Translations under genes and position numbers: made by a program
Assembly (NCBI GenBank): GCA_964016885.1
Contig: OZ024740.1
Span: forward strand, 141,918,001-141,982,000
DNA: 64,000 nucleotides
From: Eledone cirrhosa
Taxonomy: Eukaryota
Direction: 5' to 3'
Part shown: positions 1-64,000 of the stretch, one piece after another
How positions within the stretch are numbered: position 1 is the first letter of the stretch
Layout: every line of letters starts with the position of its first letter
The notes under the pieces: generated by a model
What the model saw: only the letters and a program-made list of their open reading frames with translations
What the model was told of the DNA's origin: nothing
Database searches by the model: none

Positions 1-2466
1 ACGAAAGCCGTTCAATGGGCCCGAGTGGCGGAGGCGCGTCGTGGCAACAAAGCCACGATCCGGTCTTTGGTGGACCACGACGGGCGCATGCTACTCGATC
101 CCGGGCAAATGTGTGACGCTTTTCAGCGACACTTCACTCAGCTGTGCGGGGGCAGCGGTGGGCCAGGTCGAGGGATGGACTTTAGTGTCTACCTCGACGG
201 ACTGCCGCGGCTCTCGGCCACTGAGGCGGAGTGTTGCGAAAAGCCGATAACAGCCGCTGAAGTAAGGGAGGCAATGACTGGCTGCAGAAGGGGTAAATCG
301 CCTGGTTTGGATGGTCTGCCCTATGAACTTTACGTACAGATGCCAGACTTGTTCGGAGGCCTCTTGGCGGACGTCTACTGCAACTGGCAACAGAAGGTGA
401 GAATTCCCAGTTCTGTGAGCCGAGGAGCGGTGGCACTGCTGAGAAAGGATCCGAACAAGGGGGATAACATAGATAATTTCAGGCCCATAACTCTGCTAAA
501 CACAGAGTTCAAGATTTTGGCCAAGGTGCTAGCAAAGAGGTTGGCCCTTGTCGTTGGTGGTCTGGTGGGAGAGGCGCAGACATGCGCCATTCCCGACAGA
601 TCCATCCACGACAACCTCCACCTCATGCGATACATCGTAGAGAGGGTAGCTAGGGAACGTGGCACGGGTGGGTCCTTGATTAATTTAGATCAGTCGAAAG
701 CTTTCGATAGGGTCGACCATCGTTACCTAGCGGCAGTCCTGAGGGCGGCTGGCTTTGGGCCCGTCTTCAGAGGCTAGATCGCTGCCATGCACAGCGACAT
801 CTGCTCTGTGGTGAGAGTGAACGGTCACCTGTCGGAACCGTTCAACATCATGCGCTCGGTCCGCCAAGGATGTCCCCTCTCGTCCCTCTTGTACGTATTG
901 ACTCTCGAGCCGTTACTGCACAAACAGGAGACGTTGAGGGGCATCCCGTGCGAACTAGGATGCAGAAGATCCGTGTCAGCATATGCGGACGATGTCACCG
1001 TAGTGGTGTCGAACGCCAAACACATCGAGGCGATCGGCACTACACTAAGAGAATACGAAGCGGTGACAGGAGCAATGATCAACCAGGAAAAGTCAGTGGG
1101 CCTGCAGCTCGGCACCTGGAGAGGCAGATCCATGCCGTCCAACAGCGTCGTCGGACGCTGGACGGACGTACCGGTTAAATTGCTAGGGGTCTGGTTCGGT
1201 CCGGACCTCCAGACGGACAAAAACTGGGACGAGGTGACGAGCAGGGTGGCTTCTCTCACCCAGGAATGGGAGGCTTTTTGTGGAAGGGACGCGCTCCGAT
1301 GGTCAGGCGGTCCATCTGTTGTCAACACCCGCTACGTGGAGGGCTGGGCATGCCGTGGCTGATGATGCGCAGGCACGCGCTCAGGCTACGACATCTCCAC
1401 CTCTTCCTCGACGGTGATCAGGTGTGATCGCCGTTTGCTAGACACGTATTTCCCCAGCTCGTTTCCTTGACGGAGCTGCAGTCCTGGGTCAAGCGAAGAC
1501 CGAGAGGGAGCGCCTGGAGACTGGAATGTCTTCAGGCGCTCACAGCCCTCGACCAATCGGGCAATGTGATCGGTGGAAACTCCACCTCGGCGTTCTATAG
1601 AGGATTAGTGGAGGGGAAGAGCGACGACGTACTTGGGGAAACTCTAGGCGTCGACGAAAATCAACTAGCCAATCTCTTCGGAAGAACTTTCGGGCCAGGG
1701 CCTATGGACAACTTCCAGAAATCTCTGGCCTGGCAGTGCTACCGAGGAGCCTTGCCAGTTCGGGATAAACTCTACAGGCATGGAGGTGCCGTCAGCCGGG
1801 CATGTCCGAGATGCCCGCAGGGCGACGAAACCGTCCTGCACGCACTCGTCCAGTGTCCGAAAATTGCTGACTTGTAGGTTTATGTCGAACACCTGCTGTC
1901 GCGTTTAGGACGGATCCGGCTATCATCTGAGTCCATCGTGAGGATTGCCCCGCCCTCCTCCTTTAGACGGGAAGGGCAGGCAGTTTTTATCTGTCTGGTG
2001 GCCATGGCGAAAGAGATAGTATGGTGGACACGTTTGAAAGGGCTGAAGACGAGCACTTACCTCTTCGGTGATGCTCTGATTGACTTTTTCAAATTTCATT
2101 TGAAAAGGAAAATCAGAGTAGAGAGGGAAGTGCTCTCTTCCCAGCATTTTGTTGAAAGATGGGTGAGAGATGCAAGAATGGCCCGAGTGAATGGGCCTAC
2201 TCTGAGTATATATCTGTAAATTAAAGGTGGAAAACTGGGAGAGGGCACTTGCCTTGGTGGTCAGGGTCACTGTGGCCTTTTACTGGGCTTTCTCCACAAA
2301 TGTCCCTCCGAAGTCTCCCCCCTATTGGGGAATTTTTCATTGTTATATTTTGTTACATCCTCTGTTTTTGTTTTTTACACGCAGAAATGCCCATTTGCAC
2401 CGTCCTGTATTGTCCTGCACTGTTCTTAATGTCTACTTTATGTAAACCCTTGTGGTTAATAAAGAA

Positions 2467-2468
<2 letters not shown>
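1..2468 (+). mobile_element. L1/Tx1-clade LINE, 3' half (element D), decayed; ends AATAAAGAAA + (TTA)n
   Basis: ORF pieces 25-777, 787-1362, 1467-1877 and 1938-2219 carry RT motifs (KSPGLDG, FRPITLLN, DQSKAFDRV, RQGCPLS, YADD) and C-terminal CPRC..ETVLHALVQC. They are collinear with ORF2 at 31850-35287. 5' end lies outside the window. Confidence 0.95.
25..2219 (+). pseudogene. Disrupted ORF2 (RT + zinc finger) of element D
   Basis: Premature stops where A/B have Trp (775-777 TAG, about 1425 TGA, 1875-1877 TAG) and an internal deletion near 1265. Confidence 0.92.

Positions 2469-2522
<54 letters not shown>
2469..2522 (+). repeat. (TTA)n microsatellite at 3' end of element D
   Basis: Seen directly after the AATAAA signal. 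Confidence 0.97.
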
Positions 2523-2559
2523 GTTTTTTCATGTATGTATTTTTTGTGGAGCCAGAGAA

Positions 2560-2900
2560 TCCTAGTCTTCATTAAGATATCTCTCTAGGAGAAGGTCACC
2601 AGTATAAAACCTGCGACTTTGTTTGCATCCAATGTAGACCAGTTCTTTTTGTGCAAATGCATTCGATGTTCAGACAGTGGGATTGGCTCAGTGCAAAGCC
2701 TTTCCTCATTTACAAAAGTTTCAACCACTGGCATCGCTTGATATGTGACACTTATTGCGATGCATGGTATTACTGGCCATAGGCAAGTCCCTAGCAGGAG
2801 GAAAAAGCCACTTCCATGATGCTCATGCTTAAGTATCAAGTGATGGCATTACTCGAAATCGGGTGGCAGCCATCATTATCATTTTGTATGTATGTATAAA
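2560..2900 (+). mobile_element. Partial copy of an unclassified interspersed repeat with (TATG)n tail
   Basis: Shares AGTGGGATTGG..GTGCA..GCCTTT with 42095-42480 (+) and 55465-56075 (-), and the CTCGAAA..GGCAGCCA end with 55465-56075. Confidence 0.6.
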
Positions 2901-3743
2901 GGAAATATATACATAAATATAATGTATGTTATATGCCTAACACCACGATTATGTTCTTTTTTTTTTAAATAGACATTGTGATTATAGTTTCAAGTAATTT
3001 AATCAAGTTATATTTTGTATTCCTTATGCAGCATTCTCAGTGAGAAATCTAATATGTACACAAATGCACCCATGGTCTCTCTCTCTCTCTCTCCCTCTCT
3101 CATACACACACACAAACATATACGCACAGCACGAACAAACACGCACACGACAAATACACATACACACACGACGAATACACGCATACACACACACAGACAG
3201 ATACACACACACACACACACATTCCTTTACTCTTTACTGGTTTCAGTCACTAGAATATGGCACCACAATCGGGGCACCACATACATTTAGTTGACTATAT
3301 CGACCCCAGTTCTTATATTTTTCAAGTCTGGCACATATTTTATCGATCTCTATTTTTGTCGATCCGCTAATTTACGGGACATAAACACAGTCAGACAAAT
3401 ATAAACATAGACATGGAAGGACACTCCATAACATACAAATGCACACATACACACACACACACACATATATACATGGCTATATATATATATATATATACAT
3501 ACATACATATATATATATATACATATATATAAATGAATATACATATATATATATATATATATATATTCATATATATTTATACATGCAGAGAGAGAAAGAA
3601 AGAGAGAGAGAGAGAGAGTAAGAGAGAGACAGAGAGAGAGAGAGAGAGGGGGGGAGGGGGCGTTCTGGTGGAGGAAGAATGAGTGAGGTGAGAGAGTATC
3701 ACAAGAAGATAGCTTAGAGTTGTATCATATTTATCATCATTTA

Positions 3744-3933
3744 GCGGTGGATTGGCAGTATCGGTAGAGGGTCGGACGCCATGCTTTGACGCATAGAGTT
3801 ACGGCTCTTGCCATTCTGAGTTCAAATCCCGCCGAGGTTAACTTTGCCTTTCATCCTTACGGGGTCGATAAAATAAAGTACCAGTAATACACTGAGATAA
3901 TTGCTGGCCTTGTGCCTAAAAGTAGAAACAATT
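3744..3933 (+). mobile_element. tRNA-derived SINE (family 1), near full length
   Basis: Box A-like TGGCAGTATCGG, box B GAGTTCAAATCCC, core GCCTTTCATCCTTACGGGGTCGATAAAATAAAGTACCAG. More than 15 copies in the window, including diverged or partial ones near 4043-4183, 5875-6270, 8282-8430, 10871-10967, 11630-11785, 15171-15276, 43800-43925, 44701-44832 and 52643-52722. Confidence 0.9.
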
Positions 3934-4642
3934 ATCATCATTTAACGTACGTTTCTTTCTGCTAGCGAAGGGATGTTTTATAATTGGAGGCCAGATATTA
4001 TATTGGGGCATAGTATAATGTATGAGTACACATAGTCTTGTAGGCGGCGAATTGGTAGGGTCGTTAGAGCGTCGGATATAAGGCTTTGTGGTATTCGTGT
4101 TGGCTCTCTGTTCTCTGAGTTCAAATCCCACAGATGTCAACATTGCCTTTCATCGTTTCGAGGTCGATAAGAAAAGTACCAGTTTAGTAAAGGCATCGTT
4201 TCTTCTTCTGTATCTCTTATTTATTTCCTTTCTCTCACTCTCCATCCTTTTCTGGAAAATATCTTCCCTGTATCCAAGAAACGCCGTCTGTAACTACGGA
4301 GCTGCTCCGACTTCCTCAGGAGTTACGGGTACAACCTATTACCCATCCATCCATCCACCCTTCCATCCATCCACTCATACATACATAGCCTTGTCTGGAC
4401 CTAAGCCTTATGAAGCAAATTAGGTGTACAGAAACTACGGAATCCTGTCGAAGTACGGGCTTTTCATACAATGGCACACTGAATCTACCTGAAGATTAGG
4501 TTAAAGATATACAGGTGTCTATGCAATACTGAGTCACTTACAATATATTTGAATGAATAGGTAGTTCTTGTTTAGCGAACTACTCGAATACTCATCGTCG
4601 AACCTAACCAGATTTATGAGTGAATATAACATGTGTATGCGT

Positions 4643-4705
<63 letters not shown>

Positions 4706-4727
4706 TAATGTTGGAAATAGGAGGTAA

Positions 4728-4768
<41 letters not shown>

Positions 4769-4930
4769 TAATGTTGGAAATAGGAGGTAATAGTAGTAGT
4801 AGTAGTAGTGTAATGTTGGAAATAGGGGGTAATAGTGGTAGTAGTAGTAGTAGTAGTAGTAGTGTTGGAAATAGGGGGTAATAGTGGTAGTAGTAATAGC
4901 AGTAGTAGTAGTAGCAGTAGTAGTAGTGAC
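4643..4930. repeat. Compound (AGT)n repeat interrupted four times by TGTTGGAAATAGG(A/G)GGTAA
   Basis: Seen directly; a minisatellite built on a trinucleotide repeat. Confidence 0.9.
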
Positions 4931-5075
4931 AACAACCACAACAGTAACAGTAGTTACAGCAGCACCACCAGTAATGGTAAATGCAGCAACAGCGATAGCT
5001 GCAGTAGTGGTAATATTTGCAACAATAGCAAGAGTGTAGCGTCCATAAAGACAAATCATACGTATGGACAAGCCT

Positions 5076-5107
<32 letters not shown>

Positions 5108-5201
5108 ACACACATACGGCCGCACACACACACACACACACGTTTGTATGTATACAAAAATACTAATTTTTCTGTAAATATTTGTGTGAGTATATATATA
5201 T

Positions 5202-5249
<48 letters not shown>

Positions 5250-5345
5250 AAGAATTGAACGGGAACAAAACAGAGAGGCAGTACGAACAAAGGTTTATTA
5301 GTTTCACGCTCTTGAGAGTGGGGTGGTGGTATATATATATATATA

Positions 5346-5419
<74 letters not shown>

Positions 5420-5456
5420 TATATATATATATACATACATAGATATACATATACAT

Positions 5457-5491
<35 letters not shown>

Positions 5492-5547
5492 AATATATTA
5501 ACTCGTGTTGCTTTCGTGCAACGTTGATGAGGTTGGATTCCTAGTAC

Positions 5548-5627
<80 letters not shown>

Positions 5628-6498
5628 AGAGAATGAGAGAGATAGAAATAGGGCGAGAGAGGTGAGAAGGTGTGAGTGGAGACACAATTGAATTGCAATA
5701 ATAACAGCAACTACATTTATCAATGGTAATCTACAATAATTCAGAAGCTGATCTTGTGTGGGATGCTAGGAAATATTTCACTGAAATATTTAAACTGTAA
5801 ACCGAATTACTCAATAAATATGTAAATTCCACGTTGTGTTACATTCCTAATTTCTATGATGATTTATTCTAAGATATGTTAGGGCTTCGGATAAAATATT
5901 TTCTGTCATTTAATCGAGTCTTTTTACGTTCTGATTTCAAATCTAGTCGATGTCAACTATGGCTGTTATCCTTCCTGGATCGATATAATGAATTATCAGT
6001 CAAGTAATGGGATCAATATAATCAACTTTCTCTACCACCAATTACTGACCTTGTGCCATAATTAGTAACCGAGATCTGTTAGTCGTCATTTAGTTACGGC
6101 TGTTTATGTTCTCAGTTCAAATCTCACTGAAGTCAATTTGCTTTTTATCATTCCTCAGTCTCTAAGATGGAGTACCAGTCATGCACTGGAGTCTGTTTCA
6201 CTGCCACAAACACAAAATAATCCAACATACAAACAAACAATTATTAGCTTTGTGCCTAGATTAAAAACTAATATATGTTAGCATGTCGCATGAAAGGACG
6301 ATATTTGCTCCAACTTATTGCGTTCTGAATTCAAATCCCGTTGTGGCCCCGTCTTGTTGACTTAACCTCTTCGCAACTACATTTCTAATGAAATATTCTC
6401 CATTTTAATAATTTAATGAAGAGTTTTGTGGGTATTACTAAACTTATTAATTATTTCATTACTAAGAGAGTAACTTAATATATCGTTCTAATATAAAA

Positions 6499-7139
6499 CT
6501 AGCAGTGATATCCGGCGTTGCACGGGATAAGGTATTTTGGAACGCGGGCCGCCAACAGACCTAATCGTGGAAAAACTGCATTCCTGGACAATATGTAAAG
6601 AAAATAAACCGAATACTCTGATGGCTGGATAATCTTTAAGATTTTCCTCGATGAAGCAGGAAAAATGCAGGTTTTCACCTAATGGGGGCCCTAGGGGATC
6701 AAGAAAATGATTTTTTTTATGTGCATAATATGCCTTGAAATTTCGGGAAAATCGGCTAGACGTAACGCCTCAAAAAAGCCCTAAAAAGCTGAAAAAATGA
6801 AGTTTTTCACCTAATGCAGGCCCTAGGCCATAAAAAAGTTGGATTTTCTTTGCTCACGGTATGAAGAAGAGACTGACTAATACATAGTTACAATTTCAAG
6901 GAAATCGGTCTGACATAACGCCTAAAAAACCCCATAAAAGCTGAACAAATACAGTTTTTCACCTAATGCGGGCCCTAGGGAATCAAAAAGTTGTATTTTA
7001 TGTGCATAACACTCCCTGAAACATAAGTAATACACATGTAAACTTTGAAAAAAATCGGTTGGGTACTTCTCGAGTTTTAGGGATTCAAACACACACACAT
7101 ACGCGCGCGCCCAGACAACCTCAGTTTTATATATATAGA
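6499..7139 (-). mobile_element. Non-autonomous Helitron
   Basis: Minus strand starts TCTATATATATAAAA after an A. It ends CCCGTGCAACGCCGG (hairpin-like)..CTGCTAG before a T (A|T target, no TSD). Three internal 130-150 bp repeats contain TTTCACCTAATGnnGGCCCTAGG. Confidence 0.8.
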
Positions 7140-8093
7140 TTACACTGGAAGATTTAAATTTAAATAGGAACATTTAAAAATGTGTGGTTTTGCTTCATAG
7201 AACAAAAATCAGTATTGGCAGGGTTTTAACGCTACCACCACCTAGCATGCATTTATCAGGATGCACTGAGTTACAAGCATTCGAGCTAGGTCTACGATTT
7301 GTAGACACTTTCCTTTCTCCCTTCCGGCAGTCACGGAGGCCCTGAAATATATCTGAGAGCGTCGGACGAGATGCCTTGCGTTATTGTACTCCAACAAAAT
7401 AACGTTCTGGCTTACTTGCAAGATACACTTAATTCACCGCCCTGTTCAACACCCCCATCTATTTCCTTGGGAGCCTTTAGCGATGTCAAATGTTGCAGTA
7501 TTCCGGTTAGGCCTCCGGTCAGTAGATACTTTCGTTTTCCCCTCGTACAAGACTCAAAAGTCATGAAAATATTCATGGTTATTATTTCAGCCTTCCATTA
7601 TTCACTAAAGAGTAAAAAATAGACAACAAAACACACTTATAAAACATTAAAAGATATCGAACATTGGCACCTTAGGTGTCTTTATCTTGGCCAGGTCTCC
7701 GGTTTGAGGACACTTTCTTTCCTCCATCTCTTCCTTCCACCAATTACGGAGGTGCTCTAACGTATCATGGGCACAATTCATCTCTTCTTAGTTAACTGAC
7801 CCCCCCCCCACACACACACAAAAAGGAACCGGAGATGTAATATTGCAATGATGATGGCAGAAAGGATGTTATGTTACATCCTCTCCTTCCATGTTAAATC
7901 TTCATTGCACACTCACACTCACACACACTCACTCTCTCTCTCTCTCTAACACACACACGCGCACATACACACAATCACACACACACACACACATATATAT
8001 AACCATTCTCTCTCGCACATACTCACACACACACTTATACTCACACACACACTCATACTCATACGCACTCTCTCTCATACATACACACACCAA

Positions 8094-8273
8094 TATTGTT
8101 TTTACTATTGGCACAAGGACAACAATTACCCAGTGCATTACTGGTACTTTATTTTATCGACCCCGTAAGGATGAAAGGCAAAGTTAACTTCGGCGGGATT
8201 TGAACTCAGAATGGCAAGGGCCGTAACACTATACTTCAAAGCCTGGCGTCCGACCTTCTATCGATACTGCCAG
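8094..8273 (-). mobile_element. tRNA-derived SINE (family 1)
   Basis: Reverse-complement match to 3744-3933. Confidence 0.9.
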
Positions 8274-8600
8274 TCAGTATGCGTTAGCGTCAGACAACCT
8301 TTGTGGCATATAGTTTCTGAGTTCATATCCCAATGAGATTAGCTTTGATTTTCATCCTCACGGGATCGATAAAATAAAGTACCAGTAACGCATTGGGGTC
8401 GTTTCAATCGACTTTTCCTCCTCCCCAAATTGATTTTCACTTAAATTTATTATATATTTCCGGTTGGTTCGATAACCGGATGGTTGTATATATATTGTCA
8501 AAACTCTTTCGTCACACATTCAGTGACCTCCTCAGTGACTGGTTTCTACAGTGTGGCCAGTGTCGTCATTGAAATATATATCACAGCATTATTATTAAAT

Positions 8601-8785
8601 GGCGGATTGGCAGTATCGGTAGAAGGTCGGACGCCATGCTTTTCAGCATAGTTACGTCCCTTTACGATCTGAGTTCAAATCCCGCCGAGGTTGACTTTGC
8701 CTTTCATCCTTACGAGGTCGATAAAATAAAGTACCAGTAATGCACTGAGTTATTGCTGGCCTTGTGCCTAAAGTAGAAACAATTA
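8601..8785 (+). mobile_element. tRNA-derived SINE (family 1)
   Basis: Match to 3744-3933 with box A/B. Confidence 0.9.
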
Positions 8786-8837
8786 TTATTAAAGGACTTG
8801 AACATCTGAAACTACTTCGCTTTTACTTATTCGATTC

Positions 8838-8974
<137 letters not shown>

Positions 8975-9352
8975 ATTAACTAAAACATATTTACGGATTA
9001 AAATAATTCAATAATTCAAGAGAGATATTTTAGCTATTGTATGGTAACAATGTAAAAATCATTCATATTTATCCCTTTATTTGTTGTTCTGGATGTAAAG
9101 TCATACAATTATTTCATGCATTGAAAACAGAATGTGTCAGTCATGTAAATACGATGTCGAAGATGTTTATAGTATTATTATCTGCTTGGATGACAATGGA
9201 AGGAAGCACAAACACAGACACACACATATATATATAATAATATGTATATATATATATTATATATATATATACACACACACACACATATATATATATATAA
9301 TATATATATATAATATGTATATATATATATTATATATATATATTTGTATGTT

Positions 9353-9398
<46 letters not shown>

Positions 9399-9440
9399 TA
9401 TACATATATATATGCATATATATATGTATACACACACACG

Positions 9441-9484
<44 letters not shown>

Positions 9485-9711
9485 CGTGTGTGTGTATGTA
9501 TGGCAGGCTAACTCGATCATCTGGTGTAAGAGAGTGCGACAACTATCGGAAGCAACTAGGCTGTGAAACATTAGATGAAAGAATCAGAAGGAATAGCATG
9601 GAGTTGTGATCAATTCCCTTTCGTTTGTTAGATTTAAATTTAAAGAAGTAATAAGAAATCAGGCGCACATATTCACATACACACACATACCCCCACACAC
9701 ATACACACACC

Positions 9712-9802
<91 letters not shown>

Positions 9803-10004
9803 CTATATATATATATAGCAATCAAGTAATAATTGTCAACAGTAATAATACACAATTTATCATTTGAAGGAAGAAATATTATAAAATATTCTTATATGAA
9901 CGAGTATATAAGTCCATGAAATTGGTGTTTCCTTGTGGTTGTTTGGATGACTAGGCCCGAAATCGATTAGAGATATAACTTTATATATATATATATTCAT
10001 ATAT

Positions 10005-10101
<97 letters not shown>

Positions 10102-10114
10102 GATATAAATATAA

Positions 10115-10530
10115 ATGAAAGAAAACAAACCTAGAGGTGTAAAAATACAAAATCTTATTAGGCTCATACTTACACGGTTAGAGGAAGTGGAAGCGGATTC
10201 TACGTTTCGTGCGGAAGTCCTTCATCAGAAAAGTTCGTATAATGAGAGAACAGGTTGGTACATGAAAGTTTTGTGTGAAAATTAGGAAAGGAAGTTAAGA
10301 AAAGGGAGTCAGGAAGAGTTTGATAGGTTGTGGGTCATAGACGAGACGTCCGTTATTCGGGAGTGTGTGCGTGTGTGTGGGGAGGGGGGGGGGGGGGGCA
10401 GCAGTGAGGGTCCAGGTGTGTCATGGGTGTAGACGAAGCTATAAACACTACCGCAGCGCCAAGCTGTTTCGGCTTGAGTACACCCATTGAAAAGGCTTGC
10501 TAAACATAAGCCGAAACCGCTTGGCAATCG
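10115..10530 (-). mobile_element. Penelope-like terminal repeat fragment with degenerate minimal hammerhead core
   Basis: Minus strand CTGATGA-AGGACTTCCGCAC-GAAA-CGTA (10200-10228). Homologous to 49180-49450 (+), which has CTGACGA-AGACTTCCGTCC-GAAG. Confidence 0.5.
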
Positions 10531-10652
10531 CAGCCAGGTTTATTCCTCATCTCTCTCTCTATCTCCCTCTCTCTCTCTCTCTCCCTCCCTCCCTCTTTCT
10601 CTTTCTCTCTCGCTCTTTCTATCTTTATATATATATAATGGTTTCTTATATA

Positions 10653-10852
10653 TGCACAAGGCCAGCAATTTGGGGTAGGGGGAAGTAATTTAAATCGACT
10701 CCAGTGCGTGACTGGTACTTTATTTTATCGGCACTGCAAGGATGAAAGGCAAAGTTAACCTCGGTGGGATTTGAACTCAGATCATAAAGGGCCGTAACTC
10801 TATGCTGCAAAGCAAGGCGTCCGACCCTCTATCGATACTGCCAATCTACCGT
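10653..10852 (-). mobile_element. tRNA-derived SINE (family 1, longer 3' variant)
   Basis: Reverse-complement match to family 1. Confidence 0.88.
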
Positions 10853-11858
10853 CTTTATATATATATATATAATTGTTTCTACTTTTCGCACAAGGCCAGC
10901 AATAACCCAGTGTATTACTGGTACTTTATTTTATCGACCCCGTAAGGATGAAAGGCAAAGTTAACCTGAATAAAAAATGTGGACGAAGACAATGGAAAAA
11001 CGAACGAAACACAGGCAGCCCCCTCTGATCAGTCGATCAGCAAGATTGCTGTGGTGCTTTAGGATCGATGCAACTAAGCGCAACCCCGCGTGTGTATGAG
11101 TGGATATGTATGTGTATATATATTTATGAATGTGAATGTGTGTGTTTGTTTGGGTAGGCAAACTTATGTACATTTTTAACTATATGGGTGTCAGGATATG
11201 AAAAAGAGAACGCATTTGTATACCGATGTGCAACTATGTCCAGGTGTCTATAGGTTCTGGTGTAATAGTAAATTGCATGTACAAGCATATGTGTTCATTG
11301 TACAACCCAATTAGAGGGCATGCCCACCCTAGTAAACCAAGCTTCACATTTCTACAGTCAATATGGCACGTACAACCTGTGCCCTCTGCTAGTGCATTTT
11401 ATGTCCATTTTTAGTGAGTATGCGTGTATGTGTGTTTAGACCTCCAGTTAAATGTATGCATAGATATATGGAAGGCAGCAGTTGCACGTTTCTGTATCGT
11501 TTTGTCATATGTGTATGTGCACGGGTGCTTTTATGCAGGTGTACCAGCACATTGGTGTGTATGAGTATGTATTTGTATATAGAACCATGCAGACATGTTT
11601 GCCTGTCGTGATGCAGTAAGATGGGTTCCTTCTCTTTATATTCTGAGTTCAAGTCCAGCCAAGGTCAACTTTGCCTTTCATCCTTCCGGGGTCAACAAAA
11701 TAAAGTACGAGTCACGTACAGGGGTCGAACTAAACTACTTTCCCCTCACATCAAACTGTTGGTCTTGTGTCTAATTTCGAAACCATCATCATTATCATCG
11801 TCATCATCATCATCATCATCATCATCTTCATCATCATCATCGTCATGATCCTTACCTT

Positions 11859-11930
<72 letters not shown>

Positions 11931-11969
11931 ATAAATAATTGTATAAATCATCATCATTATTATTACCAC

Positions 11970-12143
11970 AGTATCGGTAGAGGGTCGGACGCCATGCTTT
12001 CCAGCGTAGTTACGTCCCTTTACGATCTGAGTTCAAATCTCGCCGAGGTTAACTTTGCCTTTCATCCTTACGGGGTCGATAAAATAAAGTACCAGTAATG
12101 TACTGAGTAATTGCTGGCCTTGTGCCAAAAGTAGAAACAATTA
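11970..12143 (+). mobile_element. tRNA-derived SINE (family 1)
   Basis: Match to family 1. Confidence 0.9.
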
Positions 12144-12752
12144 TTATTACCACCGTTACCGGCGACATCATCGACATCGTCGTCATCCTCATAATCATCA
12201 TCATCATCATATTCAGTGTCACTATTAGCAGCAGCATGTCCCCATCAATTGCCAAAATCCATAGCAGCATTAAAAAATATATAATCTTGAAAAAAGCTGC
12301 TTAGTTTGTTAATCTTTTATGAGAAAACATAAGGAAACATGTGCATAAGGAGGGAGGGTGAGCAAAAACAACGACGACAAACACAACACCACCACCACCA
12401 CCACCAACAACAATAACAACAACAAAAAAAACGCAACACTACAACCACCACTACCACAACGCCCCTCCATCAACGACACCACCACCAACAACAAGAACAG
12501 CATATAGACAAGCAACATATTTACAAGGATCCACGGATGGAAAGAAATAATCATGGGGTAGAGTGGAAGACATGGTGTTGTTGTGGTAAAGGATTATTAC
12601 ACTTAGATAGGTAGAGAGATATTATTAAACACTAACCTACCGAAGCATGATTGATCTAAGCCATAACATACAGAAAGAATTCATTTTTCACTGTCGTTCT
12701 TTCTGACAAGATGCCAAGTTATCTATCTATCTCCCCCCCCTCTATCTCTCTC

Positions 12753-12805
<53 letters not shown>

Positions 12806-12942
12806 CTTTGTGTATAATCTATATCGATCTACTGTATCTATATATCCGTATATATATATCCGTATATATATATATATATATATATCTTTTTTCTCAATTT
12901 CCCTCAGCCTTTCTTCGCCTATATCAAGCTTTTTATACTTAT

Positions 12943-13011
<69 letters not shown>

Positions 13012-13878
13012 AAAGATTGTGGGAAATTCAACGAGACATTCCTGATGATTTCATACGAGTGAAAGTGTCTTAGTTTAAATATAATTTATTTCTATATGAA
13101 ATATTTATACTTCTTCTCTACCAACGCACTGAGCACCTTCCAAAAACAATCCGTAATTATATTTATTTATATATTTCTAGAAACTGAAACGCAGAAATTA
13201 ACTGTAAATACCGTTGGTTACTATAAGTAATGCCTTATAGGGGGTAAAGTACTGTCGTAGATCCTGCGAAGAATCGAACCACATAAGATACTGACTGACT
13301 GCTCCAAGCCTTGAGCCATGCGGTCCTGGACAACACTCAGCGTCTAAATTATAAAGATAAATCGAAGAGAGTTTGAATGTAAACAACCTCTATGCGAGGT
13401 ATCGAACTTTCGAAGTTCTGAAGGTTCATGAAGTTCATAGAAAATGTAGGACTCTCTGATGCAGAACGTAAGTGTAAATACAGTTGGCTATTATAAATAA
13501 TAGCTTAGTAAAACGGGTAATATATATATATACAATGGCGGACTGGCCAGGTTGCCAGGTTGCCCAATGGCAAGTGGGCCCCAGGGTGCTACGGTAGTAT
13601 CGCAAGGGCCCACAGTAGCATTGCAGCGCCCTCTGAAGTATTTTAGGGGCCAATGCTTTGCTTTAAAAAAATACCTGAAATCTAAGAGAAAGAATAAAAT
13701 AAAAAAAATAATAAATAAGACAATTAAGCAAAGCATTTGACAACCAATTCCCCAGGGAATTACTAGAAACCAAAATATACGATAGTGCAAATAGCTGGAA
13801 TTAGTGGTTGTACATTCTACTAAATCTAAAGCTTAGTGTATTCATTCAAGCATGCAATATATAGACACAGACGCTCAA

Positions 13879-13962
<84 letters not shown>

Positions 13963-14817
13963 AAGAATTAGAAATAGAAGCCAGGACTATCCATCATCAG
14001 TGATCTACTAACCATCATAGGTATTTCTTCGCATTACAGACCATATACCTCCGGCTAGGGCACTACAATAACTAAATTAAGTTATTGGGATAAAAAGAGT
14101 TGGGTGGAGAAAGAGGGACAAACACGAATGGTAAACAAACACGAATGGTGAGGCAACGTAAAGTGAGGAAAAAAAGAGAAAATCAAGTCAATAATTCATT
14201 TTGAACATAAGAACTTGCGAATATTGACTATTGACGAGAAGGCAAAGACACATCTTAGCCGTGCGGATGTGAGCGAGGAAAGAAAGTAGACTACTGGACT
14301 CTTCACATTGGCTCCTACCCCGCAAGGCGGACTTCTAGCCTATCCTGTTTACCCATGTATATCTTCTTCTTCTTCTTCTTCTTCTTCTTCTTCAAAAATC
14401 CATGAATTTCCTTAGTTGTATGTAATATGCACACACCATAGACAGGTCATTAGACCTTAAATGTAATAACGAAAACTTTAGTATTCTTGCAGTGCTAATG
14501 AGAAACCTGAAATTTTAATATCAAGTCTTTGAACATTTTCTATATATGTATTGGTTTTGGACTTTGATTGTGCAATAGAATTGCTGACTCAGTGCTAATC
14601 TTCGATACTTGAGTTTTACCACAGAGGAGATAGGGTATATCGATTAATTCGCATCCAACTAAGCAAAACCTTTAAGATATACTAAAATATTCCAGATGTT
14701 TCTGTTCTCATTTATTGTATTATAAAGAATTTTCTATAGTTTACGTTAAGAGGCTTTGTTAACGATGGTGGTGAACAGCTCCCATCTACTTTATATTATA
14801 TATAAGTGTGTGTGTGA

Positions 14818-14889
<72 letters not shown>

Positions 14890-14959
14890 ATTTATTTATT
14901 TATTTATTATATATTATATATATATACACATTATACACATATATATATATATATTATAT

Positions 14960-15062
<103 letters not shown>

Positions 15063-15599
15063 GGAGAGAGAGAAAGAGAGCGAGAGAGAGAGAGTGTCCT
15101 CTAAAAAATGCATACACAGTTCAACAATCAAAAGAATGCATTAAAATAAATCCTGCTTTATATGCATTATCCCGCCGAGGTTAACTTTGCCTTTCATCCT
15201 TACGGGGTAGATAAAATAAAGTACCAGTAATACACTGGGATAATTGCTGGCCTTGTGCCAAAAGTAGAAACAATTATTTTGATTATGTAAATAATTTTGG
15301 GTGTTTACATACAATTGATTTATGTCTGTAGTTCTTTTTATTTTGGGGCAAGTTGCGCATTCTAATAAACATTGCCCGCACAGGTAATCAATGTATATAT
15401 ATATATATATATATATATTTCGTTACTTTGGTATTGTGTGTTAGATTTTGCCTACCACGATGTTCAATTTGTCAAGCTATTTAAACGTATGTTATTACTC
15501 TAAGGACCTATCCTTGTCGAGTGCTTTGCTAACTCATTCATATCGTAGGTCGAATTTGCTTGCACACCGCCAAAGATTCGATTTTACTAAGCCTCCAAT

Positions 15600-15695
<96 letters not shown>

Positions 15696-16189
15696 TGTGC
15701 GTGTATGTATTCTGTTAGTTATTGAATATCCAAAGGTGATGCAAGTTGGGAATATGTGAATACCATAAGCTGCTATAAAATATGATCTATTCGCCATAGT
15801 TATTTCACTGCATACAGATTGGGTGTTAATCCATAGATCACAGAAACCAGCAGTATGTAGTTCTTTAAGAGGTCACCGTATTTGCAATAAAGAAACAATG
15901 CATAAAAGAGTGACTAGTAGTGAGAGGGAAAAAATGAAAAGGTGAAAAGCCAAAGAATGGAGAAAGTGACAAAGAAAGTGAAATGGTGATAATTTACGGT
16001 GTGAAGTAGTAGATGTAATTAATTGAGGTTAGCATGTTTATATATATATTAGATATTGAAGGTCTGTAAAACTAAGATTATAGGGATGTCAAAAATAACA
16101 CCAGTAATACGTTCTTAGTACTAGATAAACGCTTCACTGCCGGTCATGAATATATGATGTCTGATCGGAAATCTGTAATTCTATGCGAA

Positions 16190-16440
16190 AAGTCTAAAAT
16201 CTTATTTTACTGGCAAATTCACTAAACATATAATACGAGATTACATGTGGAAAAGACCTGAATCATGCCCACTGGTCCAAGCGTGCAATGTGCATGGTTT
16301 ATGAAGCTGAAGTCACCTCGATCTTGCCAAACAATGAGAAAAGTCAAGACCTACTTGGAAATATCAGAAGGCAAGTTTAAACACCGCTTCCTAAACGAGG
16401 AATATACTTTCAGATACCGGGACAAAAACAAAAATAATAT
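16190..16440 (+). pseudogene. Decayed Penelope-like GIY-YIG endonuclease fragment
   Basis: With frameshifts, reads SCPL..C...VYEAEV....KTYLEISEGKFKHRFLNEEYTFRYRDK. This parallels CPLKGNC..IVYKCNV..SYIGATSNNFKTRFNTHKHSF at 61441-61600. Confidence 0.6.
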
Positions 16441-17664
16441 ATAAATAGCACCTCTCTCAACTCCGATTTCGTTAATCCTTCGTCCCGTGCCATTATATTC
16501 ATTCTTAAACAATGAAAAGTCCCACCCACGCCGGGATAGCACCTCAACCGCCTTGGATGCTCCTATCTCTACAAGTAGTCACGCATTTTCAACATTGAGT
16601 TCAAAGTTATTTTTTCAAACTAGACCAAACCTTACACCCACTCGGGCGCATTGTAATACATCTTTCCGTGATTTTTCCTTACATATGTAGATAAAACTAA
16701 AATCATGTAAGAAATTGAAAAGATCACTAGCAACAAATTTCCAACGAACATATAGGCAAACAGTCGATTTAGAAAAAAGCGTGTGCCCCAAGAAAAAAAA
16801 AAAAAAGATTCCCATCCGGGTATGAGCACCAAATCTACGAATTTAAAGAACACAGTGTTAACTGGTTTAGCCCGTTCTTTAATTATAATGTTATTCAAAA
16901 AAGCATATCCTTTTAAGTTTTCGAAAAACTTACGGATTGAAACAGGAGATAATGGGGCTTATAAAATTAATATTCTACATATAAACATATAGCTGAATAT
17001 AACAGTTGACTGATGTATTAGAGGCTAGTTTGAATAAAAGCACTACGGTTGACTTTACAGAAAAACTAGAAAGAGATAGGATGGAAAATTGAGAGACGTG
17101 GAAAAGCCAGAAATAGAAAGATGGAAAGATAGCCAGAAATATAGAAAGAAAGAAGCGGCGGCTTTTGAGAAATATATAGTAATTGTATCTGAGTGTGCTG
17201 TAAGTGATGTAACATTAAGAGGTAAAATAATTGTAAAGAAGGGTGGAATGAAGTGTAAAGCCATAAACCCGAGTTAAAACACATGAGAGAGAAGAACGAG
17301 GGGAGGAATAGGTCGAATTTGAAATAGAACTAAAAAGTGTCTGTCAAGAAGAGTGTGACACGCTAGATAAATACTGTATACCCTTCTATTGTATGTGTTG
17401 CATACAAATTCAGAATTACAAAAAATATAGAAAACTAAAGAAATAAAGATAACCTTATTTTAAGTCACCAAGTTAAAATAAATGATAAACTCGGTCTTAA
17501 AAGATTCTCACTCTGCAGAAGTCTAGGAATAATTCAACTTTAGTGATGTATCTAAAAGTCATGAAACATAATTACGAAAAAAAAAGAAAAAGGAGATGAA
17601 AAAAACTTGCTATCAGTTAATTGATTTCAGTTGGCAAAAATAAATTGTTTCTACATAACATATT

Positions 17665-17697
17665 TGGCACGCAGGCAACACCGGGTATCACTGCTAG
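17665..17697 (+). mobile_element. Helitron 3' terminus (same family as 6499-7139); 5' extent undefined
   Basis: GCAACACCGGGTATCACTGCTAG|T versus GCAACGCCGGATATCACTGCTAG|T. Confidence 0.6.
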
Positions 17698-17739
17698 TGT
17701 ATACACACAGACACACACACATATATATATATATCTATC

Positions 17740-17785
<46 letters not shown>

Positions 17786-17789
17786 TATA

Positions 17790-17851
<62 letters not shown>

Positions 17852-18644
17852 TGGGTCTGTGTGTATGTATATTTAAATATATATATATTATGGGGATGAT
17901 AAAAGTGGAACAGAAATGGATTTAAGAATTTCTTTTTCTTTAATCCGATAAAGCAACTATTTCTATATTTGCTACATCAAGTAGATTTACATTTTATCCA
18001 ATAGTTTCGACAATTGATTAAGACAAACTTAATAATAATGAATTTACTTTAACAATATGTTAAAGTAAATTCATTATTATTTTAAAAGAATATTTGATAA
18101 AACTTAAATCCACTTGATACACCAAATATAGGAAAAAGTTTGTTGGATTAAAGAAAATTCTTTAAATAGACGTCTGTGCATTTCTATCTTTATTTTTTTT
18201 TTACCTATAATCATCCATTAGTATGGAATTTTGCCCCTGCCTTTGACTTCGGACTTGGGGACACACCCCAATGAGTTGCTAAATTTTATAGTTGGTATTA
18301 GGCCTATAACTACCGTAATCTTCAAACTCCAAGGCGGAGGGCAAATTTTCTAGAGGTATTTTGAGAAAAGAACAGCACCTGCAACGTTGAGAAATACGTG
18401 GTATATATATATATATAAACACATAATCGGAGAAAGCTAATAGCGATACTCCGGGTAAATTCCAACTCACTCAACAAACATTAGGAAATACCTGAGTATA
18501 TTCCTAATATGATTTACCTGGTGACTATTGCCGTTTGGCATTCGACCTCCAACTTCTCTATTTTGAACATGGTCTGAGTGTTTACTTTCGTCCGCTTATA
18601 AAACCAATACTTCTAATGATAAGCTGACAAGAGATTCTTTTATT

Positions 18645-18811
18645 CATTTACTATTTTAAGTCACTAGATTGCAGCCCACTTTGATTTAATCGATCATATC
18701 GACCCCAGTAATTACTTTTTGAAGCCTGGTACATATTTCATTGATCTCTTTCTTTTTTCGAACAGTTAAAATACGGAACATAAATACAAACCTACAGAAA
18801 CGGGAATATAG

Positions 18812-18910
<99 letters not shown>

Positions 18911-19290
18911 AAGGAACGATCCACTTTCGTCAAATCGGACCGAGGAAACAATGTTTCCATTGGTCTTTCCACTTGCTCATACTATCTATCGGTCGCAACT
19001 CCAGGTAGAAGGAGCAACGTGAAATAAAGTGTCGTGCTCAATATATATATATATATATATATATAAATATATAATCTGATAGACGGAACCCCGTGATATA
19101 TGTATGTATGTATATATATATATATACATACATATATGACGGGCTTTTGTGTTTTCCGTCTACCAGATTCCATTCACAAGACATTGGTCTACTCGAACCT
19201 ATAGTAGAAGACACTTGACCAAGGTGGCATTCACAGGAACTAAACCCAGAACTTTGTCGTCACGAAGCGAACTGCTTAACCACACAGCCT
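18645..19290 (-). mobile_element. tRNA-derived CORE-type SINE (family 2) with internal microsatellites
   Basis: Minus strand begins GGCTGTGTGGTTAAGCAGTTCGCTT..GGGTTTAGTTCC (tRNA head), then ACCTTGGTCAAGT (CORE-like). Its 3' part matches 3225-3390. Confidence 0.65.
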
Positions 19291-19329
19291 TTAGATGCCA
19301 TTAATATTAATACAACAAAAATAAAACTA

Positions 19330-19850
19330 AACAAAAGAAAGCAATGGAAAATTACAACTTCACATGTTTAGCAAAATATTCATATAACAATGGAATGAAA
19401 TTTGGCCCGAACAAATGTTCATTTAGTTCGGTTAATCGAATGAAAAGTATAGATCAGTGATATAATAATCCCACTATTTATGGACTTTCAATAACTACAA
19501 CTTCGGACAATGGAAGTTATAAACACCTTGGGATATAAGGAGATAGGGTAATATAGGAATAGAGCAGCATAAAATATCATAACGATATAAATATGGTATG
19601 GAAGCTTTCCTCCAGCATTAAATCAATATTCTTCTACATATTGACAGGAGTATCGGTTACCAATACCAATATGCAGGGAATTTTATTTGTTCGCTTTAAG
19701 ACATATGTTATATGGTTAGAAAACCATGGAATATATTGGCAAATGCGGTAACTTTCATCATAATATTAAACAGTTTATAAGGCAAATCAAAGAGGAAGCC
19801 GTTTCGTACTCGTTCAACTTGATAGATATTGCAACTCAAACTCTCTCAAA
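19330..19850 (+). pseudogene. Highly decayed RT fragment related to the RLE LINE at 56-60 kb
   Basis: Remnants NGMKFGPNKCSF and GSYKHLG parallel IGMEFGQDKWSY and YRYLGI in 58070-59014. Confidence 0.55.
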
Positions 19851-20514
19851 TCTCCTTCAACGGTCTTAAAAAGGAAGGGCACTTTGGACAGTGTGGTGAG
19901 AAATCACTGGATCTTAATCAGGAGTTCACAAAGGCAATACAAGGAGTCAGTGAGCTAAGTTCAAAATTTCAATTTCTTATAATACACATAATATTGGGTA
20001 TCCATTCTTCTCTAAGCATAAACATTTCTTTCTTCTGAATAACAATCTGAGAGGGGAGGCATTTTAGGACAGAGGGAAATTCATTTATATAAAAGGGGTT
20101 CTTTGAAGAGAATAGGTTGGGAAGCAATTTGACTCGAAAGTAGAGTTTTGAAACGCGAATGTATAGGAATCTCAGGAAAAATGGGAAAACGGCGTATGGA
20201 AGCTGTTAGAACAGAAAAATACCGTCGAAACGGTGTTGGGTAAAATATTACCTCGAAGGACAGGTGACCTATTCACTTTCCATTCCATTTTTTTCCTCCT
20301 TCTTATCTTTTCTTCTCTTCCTTCCTTCGAGCCAACTCATATCTAGCCGCTGATTTGTGTCCTTCGATGTAATATTTGATCCAACCCCATTTCGACGGTA
20401 TTTTGCTGTTCTAACAGCTCCCATTTTTCCTTATATATTACCCACTCTACTACCCTAAGTATTGAGTACTTTGGTGCGTTATGGTCCATTTGGTTCCTTA
20501 CCACATTTCCTTCG

Positions 20515-20567
<53 letters not shown>

Positions 20568-20799
20568 ACAAAGGAGTTGTGGTAAGGAACCAGATGGGCC
20601 ATAACGCACCAGAGTACTCAATACTTGGGGTAGTAGAGTGGGTAATAGGAAAAAGTATGACCCAGACGGCAGAACTCAAGCCGTTTCGACGTCTAAACGG
20701 CTTGAGCTCTGCCGTCGGGGTCATACTTTTTCCTATATATATATTTATATATATGAAAAGATTCAGGAACCCAAGGGCTGAGATCCGGCGTTTCGACAG

Positions 20800-23597
20800 C
20801 TAGACCCGAACTCGGATCTGCCAGGCCAGAGACCTCTGTAAGTTATCCATAGGCCCTGGACGGAAAGTTCTCCCGAACAGACAGGTCAGTTCGTCCTCCG
20901 CTTGGTATAGGGCTGTGAGCACATGAAGGCCTCGAGGTGCCAGGCACCCATTTTCGGTCTTCGCTTGACCCAGGACTGCAGCTCTGTTAGTGAGACGAGT
21001 TGTGGAAGAGCTTGTATCACAAACGGCAGTCACACCGGTTCACCGGTCAGGAATACCTGGAGATGCCGTAGCCTCAGCGCGTGTTAGCGCATCATCAACC
21101 ACGGCATTCCCAGCCCTCCGTTAGAAGGGTGTTGACAGCAGATGGATCTCCTCACCAATGGAGCCAGTTTCTTCCAGAGGAACTTGTAGAGTAGGCGTTC
21201 CATTTTGGTAAGGTATTCGCGGGGGAAAGGCACGACTGTCAAGCGGTAGTAGATGACGGACGCTATGTAAGTGTTCGCCACCTCCGCTCAACCTTTCAAG
21301 GAGAGTTTGCACTCAGACCACTTCTGGGTGAGTGCAAACACCTTCGCCGTGACCTCGTTCCAGTTCTTGTCCACCTGGACGTCTGGACCGTACCAGACAC
21401 CGAGCAATTTCACCGGTCCTTCGGTCCAGCGTCCAACGACACTGTCGGAAGGCATGGGTTTGCCTCTCCAAGTGCCGAGTTGCAAACCGACAGACTTGTT
21501 TGGGTTTAGTCTTGCTCCTGTCAACGTTTCGTATTCCTGTAATAGGTTGCCGATTACCCTGATTTCCGAGGTTTTCGACACCATTACGGTTATGTCGTCG
21601 GCATAGGCCAAGACTGCTTTCCGCAGTCCTGGTTCGATCGGGATGCCCTGCAACAGCTCCAACTTCCGCAGTAACGGCTCGAGAGTCAGTACATACAGAA
21701 TAGAGGAGAGAGGGCAACCCTGACGGATGGAACGCATGATTTGGAATGCCTCTGATAGGTAGTCATTCACCTTGACTGCCGGGCATATGCTGGTGTGCAT
21801 GGCAGCTATCCAGCCTCTGAAGACTGGACCGTATTGATGGTCAACCCTATCAAATGCCTTAGACTGATCTAAATTGATCAGAGCCCCACCGAAACCAGGT
21901 TTACACCCTACCCACTCTATGATGTATCGCATGCGGTGGAGGTTGTCGTGTATAGATCTGGTCGGGATTGAGCTTCCCCTACTAGGTTCTCGACGATTGC
22001 TAACACCTTGGTGCTAACACCTTGGCCAAAATCTTTAACTCTGTGTTGAGCTGATTTATGGGCCTGAAATTGCTTATCTCATCCCCCTTGTTCTCATCTT
22101 TCCTGATCAGCGTTACTACGCCTCTGCCTACAGAACTGGGAATCCTCCCGTTCTGTTGCCAGTTGCAGTAGACCGCTTCGAGGACGCCAGAGAACAAGTC
22201 TGGCATGCCTATATAAAACTCATAGGGTAGACCATCTAAACCGGGTGATTTGCGTTTCCCGCAGCGGCCTAGGGCATCTTCTATTTTGCCCGCTGTGATC
22301 GGCCTTTCGCAGCTCTCTGCATCCGTGATCGAGAGTCCCGGTACGCCGTCGAGGTAGGAGCCTCCGTTGACGTACGGCTTTGCCCGAACAGTTGTGCAAA
22401 ATGCTGCTGGAAGGCCGTCCACATCTATTTGGATTCAAGTATAATGCTTCCATCTTTGTCTTGCAAAGACCGACTTGTGGATTTGTTGTCACTTTTCGCC
22501 CCTGCCACTCGGGCCCAGCTAACAGCTTTGTCTCCCTCGATCTTAGAGCACGTGTTCTACTTCTGACAATACAACCTTCGTGTTTCACGTTGAAGAACTG
22601 GTCTAGTGCCGTTCTCGCCGCTAGCACGTCAGCTGTACTGCCATTCCTAAGTGCCTCTTCTACTTTAGCTATCAGTTCCTTTTCAGTTTTTTTTTCTAAA
22701 GCTACTTCCTTGCTAAATGCTATCGATTCTATTCTAATTGCTCTCTTGAGAGAGCTCCACCACCTGTTGTTGGCGATGGCCCCCGTCAACTGGCTCTTAA
22801 CTAAGGTGCTAATCCGTTTACTGTAGGCCTTACGCACCGGGAGTGTCATGTTTAGCTTCCAGTATCCGGGTCCCTGTCTATGTGTTCTATCAAGGTTGTC
22901 TATGCAGGTGACTTATTTATGGTCTGAATAGGCAACCATTTGCATTTGAGGACAGCTTAATGTTTCCTTATCATTCTGTCTAATTAGAAATCTATCTAAA
23001 TACGAGCTAGAAGACCCAGTGTAGTTGCTCCACGTCCACAGTGGTGCACTTGGGAAGTCTAGTCGATATCTATCACCCAGTTGGAATTGGCTGATGAGAT
23101 TTTTGAGACTATTACACCCCCTCTATTATCACAAGCTCCTAAATAGTCCCAACGTGCGTCTAAGATGTCATTCCAGTCTCCCGCTAATACTAAGGAGCGA
23201 GACATTCCCAAGAATGGCTCCAGATGCTTGAAGAACTCTGGTCGCGATGTCCCAGTCGGGGCATATACGGCCACCAGTCTGAAAGCTACACCTTCACTAC
23301 CATTCACGTCCAGGACCACCAGGTTTCTCTCCGGGTCCAAGTGAATCGTCTGTATTTTGAGATCCAGGTTTTTTCGAAACAGAACAGCAACTCCCCTCCA
23401 CCTCCTGGCTGACAGAGAGATGCGTAGATCTCAAAATCATCGAACATGGGGGTTAGCTGCTGCTTGTTGTGAATTCTGGACTCGGTGATGGCTATCACAT
23501 CTATACAATGTGACCTGAGAACATTTAAAAACTGGCCCTGTTTCCAGGGCATACCCATGCCACGTACATTCAAACATCCAACTTGTATAGTGGCCAT
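20800..23597 (-). pseudogene. Element C ORF2 (APE endonuclease + RT), several frameshifts and deletions
   Basis: GCLNVRG, GDWND, KSPGLDG, DQSKAFDRV, RQGCPLS and YADD in separate frames. Confidence 0.93.
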
Positions 23598-23637
23598 GTT
23601 GGTGAAGAAGAGTTAGGGAGAGAAAAGGCATGAACAC

Positions 23638-25493
23638 TTACCTTTTAGTTTCCAGGAGGTCGGGTTGTTCGATCTCCATGTCCAGATTGGGGGTGTTTGG
23701 GGAGGGAGGGAATCCTTTTAGCAGGACTAGCAGGACACAGTCAAGGTTTTTTTGGCAAGGGGACCCCACATCATGTGGGAAGTTCCCTTTTAATGTTTCG
23801 TGTTGTAGGGTTGTTACCCTGATTAGTTTAAGGTTTGGGGGTAGGTCGTTGGTGGGTAAGGTTTTCCCTTCCGTTTGGATTGTGGGGTCCTTTCGGACAG
23901 TTTCTACCAGTTCTGTGTTTCTTGTTTTTATGTATGTGTAGTGTGTTTTGTTTTTTATGTGTACTGTTTCTGTTTGTAGTTTTCTTTTTGTGGTTGAGGT
24001 TTGTGATTGTGGTGGCGTGGCTGTTTGTTTTGTTGATGAAATGTCTGGTTGTGTTGATGGTGATTGTGTTGTTGGTGTGTTTGTCGTTTGTGGCGGTGTG
24101 TTTATGGTGGGGTTGGGTGTGTGCGTGTTTTCTGTAGATTTTTTGCTTTTGTGGTTTTTTTTCTCTCTTTTTTTTTGTTTTTTGGATTTATCGGGTTCCA
24201 CTTCATCCTCACTTGGAGATGTAGAGGTTCCCGTGTCTGAGACTTCTGAATCAGGCGTAGATGGGAGGGGTATGTTGTGTGGTGGGGTGTTTGTGCAGGC
24301 GTTTGTGGAAGTATTTGACAGAGAGCGAGGAGGCAAGGGAGGGTTTTTCAGTGGGATTTTGTGTGTTGTTGTCTCTGGTCTGTGGTGGTGTGGGAGTGGA
24401 TGTTGCAGGTTTTTGTGTTGTGTTTGGTTTGGGGTGTTGATGTTGGGGTTTTGGTGTTGGTAGTAGCACCTTGTTTGTCCTTGGTTTGTTTAAGAGAGTA
24501 CTGAGGTCTTTTCCCCTCCACTAAAATGGAGATAACATCTTCGTCCAGGATGATATAGTCTGGGATTTTTTCTACTCTCTCTGGCTTCATTTGTACCAGA
24601 ACCTCCATGCAGGTTTCAAACCAATTATTCTGGTCTGTCCTGTCTACAGATAGGAGGGTGTCCTCACCCTTCTTCAGGATGCAGCGTAGGATCCACCATA
24701 TTTTGACCTCTGCTGGGATTCTGGTTATTTTTATTTTGTAGGTTCTTCTTCCCATGTATGTGAGGAAGAAGATGTGTTGACCTGTTTTTATTGGCTGCAC
24801 TGAGTGTTTTTGAGCCAGAGTTTCGCTCTTAAAGAGCACCGACACGCTTCCATACTGTTTGGCTCTTTGAAGGTATGTCACGTCTGGCATGATGTCTTTT
24901 AATGCAGCTGCAATAGTGCTTGTTGGAAGTGTTAAGGGTTGTTTTGTAGTAATGTCAACTGTTCTGTAGATCAGATTCTCTTTTGTGTTATTTCTCTTAT
25001 TTGTGGGGGTATGTGTATGTGTGTGGTGTCTCCCTCAAACGTCACGTAGTTGGAAGCTTCTTCTAAATATTGAGAATTTTGTGAAATCCTGTTGCTTAGC
25101 AACGGTTGCTGCAAATGAAATCTTGTTATTGTTATTGTTGTTGTTGGTGGTGATGATGGTCTCATTCGTTGTGTTGTCGCTGATTCCTTTTGTTGTATTG
25201 TTGTTGTTGTTCTCATTTATTGTGTTGTTGTTGATGGTGGTGGTGGTGTTAGTGTTTGCTACACATTCTTCCTTCTGTGTGTGGGTACATGTGACGTTTG
25301 TGACGTCAAGCGTGTTCAGTTGCTTACAAGCAGCTGAAGAAGCAACTGAAGCTTGTTCCTCTTCTAAATATTGAGGCGATAATGTTGGCATTCCTTTGTT
25401 CTTGTATGCTACTATCTGCTGGTCAAGTAGACATGGCTTTCCCTTCCCATCTTCTTGTATTGACACGGAAGAAAGAGCCTTCGCTTTGCCCAT
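23638..25493 (-). pseudogene. Element C ORF1 (gag-like), frameshifted, zinc knuckle missing
   Basis: Shares YGS.S, YMGRRT, VQMKPER and VEG.RP with ORF1 of A and B; ends DMEIEQPDLLETKR-stop. Confidence 0.85.
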
Positions 25494-25709
25494 TTAAAAA
25501 AAAATTGAAGTGTTTTGCAAAAAGTTTTCGAAAATATGTTGGATGTTTTTGCCGTGAGGGGCACGATATTTTGGGAGACTGACCAGATCAAAATTTGACC
25601 TGTCAGTCCTTCTATAAATTGGTGTAAAAATAAAAGTTCACAATGACGAATTTCTAAAGAAATTTAAACAAAACTTACCGAGCAAATTTAACACATGTGT
25701 CCATCCCAG

Positions 25710-25711
<2 letters not shown>

Positions 25712-25746
<35 letters not shown>
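25712..25746. repeat. (GATA)n at the B/C junction
   Basis: Seen directly. Confidence 0.97.
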
Positions 25747-25960
25747 TTCTTTATTTACCATAAAGGCATAAAAAGAAGGGACAAATACAAAGGGGGAGTT
25801 TACATATAATCGAGTAAAAAGGGTGTAACATGAAAATAATCGAAAATAACCTCAAAAGGGAGGGGACGTGATGGGGGTTGCACACCCCCCCGAAAAAGTG
25901 TGCAATCCTTTGCCCGGGGAGCACATGGAGAAGGTGCTCCCCTCTCCTTTACTTCATTAC

Positions 25961-28900
25961 CTACAGGATGGTATACAGAGAAGGCCCATTTACACGAGCC
26001 ATTCTCGCCACTATCACCCACCTTTCATAAAACTGCCTGTGGCCAAGCACCTCTCTCTCCATTCTTATCCTTCTTCCGAAGTGATATCGGTAGAAGTAGA
26101 CCAGACTATGGCCAGAGAGGAAGTTGCCTGACCTCAGACCTTTCAATCGTGTCCACCAAACAACCTCTTTCAACATGGCTATTACGCACAGAAAAACCGC
26201 CTTTGCTTCCTTTGTGAAGAGGGGAGGCGGTTTGATTGTCATCACGGACTCGGCGGTCAATTTAATCGGCGCCACCCGCGACAGCAGTCGTTCGGCGTAG
26301 CCCCACAGATCAGCCACGCCCGGACATTGCACCAATGCGTGCGCAACGGTTTCTTCGTGACGCACGCATCTAGGGCAAATCTTTTTTGAGGGATCCCTGC
26401 CCGGGCGCCCGTGTCTGTAGAGCCTCTCTCGAACGGGTAGAGCCCCCCGGTAGCACTGCCAGGCCAGTGACTTCTGGAAGTTGTCCATTGGTCCTGGGCC
26501 GAAAGTCCTACCGAACAGGCTGGCCAGTTCGTCTTCTTCCATGTCCAGCGACGCTCCAAGGGTGTCATCGCCCCTGCTAGCCACCAGCCCTCTATAGAAT
26601 GATGAGGTGGATTCTCCACCGATGGCCTGGCCCGCTTGCCAGAGAGCCCTGAGCGCCTGAGCACACTCAGTGTGCCAGTCTCCCAGTTTTCCGGATCTTT
26701 GCTTGACCCAGGACTGTAGCTCGGTGAGCGAGACGAGTCTGGGAAAGGCTCGTTTCACGAACGGAGCCCACACCGGTTGACCAGTGAGGAATACCTGTAG
26801 GTGCCGTAGCCTTAATGCGTGCCTACGCATCATCAACCACGGCATCCCCAGCCCTCCTTTCGAAGGTTGTTGGCAGCAGATGGATCTTCTCACCATAGGA
26901 GGACGCTTCTGCCAAAGAAATTGGAAGAGCATGCGTTCCATGGTGGTGAGTGTTTCCTTAGGGCAAGGCACGACAGTCAGGCGGTAGTAAGTGACGGACG
27001 CTATGTAAATGTTCGCCACCTCCGCCCGGCCTTTTAGGGACAGCTTACACTTGGCCCATTTCTGGGTTAGTGCAAACACCTTGTTCGTAACCTCGTTCCA
27101 GTTCTTTTCCACCTGGAGGTCCGGTCCAAACCAGACCCCAAGCAACTTTACCGGGCCCTCCGTCCAGTGTCCGACGACACCGTCAGGAGGCATCGGTCTG
27201 CCTCTCCACGTTCCGAGTTGCAGCCCGATGGATTTTTCCCGGTTCAGTTTCGCTCCTGACAACCTTTCGTACTCCTCCAGTAAGGTACCGATCGCCTCGA
27301 TCTCCGAGTCGGTTGATACCATTACTGTTACGTCATCGGCGTAGGCCGACACCGCTTTGCTCAATCCTGGTTCCAGGGGGATACCCTGCAACAACTCCAA
27401 CTTCCTCAGTAAAGGCTCGAGAGTCAATACGTACAGAAGGGAGGAGAGAGGGCACCCCTGTCGAATGGATCGTGTGATTTCGAACGGCTTCGAAAGGTAG
27501 CCGTTCACCTTGATCCTAGAACAGATGTGGTTGCCATGTAGGGCAGTGATCCAGCCTCTGAAAACAGGACCGAACCCAGCCGCCGCTAGCACCGCATCCA
27601 GGTAACCATGGTCGACCCTATCGAAGGCCTTAGACTGATCCAAGTTGATCAGGGCCCCACCGAAGCCGGGTTTGTTGCCAACCCTCTCTATGATGTATCG
27701 CATGAGGTGGAGGTTATCGTGAATGGACCTGGATGGGATAGCACATGTCTGCGCATCTCCCACCAGGCCACCCACGACAAGCGCCAACCTCTTTGCTAAC
27801 ACCTTGGCCAAAATCTTTAACTCTGTGTTTAGCAGGGTTATGGGCCGAAAATGATTTATACTATCCCCCTTGTTCTCGTCCTTCCTCACCAGCGTGACTA
27901 CGCCCTTGGCTACAGAACAAGGAATTCTCCCGTTCTGCTGCCAATTGCAGTAGACCGCTTCGAGGAGTTCGGAGAAGAAGACCGGCATTGCTAAATAAAG
28001 TTCGTAAGGTATACCATCGAGACCTGGAGATTTGCGTCTGCTGCATTGGCTCAGCGCATCTCCGATCTCATCAGCCGAGATTGGTCCCTCGCAGGACTCT
28101 ACCTCTTCGTTCGAGAGACGCGGCAGGCCGTCGAGGTATGGACCGAAATCCACGCCCCCGCCCGGACCCTCGCCTCCCCCGAACAATCGGGCAAAGTGCC
28201 TTTGAAAGGCCTCGCACATCTGCTTAGGCTCCCGGATCACCCGTCCATCTTCGTCTTGCAACGACCGGATGGTGGATCGATTTCCACTCTTAGCTTCTGT
28301 CACGCGGGCCCATCCAACGGCTTTGGCCCCCTCATTACCTAGAGCACGTATTTTACTTCGAATGACGCAGCCTTCGTGCTTTGCATCGAAAAACTGGTTC
28401 AAGGCCGTCCTCGATGCCAGCACTCTGGCCACATCTTCGCTCTTGATTGCCTCTTCTAATTTACCTGTTAATTCTTTCTCGTTTCTATTCCTATCGGCAG
28501 CTAACATCTTGCTATAACTTATTGATTCTGTTCTAATCTCTCTTTTGAGAGATGCCCACCATCGGTTGTTGACGATTGCACCCGTCAACCTCTCCTTAAC
28601 TAATCTGCTAATCCGGTTTCTGTAAGTCTCTTTTGCCGGTAAAGACAAATTAAGTTTCCAGTAACCGGGACCCTGTCTATGTGTTTTCTCGAGATTGACC
28701 ACGCAGGTCACTAATTTGTGATCCGTGTAGCCAACCGTGCGCATTTCTGGACAGCTTAATATGTCCCTATCCTTACTTCTAACTAAGAATCTATCTAAGT
28801 ACGATCTAGATTGACCACTGTGGTTTCTCCAAGTCCAGGTAGGCACAGTTGGAAAATCTAGTCGATATCTATCGACCAAGTTAAAACGGTCGAGTAACCC

Positions 28901-29399
28901 CTTGAGGCTGTTACACCCCCCCTCTATTAGGACATGCTCCTGCATAGTCCCAACGTGCATCCAGGATGTCATTCCAATCCCCCGCTAGAAGCAGGGAACG
29001 CGACGTTCCCAGAAAAGTCTCCAAACGCTGGAAGAAGTCGGGCCGTTCAGCTCCGAAAGGGGAGTAGACGGCGACCAGTCTCAAGGCCGCACTTTCACTA
29101 CTGCCAACGTCTAGCACCAACAAACGACCCTCCGGGTCCGAGTGCACAACCTGTACGGCAAGACCCAGGTGTTTTTGCAGCAGTACGACAACCCCACCCC
29201 CACCTCCAGGTTGATAGAGAGATGCATGCACCTCAAAGTCATCGAAGGTGGGGGCCAGCTGCCGCACGACGCTGATTCGAGTCTCACAGATAACCATTAC
29301 ATTTATACTACATGACCTGAGGTCATTTAGAAGCTTTGCTTGCTTCCAAGTTGAGCCCAGGCCACGTGCATTCAAACATCCTACTCTTAACACATCCAT
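25961..29399 (-). CDS. Element B ORF2 (APE + RT + CCHC zinc finger); single frameshift at a G7 run (28916-28922)
   Basis: Track ORFs 28911-29399 and 25961-28972 join into an A-like ORF2 if G7 is read as G6. Confidence 0.9.
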
Positions 29400-29432
29400 G
29401 TGGGCGGCAGAGCCAAAGGAGAGTGTAGAGAC

Positions 29433-31333
29433 CTACCTTTCCGCTTCCCGGGGTTCGGGTTGCACGACTTCCATGGGTCGGGGGTGTTGGGTGAAGGGGT
29501 GTCTTGTGGTGGTGTGGGGTCGTCAGTGTGTGGTGGGGTTGGGGTGTTTGGAGTTGTGTTGGGGAGGGGAAGGGGAGGGGGAAAGCTTTTTAGTAGGACG
29601 CGGTTTATGGGTTTGACAGAGGGTGGTCCTACGTCCTCCTTAAAATCCTTTTTTAGTTTTTGGTAGAGGTTCATTGGGATCTTTATTAGTTTTAAATGTG
29701 GGTAGTTTTCTGAAGAAACAAAGTTTACACCTTCGGTTTGTACCGAAGGATTATTGTATATGAGCTCATTTAATTTATTATTGTTTCTGTTGATGTAAGT
29801 ATAGTGTAATGTCTTTTTTTCCGATGGTGTGAGTGTTTCGAAGAGGGGAGGGGCAGGTTTGGTTTTGTTTGTTGCTGGAGGGGTGTTTTATGTTTTGTTG
29901 GATTGTGTTGAGATTTGGGTGGGGGTTGTTTGTCCTCGTGTGTTTTGCACATGTTTTCTTTTTTTCCTTTTAATCTGTCTGAAGGACTCCGTTTCTTCCT
30001 CCGAATTCGTTGGGTTATCTTCAGTGTTGGAGGGAAGAGGTATGTTTGCTGGTAATGTTTCCGTGTTGGTTTTCTTTGTGGGGGAGATGGATGTCACTAT
30101 GTTAGACTGTGTTGTGTGTTGTGTCTGCGGTGGTTGTGTTGTTTTATTGAGTGAGAGGTTGGGTGGGCCTGTATTTTGTTTTGGGGTAATGTGTTGTGAC
30201 TGTTTGTGTTGTGGTGGTGTTGTGGTTTTACTGAGGGACGGGTTGGGTGGGACTGAGTTTTGTTGTTTGTTTATCTGTTGTGGTGGTGGTGGTGGAGCTG
30301 GTGTTGGTAGCAGGGTTTTCTTTTTGTTGAGTTGGGGACAAGCGGCCTTCAGGTGCCCTCTGCCTGCACAGATGTGGCAGGACGGCCTTCTCCCCTCCAC
30401 GCTAATGTTTATATACCCGTGGTCCTCTAATAGGATTCTGTCGGGTATTTGGGCGATGCGTTCAGGCTTCATTTGTACTACCAGCTCTATACCTGTTCCA
30501 CTGAACGCATTGCCTGTGGTTTTCCCAATGGAAATCACGTTGTCATTCACTGGATCGATGAAGCCAGCTATGAGCCAGCAGTAGTCCACATCTGGCATCA
30601 TTGGATCCAGCCATATGCGTTGAGTTCTTTTCCCCATATAAGATGGATAAAAGGTGAAATTTTTCGAACGAATCGGTGACAAAGTACATTTTTTTGCCGC
30701 CGATTCGTTCTTCATGATAATTGCTAGGCTTCCATACAGTCTGTCTTTTCTTATGAAAGTGGTTTCATTAAGTACTTCTGTGAGTACTGTTTTGATATCT
30801 GCTTGAGAAGGCTGTTCAGGTTTTTTTGTACTGTTGTTGATGGTCCGAAACTTGACCGTTCGGCTTTCAATGTTTTTCGTGAATTCTTGAGGCATTTTTA
30901 CCGATAAAATACCATTCTCTCCTTCACTTATGTATTGTTTGGCGTCCGTGATCCTTCGTACCACATCTGAAATGTTTTCCGCTATATAAGTCAAAGATTT
31001 CTTTGTTTTCTGTGCAAATGAAATCTTGTCGTCTGCTTTGTTTTCTGATATGGTGTTATTTTCAAATGTTATTTTTGTGTTTGTTGTGTCTTTGTTTGTG
31101 TTATTAGTATTGTCATGCAATTTTTCAAATTTTTTTTTTTCGTTGTTGGAATCCAAGTCCAGATTTGTGTTTTCGTCATTTTTTTTTTTCTCCGCAGATT
31201 CGTCTGTTTTTATTTTAATTTTTCCTTCCTTCTCTATGACGTTAGTTGGGAAGGAAGGGGGGACTAAAGCGTGCGAGCTTACAACTCTTACCGCTGTCCC
31301 CCCACCACTATTTTCGTTCGCTGCGTTTAACAT
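29433..31333 (-). CDS. Element B ORF1 (gag-like with CX2CX4HX4C knuckle); stop and frameshifts in 3' third
   Basis: 481-aa ORF with CHICAGRGHLKAAC. Downstream frames give FKEDVGPP..PINRVLLK and PMEVVQPEPREAER-stop, matching A. Confidence 0.82.
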
Positions 31334-31565
31334 TTCTGTTAGACGATTGAAATTTTTTACACAAAATTTTTTAAAACAGGTTTTTCACCTCTAGGAGGGG
31401 TAAAGATGAGCTGACCCACCGCCTGACAGTTCAGACGGAGGGTCAAGCTACACAATTGTATCAAAATTAAGTTTGAACTCACAAAATTTCCTCAATGAAT
31501 TTGAACAAAACTTCTGTGCGAAGTGAATGACATCCACACTGTAGAACAGACGACAGCTAGATTTT

Positions 31566-31586
31566 GATAGATAGATAGATAGATAT
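31566..31586. repeat. (GATA)5 at the A/B junction
   Basis: Seen directly. Confidence 0.95.
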
Positions 31587-31849
31587 ATTTCTTTTATTTG
31601 CCACTAGGGCATCAAAAGTGGGACAAGTACAAAGGGGGGAGTTTACACAAAAAGGCGTCCTCAATAAGGAGGAGGCAATAACAAAATATAAAAATAAAAT
31701 AAGATATAACAAAAAATAAAATTTTTAACAAAATCCTCAATAGAGAGGAGGCGCCTTGGGGGGTCGCACACACCCCCGAAAAAAGTGTGCAACCCTTCTC
31801 CTCAGGAGCACAGAGAAGGGGTGCTCCCTTGGTCTTTCATCTTCCTCAC

Positions 31850-34800
31850 CTATAGTCTGATGTAGAGTGAAGGCCCATTCACACGGGCCATTCTCGCCAC
31901 TTTCACCCATCTTTCATAGAAACGGCTGGGGTGCAGCACCTCTCTCTCCATCCTGATCCTTCTTCCGAAATGATATCGGAAGAAACGGACCAGTTGTTGG
32001 CCAGAGAGAAAGGTGCCCGACCTCAGTCCTTTCAGACGCGTCCACCATACAACCTCTTTCGCCATGGCTATTACGCACAGAAACACCGCCTCTGCTTCAT
32101 CTTTGAAGGGGGGAGGCGGCTTGATCATTACAATAGACTCGGTGGTCAACCGGATCGGTCCCACCCTTGACAGCAGTTGTTCGACATAGCCCCACAGATC
32201 GGCTACGCCCGAGCAGTGTACTAATGCGTGTGCAACGGTTTCCTCGTCGCACACGCATCTGGGACAGATCTTTTTGGCGGGGTCCCTACCCGGGCGCCCG
32301 TGTCTGTAGAGCCTTTCTCGAACGGGTAAAGCCCCTCGGTAGCACTGCCAGGCCAGGGACTTCTGGAAGTTGTCCATAGGTCCCGGGCTGAATGTCCTAC
32401 CGAAAAGGCTGGCCAGTTCGTCCTCCTCCATGTCTAGGGCTTCTCCGAGGGCGTCGTCGCACCTGCTGCGTACCAGCCCTCTATAGAATGTTGCGGTGGA
32501 GTCTCCACTGATAACCGGATCCGCCTGCCAGAGGGCGGTGAGCGCCTGGGCACACTCAGTGTGCCAGGCGCCCAGTTTTCTCGGTCTTTGCTTGACCCAG
32601 GATTGCAGCTCGGTGAGTGAGACGAGTCTGGGAAAGGTTCGTCTCACAAACGAGGCCCACACCGGTTGTCCGGTGAGGAATACGTAGAGGTGCCGTAGCC
32701 TTAATGCGTGTTTACGCATCATTAGCCACGGCATCCCCAGCCCTCCTTTCGAAGGGTGTTGACAGCAGATGGATCTCCTCACCATAGGAGCCCGCCTCTT
32801 CCAAAGGAATTGGAAGAGCGCGCGCTCCATCTTGGTGAGGGTTTCCCTTGGGCAGGGCACTACGGTCAGGCGGTAGTAGATGACGGACGCTATGTAGGTG
32901 TTCGCCACCTCCGCCCGACCTTTCAGGGATAGTTTGCAACTGGCCCACTTCTGGGTCAGTGCAAACACTCTGTTCGTAACCTCCGCCCAGTTTTTCTCCA
33001 CCTGGAGGTCCGGTCCGAACCAGACCCCGAGCAACTTCACCGGGCCCTCCGTCCAGCGTCCGACGACGCTATCGGAGGGCATCGGTCTGCCCCTCCACGT
33101 GCCGAGTTGCAAACCGATCGACTTGTCCCGGTTCAGCTTAGCCCCTGTGAACTTTTCGTACTCCTCCAGTAAGGTGCCGACCGCCTCGATTTCGGAGGCC
33201 GTCGACACCATTACTGTCACGTCATCGGCGTAGGCCGACACCGCTTTCCGCAATCCCGGTTCCAAAGGGATGCCCTGCAACAACTCCAACTTCCGCAGTA
33301 GTGGCTCGAGAGTCAATACATACAGAAGGGAGGAGAGAGGGCACCCTTGTCGGATGGACCGCGCGATTTTGAACGGCTCCGAGAGGTAGCCGTTCACCTT
33401 GACCCTAGAGCAGATGCGGCTGCTGTGCATAGCAGTGATCCAGCCCCTGAAAACGGGTCCGAAGCCTGCCGCCGCTAGCACCGCATCCAGGTAACCATGG
33501 TCGACCCTATCGAACGCCTTAGATTGATCCAAGTTGATCAGAGCCCCACCAAAGCCGGGTTCGTTCCCAACCCTCTCTATGATGTATCGCATGAGGTGGA
33601 GGTTGTCATGGATGGACCTGGACGGGATAGCGCATGTCTGCGCATCTCCCACCAGGTTGCCCACGACAAGCGCCAACCTCTTTGCTAGCACCTTGGCCAA
33701 AATCTGTAACTCTGTATTTAGCAGTGTTATGGGCCTGAAGTTACTTATTTCGTCCCCCTTGTTCTCGTCCTTCCTCACTAGCGTGACTACGCCCTTGGTC
33801 ACAGTACAGGGAATTCTCCCGTTCTGTTGCCAGTTGCAGTAGACCGCCTCGAGGAGATCGGGGAACAAGTCCGGCATAGCTAGATATAATTCGTAAGGAA
33901 GACCATCGAGACCCGGGGATTTGCGTTTGCCGCATTGGCTCAGCACGTCCTCTATCTCAGCGGCCGAAATCGGCTCCTCGCAGGACTTCGCCTCCCTGTC
34001 CGAGAGGCGCGGCAGGCCGTCGAGGTATGGACCGAAGTCCACGTTCCCAACCGGCTCCCCGCCCCTCCCGAACAGTCGGGCAAAGTGCCTTTGAAAGGCC
34101 TCACACATCTGCTTAGGCTCAAGAATCGCCCGTCCATCCAGGTCTCGCAAAGACCGGATGGTGGATTTAGTTCCACTGTTGGCCTCTGTCACGCGGGCCC
34201 AGCTAACAGCTTTGGTCCCCTCGTTCCCTAGAGCACGTATTTTACTTCGGACAACGCAGCCTTCGTGCTTCGCGTCGAAAAACTGGCTCAAAGCCGTTCT
34301 CGACGCTAGCACTCTGGCCACGTCGCCGCTTCTAATTGCCTCTTCTACTCTATCTATTAGCTCCCTTTCCTTCCTATTCCTATCCGCAGCTAGAACCTTA
34401 CTAAATTCTATCGAGACTACTCTAATCTCTCTCTTTAGAGATACCCACCACCTGCTGTTGACGATCGCTCCAGTCAACCGTTCCTTAACTAACGTACTAA
34501 TCCGATTCCTGTAGGCTCTACTTGCCGGCAAGGACAAGTTGAGCTTCCAGTAACCGGGGCCCTGTCTATGAGTTCTGTCAAGGTTGACCATGCAGGTCAC
34601 TAATTTGTGGTCTGAATAGCCAACAATGCGCATTTTTGGACAACTTAAAAAGTCCTTATCCTTAATTCTAACTAAGAACCTATCTAGGTACGACCTAGAT
34701 GATCCGCTACGATTTGCCCAAGTCCAGGTTGGCGCAGTCGGAAAATCTAGTCGATATCTATCGGCCAGGTCAAATCGACCGATTAACCCTTTGAGGCTAT

Positions 34801-35287
34801 TACACCCCTCTCTATCGGGGCAGGCCCCTACGTAGTCCCAGCGTGCATCTAGGATACCATTCCAGTCCCCCACTAATAGCAAGGAGCGGGACGTCCCTAG
34901 AAAAGTCTCCAGACGATGGAAGAAGTCCGGCCGCATTGACCCGAAAGGGCCGTAGGCGGCTACCAACCTAAACGCTCCGCCTTTACCACTGCCAAGGTCC
35001 AGAACCACTAGTCGACCCTCCGGGTCCAAATGTACCATCTGTGTTGCGAGACCCAGATGTTTTTGCAGCAGAACGACAACTCCACCCCCACCTCCAGGCT
35101 GACAGAGAGATGCGTGCATCTCAAAGTCATCAAAGGTGGGGGCCAGCTGTCGCACGTTGCTGATCCGGGCCTCGCAAATAACCATCACATCTATACGTTG
35201 TGACCTGAGGTCATTTAGAAGCATTGCTTGCTTCCAAGTTGAGCCCAGGCCACGCGCATTTAAACAGCCTACTCTTAGCATAGCCAT
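31850..35287 (-). CDS. Element A ORF2, intact, 1145 aa from the ATG at 35287: APE endonuclease, reverse transcriptase, C-terminal zinc finger
   Basis: APE motifs GCLNARGL, ICE, GDWN, SYLDR, SDHK. RT motifs SPGLDG, RPITLLN, DQSKAFDRV, RQGCPLS, YADD. Zinc finger CPRC..EETVAHALVHC. Confidence 0.97.
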   Translation of the reverse strand: MAMLRVGCLNARGLGSTWKQAMLLNDLRSQRIDVMVICEARISNVRQLAPTFDDFEMHASLCQPGGGGGVVVLLQKHLGLATQMVHLDPEGRLVVLDLGSGKGGAFRLVAAYGPFGSMRPDFFHRLETFLGTSRSLLLVGDWNGILDARWDYVGACPDREGCNSLKGLIGRFDLADRYRLDFPTAPTWTWANRSGSSRSYLDRFLVRIKDKDFLSCPKMRIVGYSDHKLVTCMVNLDRTHRQGPGYWKLNLSLPASRAYRNRISTLVKERLTGAIVNSRWWVSLKREIRVVSIEFSKVLAADRNRKERELIDRVEEAIRSGDVARVLASRTALSQFFDAKHEGCVVRSKIRALGNEGTKAVSWARVTEANSGTKSTIRSLRDLDGRAILEPKQMCEAFQRHFARLFGRGGEPVGNVDFGPYLDGLPRLSDREAKSCEEPISAAEIEDVLSQCGKRKSPGLDGLPYELYLAMPDLFPDLLEAVYCNWQQNGRIPCTVTKGVVTLVRKDENKGDEISNFRPITLLNTELQILAKVLAKRLALVVGNLVGDAQTCAIPSRSIHDNLHLMRYIIERVGNEPGFGGALINLDQSKAFDRVDHGYLDAVLAAAGFGPVFRGWITAMHSSRICSRVKVNGYLSEPFKIARSIRQGCPLSSLLYVLTLEPLLRKLELLQGIPLEPGLRKAVSAYADDVTVMVSTASEIEAVGTLLEEYEKFTGAKLNRDKSIGLQLGTWRGRPMPSDSVVGRWTEGPVKLLGVWFGPDLQVEKNWAEVTNRVFALTQKWASCKLSLKGRAEVANTYIASVIYYRLTVVPCPRETLTKMERALFQFLWKRRAPMVRRSICCQHPSKGGLGMPWLMMRKHALRLRHLYVFLTGQPVWASFVRRTFPRLVSLTELQSWVKQRPRKLGAWHTECAQALTALWQADPVISGDSTATFYRGLVRSRCDDALGEALDMEEDELASLFGRTFSPGPMDNFQKSLAWQCYRGALPVRERLYRHGRPGRDPAKKICPRCVCDEETVAHALVHCSGVADLWGYVEQLLSRVGPIRLTTESIVMIKPPPPFKDEAEAVFLCVIAMAKEVVWWTRLKGLRSGTFLSGQQLVRFFRYHFGRRIRMEREVLHPSRFYERWVKVARMARVNGPSLYIRL

Positions 35288-35311
35288 GTTGGTGGTGAAG
35301 AGAAAAGGCAC

Positions 35312-37095
35312 TTACCTCTCTGCGTCCCGGGTATCGGGCTGCACAATTTCCATTAGGGTGGGGGATGGGTTGTTGGGTGGGGTGGTGGTTTGTGGAAGTG
35401 TGGGGGCATCAGTGTGTTGTGTGGTTGGGGAGCTTGGAGTTGTGAGGGTGTTTGGGGAGGGGGTGGGATAGTTTTTTAGGAGGACTCGGTTAATGGGCCC
35501 GACGCAGGGGGGACCCACGTCCTCTTTAAAATTGTTTTTTAAAGTTTTATAGGTGTCCTGTGGGGCCTTAATCATTTTGAGGTGGGGGAAATCCCCTGCC
35601 TGGGTGAAGTTAGGCCCTTGTGTTTTTATTAGATTGTTGTTGTACACAATGTTTAACAGTTTTTTGTTTCTTGTATTTATGTATGTGTATGCATGTTTTT
35701 GTTTTTGTGTGGTGTTTTTTGTTTGCTGTTGAGAGCTCTTTTGTGTTGGTGTCAGTGTTATGTTTTGGGGAGGGGTTTTTTTCATTTGTGTGTCTGAGGT
35801 GTGTTTTCTTTTTTTTCTTTTGATTGTGTGGAAGTGCTCCTCCTCGTCTGACGACGAACTAGGGTCATCTTCCGCGTTGGAGGGGAGGGGTATATTTTCG
35901 GGTTGTGTTTGCGGTACGGGTGTTTTGGAAATTGTTTTTGTTTTTTGAGTGGAGGGGATGGGTTGGACATTGTTTTGTTTTGGTTTGAGCTGTGGTGGTT
36001 GTTTTTGTAGTGGTTGTTGTGGTGATTGTGTTGGTTGTGCAGTTGTTGGTGGTGTGGGCAGGATTGGGGTTTTCTTATTAAGTTGGGGACAGACAGCCCT
36101 CAGGTGACCTCTGGTTCCGCAGAGGTAACACGAGGGCCGTCTACCCTCAACGGTAATGTTGATGAAGGTTAGATCATCCAGTATGACGCGTTCAGGGATC
36201 TGGGCGATCCTTTCGGGCCTCATTTGAACTACAAGTTCGAGGCTCGTTCCACTGAACGCGTCACCCGATGCCTTTCCCATGGACACCAGCATGTCATCCT
36301 CCAGGTCCAGAAAACCTGTCAAAACCCACCATATGTCCATAATCGGCAGGATGGTGTGGATTTTTATTTTTTGTGTTCTTCTACCCATGTACGTAGGGTA
36401 GAAGGTGTATGCGGTGGATGTGATTGGTTTGATGGACAGTTTCACTGCTGTGTCCCTGTCCTTCATGAGAATGGATAGACTCCCGTAGAGTCTATCCTTC
36501 TGAATGAAGGTGATGTCCTTCATGACGTCTTTTAAAACCAGCTCTATCTCGCTCTGTGATGGTTGAGCTGGTTTTTTACTTTTGTTCGAGATTGTCCTAA
36601 ACATGACCGTGTTTAGGAGTCTCTGGCTTTTTAGTTCCGGGGGGGAATGGATTGTGAATGAACCATTTTCCCCGTACACTATATATTTTTTTTCGCATCC
36701 GCCAGTAGCTCCTTCGCTTTTGTTATATCTACTGGCAGATAGTCGAGGGTTTTCCTTGTCGTCTCGGCGAAGGAGAAATTTTGTTTGTTTGTGTTGTTGT
36801 TGTCGTTGGTGGTGTTGTTGTTATCATTGTTGTTGTTGTCACCGTTATTGGTCTTGTTGTTGTTATTGTTATTGTTATTGGTGTTGTTTTCTACCGTCGC
36901 ATTGTTGTTGTTGTTGCTGTTGGTTCTTTGGGTTGTTGCCATGGTAACGTCAAGTTGTCGGTTAACAGGTGGAGAGAATTCTTCCTCTGGCTGACCTATC
37001 TTCTTGACCTCTGCTACTGTGACAGTGGCAGGGGGAAGCTGTAAGTTCATCTTCCCCTTTCCTCCTTCGAATTTTGGTGAAGAAGCTTCGGCCAT
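35312..37095 (-). CDS. Element A ORF1 (Asn-rich N-terminus, conserved core, CCHC knuckle); one frameshift at an A8 run (36686-36693)
   Basis: ORFs 36679-37095 and 35312-36679 join as ADAKKYIVYGENG (B: TDAKQYISEGENG). Knuckle CYLCGTRGHLRAVC. Confidence 0.88.
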
Positions 37096-37304
37096 TTAAA
37101 AAAATATTGACTTTTCAACAAGAAAAAACTTTTTTTTTAACTATTTCGCCTAAAGGCGTAGAATATTTTGAGAGACTGACCAGATCAAAGTTTGACCTGG
37201 CAGTCCCTCTACAAAATGGTACAAAAATTAAAGTTATCAGACAAGAATTTCTATAGAAATTTAAACAGAACTTACTCAGCAAGTTATACGCGTGTGTCCA
37301 TCCC

Positions 37305-37305
<1 letters not shown>

Positions 37306-37389
<84 letters not shown>

Positions 37390-37420
37390 GATACATAGAT
37401 AGATAAATAGATACATAGAT
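37306..37420. repeat. (GATA)n flanking the 5' end of element A
   Basis: Seen directly. Confidence 0.97.
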
Positions 37421-38659
37421 GGTAAAGTCATATATAGTAAGTATATTTGAAGGTCGAAGAGTACTCAATCTGTGTAAAGAGTTTGTAATATAATCATTTA
37501 TTACTCTATTACAAGAAGGTCATATTGTTAACGATTCTTTCACTAAGAATTTCCATTTGCAAAACGTTTTTATTGATATATCTAAGCTTGTGGTATGGAT
37601 ACTGTGCATGGGAACTTAATCGAGATGAATCTGAAGATCCGAGAAGTATATCTCTTAGTGAAACAACTGTAAGGAAAACGTTTTCCTTGAAGTATGTATG
37701 TATGTATGTATGTATGCGCGTGTGCGTGTGTATGTATGTTTGTGCGCGCATGTGTCTGTATGTGTGTGTTTGCTTTTTCCTCTTCTCTATTATCTTTTAC
37801 CGGCTGCAACTCTTGGCAGAAAGTGCAGGATTACAATTCAGAGTGCACAGGTTCTGATCACTTAATGTAAATCGTTCTGTTCACTAATCAACCGGGCCCT
37901 GGAGTGGCAATTTATTTATAGACTCCTGTAGGATGAAAGGCTAAGTTGACTTCCGGAAGCCAGAATAAATACCATGGTATTTAATCCAACACCTAAACGA
38001 CTATGTCATAAAAATACATAAACACTGCGTAATACTTGAATTAAAATCCGCGTCTGTTAGAAACCCATGAAGTTAGAACGAAAATATATCAAGCTGTCTA
38101 CACAGGATATATTCCAAAATTACATGCTTTTATGTAATATACGAGTTTCAGCTGAGAAGCCAACCACCAATCTAGATCATTTAATAAAGTATACACGATG
38201 GAGACAGCTAAAATATAAGATCACGTTACACCCGCAAACAAAGAAATAAATAAACAAGAATATAAGGGGTGAAATGTGCTTCTTATGATGTAAATAGATT
38301 AGAATCTTTCTGAATAGCTGTCGCGAATTAACCCATCATATATATCCCACCCACGGACTTGCTGTCAAATATGATGACCGTTTAAGTGTGCAAATGACTG
38401 ACTCATGCTATTATTTATTTACTCGTTATATTTATCTATATTTGTGTGCGAACGTGTGTGTATGTGTGTGTGTGTGTGTGAGAGAGAGTACTTGTGTATA
38501 CACATGTGTTTGTGCATGTGGATATGTGCAATGCTAGTGCACATAAATTCCTTCGTGCATGTGTTCGTCGTTATAATTAGAATGAGCCACATTACTCCAT
38601 TATTTCAAGCATACATACACACAGGCACACACACGCGCACACAAATATATATGTACGTG

Positions 38660-38690
<31 letters not shown>

Positions 38691-38712
38691 CTGTGTGCGT
38701 GTATAAACATAC

Positions 38713-38774
<62 letters not shown>

Positions 38775-38786
38775 CTCTCCCCCTCC

Positions 38787-38826
<40 letters not shown>

Positions 38827-39264
38827 ATATATATATATATATATATGCATGTATTTATATGTATGACAGTTTTTCTTGTAAGCTGCAATAAAATATCACA
38901 TCAATCATAGGAGGTATTTGGCAGTCAGTAAATAATTTCAACGAAAATTCTAGATTTGCAATGACAATTTATAAATTTATGTGAAATAACTTTATAAAAC
39001 CTTCACTTTCAATGAATAAATGTAATAAATTCTTACTTGTATATATTTGTATATATTCATAAAAAACCCCGCACAAACATACATACATGTACGAATATAT
39101 GTGAATGTTTGCGCGCGCGCGCGCGCGTGTGTTTGTGAGTGTGTGTGTGTAGTGGCAGAGTAAATCTTATATATTCTTACACGTATTAAATATTTTTCTA
39201 TCGTGTTCGACATTTAAATGCATATACATACATATATGCATGTATACATGCACGTATTGGCTCA

Positions 39265-39429
<165 letters not shown>

Positions 39430-39706
39430 ATATATATATATATATATATATACGTGCGTATACATGTATGTATGTATGTATTTATTTATGTTTGCATATT
39501 CAGAAAGGAATCCAAGTCCTTCGCATAAATAAAACGTCATATTCGTGCCACTCATGCATGAGAAAAAGATCAAGCGAAGGCAAATACCAAAATAGAAATG
39601 CAGCCATTATGTATATATATATATATGTATGCATTCCTGCAACTTGGATATAATAAAACTAAAATACGAAATTATATTTTGCAAAGGATGACTGACTATG
39701 AAGATA

Positions 39707-39765
39707 GAGGCTATTGTCTGATGATGCTGTCAGAACACAGGTGAAACTCCAGAGTAACAAGACTC
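39707..39765 (+). ncRNA. Type I hammerhead ribozyme motif
   Basis: TTGT-CTGATGA-T-GCTGT cagaac ACAGG-T-GAAA-CTC ca GAG-TA|ACAA: stems I, II, III and a GUA cleavage triplet. Confidence 0.6.
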
Positions 39766-39898
39766 ATCACTTAGCATAATAAAGGGTATTTAACACTTAG
39801 TTTTGAGTGCTCATTCTCTCGTCCGTCAAAATCACATGGATACATACACACACACAACGCATACACACACACATACACACACATACACACACATACAT

Positions 39899-39940
<42 letters not shown>

Positions 39941-39959
39941 AGAGAGAGAGAGAGAGAGG

Positions 39960-39991
<32 letters not shown>

Positions 39992-40761
39992 TAGAGATGT
40001 AAAATACCGACCGCGGCACCATTGAGTACTTACATGATTATTGTTCTCCATGATCTCAGCACGACAGACCTTTCTCTCTCTCTCTCTATATATATGTAGA
40101 GGTTATATTTAATTTGTTGGGATACAAGCAAATATTTTTATAACTGATATAAAGCACTCAACAAATTTTTGGAGTAAAAATACGATATATTAACAAATGG
40201 AAACTATATTTATAAAACCATATTTATTTCAATATACATGTTTCAAGGACCCCAAAGCAAATTATGGTGCGCTTTCATCAGATAAAATATAATATAGATC
40301 AGTTTTATAAACAAATATTGACATACCCTTAAAGAATGCGACCATATCTGTTGGAAGCTCCCGGATAGTGGGGTTACTAATTTTATTATTGGTCTATTAT
40401 GCAAATTAGTGTCGGAGAGGTTTAAATCCCATACATTTAAATTAAGCCGTTGGAATAGGGAAAAAAAGTAAAGGAGAAAGAAAGAGCAAACCCAAAGAAG
40501 GAAAACAAAAGAAAAGAAAAGAAGAAAGAAGAAAGAGAAAGAGAAAGAGAAAGAGAGAAAACCCTAAGTGAGAGAGTGTTGTATTAATGTAGTTTTATGA
40601 AATGATGAAGCGAAAAGATAAATATATAGTTGGTGAGTTAGCGGGCATAGATAAATAAATAAATAGTAGTAACCGGAGAAATTTATCTAATGTTTAAATT
40701 TGATTAAATTATTGAGATCTATAAATTAAAAATTAAAATTGAGATCTATATTTTATTAAAA

Positions 40762-40800
<39 letters not shown>

Positions 40801-41148
40801 ATTCCTTTTCTTTTTCTTTTCTTTTGTTTTCCTCCTTTGGGTTTGCTCTTTCTTTCTCCTTTTTTTTTCCCCCTATTCCAACGGCTTAATTTAAATGTAT
40901 GGGATTTAAACCTCTCCGACACTAATTTGCATAATAGACCAATAATAAAATTAGTAACCCCACTATCCGGGAGCTTCCAACAGACATGGTCGCATTCTTT
41001 AAGGGTATGTCAATATTTGTTTATAAAACTGATCTATATTATATTTTATCTGATGAAAGCGCACCATAATTTGCTTTGGTATCCTTGAAATATGTATAAT
41101 GAAATAAATATGGTTTTATAAATATAGTTTCCATTTATTAATATATTG

Positions 41149-41180
<32 letters not shown>

Positions 41181-41316
41181 TGTGTGTGTGTGTGAGTATG
41201 TGTATGTGTGTGTGTATGCGTTGTGTGTGTGTATGTATGTATCCATGTGATTTTGACGGACGAGAGAATGAGCACTCAAAACTAAGTGTTAAATACCCTT
41301 TATTATGCTAAGTGAT

Positions 41317-41375
41317 GAGTCTTGTTACTCTGGAGTTTCACCTGTGTTCTGACAGGATCATCAGACAATAGCCTC
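41317..41375 (-). ncRNA. Type I hammerhead ribozyme motif (mirror copy, perfect CCTGT/ACAGG stem II)
   Basis: Same core as 39707-39765; the closing 10.1-11.1 pair is U.U (non-canonical). Confidence 0.62.
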
Positions 41376-41532
41376 TATCTTCATAGTGAGTCATCCGTTG
41401 CAAAATATAATTTCGTATTTTAGTTTTATTATATCCAAGTTGCAGGAATGCATACATATATACACACATATATATATATATAGGCAAAGAGTCAGGACCC
41501 CATATATGTACATATATATATATAGAGAGAGA

Positions 41533-41958
41533 GAATAAGAAAAAGCGAAGCAGTTTCAGATGTTAAAGTCCTTTAATGATAATGCTGTGATACATATTTC
41601 AATGACGACAGTGGCCACACAGTTCGGTGCGCCAGTGCCGTGACATCATCAGACAGCTTGTTACATAATAAGGTTATGTTTCCGAATTGAATCGGACCTC
41701 GCCTGCGCAGACCGGTGGGGGTGAATTGGGACTCACAAGGAAACGGGCGAAGAACCCAAGAGCACACGCTTTGTCCGATCCCATGTCGATTCAATTTGGA
41801 TTGTCTCGGAAACATAACCTTATTATGTAAGAAGCTGTCTGATGATGTCACGGCACTGGCGAACCGAACCGTGTGGCCACTATCGTCATTGAAATATGTA
41901 TCACAGCATTATCATTAAAGGACTTTAACATATGAAACTGCTTCGCTTTTTCTTATTC
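41533..41958. repeat. Fold-back element with about 160-bp inverted arms
   Basis: 41533-41695 is the reverse complement of 41785-41958; part of the arm recurs at 8550-8600. Confidence 0.9.
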
Positions 41959-42035
41959 GATATTTACTCCGTCACTCCTAAGTGGAAAAAGTACGTTGAG
42001 TGCTTGAATTGAATTGCATCAATGTTTACCTTAAG

Positions 42036-42091
<56 letters not shown>

Positions 42092-42094
42092 GGT

Positions 42095-42480
42095 TGCTCT
42101 CGAGTGGTACTGGTAACATGTAACCCAGTACAACCTGTCGCACGGTCGGGCCGTCGGCAACTAAACCGGCTACCCCACCAATCTTGCTTGGTGAGGAGGG
42201 AGATATTTGGACACCCTGAAATACAAAATCCGGCAAAGGGCGGAGGAACCAAGCAAAGTCAACGGCCATCCAAATAGTACTTCTTTTTTACCTGGAGTGA
42301 AAGGCCTCTAGTTGTTGTCACAACAACTTTCTAACCTGCAGCTTCGGAAGCATCCGATGATATTGACTAGTTCTCCTTTGCAGGTAGTGTTTTCCATGCT
42401 CAGAGAGTGGGATTGGTCGAGTGCAAGGCCTTTCCCCACTTTAAAAACCTTCAAAGCACAGGCACTGCTTGTTCAGGATC
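42095..42480 (+). mobile_element. Unclassified interspersed repeat (SINE-like or LINE 5'UTR-like), 5' part
   Basis: Collinear with the reverse complement of 55650-56070. Confidence 0.65.
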
Positions 42481-43392
42481 TGTAACAGGTTCGTGTGGCT
42501 GGCCGTATATATATAGTCCAGAAATATAGAGTCCAGAAACAGCCGTCGAAACGGCTTGAGCTCTGCCGTCGGGGTCATACTTTTTCCTATATATATATAT
42601 ATATATATATATAGTAATAATAATAAATTTGAAGACTAAAATCCAAAGAGGGCTCGATAAGGATAAATATATATCAAATATATAAGAACCGTAGAGCAAA
42701 TATTTATTAAAATAACAGATTAAATTTTAAGCAAAGAATCGCTGCTTTCACCCTTAACGGGATCTTCTGAAACTAACAAAGTCAATCTGTAAACGCAGAA
42801 CTGGATATTTCAAAAAACGTTGCAACCGGAGGAAGACAGGAAGACGATACTTTGGTTCGTGGAAACGCTGTATCTGTGTGCGCGTATATGTGTGTGTTTA
42901 GTCCCACTTACCAGTCAGTACCTCATAGATTCACTGATATGTTGAAGCGTTTTATTTATTCTTCTATGACACACCAGCCGTTTTCTTCAGGTCTTTATGC
43001 TCTTTTATCCTTATATTGGCTTGCTCTATTTCCTGTTGATTTTATCGATGCTCTTGTGGTTGAGATATAATAGTCTGTTATACTATATTTATTGGTTTAG
43101 CTATAATTGTTGAAATGTTGGGGGTGCAGGAGAAGACCGTTGCTTAGACGTTATGGTGTCTGGATCATAATTCGTTGAGCAAGGTCCTACATTTCAGTTA
43201 GAAAAAATGATTTGTACCTCTATTTCAAAGCGCCAGCCTTATCATACACTGTGTCAGATTGAATCTCCCTGAGAACTATGTTGAGACTGTACGTGTCTCT
43301 AGAATGCTCAGCCACTTGCTCGTTAATTTCTCGAGTAGGTTGTTCCGTTTTTAGAGAAAATTGAACACACCTCATCAGAACTGACATTGGTC

Positions 43393-43552
<160 letters not shown>

Positions 43553-44058
43553 TATTTGATGTTATATTGTTCTTTGTATTCTAAGTCGTAACAATTATTA
43601 TTCCTGTTGCTGTTCAGGCATTGTGTTAAATCTTTTGATAAAACAGAGACAAATTTAACTGAACAATGAGCTATACAAAATGGCGAACAGTGGAAATGGA
43701 AAACTAGGGAGAATGAAGCGGGCAATGATATGCTCTTTATGTTAGATGGTGGATTGGTAGGATCAATAAAGCAGCCCTTTAGGTTCCGAGATCGAAGCCC
43801 ATAATCTTCAACTTTACCTATAATCCTTCTGGAGACGATATAATAAATAACAGTACTGAGTTTGAGATAATCGCCTTTTCCTTCTTCCCAAACTGCTGGC
43901 CTTGTGCCTAAATTAGAAGCAATAATTACGTTAAATCTCATTTTCTGATTACTTCGATAAACTCTCTTGCTGCTCATCACTTTCTATCCCACTCCACACA
44001 CACACATCACACATACAATATATATTATATTATATTATGTTATATCACACACACACAC

Positions 44059-44109
<51 letters not shown>

Positions 44110-44338
44110 CGTATGTGTGTATGCATGTATGTATGTATGTATGTATGTATGTATGTATGTATGTATGTATATTTATCAGTATCTTGCTACACCATGGAAC
44201 AATAGTTCTCTCACCTCCTTAAAGATCGGCCGAAGGGATGCTCTCAAGAATCCTTAGATTTGCAATTCTGGACAGTCTCTTACAGCGATGTGGTTAGACA
44301 TTTAATGGGACTTTAAGTAGAAATCAATAAACTGAAGT

Positions 44339-44390
<52 letters not shown>

Positions 44391-44461
44391 GCTACTGCTC
44401 TTACTACTTCTAATAATAATACGCTAGTAGTAGTAGCAGCAGCAGCAGCAGTAGCAGAAGC

Positions 44462-44511
<50 letters not shown>

Positions 44512-44844
44512 CAGCAGCAGTAGCAGCAGTACTGGTGATGCTGCTCTTGCTATTTCTGCCGTCACTTTTCTTCTCTTTCTTCTTAATCACCTATTCCCCT
44601 CTTTTCTTCTTCTTCTTCTTCTTCTTCTTCTTCTTCTTCTTCTTCTTCTTCTTCTTCTTCTTCTTCTTCTTCTTCTTCTTCTTCTTCTTCTTCTTCTTCT
44701 CTGAGTTCAAATCCCGAGGTTAGCTTTGCCTTTCATCCTTACATGGACAATCAAATATAGCACCAGTAATGCACTAGGGTCGACTTTCTCCTTCCCCCAA
44801 AACTGTTGGCCTAGTACCTAAAGTAGAAGCCATTATTATTTTGT

Positions 44845-46170
44845 TGTTGAGTTACTCCAGACTTAGTACACATCGGTGGAGCAAGTCCATTGTTTTTTAA
44901 AATATTTTTGTTTGAATATTATAAATTGTTTTGTAGCTAAATCAATAATCTTCTTGGGAAGATGGTTAATTTCTCTATACCTGTAGCCCTTAGGAGCTAC
45001 ATTTTTGTTTCTTTTCACAAACACGCCCATTATTTAAACAAAAAAGCAGTCATGGCGCTCAAAAAAAATCCTCCCATGAATTGAACAGCGGGCTAACCAC
45101 AAAATGAAACAACCAAATTCCAACAATCAGTGATAGCCTCAGTAACATCGACAACGACGAAAATTCAGCAGCAGTACAACGGCAACGACAGCAATAGCAA
45201 CAGCAAAAATATTGACAACAACAACAACAACAACTACAACAATTACAACAACTACAACGACAACAACAGCAACAGAAGCAACATCAACAGCAGCAGCAAT
45301 GGTAACAACAACAACTCAACGCTGACAAATGATTACAGTGAATTCCCAACTTTAACACCATCGCCACCCACACATACAATGAATAAACTGAACACAACAA
45401 AAACACTAACGCAAACACTAACAACATCACTACCACCACCACCATCACCACTACCACAACCACACCCACAACCCCTACCACAACCAACTCTACAACAAAA
45501 ACTACAAAAATATAACAGAAACAAACGGCAAAAACAGCAGCAACACAGAATACAACACAAACGACAGCAGTGAACATCGAAACATTCGCAAGAATGGCTG
45601 CTAAAGCGACTCAAATGTAAAACTGGGACATTTTGGATACAGCCACTTGTTTAGCATGAGCAGCCATATTTCTCAAATTATACAAGAGTTGGGTTGGCAT
45701 TGCCGTCCTGCCCAACAACTGTCAATAAGACTCTAAATTATAATTGCATTTCGGCACAAACCAGACGGCCAGGAGCAGTACCTCCCACATGTATTTGAAA
45801 AATAACTTAAAACCATATGGCCGTACATTGCTAGGGCAAGGTAATTTGGTACTATTTCAGTGTTCTTCAAGAGCGAAGCCCTGGCAGTAAAAAACTCAGT
45901 GGTCCTTAGCCGGACCGACAAATTTATACTCAATCCGTCTTACTAGGGAGAAGGACCGTAAAGCTCAGGACTAGAAGAATCCCACCAGAGGTGGATATCT
46001 CGTGTATCCTAGCCTGCGTAGTCACTGGGGGAAAGCGACAGCATCTTCCAGATGATACGGACAAAGGAGGGAAAACTGGTCTGGGAGCAGTGTCGAGGAA
46101 CTCCTCCACATCAAACCTGAAAAGATCGAGAAGATGCCTGACCTTATTCTCTTGCTTGGTGGAATAGTAC
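44845..46170 (+). mobile_element. Tx1-clade LINE 5' remnant (element E): 5'UTR and decayed ORF1
   Basis: ATG at 45052 and an Asn-rich tract, then FGTISVFFKSEALA..GRRTVKL..RIPPEV..HIKPEKIEKMPDLIL. This is homologous to C ORF1 YGSVSVLFKSETLA..GRRTYKI..RIPAEV..MKPERVEKIPDYII. Confidence 0.82.
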
Positions 46171-46486
46171 TTGAGTGTATAGACCAGATAGAGATTGTCT
46201 GGGGAAGTGTGTTAATGAGGTGTAAAGTACATGTTCCCCAAATTGTGCACCCAAATTCTTTATATATACACCAACACATTATAACTTTAAATCAGTTTGA
46301 CAATCGCCACCGACGAATGCGAGAAAGTTCTCCAGAAAGTTAACTAGGATTTTAAGAAAACTTTCCACCGAAGTTAACAAAGGACTAATTAGTCGTACTT
46401 AGCAAAATTATAAAATTGTAAAATAAAATTGTCATAGAATATCAACTACAAGTGAAGTCATTCTTTTTCTTATATATATATATACA

Positions 46487-46611
<125 letters not shown>

Positions 46612-46689
46612 ATGATGTAGCCATTTCACCACAGAAATACATATCATGAGTAATTAATGAAGTCATGAAATCGATCCTTCGTGTATATA

Positions 46690-48280
46690 TATATAATATT
46701 ATTCAAAATATTAATAAATGAGAAATATTATCATAACCAAAGTATATATTTTATTATAACATATTTCAAGGTACAATGGTGTTTCAGTACGTTTTCATCA
46801 GATAAAATATATAAGAGATTGGTTATACGACATACCCCTAAGGTCTTGAATCTTCAATTCCTGTAGTGGCAGTAAGTTATTTCCCCAACACTCAACATTT
46901 ATATACAACAAATATTATGATAAATTTAGAGAAGAAGAAGACGTAAAGCAACTAAGAAATATAGAAGGGGAGTTGAAAGGGAGGATGTAGAGAGAAAATA
47001 AGGGAAATAAAGAAAAGAAGAGAAGGAAAAGGAAAGGATAAAGAAAAGGAGAGAATTAAAAAACCCGTTGTATTCAAATCCTAGACAGAAAATTCAAAAG
47101 TTATTTATCAATGAATGCCGCTTGTATTGGATTACGCTTTAATTAATTATAAGTTTATAATATATCTAGATTATTAGGCATAGATTAATTCCTACGGCAA
47201 TCGGATATTTAAGTTCATTACAAATTTATATGCTTAAATTAATTTAATTTAATTTAATTCATTCTAGATTATGACAATGTTTTATTATAAGGTAAGATAT
47301 TGTTATATATTCTATTTAGTATTATAATGCAACATTTAAACATTTTATCTTTAATGTTTATTAAATATCTATTAAATATGTATTAAAATGCATTAAAAAT
47401 ATATATATCCACACCAATATAATATATTTTGTTAATTTATCATCTAAATTAATTCAAAATTCCACTTTAGGTGAAACTTCGTTATTTTTTTAATATTTTC
47501 ATTTATTTTTTAAAATCTACATGTTGTTATATTTACTCTCCATAAACTTTATTTCACTCAATGAAGGATTATATTTATATTTACTTCAATACTTAATTAT
47601 TCTAATATATATAGTTTAAGTTTAATGATAGTCTATGTACTATTAAAATATTAAGTATTATTTATTAATCTATATTTTATATATATATATTTTTTTGCAA
47701 GCTAATATAATTTACGGACACTGTAAACAAAAGGAAGATAACTCTTTTACAATGCAAAAAAAAAATGTTTAACTTACAGGGAATATCTTCTCTCTCATCC
47801 AACGATTTTTTAAGTTCCTCAACATATCTAATCTATATATCTTAATTAATGTCTAATTAAATAGTGAATTATCCTAATCAATTCGTAGGTTAAAAAACTC
47901 TTAATGAGGTTATGCTATTACATATAAATATCTATAATTTTTACTTCAATTAAGAAAATCTACATATATTCAAGGTGTTATTTGTCCGTGTTTTTTTTTT
48001 GGAACTGGTACATTGCCTGGAAAGTCTTACCAATTTTATGATGACAAGAACTAAATAATTCATTCTTTTTGTTGATTAAATTGTCCTGGTTGGTGATTAT
48101 GTGAAGGATTCCCTCGTTGCAAAGATGGCAAAATTCTGAGATTGCAGAGTTCCGGTAGGGAATAGCATAACTTAATTTTCTCCAAGAGATGGAGTATTTA
48201 ATGTTATTGTCTTTTAATGACCATATTAATTGTGAAAGTGAAATTGAGAACAGAGTTAGCTGCAATGTACTCAACTCCAT
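46690..48280 (-). mobile_element. Penelope-like element 3' fragment: GIY-YIG C-terminus, AT-rich UTR, hammerhead-like motif
   Basis: 47978-48280 gives IWSLKD..YSISW..PY..CHLC.E..LINKKNELFSSCHH. The minus strand at 46745-46810 reads ATATTTTAT-CTGATGA..GTAC..GTAC..GAAA..ATAAAATAT; homologous to 40190-40330. Confidence 0.7.
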
Positions 48281-49546
48281 ATATCTCAGATGCTAGGCGA
48301 GGCCATTAACCATTACGCTAAGGAGTACCTGGCGACTGAATGCTCGCTTTTATAAGAATTTATGCTTGTAGCTAGAAGTGAACGCACACACACACACACA
48401 CACACTCACGCATACACGCATACACACTCGCGCATACACTCGCGCACACACTTGCACCCCCCACACATATATATATATATACACAGTAGTAGTCCTATCA
48501 CATCAGTCGACCGCTTGAGATACGTTGTTTCGATGCTTTAAGGTCAATATGCTGGCTCTATTTATTGCACACGGGACTGTAACAAAAAGGCAAAGGACAA
48601 GACAATAGTCTTAGCAACTATTTACAAATAATATATAGTTACTTGAATATATTTCGTTTTAGAAAAGAATGAGCGTTCGATATGTAAACATATATGTAAT
48701 TGTATACATTTAACTAATGACGTTAGCCAACGTTTAAGTTACTAATAGTTTCAAGGATGATCTGTTGCTGGCCCACACCTATAAATACTTAATTAGATAC
48801 GATGATGTGTGCCTGAAACTACCTCTTAGACATAGGACACTCGACTTAAATTGCAGTAATATTTATATATGCGTTTTTTTTCTCATTTAGTTTTTATGCG
48901 TTATTTCTGCTTACAATAGAGTATAAAACGCCATGAAGATATTTCATTTGGTATTTGATAATGTTCATGACTGCTTGTTTTAAGCAAATTACTTTCTGCG
49001 AGAAGCCAGCCTGATAGGCCACGCATGCACAAAAAGAAAACAAAAATAAACAAAAAAATTAACACACCCTCCAACGTGTACACACAAATATAAGACTCAG
49101 AGACATTCACGTGTATGCACCCATAATATAGACAGAAGTAATAATGCATACCTACCAATTTCACCTCATCGGCACACACACAACTGCACCCTTGTCACAC
49201 ATGGAATCTCCACCCCCGCCACTACTCCCGAATGCCGAACCACTTGCCTACCACCCTCAACCATCTTAGAAACTTTTTCTAAGCTCCGATGTGACTACCT
49301 GTTCCCTCCCCCCTCTCTCTTTCTCTCCGAACTCTGTATTTCCTGACGAAGACTTCCGTCCGAAGCGCCAAACCCTCCTCTACTTCCTAAATAGGATCCT
49401 AATAAGTCTTTGATTTTGCATCCTTGTGTTTGGCTCGTCATTTCTTCAACTATATATATGATTCTACTAACTTAGTATTTAGAATTCCCATACTAGATTG
49501 TACGAGCCATAAACAAATATTGTATCTGCAAAATTGAACACCCCTG

Positions 49547-49617
<71 letters not shown>

Positions 49618-50429
49618 CATACATACGCATGCATTCACACATTCCTTTCTCTATATAGATGTGTGTGAATGTATGTATGTGTGAATGCATGCATGTATGT
49701 ATGTATGTATGTATGTATGTATGTATGTATGTATGTATGTATGTATGTATGTATGTATGTATGTATTATGTATGTATGTATGTATGTATGTATGTATGTA
49801 TGTATGTGTGTGTGTATGTGTGTATGTATGTACGTATGTATATATATGCGTGTGTGTGTGTATGTATGTTTGTATGTTTGTATGTATGTATGTATGTATG
49901 CATTGTGAAGAAGATAGAGTGAGAAGAGAAATATAAGAACAGATAGATAAAAACTCAATTTTTCACTATATATTGGTATTAACACTAATCCGAGTCTTCA
50001 GGAGAGAAGATGTAAGATAGAGAGCAGTAGATAGTTAATCATTGTGAAATTCCGATAGTATTCTTGTTGATGCTGTTGTTAATGCCATAGTCTGCGTCGT
50101 TGTCTATGAAAGCATGAACTCACTGTGGTCGATAATGATCTCAGAGTTACTACCGTGAGACAGGAGGTATGAGGTATTAGCATGGTGCGACATGATGTGG
50201 CTGACATTAGATGGTGTGGCATAGTATATCATAGCGGGACAAGATAAAATTAATTTGATGAGAATTCCTATTTTTCTCGGTAAAGCTATTTTGCTATGGA
50301 ACGAGTCGCAGGTGGCGGATAGCGATACGACCACCAGATATGGTGATTAGTTGCTATAAAAACGGGCTTCTGTCGGACGAATAAACGGTATATTACTATT
50401 GGAGTAGATGTAATGGTTATCTCCCAAGA

Positions 50430-52305
50430 AAATTCTCACAACCCAATGATGTAGCTACGACGAATCGAGTAAAGGTCGTTACTAAACAGTCTAGCATTCG
50501 CAGGACTAGAGAGGCCACATGGAAATATATATTGCAGTCTGTACCTGCGACCTATCGCGGGAAGCGTGGGATGGAAGGACAAACTTACATATCCCAAAAC
50601 TCCAGAGAGGCTCTAGAAGGGGACAAACCTTAGCAATTGGTAACTGAAACGTTACAACCCTTACTAAATGAGCAGGAACTTGTGGAGGAGTCCAGATGCT
50701 ACCGGATAGATATAGTCGCGGTTTCCAAAACAAAGTTCTATGGCATTGGTAGATTTGGATGGAGGATAGAAACTCCACTTTTGAGGTGTGGTACCAGAAA
50801 AGATTGCATAGGAAAAAATGCGGATACTCACAAGCCCCCGGCTGTCAGAGTGTGTTATGGAGTGGATTTAATTGGGAGGGAGGATTTGCTTCCTGAAGCT
50901 TAAACTGAAAGAAAGTTCTCTGTCAGTGGTGAAAGTTTTTGCACCAATCAAAGAACCCGAATACAGATTCTTTATTGGCGAAGTTACTGCAGTGTTATAT
51001 GTAGTTAAGGCCGAGTCATATCCTAGTGGGAGACTTCAATGCACATGTTAGTACGGATTACCTGACATCGAATGGAGTGATTGGAAGAAACAGAAATCCT
51101 CAGTTAAATACTAGTGAAGAGGCCTTATTAGACTTCCGTTCTAGTAATGGCCTGTCTATTATTAACAACTTCTTCCAGCACAAAGACATCCGTAAATACA
51201 CATGGTATAAGGTGAATCGGGGACAGGGATCAATAATTGATTTTGTTATTGCTCCTGGTCTCTTCGATTCTGTGCTGGATGTTCGTGTCAAGAGATGGGC
51301 TTTGCTATCAACTGATAACCATCTAGTTACCTGCAATTTGCGACTACCTAAAGCCAAGAGAGCTCACAAAATTTGCATGCTGAGCTCTACCTACAGGATG
51401 AAGTGGGAAGCGCTGGCATATAAAGAAGTCAGGACCAAGTATGTGGAGCCTATTGCATCCAAATTCAGAGAACTCCTTGAGCAAACTGATGCCGTTGAAA
51501 AGGAGTGGAATCTGGTCGGCAGTTTCTGCTTTACAGCGAAGCAACTTTTTGAGAAATTGTGAGAGTATTGCTAAGAGGTGTATTCTTGTTTCGTAGACCT
51601 CGAAAAGGAATGTGTTCGCATTCCACGGGACCTGTTATGGTAGGTTCTGAATGAGTATGCAATCGATGGACAGCTTCTTGATGCCCTGATATCTCTATAC
51701 GAATGTCCTAGTACTTATGTTCGGATAAATGGTGCTAAGTCGAATCCATTCAATGTGGATGTCGGATTCCTCAAAGAATGCGTACTACCACCTCTCTTGT
51801 TTTTAATCTTCATTGGCAGGACTGACATGCGCAGCGAGGTTGGAAGGGGTATGGAAATTGGCGGGTGTAGGATCAACCGCATGGAATTTGCAGATGACAT
51901 AGTACGATGTAACCCTTCAGGTGATCTCGGATATTAGGTAGCGGCTCCATGTAAAGCTGCTACTATGTATTGAAAGATCACAGCTAGGGTATTACGGGCA
52001 TGTGGTTAAACTATCCAGGGAAAGAATCCCTAGACATCTTTTACAGGCAAAATCAACCGGCGAGGGACCCAGACGTAGACGTATGGATAACATCCATGAG
52101 TTTGTCTGGTCACATTTAAGGTTCCAGCCGGTTCAATTTGAGACGGTTGACTTTGACAGTATCCGCTAGAGGTGTGCTTGAGAAATCTCCACCAAGACCC
52201 TTCCATGAATAAGTGAACGAAGAAGAAGAAGAAGAAGAAGAAGAAGAAGAAGAAGAAGAAGAAGAAGAAGAAGAAGAAGAAGAAGAAGAAGAAGAAGAAG
52301 AAGAA
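50430..52305 (+). mobile_element. Decayed, internally deleted RTE-clade LINE with (GAA)n tail
   Basis: APE remnants GDFNAHV, LLDF..NGLSIINNFFQHK..KYTWY, IDF, STDNHLV. RT remnants CFVDLEK, CVLPPLLF, FADD. (GAA)n at 52219-52305. Confidence 0.82.
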
Positions 52306-52770
52306 TGTTTCTTTTTCGAAACGGTAAATATATCATTATATATTGACCGTTATATATTGACCGTTATGTCTCGCCACGCCCCCAACCTCTTCTCTACCCC
52401 CAGCCTATACTTCACTCCGTTTATCTACTGAGTAAGTAATTAAGAAAGTTAGTAAGTACTGCTGGTGAAATATCTTGGAGAAGATTCCGGAATGTTTCTA
52501 CGTTCAGTAATGTCCATTAATGGCTTTTTTTATAGACAATAGACCCCACAGACAAATCTGCACCGACAGAACATAGACAGAGGTGAGGGTAAAATAGAGA
52601 GATAAGTGTTTCTGAAATTCATAATAATGATTTCTTAATTGACACACAAGGCCAGCAATTTTAGGAGGAAAAGTAAGTTGATTATATCGACACCATTACT
52701 TGATAGGTACTTTATTTTATCGTGGCATGGGGAACGTTGTTATTATTATAACGGGTTTCGATTTATGTAA

Positions 52771-52959
52771 TAATTGTTTCTACTTTAGGCACAAGGACAG
52801 CAATTACCCAGTGCATTACTGGTACTTTATTTTTATCGACCCCGTAAGGATGAAAGGCAAAGTCAACCTCGGCGGGATTTGAACTCAGATCGTAAAGGGA
52901 CGTAACTATGCTGGAAAGCATGGCGTCCGACCCTCTACCGATACTGCCAATCCACCGCC
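52771..52959 (-). mobile_element. tRNA-derived SINE (family 1), full length
   Basis: Reverse-complement match to 8601-8785. Confidence 0.92.
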
Positions 52960-54686
52960 CTTTATGTAATAATTTATGTAATAATGATGATAGTGTAGAG
53001 TGTGTACTGTGCGAGTTGTATTGTTTTATTGCCTGATGACTGGAGGGTAGATGCGTTTTTTGCAGAGCCCCTATCTGGGATTTAGCACCCCTTGTCAAGC
53101 TGTACAATGTGCACCCCATTCTCCCAAATAAAATAATTTTGACTTACAGTTAGGTAAGTTAACGAACCTAGTTTTTGTAGCTACTTGCTCTGAGTACACT
53201 AAAAAAATTACATAACCTGTATTTTCGACTACACAAACCATACTCACCCATGTAAAATTCTCTGGCATGCTACAACACCACACGACCCTCTCTCCCGCTT
53301 CGTATATTTCCACAACATTGTTCCATGGGAAAGATATTTTGTGTAATATTTATTGCTTGCAGGAAATCATTATATATTTAATTTAACCTTTTAAGATTCA
53401 GTAATGTACTTTTATGAAGTGTGTGCCTTAAGCAGATGCCTTGTTGGCCTAATAGTAGCACCGGTCCAGTGCGTTATTTTTTATTCAGTGGTGATTGTAT
53501 TGAGTATGTACTATGAGAGCTAACTTGTTTTATCGAACGCTGACTGTGTATCTGCAGAGGGTATGTTGTTTATGTTGTACTGAAAGTATACCGTGTGAGT
53601 TGTGTTATTGAATTAAATGTGTCTTGCGTAGGATGTGCTCCATGTTTATCAGGCAACTAATTAGTTACATGTTAATTATATCAATATAATATAATCATCA
53701 CTTGTGATATAATGACATTACGTTTCCTCAATCCTTGTGGACCTTTCGAAAGATTCTTGTAGAATTCAGAATGACAGTTTTCTGCCAACTTCTCTGTCTG
53801 CGGCTCAAATCCAATTCATCCCAGTCTTTCAATAATAGTTTCCTTTATAAGGGAGTCTGTACATGGTCACAATATTTTCCTGCAACCAAACACAGTCAAA
53901 TTAGACGGGATAGACAAATCTGGAACGCCTTTGATCATAGGTCTCATCGATCAAAGCAAACTCGCGATTAAATTCAACAGCAGCCACACTGTATGTATAT
54001 ATGAACACGTAACGACGTGTCCTGAGAATTTAAACCTTGCGAAGCCCACCCCCTCATAAGATCTGTATACAGCTGATTCCTTCCAGACAAAGAGTTAGAG
54101 GGTGATAGAGATGATCTGAGAATGAAATATGTAGAAGGAATCGGCCCCAGTTTTCGACTAGTATTTCTTTATCGACCTAGAACAGATCAAATACTAAGTT
54201 GATCGTATCGGATTTTGATCTCAGAGCTCAGAGAGCTGGAACTAACACCGCAAAGCATTCTATCCGACGTATTAACGACTCCACAAATTCGCTGCCTCAG
54301 CAACCATATTAAACACACATTAAACCGAAGTAATATGGCTGCTCTATTAGCAATCATCGTATCCTTTATTCTACGTAAGATGCAAGCAAATCCTGCTTTC
54401 TCTTCCATGATCTCTTCCATGCAATTTTGGTTCAACTAACATTTTGAATGTAACATTTAACTCTTATCGTTGTTCTCTATAACCCGATACTACAGCTTCT
54501 CTTTACATTGTATACATTGATGTTTACACATGATACTTTAAGGTCAATTATTCTTTGCCATGAATCTAATTCTGAGCGGGAGAGGATTTGCTTGACAGGA
54601 TTTCTCTCATACATCTTTCAACCGACTTTACTATTATTTAACCACAGACTTCATGTGATAATTATCATCGCTTTCTTCTCCCTATC

Positions 54687-54747
<61 letters not shown>

Positions 54748-55330
54748 TCACACACATTGAATACAGGTATGTACATATGCTTAATTAAGGCTTATATATA
54801 CACATATATGCAAGTACATAGATATATACACCCACATAATACATACATTCATAATAGGTATATCTTTACTGTGTGCCATTATCTCTTCTTCTGTTCTATG
54901 ATAAGGTTGATTGGTGTTTGAAAAGAGGTAATTAATTTAAAGGCAATGTCATCCTCTCTGTATCATGCAATTAAGCACTCAGTCTTGCGCTGTTAACATC
55001 AGCCGTCCTGCCACTCTACGAAACATACGTAGCTTCACTGATTAATCACCTCGCATGTATCCTGTTTATCTCTGTTTACATGACAAGTTTCTGTTTTCCC
55101 GTTTCGAAGATGAGGAAAACCACAAATCAGTGTCGTACTCGATGGAGGTTTAGGTACAGAGTAGGTATGGATATAAGATATAATACCAACAGAAGGTCCC
55201 CTGGGAAGACCCAACCTGTTGACCAACCGAAACGGAGACGGCCCTCCGTTTGGATTATACTGTATATCTACATATATTTTATATCTAAATATGCATTGAG
55301 TACTGCTGTTGTGGTCTTCCACGACTCCGT

Positions 55331-55389
<59 letters not shown>

Positions 55390-55464
55390 CCACCCATCCA
55401 TCCATACATACATACATACATCCATACATACATACATACATACATACATACATACATACATACA

Positions 55465-56075
55465 TGGTGGCTGCCAACTCGTTTTCGAGTACGGCCACTA
55501 CTTTATATCCATGTAGGAGAACCCCTACCGATGCGCTGAACGTGTGTGACTTTTTAGTCCAGCCAACGACTTGAAAACTCTGGTACAAACACTGCACTTG
55601 TGACAATTATTGACACATAGTGCTGGGCCCATGATACCATGTGACGACAAGTGCAGAGAGATCTCCAGATATAAAGCAATGCCTGTGCCGTGAAGCTTTT
55701 ATAGTGAGCAAAGGCACTGCACAAAGCCAGTCCCACTCTCTTAACCAAGATGATATTTACCAAAAAGAAGAACAAGTCAACATCATTGGATACCATCAGG
55801 GTTGCAGGTGTTATATCAGAGTTTTCCTTCTCCTAGAATTCTGCCTTGACAAAGGCTACGGGGTCATCTCTCCCGGTGATTTTGGATGTCCATTGGCTCT
55901 TAAGAGCTCCTTTGCCCTTTGACAGGTTTTGTTTTTAGTCCTGCAGGATGTCCAAAGTCACCCTCCTCACCAAGAAACCTTGGTGGGGTTGCCAGTTTAG
56001 TCGCCAATGACCCGACCATGAGACAGGTTGTACTGGGATACATGTTACCAGTAGCACCAACTGGTGACCTGACAT
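55465..56075 (-). mobile_element. Longest (about 610 bp) copy of the unclassified repeat, between (CATA)n tracts
   Basis: Homology to 42095-42480 and 2560-2900. Confidence 0.65.
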
Positions 56076-56106
56076 GAATACATACATACATACATACATA
56101 CATACA

Positions 56107-56138
<32 letters not shown>

Positions 56139-59100
56139 CAGTCAACGCGATCAGTCGCATATTTTGGCGTGGGAGACTATTTATTAAATTTAAGATGAAT
56201 ACTATCTCCGACAGTAATGCCACAACTACAGTCATGTTGAATAAGTGGTTATTCTTCTAACTATATCTTCTGAAGACACTTTTTATTCGAATTCGTAGAG
56301 ATATCCGACTAAATACATAATTAATTTTACAAGGATTTGCTACAAACGGCATGGCTGAACACAACATCAACAAAATTAAGGAAATACCGAAGACAAATAA
56401 CAAGGAAGGTAAACAAACTTTATTCAGTTGTAGCTACAGAAGAAACTGAAATTATAAATCGCATTTCTCTTGGAGTTGCGAACTTAATGATGATTTATTT
56501 AATTGTTATAAAATGGCAAAAAACAATCTCTCCATTGGCTATATGAACAGAATGAAGCTACACTGGGACGAAATACATCCACAGCTAAATTATTTCACAG
56601 CGAAACAATTACGCCAACAACCGACGTTTGTTGAACGTAAAAATAAGATAAATATTATTAATTGTAAGTCCCTCACAACAAACATGTTATCAACAACACG
56701 TGCTACAGGTCGCCATGCTACTAGACTTCCTAGCAGCCAGGTCGAACAGCGACTTGAAACAACTATGCCTGTAAGAAACTTGACACCACCTGTACCATCT
56801 AAGTCTACCTCGAATGTTGGGGAAAACACTATCGATAATAATAATAATCGAAGAAATAATAATAATAATCGAAGAAATTTGACACCACGTGTACCATCCG
56901 AGTCTATCTCGACTATTGTGGAAAATACTATCGATAATGATAATCAAAAGTATAAACAATTGAAATTTTCCCTCAACGAAATCTTCCAGAGATAAATTAA
57001 CTCATGTATAAATATCTCTCTTGCTGAACGTATTAAAACGACAATGTTTAATAAAAACCAAATAATGAAATATTACGTGTTATTGACGAATTAGGGGATG
57101 AATATTTACGACGGATAAAAGCCCCAACATTTTCGCAAATCAACGCCTGTTTATATGCCTTAGAAACGACAGTGAAGCATTATCTTGGTGATAGCAGAGA
57201 TATTAACAAGAACAGAACACCACCAAAAATACCATCATATATAACTAAAATAGAAAAAAAGATTGCTGACCTACGAAAAAACATAGGATATGTGACAATG
57301 CTCCTTACTTGCAAACAAACGTAAAAAAACCTCACTCCTCACCAACAAAGAGTGAAAAATAAAATAGAGACGATGTTTGGTAACAGTAGAACCAGAACTC
57401 TCCAATATAAGCTGATCACCTTCAAACAAGAATTGAGAGCTGTTAGCGAAAAACGCCGATACCCGAAGAAGGTAGATGAGAGAAAAGTGATTAATAAAAC
57501 ATCAGTCTATAGAGATATGAAGGGCAAAATAATAAGTGTCACTGAGGCCCCATCCAAGAAAGACATAGATTCCTTTTGGAGCAAAATATGGGGTGAAAAG
57601 AAGAATTTCAACCAAGATGCAGTGTGGCTAAACGAAATCCAAAAGAACTATTGCCCCTACACTACAACAAAAACATACGAAATAAGTGAGGGTACCCTTG
57701 AGACTGTGATAGGAAAACCCCAAGATAAGAAAACACCAGGAAGAGACATGATTGTCGGCTACTGGTACAAAAAAACTGATATTCTATCAGAGGTATCTTA
57801 CCGACCTCTACCAACAAGTTCTTAAGGGACATACACTTATACCAGAATAGTTGACATTAGCACAAACATTACTGGTCCCCAGAATAAAGACACCCATCTG
57901 GCAAAAACCTACCGACCCATTGCATGCCAGAACCTGATGTATAAAATCTATACCGTCTTCCTGAACCTAAGATCACTGTGAAAATAATAACATCATCACA
58001 GATGAACAAGCAGCTGGAAAGAAAGGGGTTTGGGGATGTGCTGAACAACTCCTAATCAACAAAACTTCGATGTCGGAGGTGCGACAATTTAGGAGGAATA
58101 TGGCTACAGTCTGGCCGGACTACAGGAAAGCTTTCGATTCTGTTCCCCACTCTTGGATTTTAGAGGCCCTCCAACTTGCTAAAGTCCCAGACATTATTGT
58201 CAGAACCATAGAGAGGCTGTCTTCTTCTTGGGCTACTATCCTAAGGTTAAAGACAGAGAGGGAGGACTCTATTTTCACTGATAAAATTAAATATTGCAGG
58301 GTTATATTTCAGGGGAACAGTCTCTCTGTGATATTATTCATCTTCTCATTAAACCCCCTCTCCTTTCTGCTCAAGAAATGTGAGAGATACATCATTGGCT
58401 CACAGGAGGACAGAAATACGAACATAACCCATAATTTCTTTGTGGACGATTTGAAACTCTATGCCAAGAACATGGATGGGATGAAGAAAAATCTTGACCT
58501 GGTTACAACGTTCTCAAAGGATATAGGAATGGAGTTTGGCCAAGATAAATGGTCATACATGACGGTAAAGCGGGGAAAAACAACAACCCAATCTAGCAAC
58601 ATTGTCATCAATGGCCTAACTGTTTCACCGATATCTGATGAGGACTGCTACAGATACCTGGGGATAGATGAGAACATATCCTATGATGGTGTCTGTAATA
58701 AAGAACGCTACACCCGATTAAGAAAGATCTGGTCATCGGAACTCTCTGCGCAAAACAAAACAGTGGCTCACAATGTGTTTGCTGTGCCTGTCCTAACACC
58801 AACGTTTGGAATACTCAATTGGACGATAGACGAAATCCGAGCAGTTGATGTTGGAACTCGAAAAATACTAAACAACACCGGAAACTTCCACATCAACAGT
58901 GATATAGACTGCCTTTACTTGAAATGTAAGCAGGAAGGCAGAGGCCTAACATCAGTCCAGACAACATTTGAATGTCGCATCTCTCCGACAACATCTACGA
59001 ACCTCGAAGCGTAGGAGCCCGTTTCTCGAGCAAGTCTATCTGCATGAAACAGATAAGCTCATGAGAGTTGGGAAAGAACTCCTCGAGAGATATTCCCTGT

Positions 59101-60209
59101 GTGACAATCAAAACCGTACACCCAGGGATGTCGCTCATCAGTATCGTAGTGAATCCATGGATGAAAAACTGCATGCTTATCAGCAAAAAATCATGCATGG
59201 ATATGTTGCCAGGAAGCTCCAGAGTGAGAGTAATATAGATAAGGAAAGTAGTCTATCTTGGACCAACAACCGCTATATTGGCTCCCACTTTGAAGGATAC
59301 GCTTTTGCAATCCAGGAACAGGAGATTAGCACGAAATATCTGATTCACAAAAGAGATAGGGATGCAGGCAAAACACCTAGATGTGATAACAAGTGCATAC
59401 TCTGCAGAACTAACATCGAGGATATCACCCATGTCATCAGCAGCTGTCCAAAGATGTCATTGCGGTACTATCTACCTATGAGGCATGATGTAGTGACCAA
59501 AACACTGTACATTGCAGTTCATAAAAAAGATAGCCCCGATAATAAACACATTAAAAGCTACAGCAATGTGGAAGACAACCATGTACATAATATGAAAGAG
59601 TACTGGTGGAATATTCCAGTAAAAACCCCAATAAAATGCAGGCATAACAGACCAGATATTATGATATGGGACAGGGAGAAGAAAGCATGCACAGTAGTGG
59701 AAATTAGCTGCCCAGCAGATGCCAATATAATATCAAAGATTAGTGAAAAGGAGAATATTTATGCAGAACTGATGAGAAATCTGCACATACTCCACCCTGA
59801 TTACACCTTCAGATGTATGCCTGTGATTATTGGGGCACTGGGATATGTTAGTAACTGCCTCAATACAAATCTTGAGAAGCTAGGCTTCACAGGAACAGAA
59901 AGAACACAACTAGTTAGGAAATTACAAGTACAATCCATTAATGAAACAGTAAAAATATGTAAAACATTCCAAAAATTTTGCATCTAATAACTGCATATAC
60001 ACATGTACAGATGCAAAGCATATACACATGCACACATACAACTCAAAACATCCCCATCCACACTTACAATAACATCCATATCTACACATGCAGACATACA
60101 TACATATCTACCTAGTTGATGTATAAATTCCAATCAGAGAGTCTTGTGTCTATGTTAGAAACTGACTCTCGCTCTATTGGTAAAACTTTGTGAAATTATA
60201 AAACCAGAA
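56139..60209 (+). mobile_element. R4/Dong-like non-LTR retrotransposon with restriction-like endonuclease; near full length, frameshifted
   Basis: RT motifs YRPIAC, DYRKAFDSVPH, IFQGNSLS, FVDDLKL, YLG. Then CILC..EDITHVISSC, RHD, NRPD..VEISCP..EKENIY. (CATA)n on both flanks. Confidence 0.9.
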
Positions 60210-60649
60210 CATACATACATACATACATTTATATATATACAAGCGCGTGTGTGTGTGTCTATGCGAAAAGTAGAAACATATACCTGAATGATTATTTTTG
60301 TTTGTGTATATTCACGCACGTGTGTGTGTATTAATCTATTTTTTCCAACATGTATATTATTATATTGATTTCTTTAATCTTCTATCAAAGCATCAACTTA
60401 CATGTTGCTTACACATTGAAACATTTCTGTATTTGGGTATAGAAACTTAATTTTAAATGTAACTATATATATACGGAGCTTCACACACGCACACACATAC
60501 ATACACACATATACACATACAAACATACATACATATCGGCAGATAGAGAAACAGGCATGCATACATACACACACACACACGCATACTCACACATGTGTAT
60601 GTATAAGGTTGATGTACTAGTTCTAAATACCGATGATATAGAGTTTAAT

Positions 60650-60815
60650 AATTGTTTCTACTTTTGGCACAAGGCCAGCAAATACCCAGTACATTACTGG
60701 TACTTTATTTTATCGACCCCGTAAGGATGAAAGGTAAAGTTAACCTCGGCGGGATTTGAACTCAGACCATAAAGGGCTGTAACTCTTTGCTGCAAAGCAT
60801 CGCGTCCGACCCTCT
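60650..60815 (-). mobile_element. tRNA-derived SINE (family 1)
   Basis: Reverse-complement match to family 1. Confidence 0.88.
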
Positions 60816-61434
60816 AGAGTTTAATAATGTTCTTTACTATGGCTAAGCGATTAGTATCGTCATACTGAGGTTTCATCTGTGTACTCTCAGGACAAGATCC
60901 AGAGTAACAAAACTAATTACGCAGCCCTAAGAAAGAATATTACATACATACACACACATACATACATACATGCATACATACATATTGGACACCATGTGCG
61001 TCTCAGCTAGGGTTAGCTTTTTTATTCGTTTGGACAAGACCCGTTGATAAAGTGTTCCGGACCGTCCGATCTCTAGAAGTCTTATATATTTTTATATGGG
61101 CTGATAGGGGGCGGATTAAGGAATTGCAGAAACCCAAGAAGCTAGATTTACCATCTTTCTAGTGGGTCCGAGTAAGCTTTTTACATTCATATGATTTATT
61201 GATTTATTGATATTTTATCTGAGTGACCCGAATCTTCCTGGTCGTAATTTTTCGGCCGCATGGGTGATTTTAGACATAATCTTTGTGTTTTGGTATTTTA
61301 ACGATAGTTATAGCTCTGATTTATCTTAATTATTGAGCCCTCTGCCACTCATGTCGGATTTGTTTATCGTAAACTCGTGAGCCGATTTTCCGATACTCGA
61401 TTATTCTACTATATATATATATATGTAGAAACAA

Positions 61435-61854
61435 AGTAGAAACAAAGCAAACTGCCCATTAAAAGGGAATTGTCTTGTTAACAACATAGTCTATAAATGT
61501 AATGTTAAAACTAAAGATTCTATTTGCTCATATATAGGAGCTACCTCTAACAATTTTAAGACAAGGTTTAATACCCACAAGCATAGTTTTAAAAATGCCG
61601 CACTGGCTAATACAACATCTCTAGCGGAAAAAATCAATAGTTATAAAAATAAGAATATAGAATATGATTTGACCTGGAGTGTGCTCAAAAGAGCCACCCC
61701 TTATCAAAATAATAGAAATGAATGTAGATTATGTTCCCAAGAACTATTTGAAATAATGAAGTCTAAGGATATCTTATTAAATAAACGACAGGAATTAATT
61801 ATATCGTGTAATCATAAACTAAAAAAAACATTTAAATATTATAAACCTAATTAA
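61435..61854 (+). pseudogene. Open GIY-YIG endonuclease domain of a 5'-truncated Penelope-like element
   Basis: Uninterrupted frame RNKANCPLKGNC..NIVYKCNV..SYIGATSNNFKTRFNTHKHSF..TWSVLKRATPY..CRLCSQE..LLNKRQELIISCNH. No start codon and no RT; begins at a (TA)n tract. Confidence 0.85.
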
Positions 61855-62999
61855 TAACATTATTTTAGAAATTAATTTAATTTAAATGTTAGTTAACCTA
61901 TAAATTTAATTTAATTAAAATTTTATTACAGATGAGAATATAAAATATTATGTAATCATAAATTGTGAAAAACCTTTAAGTATTACTAATATATACTTAG
62001 TAATTTAATTTATAGATTAATTTTAATTTATTTAAACCTTTTATTATAATTCTTTTACAGATAAAATATAACAAAATAATATCGTGTATCCAATGACAGA
62101 GAAATAATTTTTAGTATTATAGACCTAATTAATATACATTTTAGAAATATATTTATAATTTGGTTTTAATTTTAATCAACCTAAAAATTTAATTTTAATT
62201 TGCTTAAAATTAGTATCCTTATACAGACGAATTGCAGAATGTCATGTAATCATAGAATGGGATGTGTTTTGGATATATACCTAGTTAATATATTCTATGC
62301 AATTTTTTGAAAAAGATATGTATATGTATATGTGTATGTGTATGTGTGTGTGTATGTATATGTGTATATATGTATATATATATATATGTGTATATATATG
62401 TATATATGTATGTGTATGTATATGTATATGTATATGTATTAATTTTGATTTCTATTTGCATATAATTATATTATGCTATTGATAAAATACAATATCTGCT
62501 TTATGTATTATATACCTAATTAACATATACTATAGAAATAAATATATAATTTTTAATTTAGTTAACCTATAATTTATATTCTACTACCGATGTAATACTT
62601 TATTTTATTTGTTTTTTCCCTATTACTAAATTCATTTCCTAATATTGATACCATAACGTTATTAACTTTAATTTAGTTATACTATAATTAATACTCTACT
62701 ACTATTTAACTTCAAAATTCTGCTTCAAACATTATAAACCTAACTAATTTACACCTTAGAAATCAATATGTTAACTATCTTTGGTTTAGTTAACATATAA
62801 TTAATGGTATACTTGTTTATTTTGAGATGCATAGATTTTGCCTTAGTTCTTGTTTGTTGTATTTCCTAACACTGAAACTATGTAAAAACATACATTGGAT
62901 AAAGATACGGAAAATATTCTATGTTTCTTGAAACATATATTTACTATGATCCCCTTCTCCAAACCCCCCCTTTCCCCCATACTATTATCATCTGTATTT

Positions 63000-63598
63000 G
63001 TAAGCGTGTATGTATGAATATATATGTAGGTAGGTGTCTATATAGGTTTGGGTATTTATATCTAAATGTAAAAATACATATATGCGCATGCAAATATGAA
63101 TGTAAGATTGTGTGTGTATATATGAGTATGTGTATGTATGTATATATGTGTATATATGCATGTATATATGTATGTGTATGTGAATGTGTGTATGTATATG
63201 TGTATGTATATATATATATATGTATATATATGTATATGTGTATATATAGGAATATATATATATATATATATGTATATGTATATGTGTGTGTATGTATGTG
63301 TGTGTATGTGTGTTGTATATATATGTATGTCTCTCTATTTATATGTCTATCTTAGTATCTATGTGATATATGTGTGTGTGTGTGCATGTATGCACATTTA
63401 TGTGTTTATGTGTATATATGTGTATGTGTGTATATATGTGTGTGTGCACACACATATATATGTGAGTGTGTATATGTGTCTGTGTATATGTATGTGTGTA
63501 TATATATATAGGTGTCTATGTGTGAATATATGTCTATATTCGTATGTGTGTATATATGTATGTATATGTTTATATGTATATATATATATATATGTATG

Positions 63599-63641
<43 letters not shown>

Positions 63642-63890
63642 TTTTATTATTATAATATAACTTATGTGTATGTGTGTATATGTGAGGTTGTGTATGTGTA
63701 TATAATATGTGTATATATAAGTGTAAAAAAATATATATATATGTGCATGTCTGTTTTTTATGTGTGTGTATATATATATATATATATATACGTGTGTATA
63801 TATATGTATATGTGGGTGTTTGTATGTGTATTTATGGTGGTATGAGTGTGTGGGTATCTATATATATATATATGTATGGATGTATGTGTG

Positions 63891-63948
<58 letters not shown>

Positions 63949-64000
63949 TATATATATCTCTATTAATGCGTGTATATATGTATATGCATATGCCTTTTTA
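63000..64000. repeat. Degenerate (TA)/(TG) low-complexity tract
   Basis: Seen directly; similar tracts occur throughout the window. Confidence 0.9.

Follow-up and report, generated by a model that had tools for sequence, protein, structure and literature searches.

A donor-like motif at the end of ORF1 is conserved far beyond chance in a family of Tx1-like LINEs: in all 19 subfamily representatives it matches the 5' splice-site consensus MAG/GTRAGT at no fewer than eight of nine positions (at least 8/9), always 5' of the ORF1 stop and 25-53 nt 5' of the ORF2 ATG. Since the motif persists whichever of the three reading phases it stands in, and a mere 18 of 129 four-fold degenerate sites are invariant across subfamilies, I infer that it is under selection at the RNA level. 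As to its function, I tentatively favour, with rather less than even confidence, a role as binding site for U1 that controls whether ORF1-only or full-length RNA is made, usually without splicing to the stop of ORF2. The conserved donor in itself is a finding that merits testing.

The elements and their copies in the window

The window, i.e. the whole stretch of 64,000 nucleotides analysed, holds three copies of these LINEs in tandem, A, B and C, all on the minus strand (Table 1). Copy A is identical to each of 40 scored genomic matches over 421 nt (40/40), and although its ORF1 is damaged in the window by two extra bases near 36686, the reading frame is intact in 26 of 30 other A copies; the zf-CCHC match in ORF1 stays under the Pfam cut-off (E 0.051). 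ORF2 matches Exo_endo_phos (PF03372), RVT_1 (PF00078) and, under the cut-off, zf-RVT (PF13966). Copy B carries indels at 29474 and 28916.

Table 1. Features of the three LINE copies in the window
Feature	Position	Strand	Remarks
LINE copy A (Tx1-like), full length	31586..37304	-	sequence, Pfam; between (TATC)n tracts; 3' boundary approximate
A candidate intron in 5' UTR	37209..37275	-	67 nt, GTAAGT...TAG; sequence
A ORF1	35312..37095	-	593 aa in intact copies; weak CCHC knuckle
A 5' splice-site motif over last codon and stop of ORF1	35310..35318	-	intron would begin at 35315
A inter-ORF spacer	35288..35311	-	24 nt, pyrimidine-rich; sequence
A ORF2	31850..35287	-	1145 aa; endonuclease, reverse transcriptase, zinc-binding tail
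A candidate acceptor	31846..31859	-	ORF2 stop TAG (31852-31850), G, TGA; sequence
LINE copy B, sister subfamily	25746..31566	-	frameshifted here; boundaries approximate
B donor motif at ORF1 stop	29431..29439	-	sequence
B ORF2 stop TAG, then G, TAA	25957..25963	-	TAG ends at 25961
LINE copy C, decayed	20815..25710	-	3' end lost; boundaries approximate
C candidate intron in 5' UTR	25612..25678	-	67 nt; sequence
C donor motif at ORF1 stop	23636..23644	-	sequence

The family is large and young, a radiation of thousands of copies, and tandem arrays are found in the window and at other genomic loci. ORF2 has the N-terminal AP-like endonuclease, reverse transcriptase and C-terminal zinc motif (Pfam) of the L1/Tx1 group, and other marks of that group are present as well, namely an ORF1 that stands apart upstream, copies truncated at the 5' end, a poly(A) signal and a tail of simple repeats; judging by this architecture, the elements probably belong to the Tx1 clade. 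The 5' flanks are (TATC)n in the copies shown of A, B, C, I, L, P and Q and (ATT)n in those of D, G, G2, H and O, the copies having been selected for such flanks, which makes this a biased count. Judged by four-fold sites, L is the closest sister of A (94% shared), whereas A and D still share about 50%; the D lineage is abundant and its ORFs are intact. No matches came from a pattern aimed at a presumed subfamily E, from a metagenome scan with the relative P0004, from a viral scan or from an ORF1 word search.

The donor motif at the end of ORF1

An earlier note on this DNA had described the motif in the three window copies, and rereading them gave the same picture: ORF1 of A ends Glu-Arg-TAA with GTAAGT at 35315-35310, the donors of B and C lie at 29436 and 23641, C has no 3' end, and the inter-ORF spacers measure 24, 33 and 40 nt. 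The retention of G and T at positions +5 and +6, also noted there, extends to the whole motif in the 19 subfamilies. Its variants, GTAAGT, GTAGGT, GTGAGT and GTAATT, are always preceded by G and all stay within the donor consensus; the per-position tallies include only copies chosen by the motif, and no argument is built on them. Donor-like sites are scarce, with one to four per representative in about 6 kb. Among 161 junction copies, many of them near-identical kin and those of A, B and C fetched with donor-bearing queries, 152 carry the donor, whereas seven control windows each show it in none or one of the 161. The yardstick of four-fold sites excluded two loci with internal deletions (L223, L228) and subfamily N.

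The donor persists through frame shifts of ORF1, and it is found in phase 2 in 14 subfamilies, in phase 1 in G, H, O and C2b, and in phase 0 in G2. Two relatives, P0019 with the C-terminus G-K-stop and P0021 (Argonauta) with E-G-K-S, are both compatible with a phase-1 donor and are given as a lead only; among 17 other long relatives, after a filter that excluded these two, no phase-1-like C-terminal pattern was seen.

That an Arg codon followed by a stop merely happens to read as a donor, by chance and shared descent, appears very improbable. All subfamilies do go back to a single ancestor, and the four-fold sites still shared by A and D fit such an origin, but in phases 1 and 0 the motif is retained although it has ceased to encode Arg-stop, the spacers and ORF1 tails have diverged, and the motif is missing from all of 33 distant L1/Tx1 elements (0/33), these being what remained of 80 loci after 42 without an ORF2 start and 5 of the other 38 without an ORF1 call.

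The end of ORF2 as a candidate acceptor

According to the earlier note, ORF2 as a whole is framed as one intron: the ORF1 donor would be spliced to the TAG at the end of ORF2, removing 3.4-3.5 kb; the resulting mRNA would hold ORF1 only and reach a stop a few codons past the join, while the unspliced RNA would make ORF2p and be copied. I consider this rather unlikely, and with the same reserve I regard the corollary that indels after the acceptor re-tuned the terminal stop when the donor phase changed (G2; the A/B/I/K clade). The letters TAG, G and stop are indeed present at the ORF2 ends of A and B, and TAG ends ORF2 in 17 of 19 subfamilies, D1 and D2 ending in TAA. However, the acceptor half of the design is weak: TAG shows 2 departures in 18, equalled by 14 of 32 neutral sites, and the following G 3 in 18, equalled by 55 of 129, so that neither is more conserved than neutral sites. 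Because a purine-rich tract after TAG-GT favours stops (three of the four T-R-R codons are stops) and both TAG and the G fall in the neutral range, this half of the design does not appear clearly beyond chance, and chance with descent would be adequate for it. Pyrimidines make up only 8-11 of the 14 bases upstream of the candidate acceptor, and in A an upstream CAG at 31859-31857 would compete with it.

What stands of the proposed design is the donor half and its fit in nine subfamilies, namely A, B, I and K (phase 2), G, O, H and C2b (phase 1) and G2 (phase 0), which include all five that depart from phase 2; it is not family-wide, as C, C2a, C3, L, M, N, D1 and D2 do not conform to it and P and Q give a mixed picture. 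In G, the spliced product would end E-G-R-stop and the unspliced one E-G-K-stop, and in G2 the loss of one base 5' of the donor is accompanied by the gain of one ahead of the stop downstream; moreover, the matched stop codon differs (TGA, TAA or TAG). The 3' UTR starts with purine-rich sequence, which resembles an exonic enhancer, and over the final 20 codons of ORF2 synonymous conservation reaches 0.87 (mean 0.77, sd 0.05), the fifth highest window. Against this, L would gain a tail of 60-78 codons in spite of its kinship with A, and C copies elsewhere in the genome end TAG-GTTGAG, by which the stop is not rebuilt. In favour of the design, an in-frame stop within two codons after the join is observed in 10 of 19 representatives versus 6.3 expected by shuffling (naive p 0.004), with a threshold chosen after the data were seen, related subfamilies sharing states and thus not independent, and copies without a found 3' end (L202, L218) omitted. 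A blind prediction of the phase mostly failed, phase 1 being found in two of seven C2 copies and in neither of two C3 copies.

Search for spliced products

Processed copies that have ORF1 joined exactly to the 3' UTR, as the earlier note envisaged, did not turn up: there is none among 867 A-type ORF1 ends, and none in the searches that covered C, D, G and H. In X4 and X5, which like X1 and X6 are contig sets not on record as RNA, the joint is absent from those listed (6 in one table, 12/13 rows in another, with 60 loose ends outside the listing), and none of a further 15 joints listed out of 89, from contigs likewise not on record as RNA, matches it. One contig of X4, a run whose kind is not on record, crosses the B acceptor unbroken. 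In the same run, and unlike in X1, contigs lie deeper over the bins of ORF1 than over those in the 5' part of ORF2 (for B 75-194 versus 32-35); as contig depth cannot rank parts of an element, I draw nothing from this.

Alternatively, the donor may be spliced elsewhere, i.e. to a host exon, to the acceptor in the 5' UTR of the adjoining copy in the array, or to a close AG, 37-60 nt further on, with a fusion of ORF1 and ORF2 as the outcome; I find this distinctly unlikely. The arrangement of copies in arrays would suit it, and so would the spacers, which are pyrimidine-rich in every subfamily, and in C2, G2, O and N a strong YAG precedes the ORF2 ATG by 5-9 nt; read by eye, the first downstream AG lies in the ORF2 frame in A, B, D and several others. 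However, this AG is off-frame in C, G, H, O, N and C2b, where it is in frame it derives from a conserved Arg codon, and introns of 37-60 nt are smaller than the usual minimum. The five A copies with a base other than G after the exon end all prove to be point changes or insertions. A fusion of the two ORFs by a micro-intron is unsupported, and so is a common alternative acceptor, none of the other acceptor-like sites being present in every subfamily.

A possible role for U1

In the explanation that I favour, U1 snRNP would sit on the donor, in most cases with no splicing there, and would keep cleavage and polyadenylation from setting in too early, letting transcription continue through ORF2; where U1 is absent from the donor, short ORF1-only RNAs would arise, and the ORF1p:ORF2p ratio might be affected. 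This binding is deduced from sequence features, among which I count the presence of the donor in 19 of 19 representatives irrespective of phase and its absence from the distant LINEs, as well as subfamily D, which keeps the donor with intact ORFs and without any AG at its ORF2 stop. The 5' UTR donor is a further argument: it is paired with a good acceptor, yet among genomic 5' ends 531 retain the candidate intron and none lacks it. Furthermore, AATAAA or ATTAAA hexamers occur within ORF1 in 18 of 19 representatives, two of the loci being short upstream, and there is a precedent in the plant element EVD. On the other hand, a cut at these hexamers would truncate ORF1, so that no 3' end of an ORF1-only RNA is mapped, and U1 binding does not predict that the donor always lies 5' of the ORF1 stop or that an early stop tracks its phase. 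Strong unpaired donors can also cause nuclear retention, which would be a cost to a LINE.

The motif might also be only donor-like and act outside the spliceosome, for instance as a termination-reinitiation signal for translation of ORF2 or as a site for a protein that binds RNA or DNA. Its place at the ORF1 stop, a short way ahead of an ORF2 ATG whose CAAC-like context is shared, would agree with this, as would the lack of a spliced product among the genomic copies and contig joints listed. Nevertheless, I judge it improbable, as the variants obey the donor consensus, the position is independent of the stop frame, and similar motifs recur in unrelated 5' UTRs.

Comparison with known systems

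LINEs make ORF1p in plenty and ORF2p sparingly from a single RNA, and what is known of the means, reinitiation and premature polyadenylation, comes chiefly from L1 of mammals. Were ORF2 indeed treated as an intron, a LINE would follow a retrovirus-like strategy of subgenomic RNA. Thousands of strong donors across a genome of 3 Gb could also affect host transcripts. Half-L1 elements (HAL1), consisting of ORF1 and a 3' tail, have the look expected of a copied spliced RNA, and no such element was found in the searches of A, C, D, G and H. A literature search found no donor described for Tx1. The Tx1-clade elements Kibi and Koshi, as described in PMC4494074, are likewise two-ORF elements of the APE-RT type with microsatellite flanks, but these are (TC)n or (TTC)n, compared with (TATC)n or (ATT)n here, in an octopod-like mollusc host. 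Human L1 is also a LINE with donor sites, and spliced and prematurely polyadenylated RNAs of it exist (SpORF2, SpIREs; PMC2896524, PMC5860796). The donors described in these reports lie in the 5' UTR and lead to ORF2-only or 5' UTR-deleted RNAs, whereas here the donor lies at the ORF1 stop, and SpIREs account for 131 of 6,609 full-length L1 copies, whereas the present searches found no spliced copy.

In the account given in PMC5580714, the Arabidopsis Ty1/Copia element EVD has a conserved donor near the end of its structural gene, at which U1 promotes splicing and also keeps premature termination in check, and the stop of its shGAG RNA arises just past the junction, a further likeness. EVD differs in that it belongs to the LTR elements, has a single ORF and contains a short intron, shown by RNA, whereas the present element is a LINE with two ORFs, an ORF1 with a stop of its own, and known from DNA. 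The conserved donor at the end of ORF1 points to spliceosome-linked control of the kind found in copia elements of plants, here in elements of another class.

Results

A, B and C on the minus strand of the window are three copies of a two-ORF LINE and lie head-to-tail with (TATC)n tracts between them; ORF2 encodes endonuclease, RT and zinc-binding domains. Relatives with a species name belong to Argonauta hians and to three Octopus species, which makes an octopod host likely. Judged by architecture and microsatellite flanks, the family would be Tx1-like. It is young and large, as all 40 scored matches to the A junction are identical, ORF1 is intact at 593 aa in 26 of 30 fetched A copies, and loose patterns gave counts of at least 6,414 ORF2 starts and at least 19,244 ORF2 ends. 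Copies have inserted head-to-tail within the microsatellite tails left by older ones, both in the window and elsewhere (L221, L234, L155). Among the copies displayed, which were selected for such flanks, the (TATC)n-flanked and (ATT)n-flanked subfamily groups track the ORF2 tree, so that the target may have changed. The 5' UTR types are discordant with this tree (one type common to A, L and C, others in B, I and Q; L160, L146, L220 versus L155, L213, L229), which suggests 5' UTR swapping. The A 3' UTR contains two hairpin-like inverted repeats, a possible ORF2p recognition signal; related forms occur in other subfamilies. In a single D copy (L130) a frameshift fuses ORF1 and ORF2 into an open frame of 1851 codons.

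Features of the window and their positions
Feature	Position	Strand	Basis or remark
Head-to-tail copies A, B, C	20815-37304	minus	
ORF1-end donor of A	35315-35310	minus	GTAAGT
ORF2 stop of A, candidate acceptor	31852-31850	minus	TAG
Inverted repeats, A 3' UTR	31780-31830	minus	by eye
67-nt candidate intron, A 5' UTR	37275-37209	minus	sequence; strong donor, T-rich TAG acceptor
67-nt candidate intron, C 5' UTR	25678-25612	minus	sequence; strong donor, T-rich TAG acceptor
3' part of D-subfamily copy	1-2480	plus	ORF2 end near 2214-2230
Frameshifted fragment of another retroelement	57971-59987	plus	RVT_1

The earlier note had described a splice donor at the ORF1 end and proposed that ORF2 is excised as one intron, from stop to stop. 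All its motifs are in place in A, B and C, and the conservation of the donor was borne out. I collected junctions through ORF2 sequence and through DNA matches to A, B and C, and sorted 100 longer fetched stretches by eye into 19 subfamilies of one to three copies each. An unconditioned scan, with a threshold of at least 8/9 matches to the donor consensus, located a donor 25-53 nt upstream of the ORF2 ATG in all 19 representatives. Such sites are few, at 1-4 per representative over about 6 kb. Across junction copies, among which kin are over-represented, the donor is present in 152 of 161, versus 0-1 of 161 in seven control windows, and it was found near the ORF1 stop in none of 33 distant L1/Tx1 elements taken from metagenome contigs. 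The subfamilies have diverged amply: of 129 four-fold sites, no more than 18 stay the same across 18 subfamilies, and A agrees with D or G at about half of the four-fold sites. The reading frame of the motif varies as well: 14 subfamilies read it as Arg-stop, G, H, O and C2b as Gly-Lys-stop or Gly-Glu-stop, and G2 as Val-Ser (open codons: 726 in phase 1 for H, 229 in phase 0 for G2; C2 and C3 phases assigned by homology of the tail). The tree, which is unrooted and includes two poor copies, implies at least three phase changes. As the motif is kept in these other readings, a by-product of an Arg-stop ending is ruled out. The donor, as conserved here, is a genuine feature and is under selection; chance is a highly improbable explanation, and a non-spliceosomal signal seems a poor prospect.

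The acceptor half of the stop-to-stop proposal is doubtful. The ORF2 stop is TAG in 17 of 19 subfamilies and TAA in D1 and D2, which are abundant and have intact ORFs; 14 of 32 neutral two-fold sites are as well conserved as TAG, and 55 of 129 four-fold sites as well as the G after it. Upstream of TAG, 8-11 of 14 positions are pyrimidines, a weaker tract than in C2, G2, O and N, whose spacer AGs have 12-14, and in A a CAG upstream would compete. That the donor is spliced to some other acceptor is unlikely. In C2, N, G2 and O (L242, L243, L223, L204, L225) a strong pyrimidine tract and YAG lie 5-9 nt before the ORF2 ATG; this YAG could serve as acceptor for an ORF2-only spliced RNA, cf. human SpORF2 (PMC2896524). 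A second donor-like site, AAG|GTGGGT, lies about 60 nt upstream of the ORF2 stop in Glu-Arg-Trp-Val codons in most subfamilies, is lost in A, and may be purely coding.

For the stop that the join was said to rebuild, the picture is mixed. The donor frame would reach a stop within two codons in A, B, I, K, C2b, G, O, H and G2 and, for P and Q, in one of two copies each, whereas C, C2a, C3, L, M, N, D1 and D2 have none there. Scored in this way, 10 of 19 subfamilies have an early stop in the donor frame, versus 6.3 when phases are shuffled (naive p 0.004), in favour of the proposal, as is the resemblance of G2 to a compensated one-base shift. However, the two-codon threshold is post hoc, stop states are common to related subfamilies, a purine-rich tract after TAG-GT gives a phase-2 stop three times out of four, and in L, the sister subfamily nearest to A, ORF1 would acquire a tail of 60-78 codons. 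A prediction recorded beforehand, that TAG-GTTGA ends go with phase-1 donors, came true for 2 of 7 C2 copies and for 0 of 2 C3 copies (10 of 20 stretches extended to the junction). A second phase-1-frame stop is kept in the first 8 nt past the ORF2 stop of C, C2, C3, D, H, N, G and O; D is among them although it lacks an AG at this place.

Genomic copies lacking ORF2 at the predicted junction did not turn up: none of 867 A-type ORF1 ends (862 + 5) is joined to the 3' UTR, and the exceptions, five non-G and two GTT, come from point changes or insertions. Where pattern searches for A/L/M/P, C/C3, D, G/G2 and H had any match, it was a point mutant, and the 30 viewed of 68 non-G D copies include no spliced one. 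This absence is moderate evidence, as exact patterns miss decayed copies and copying of an ORF1-only RNA would require ORF2p in trans. RNA spliced at the 67-nt candidate intron of the 5' UTR would be copied in cis; this stretch is present in 531 genomic copies and removed in none. Several unrelated 5' UTRs (G, O, Q, I, L) likewise have donor-like motifs close to their 5' end.

Discussion

The observation of the earlier note is thus confirmed and its interpretation partly supported; the stop-to-stop intron, the main rival, appears rather unlikely. Taking the readings together, the donor motif is quite probably a functional U1 site. Tentatively, I favour a putative U1-binding site that goes unspliced in most cases, where U1 would protect full-length transcription from premature polyadenylation. 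In the openly accessible literature searched, mostly titles and beginnings of abstracts, I found no description of ORF2 as an intron or of a donor conserved at the ORF1 stop of a LINE.

For comparison with the count at the 67-nt candidate intron, about 2% of copies are reported as spliced in human L1 (PMC5860796). An analogy for the LINE donor is offered by the Arabidopsis Ty1/Copia element EVD, where, as described in PMC5580714, U1 at the donor holds back premature termination; splicing and control of termination by U1 coexist in EVD.

Follow-up and report, generated by a model that had tools for sequence, protein, structure and literature searches.

The window analysed here, 64,000 nucleotides of Eledone cirrhosa contig OZ024740.1 (positions below are those of the window), contains three LINEs, A, B and C, arranged head to tail on the minus strand with (ATCT)n between the copies. 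They are non-LTR retrotransposons of the L1 group (APE-type), with an APE endonuclease and a reverse transcriptase (RT) encoded in ORF2. The ORF2 of A (31,850–35,287, minus strand) is open over 1145 aa and encodes the APE endonuclease (PF03372, E = 5e-8), the RT (PF00078, E = 5e-26) and a C-terminal zinc-binding motif, whose match to PF13966 (E = 4e-5) is weak at 24.7 bits against a curated cut-off of 27.5 and is also found in the ORF2 of relatives. In a comparison of this ORF2 with the PDB, human L1 ORF2p was the best match (E = 3e-48), with R2 at E = 3e-19, and the best named homologue, at 67%, comes from Argonauta hians, which points to an octopod host. In these elements ORF1 is A-rich, with several internal A(A/T)TAAA sites. 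That of A (35,312–37,095, minus strand) has an Asn-rich N-terminus and a CCHC knuckle; the frame opened by the ATG at 37,095 ends near 36,681, and the conserved body is read in a different frame. No Pfam match was obtained for ORF1; the knuckle (CX2CX4HX4C) is present in A and B, and Atlas look-alikes carry zf-CCHC at 0.90–0.93.

A (ATCT)n microsatellite of 29 units lies directly upstream of A (37,305–37,420) and is its likely insertion target. A is linked to B by an AATAAA (31,598–31,593) and a short ATCT tract (together 31,566–31,598, minus strand), and B to C by an AATAAA and (ATCT)9 (25,711–25,755, minus strand), so that in this one window the repeat adjoins all three 5′ ends (A, B and C) and both intact 3′ ends (A and B). 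Placement in the Tx1 clade would be in keeping with the domain layout and the targeting of microsatellites, the tree itself holding no named Tx1 reference. Kibi and Koshi of the Tx1 clade are likewise animal APE-type LINEs found in microsatellites, (TC)n or (TTC)n in their case and (ATCT)n here, and tandem insertion has been described for Tx1-driven SINEs; the accessible part of that paper makes no mention of splice motifs in Kibi or Koshi (Kojima, 2015, PMC4494074).

Several other repeats lie in the window. A relative, D (1–2300, plus strand), is approximately 66–71% identical to A in ORF2 and has AATAAA and (ATT)n at its end in place of (ATCT)n, and E is a decayed distant relative with weak traces of ORF1 only. 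Directly upstream of E, a SINE-like sequence (44,701–44,840, plus strand) ends in ATT repeats and, we presume, resembles an octopus SINE. The broken 3′ end of C is occupied by a long, MITE-like inverted repeat round a (TA)n tract (20,436–20,647), where Rfam microRNA matches were below threshold. A broken non-LTR element of another type (57,373–59,987, plus strand) has an RT (PF00078) followed by a CCHC motif and by an RPDI-like motif of the kind found in restriction-like nucleases.

Downstream of a 29-nt 5′ leader, or putative exon 1 (37,276–37,304, minus strand), A carries a 67-nt intron-shaped segment (37,209–37,275, minus strand; GC 24%) that reads GA/GTAAGT..TGTAG/A, where slashes mark putative splice junctions. 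Its parts are a donor (37,275–37,270), the motif TGTTnAAA (37,267–37,260), a putative branch A (37,228) and an acceptor TAG (37,211–37,209). The corresponding segment of C (25,612–25,678, minus strand; GC 22%) reads CG/GTAAGT..TATAG, and in both elements the segment starts 29–30 nt from the 5′ end; the strings, coordinates, length and AT-richness agree with those given in an earlier, sequence-only reading of this DNA. Since the two segments differ at only 13 of 67 positions (81% identical), their equal length reflects shared ancestry and does not constitute two independent observations. Both are 49% T and contain, 20 nt before their end, a branch-like T-n-A-T (a pattern match only), in which 37,229 varies and 37,230 and 37,228 have no listed variant. 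The homologous segment of B (31,448–31,514, minus strand) retains the acceptor at 31,448 and TGTTnAAA, and the alignment reads CA-GAAGT at the donor, without GT, as had been observed. The alternative intron proposed for B (31,482–31,391) is indeed present as a string, but at 92 nt and GC 47%, and spanning a conserved hairpin that follows the acceptor, it is not equivalent to the 67-nt segment and was dropped as its counterpart. E contains a 56-nt GC-AG look-alike (44,881–44,936, plus strand) 31 nt from its apparent 5′ end; its coordinates and GC donor were confirmed. TGTTnAAA, the second conserved motif within the segment of A, B and C, fits a promoter element.

Two further features of the segment were seen. 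A palindrome lies within it (37,247–37,260, minus strand); a loose end in five X1 contigs (see below) shows a paired T-A to C-G change there, and one pair is broken in an X13 contig. Removal of the segment from C would give an upstream ATG a frame of 47 codons that closes with a TAA directly before the ORF1 ATG (25,494–25,708, minus strand), whereas A without its segment has no such frame.

Conservation of the segment was assessed in contigs assembled from sequencing runs, the kind of run being unrecorded, that were compared with 36,920–37,320 (322 contigs in X1, three in X5, two in X13 and none in X6, which was not used further). When A, C and the listed contig variants are taken together, 16 of the 67 positions vary, none of them in the GT or AG, which is not significant (P = 0.33); the 11 signal positions are jointly invariant at P = 0.037, for a set picked post hoc and with acceptor positions not listable for X13. 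Conservation also continues for approximately 18 nt beyond the donor. The expectation that GT and AG be more conserved than neighbouring UTR positions is therefore not borne out within the A/C lineage, whereas in the relatives described below the donor motif is conserved far beyond chance. When the same UTR was shuffled 5000 times with dinucleotides preserved, the combination of donor, branch-like pattern and YAG arose in 1.3% of shuffles for A and 0.14% for C.

A precise absence of the segment, which would appear as a joint of 37,276 to 37,208, was found in none of the 322 + 3 + 2 contigs, so the search for copies lacking exactly these 67 nt that the sequence-only reading had proposed yielded none. 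Spliced copies are thereby bounded and not excluded, because contigs drop rare variants. The X1 contig identical to A through the whole segment reaches a word depth of 2198, and the joints listed for the same set include an unrelated one with a depth of 6.7; if a depth of 6.7 approximates one copy, we infer zero spliced copies among some hundreds. X5 contains one unspliced 368-nt contig and a divergent contig that matches the acceptor and 35 nt downstream of it, the match ending inside the segment. Assemblers clip short ends as tips, and as the first exon, at 29 nt, falls below the 31-letter assembly word, a spliced 5′ end could be clipped in X5.

Relatives were found by a GTDB scan, which returned 38 loci in one bacterial bin, with ORF2 40–43% identical to that of A. 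This bin, titled uncultured Arenicella (L055–L090, L093 and L094; contigs CAXXMW01000002–18), contains tandem arrays of intact animal-type LINEs and is likely host DNA binned as bacterial. No relatives were found in viral contigs. As a single bin is the source of the relatives, the comparisons that follow include few independent ones. In a quick tree, the donor-bearing families and the octopod sequences form one clade (SH-aLRT 100). The loci provided 47 distinct element junctions, comprising 30 leaders of family F1, 14 of F2 and one of F3, with two 5′-truncated elements left out of leader counts. A leader donor, hereafter D1, occurs once per leader in 44 of the 45 intact leaders (30/30 in F1 and 14/14 in F2), the exception being the lone F3 leader. 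In F1, AAAA/GTAAGT is invariant in all 30 copies, and no other invariant run is as long in this UTR, where 78 of 332 columns are invariant; in F2, GTAAGACTT is invariant in 14/14, the donor has the form G/GTAAGA, and D1 is among the longest invariant runs, the UTRs otherwise being 23–28% invariant. Over 16 UTR representatives (12 of them from one bin), GTAAG ranked among the three most over-represented 5-mers, being present in 13 against 2.6 expected. In A, C and the majority of F1 elements, D1 lies at approximately +30 to +36, and in F2 at approximately +80 to +110, counted in the trimmed UTR; in F1 arrays it follows the AATAAA of the upstream copy by 56–70 nt.

The two large families differ in their acceptors. 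No YAG is conserved in F1, half of whose copies (15 of 30) have none at all between the donor and the ATG; TGTTnAAA follows the F1 donor in all five subfamilies tested, and all 30 F1 leaders retain both the donor and the region downstream of it. In F2, a T-rich YAG/G lies 175–197 nt past the donor in 14/14 (13 CAG and one TAG), the interior of the segment varies in length, and a hairpin follows the acceptor directly, as in A. None of the exon–exon junction strings of the 14 F2 leaders, whose acceptor is defined, was found in any of the loci of the relatives. The claim that the segment is retained thus holds: it was present in all copies seen, with none lacking it among the contigs or these loci. 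The leaders of F1 and F2 cannot be aligned, though the RT domains are nearly identical, a pattern that looks like 5′UTR/ORF1 replacement within one lineage. For example, L063, L067 and L075 are near-identical in RT to L056, L060 and L086 beside unalignable F1 and F2 5′UTRs, respectively, the labels referring to the leader beside each ORF2. The F1 segments (leaders of L063–L085) also contain repeated ATTGTT, presumably a Sox-like motif, at 3–8 per 100 nt against approximately 1 expected.

Donor motifs recur at both ORF ends. D2 overlaps the ORF1 stop in all three window copies: A (AG/GTAAGT, 35,310–35,317, G at 35,315), B (AG/GTAGGT, 29,431–29,438, G at 29,436) and C (AG/GTAAGT, 23,636–23,643, G at 23,641), all on the minus strand. 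Among relatives, AG/GTAAGT precedes 35 of the 37 ORF2 starts caught by a peptide pattern, and the two misses belong to F3, which lacks D1 as well. The third motif, D3, stands shortly past the ORF2 stop in 47/47 relatives (26 GTAAGT and 21 GTGAGT). In A (TAG/GTGAGG, 31,844–31,852, minus strand) it overlaps the stop and is weaker than in relatives, B has a D3-like motif at its ORF2 stop (CCT/GTAGGT, 25,959–25,967, G at 25,964, minus strand) that is also weak, and none is evident in D. D2 varies between GTAAGT and GTAGGT. Although both motifs share bases with stop codons in the octopod copies, D2 of F1 and F2 sits past the stop codon and is followed by variable bases, so its conservation is not merely that of the stop. 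In five elements, donor density was 32 per kb at the ORF junction, 9.4 per kb after ORF2 and 0.5–1.2 per kb in the ORF bodies, and the antisense density was 0. Distant LINEs (21–30% identical), used as a control, had D2 at 0/21 junctions and D3 at 0/14 3′ ends, and a leader donor in 5/19 in sense against four in antisense, that is, at background.

Some distant LINEs have leader motifs of their own: two of them (L007, 28–33; L008, 19–24) have a strong donor a short way before the first ATG of ORF1, and two others (L034, 1–440; L035, 1–300) have leader monomers of approximately 210 nt, each with GTATGT..TGTAG over 62 nt.

These distributions bear on the possibility that the segment is a chance likeness in AT-rich sequence inherited by related copies. 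Such patterns occur at 12 places in the window (128 kb over both strands), three of them in these UTRs, and the A and C segments are 81% identical, which would suit this explanation. However, the donor recurs at three fixed places in families that are approximately 41% identical in ORF2 and have unalignable UTRs, whereas distant LINEs are at background. Chance is hardly credible; for the donor it is largely refuted, and for the 67-nt acceptor taken by itself the case against it is less strong.

It is also very improbable that D2 serves to splice ORF1 to ORF2 or to the 3′UTR, producing a fusion protein or an ORF1-only mRNA. With an AAG 42 nt (A) or 51 nt (B) past D2 as the acceptor, ORF1 would be fused in frame to ORF2, as judged by eye, and a YAG with a pyrimidine tract lies 34–40 nt past D3 in the 3′UTRs of F1 and F2. 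The join in C, however, is out of frame, and it is impossible in F1 and F2, whose ORF1 has already ended before D2; in addition, AAG makes a weak acceptor, an intron of 42 nt would be very short, and the 3′UTR of B has no YAG past D3 except one overlapping the stop. An ORF1–ORF2 fusion by splicing was rejected, as it is not conserved.

A more serious alternative, though one we still consider improbable, is the model of the sequence-only reading, namely that the segment is a routinely spliced 5′UTR intron with an internal promoter, in which spliced RNA is translated and unspliced RNA alone gives viable copies. The full anatomy of A and C, namely donor, T-n-A-T at −20, 49% T and TAG, is what such an intron would show, as is a branch-like site whose n varies while its T and A are constant. 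TGTTnAAA conserved within the segment, the T-rich YAG/G of F2 beyond a length-variable interior, and the divergent X5 contig whose match covers the acceptor and ends inside the segment also favour it. The description of the segment as intron-like is in fact strengthened by this anatomy and by the donor conservation in relatives. It is doubtful, however, that the spliced RNA is what is translated, since cis-acting LINE proteins should then leave spliced copies, as in human L1, and none was seen among the X1 joints or the F2 strings; moreover, B lacks the GT, and F1, with its donor and downstream region always present, has no conserved YAG. D2 and D3 would also be left unexplained.

The leader RNA is predicted to be structured. 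In A, a 7-bp hairpin pairs 37,285–37,279 with the donor (37,275–37,269), the donor GTAAGTT being complementary to AACTTGC of the leader, with a 3-nt loop that differs among A, C and an X13 contig; B has a 5-bp version in which ACTTC can pair with GAAGT and GT is absent. A long hairpin begins at the last base of the acceptor (37,170–37,209, minus strand) and is retained in B and C via compensatory changes, and 10 of the 27 predicted pairs of the leader are changed on both sides among only three sequences. The predicted probability that the donor is unpaired is 0.19 in A, 0.14 in C and 0.00 in four of five F2 leaders, and 0.37–0.49 in four of five F1 leaders, for which masking is not predicted. 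The donor pairs upstream in A and C and downstream in F2, and has no fixed partner in F1. A 5′ self-cleaving ribozyme (HDV-like or hammerhead) was rejected: no Rfam match was obtained over the leaders, the hammerhead core is absent in 9/9 leaders and the HDV loop motif in 7/9.

GTAAGT might accordingly be a DNA element or an RNA stem, such as a transcription-factor site or a hairpin arm, that only resembles a donor. It forms an arm of the hairpin conserved in A and C, a pairing kept in B without GT, and the approximately 18 nt past the donor are conserved as well. Downstream promoter elements lie at about +30 to +36, the position of D1 in A, C and most F1 elements. In human L1, there is the precedent of a RUNX3 site over the donor. 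This explanation nevertheless appears unlikely to us, as the hexamer is found again at the ends of both ORFs, always in sense orientation, and alternates among canonical donor forms, D1 lies far deeper in F2, and the pairing partner changes between families.

The interpretation that we favour, at somewhat below even confidence, is that D1–D3 are selected U1-binding sites, with D1 in a mostly retained leader intron. Its observed basis is that donor motifs stand at three sites, conserved and sense-only, with variation only among canonical donor forms, and that two of the three mostly lack a usable acceptor. Donors without partner acceptors (the F1 leader and D2) point away from splicing, whereas the acceptor conserved in A, B and C and in 14/14 F2 suggests real splicing there; its conservation in the octopod lineage and F2 is the main argument for some splicing. 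U1 snRNP would bind D1–D3 on the nascent RNA, and the bound U1 would support transcription and control the use of poly(A) sites, so that full-length transcripts are made or ended, as with retroviral major splice donors. Excision of the 67 nt would be a minor or regulated event, held in check by donor–leader base pairing; a spliced copy would lose the TGTTnAAA within the segment and be a dead end, and the unspliced RNA would serve as both mRNA and template. The absence of the D1 GT in B and E, of a leader donor and of D2 in F3, and of an evident D3 in D stands against this interpretation, as do the weak D3 of A and B and the lack of predicted masking in most F1 leaders, and a donor as fully masked as that predicted in F2 cannot bind U1 unless refolded.

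More tentatively, the elements may have borrowed an architecture from the spliceosome, in which three U1 sites bracket both ORFs, permit full-length transcripts and determine poly(A) use in tandem arrays. With a similarly guarded degree of confidence, these sites could act either independently of splicing or together with a 5′ intron gated by RNA structure, in a retrovirus-like manner and retained through 5′UTR replacement. A partial analogy is provided by the major splice donor of foamy virus, where splicing-independent action of U1 suppresses cleavage and polyadenylation and RNA structure serves as a switch (Schrom et al., 2013, PMC3694450, in the part available). Foamy virus, however, is a retrovirus that has LTRs and whose poly(A) signals are duplicated, whereas the elements described here are non-LTR, have three sites, and have a U1 function that is proposed by analogy.

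A retained, promoter-overlapping intron in a LINE 5′UTR is already known in human L1 and is not new in kind. According to the available part of the study by Larson et al. (2018, PMC5860796), human L1 has a conserved, mostly unspliced intra-5′UTR intron overlapping the promoter; its donor, close to the 5′ end, is conserved too, and masking of it by structure has been proposed. Most human 5′UTRs are unspliced, although spliced L1 RNA does insert, as SpIREs, at approximately 1.8% of full-length copies; the human donor is explained by the RUNX3 site, and the introns are at least 500 nt. In the present elements, by contrast, the segment is 67 nt (175–197 in F2), no spliced copy was found, and the donor persists over unalignable UTRs and recurs at both ORF ends. 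Penelope-like elements, named in the sequence-only reading as the known exception to intron removal, are accordingly joined by human L1 as a further precedent. They likewise have copies retaining intron sequence and can carry spliced introns along, but they possess a GIY-YIG nuclease, a telomerase-like RT and pLTRs (PMC3846280, in part); no Penelope hallmark (GIY-YIG or no nuclease, telomerase-like RT, pLTRs) was found in the present element, which has an APE and an L1-type RT. Escape from HUSH by intron mimicry was considered a weak candidate, as short introns protected little and splice sites were unneeded in the available part of PMC8770142.

A search of open-licence PubMed Central and bioRxiv returned no report of donor motifs conserved at both ORF ends of a LINE clade. 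The available part of a SAFB study (PMC10901741) contains nothing on conserved LINE donors, and the words "intron" and "splic" are absent from the main text of an Octopus vulgaris repeat annotation (PMC13282606). Splice sites in LINEs are usually viewed as a cost or by-product; here, strong donors persist at three fixed places over deep divergence and unalignable leaders, while acceptors come and go. If U1 uses D1–D3, long, A-rich, intronless retroelement RNAs would gain a simple escape from early cleavage. Host introns would also receive three strong donors with each new insertion, a point of relevance to cephalopod transcriptomes, and L1-Tx1 families are reported to have been recently active in cephalopods (PMC13282606, Table 1).
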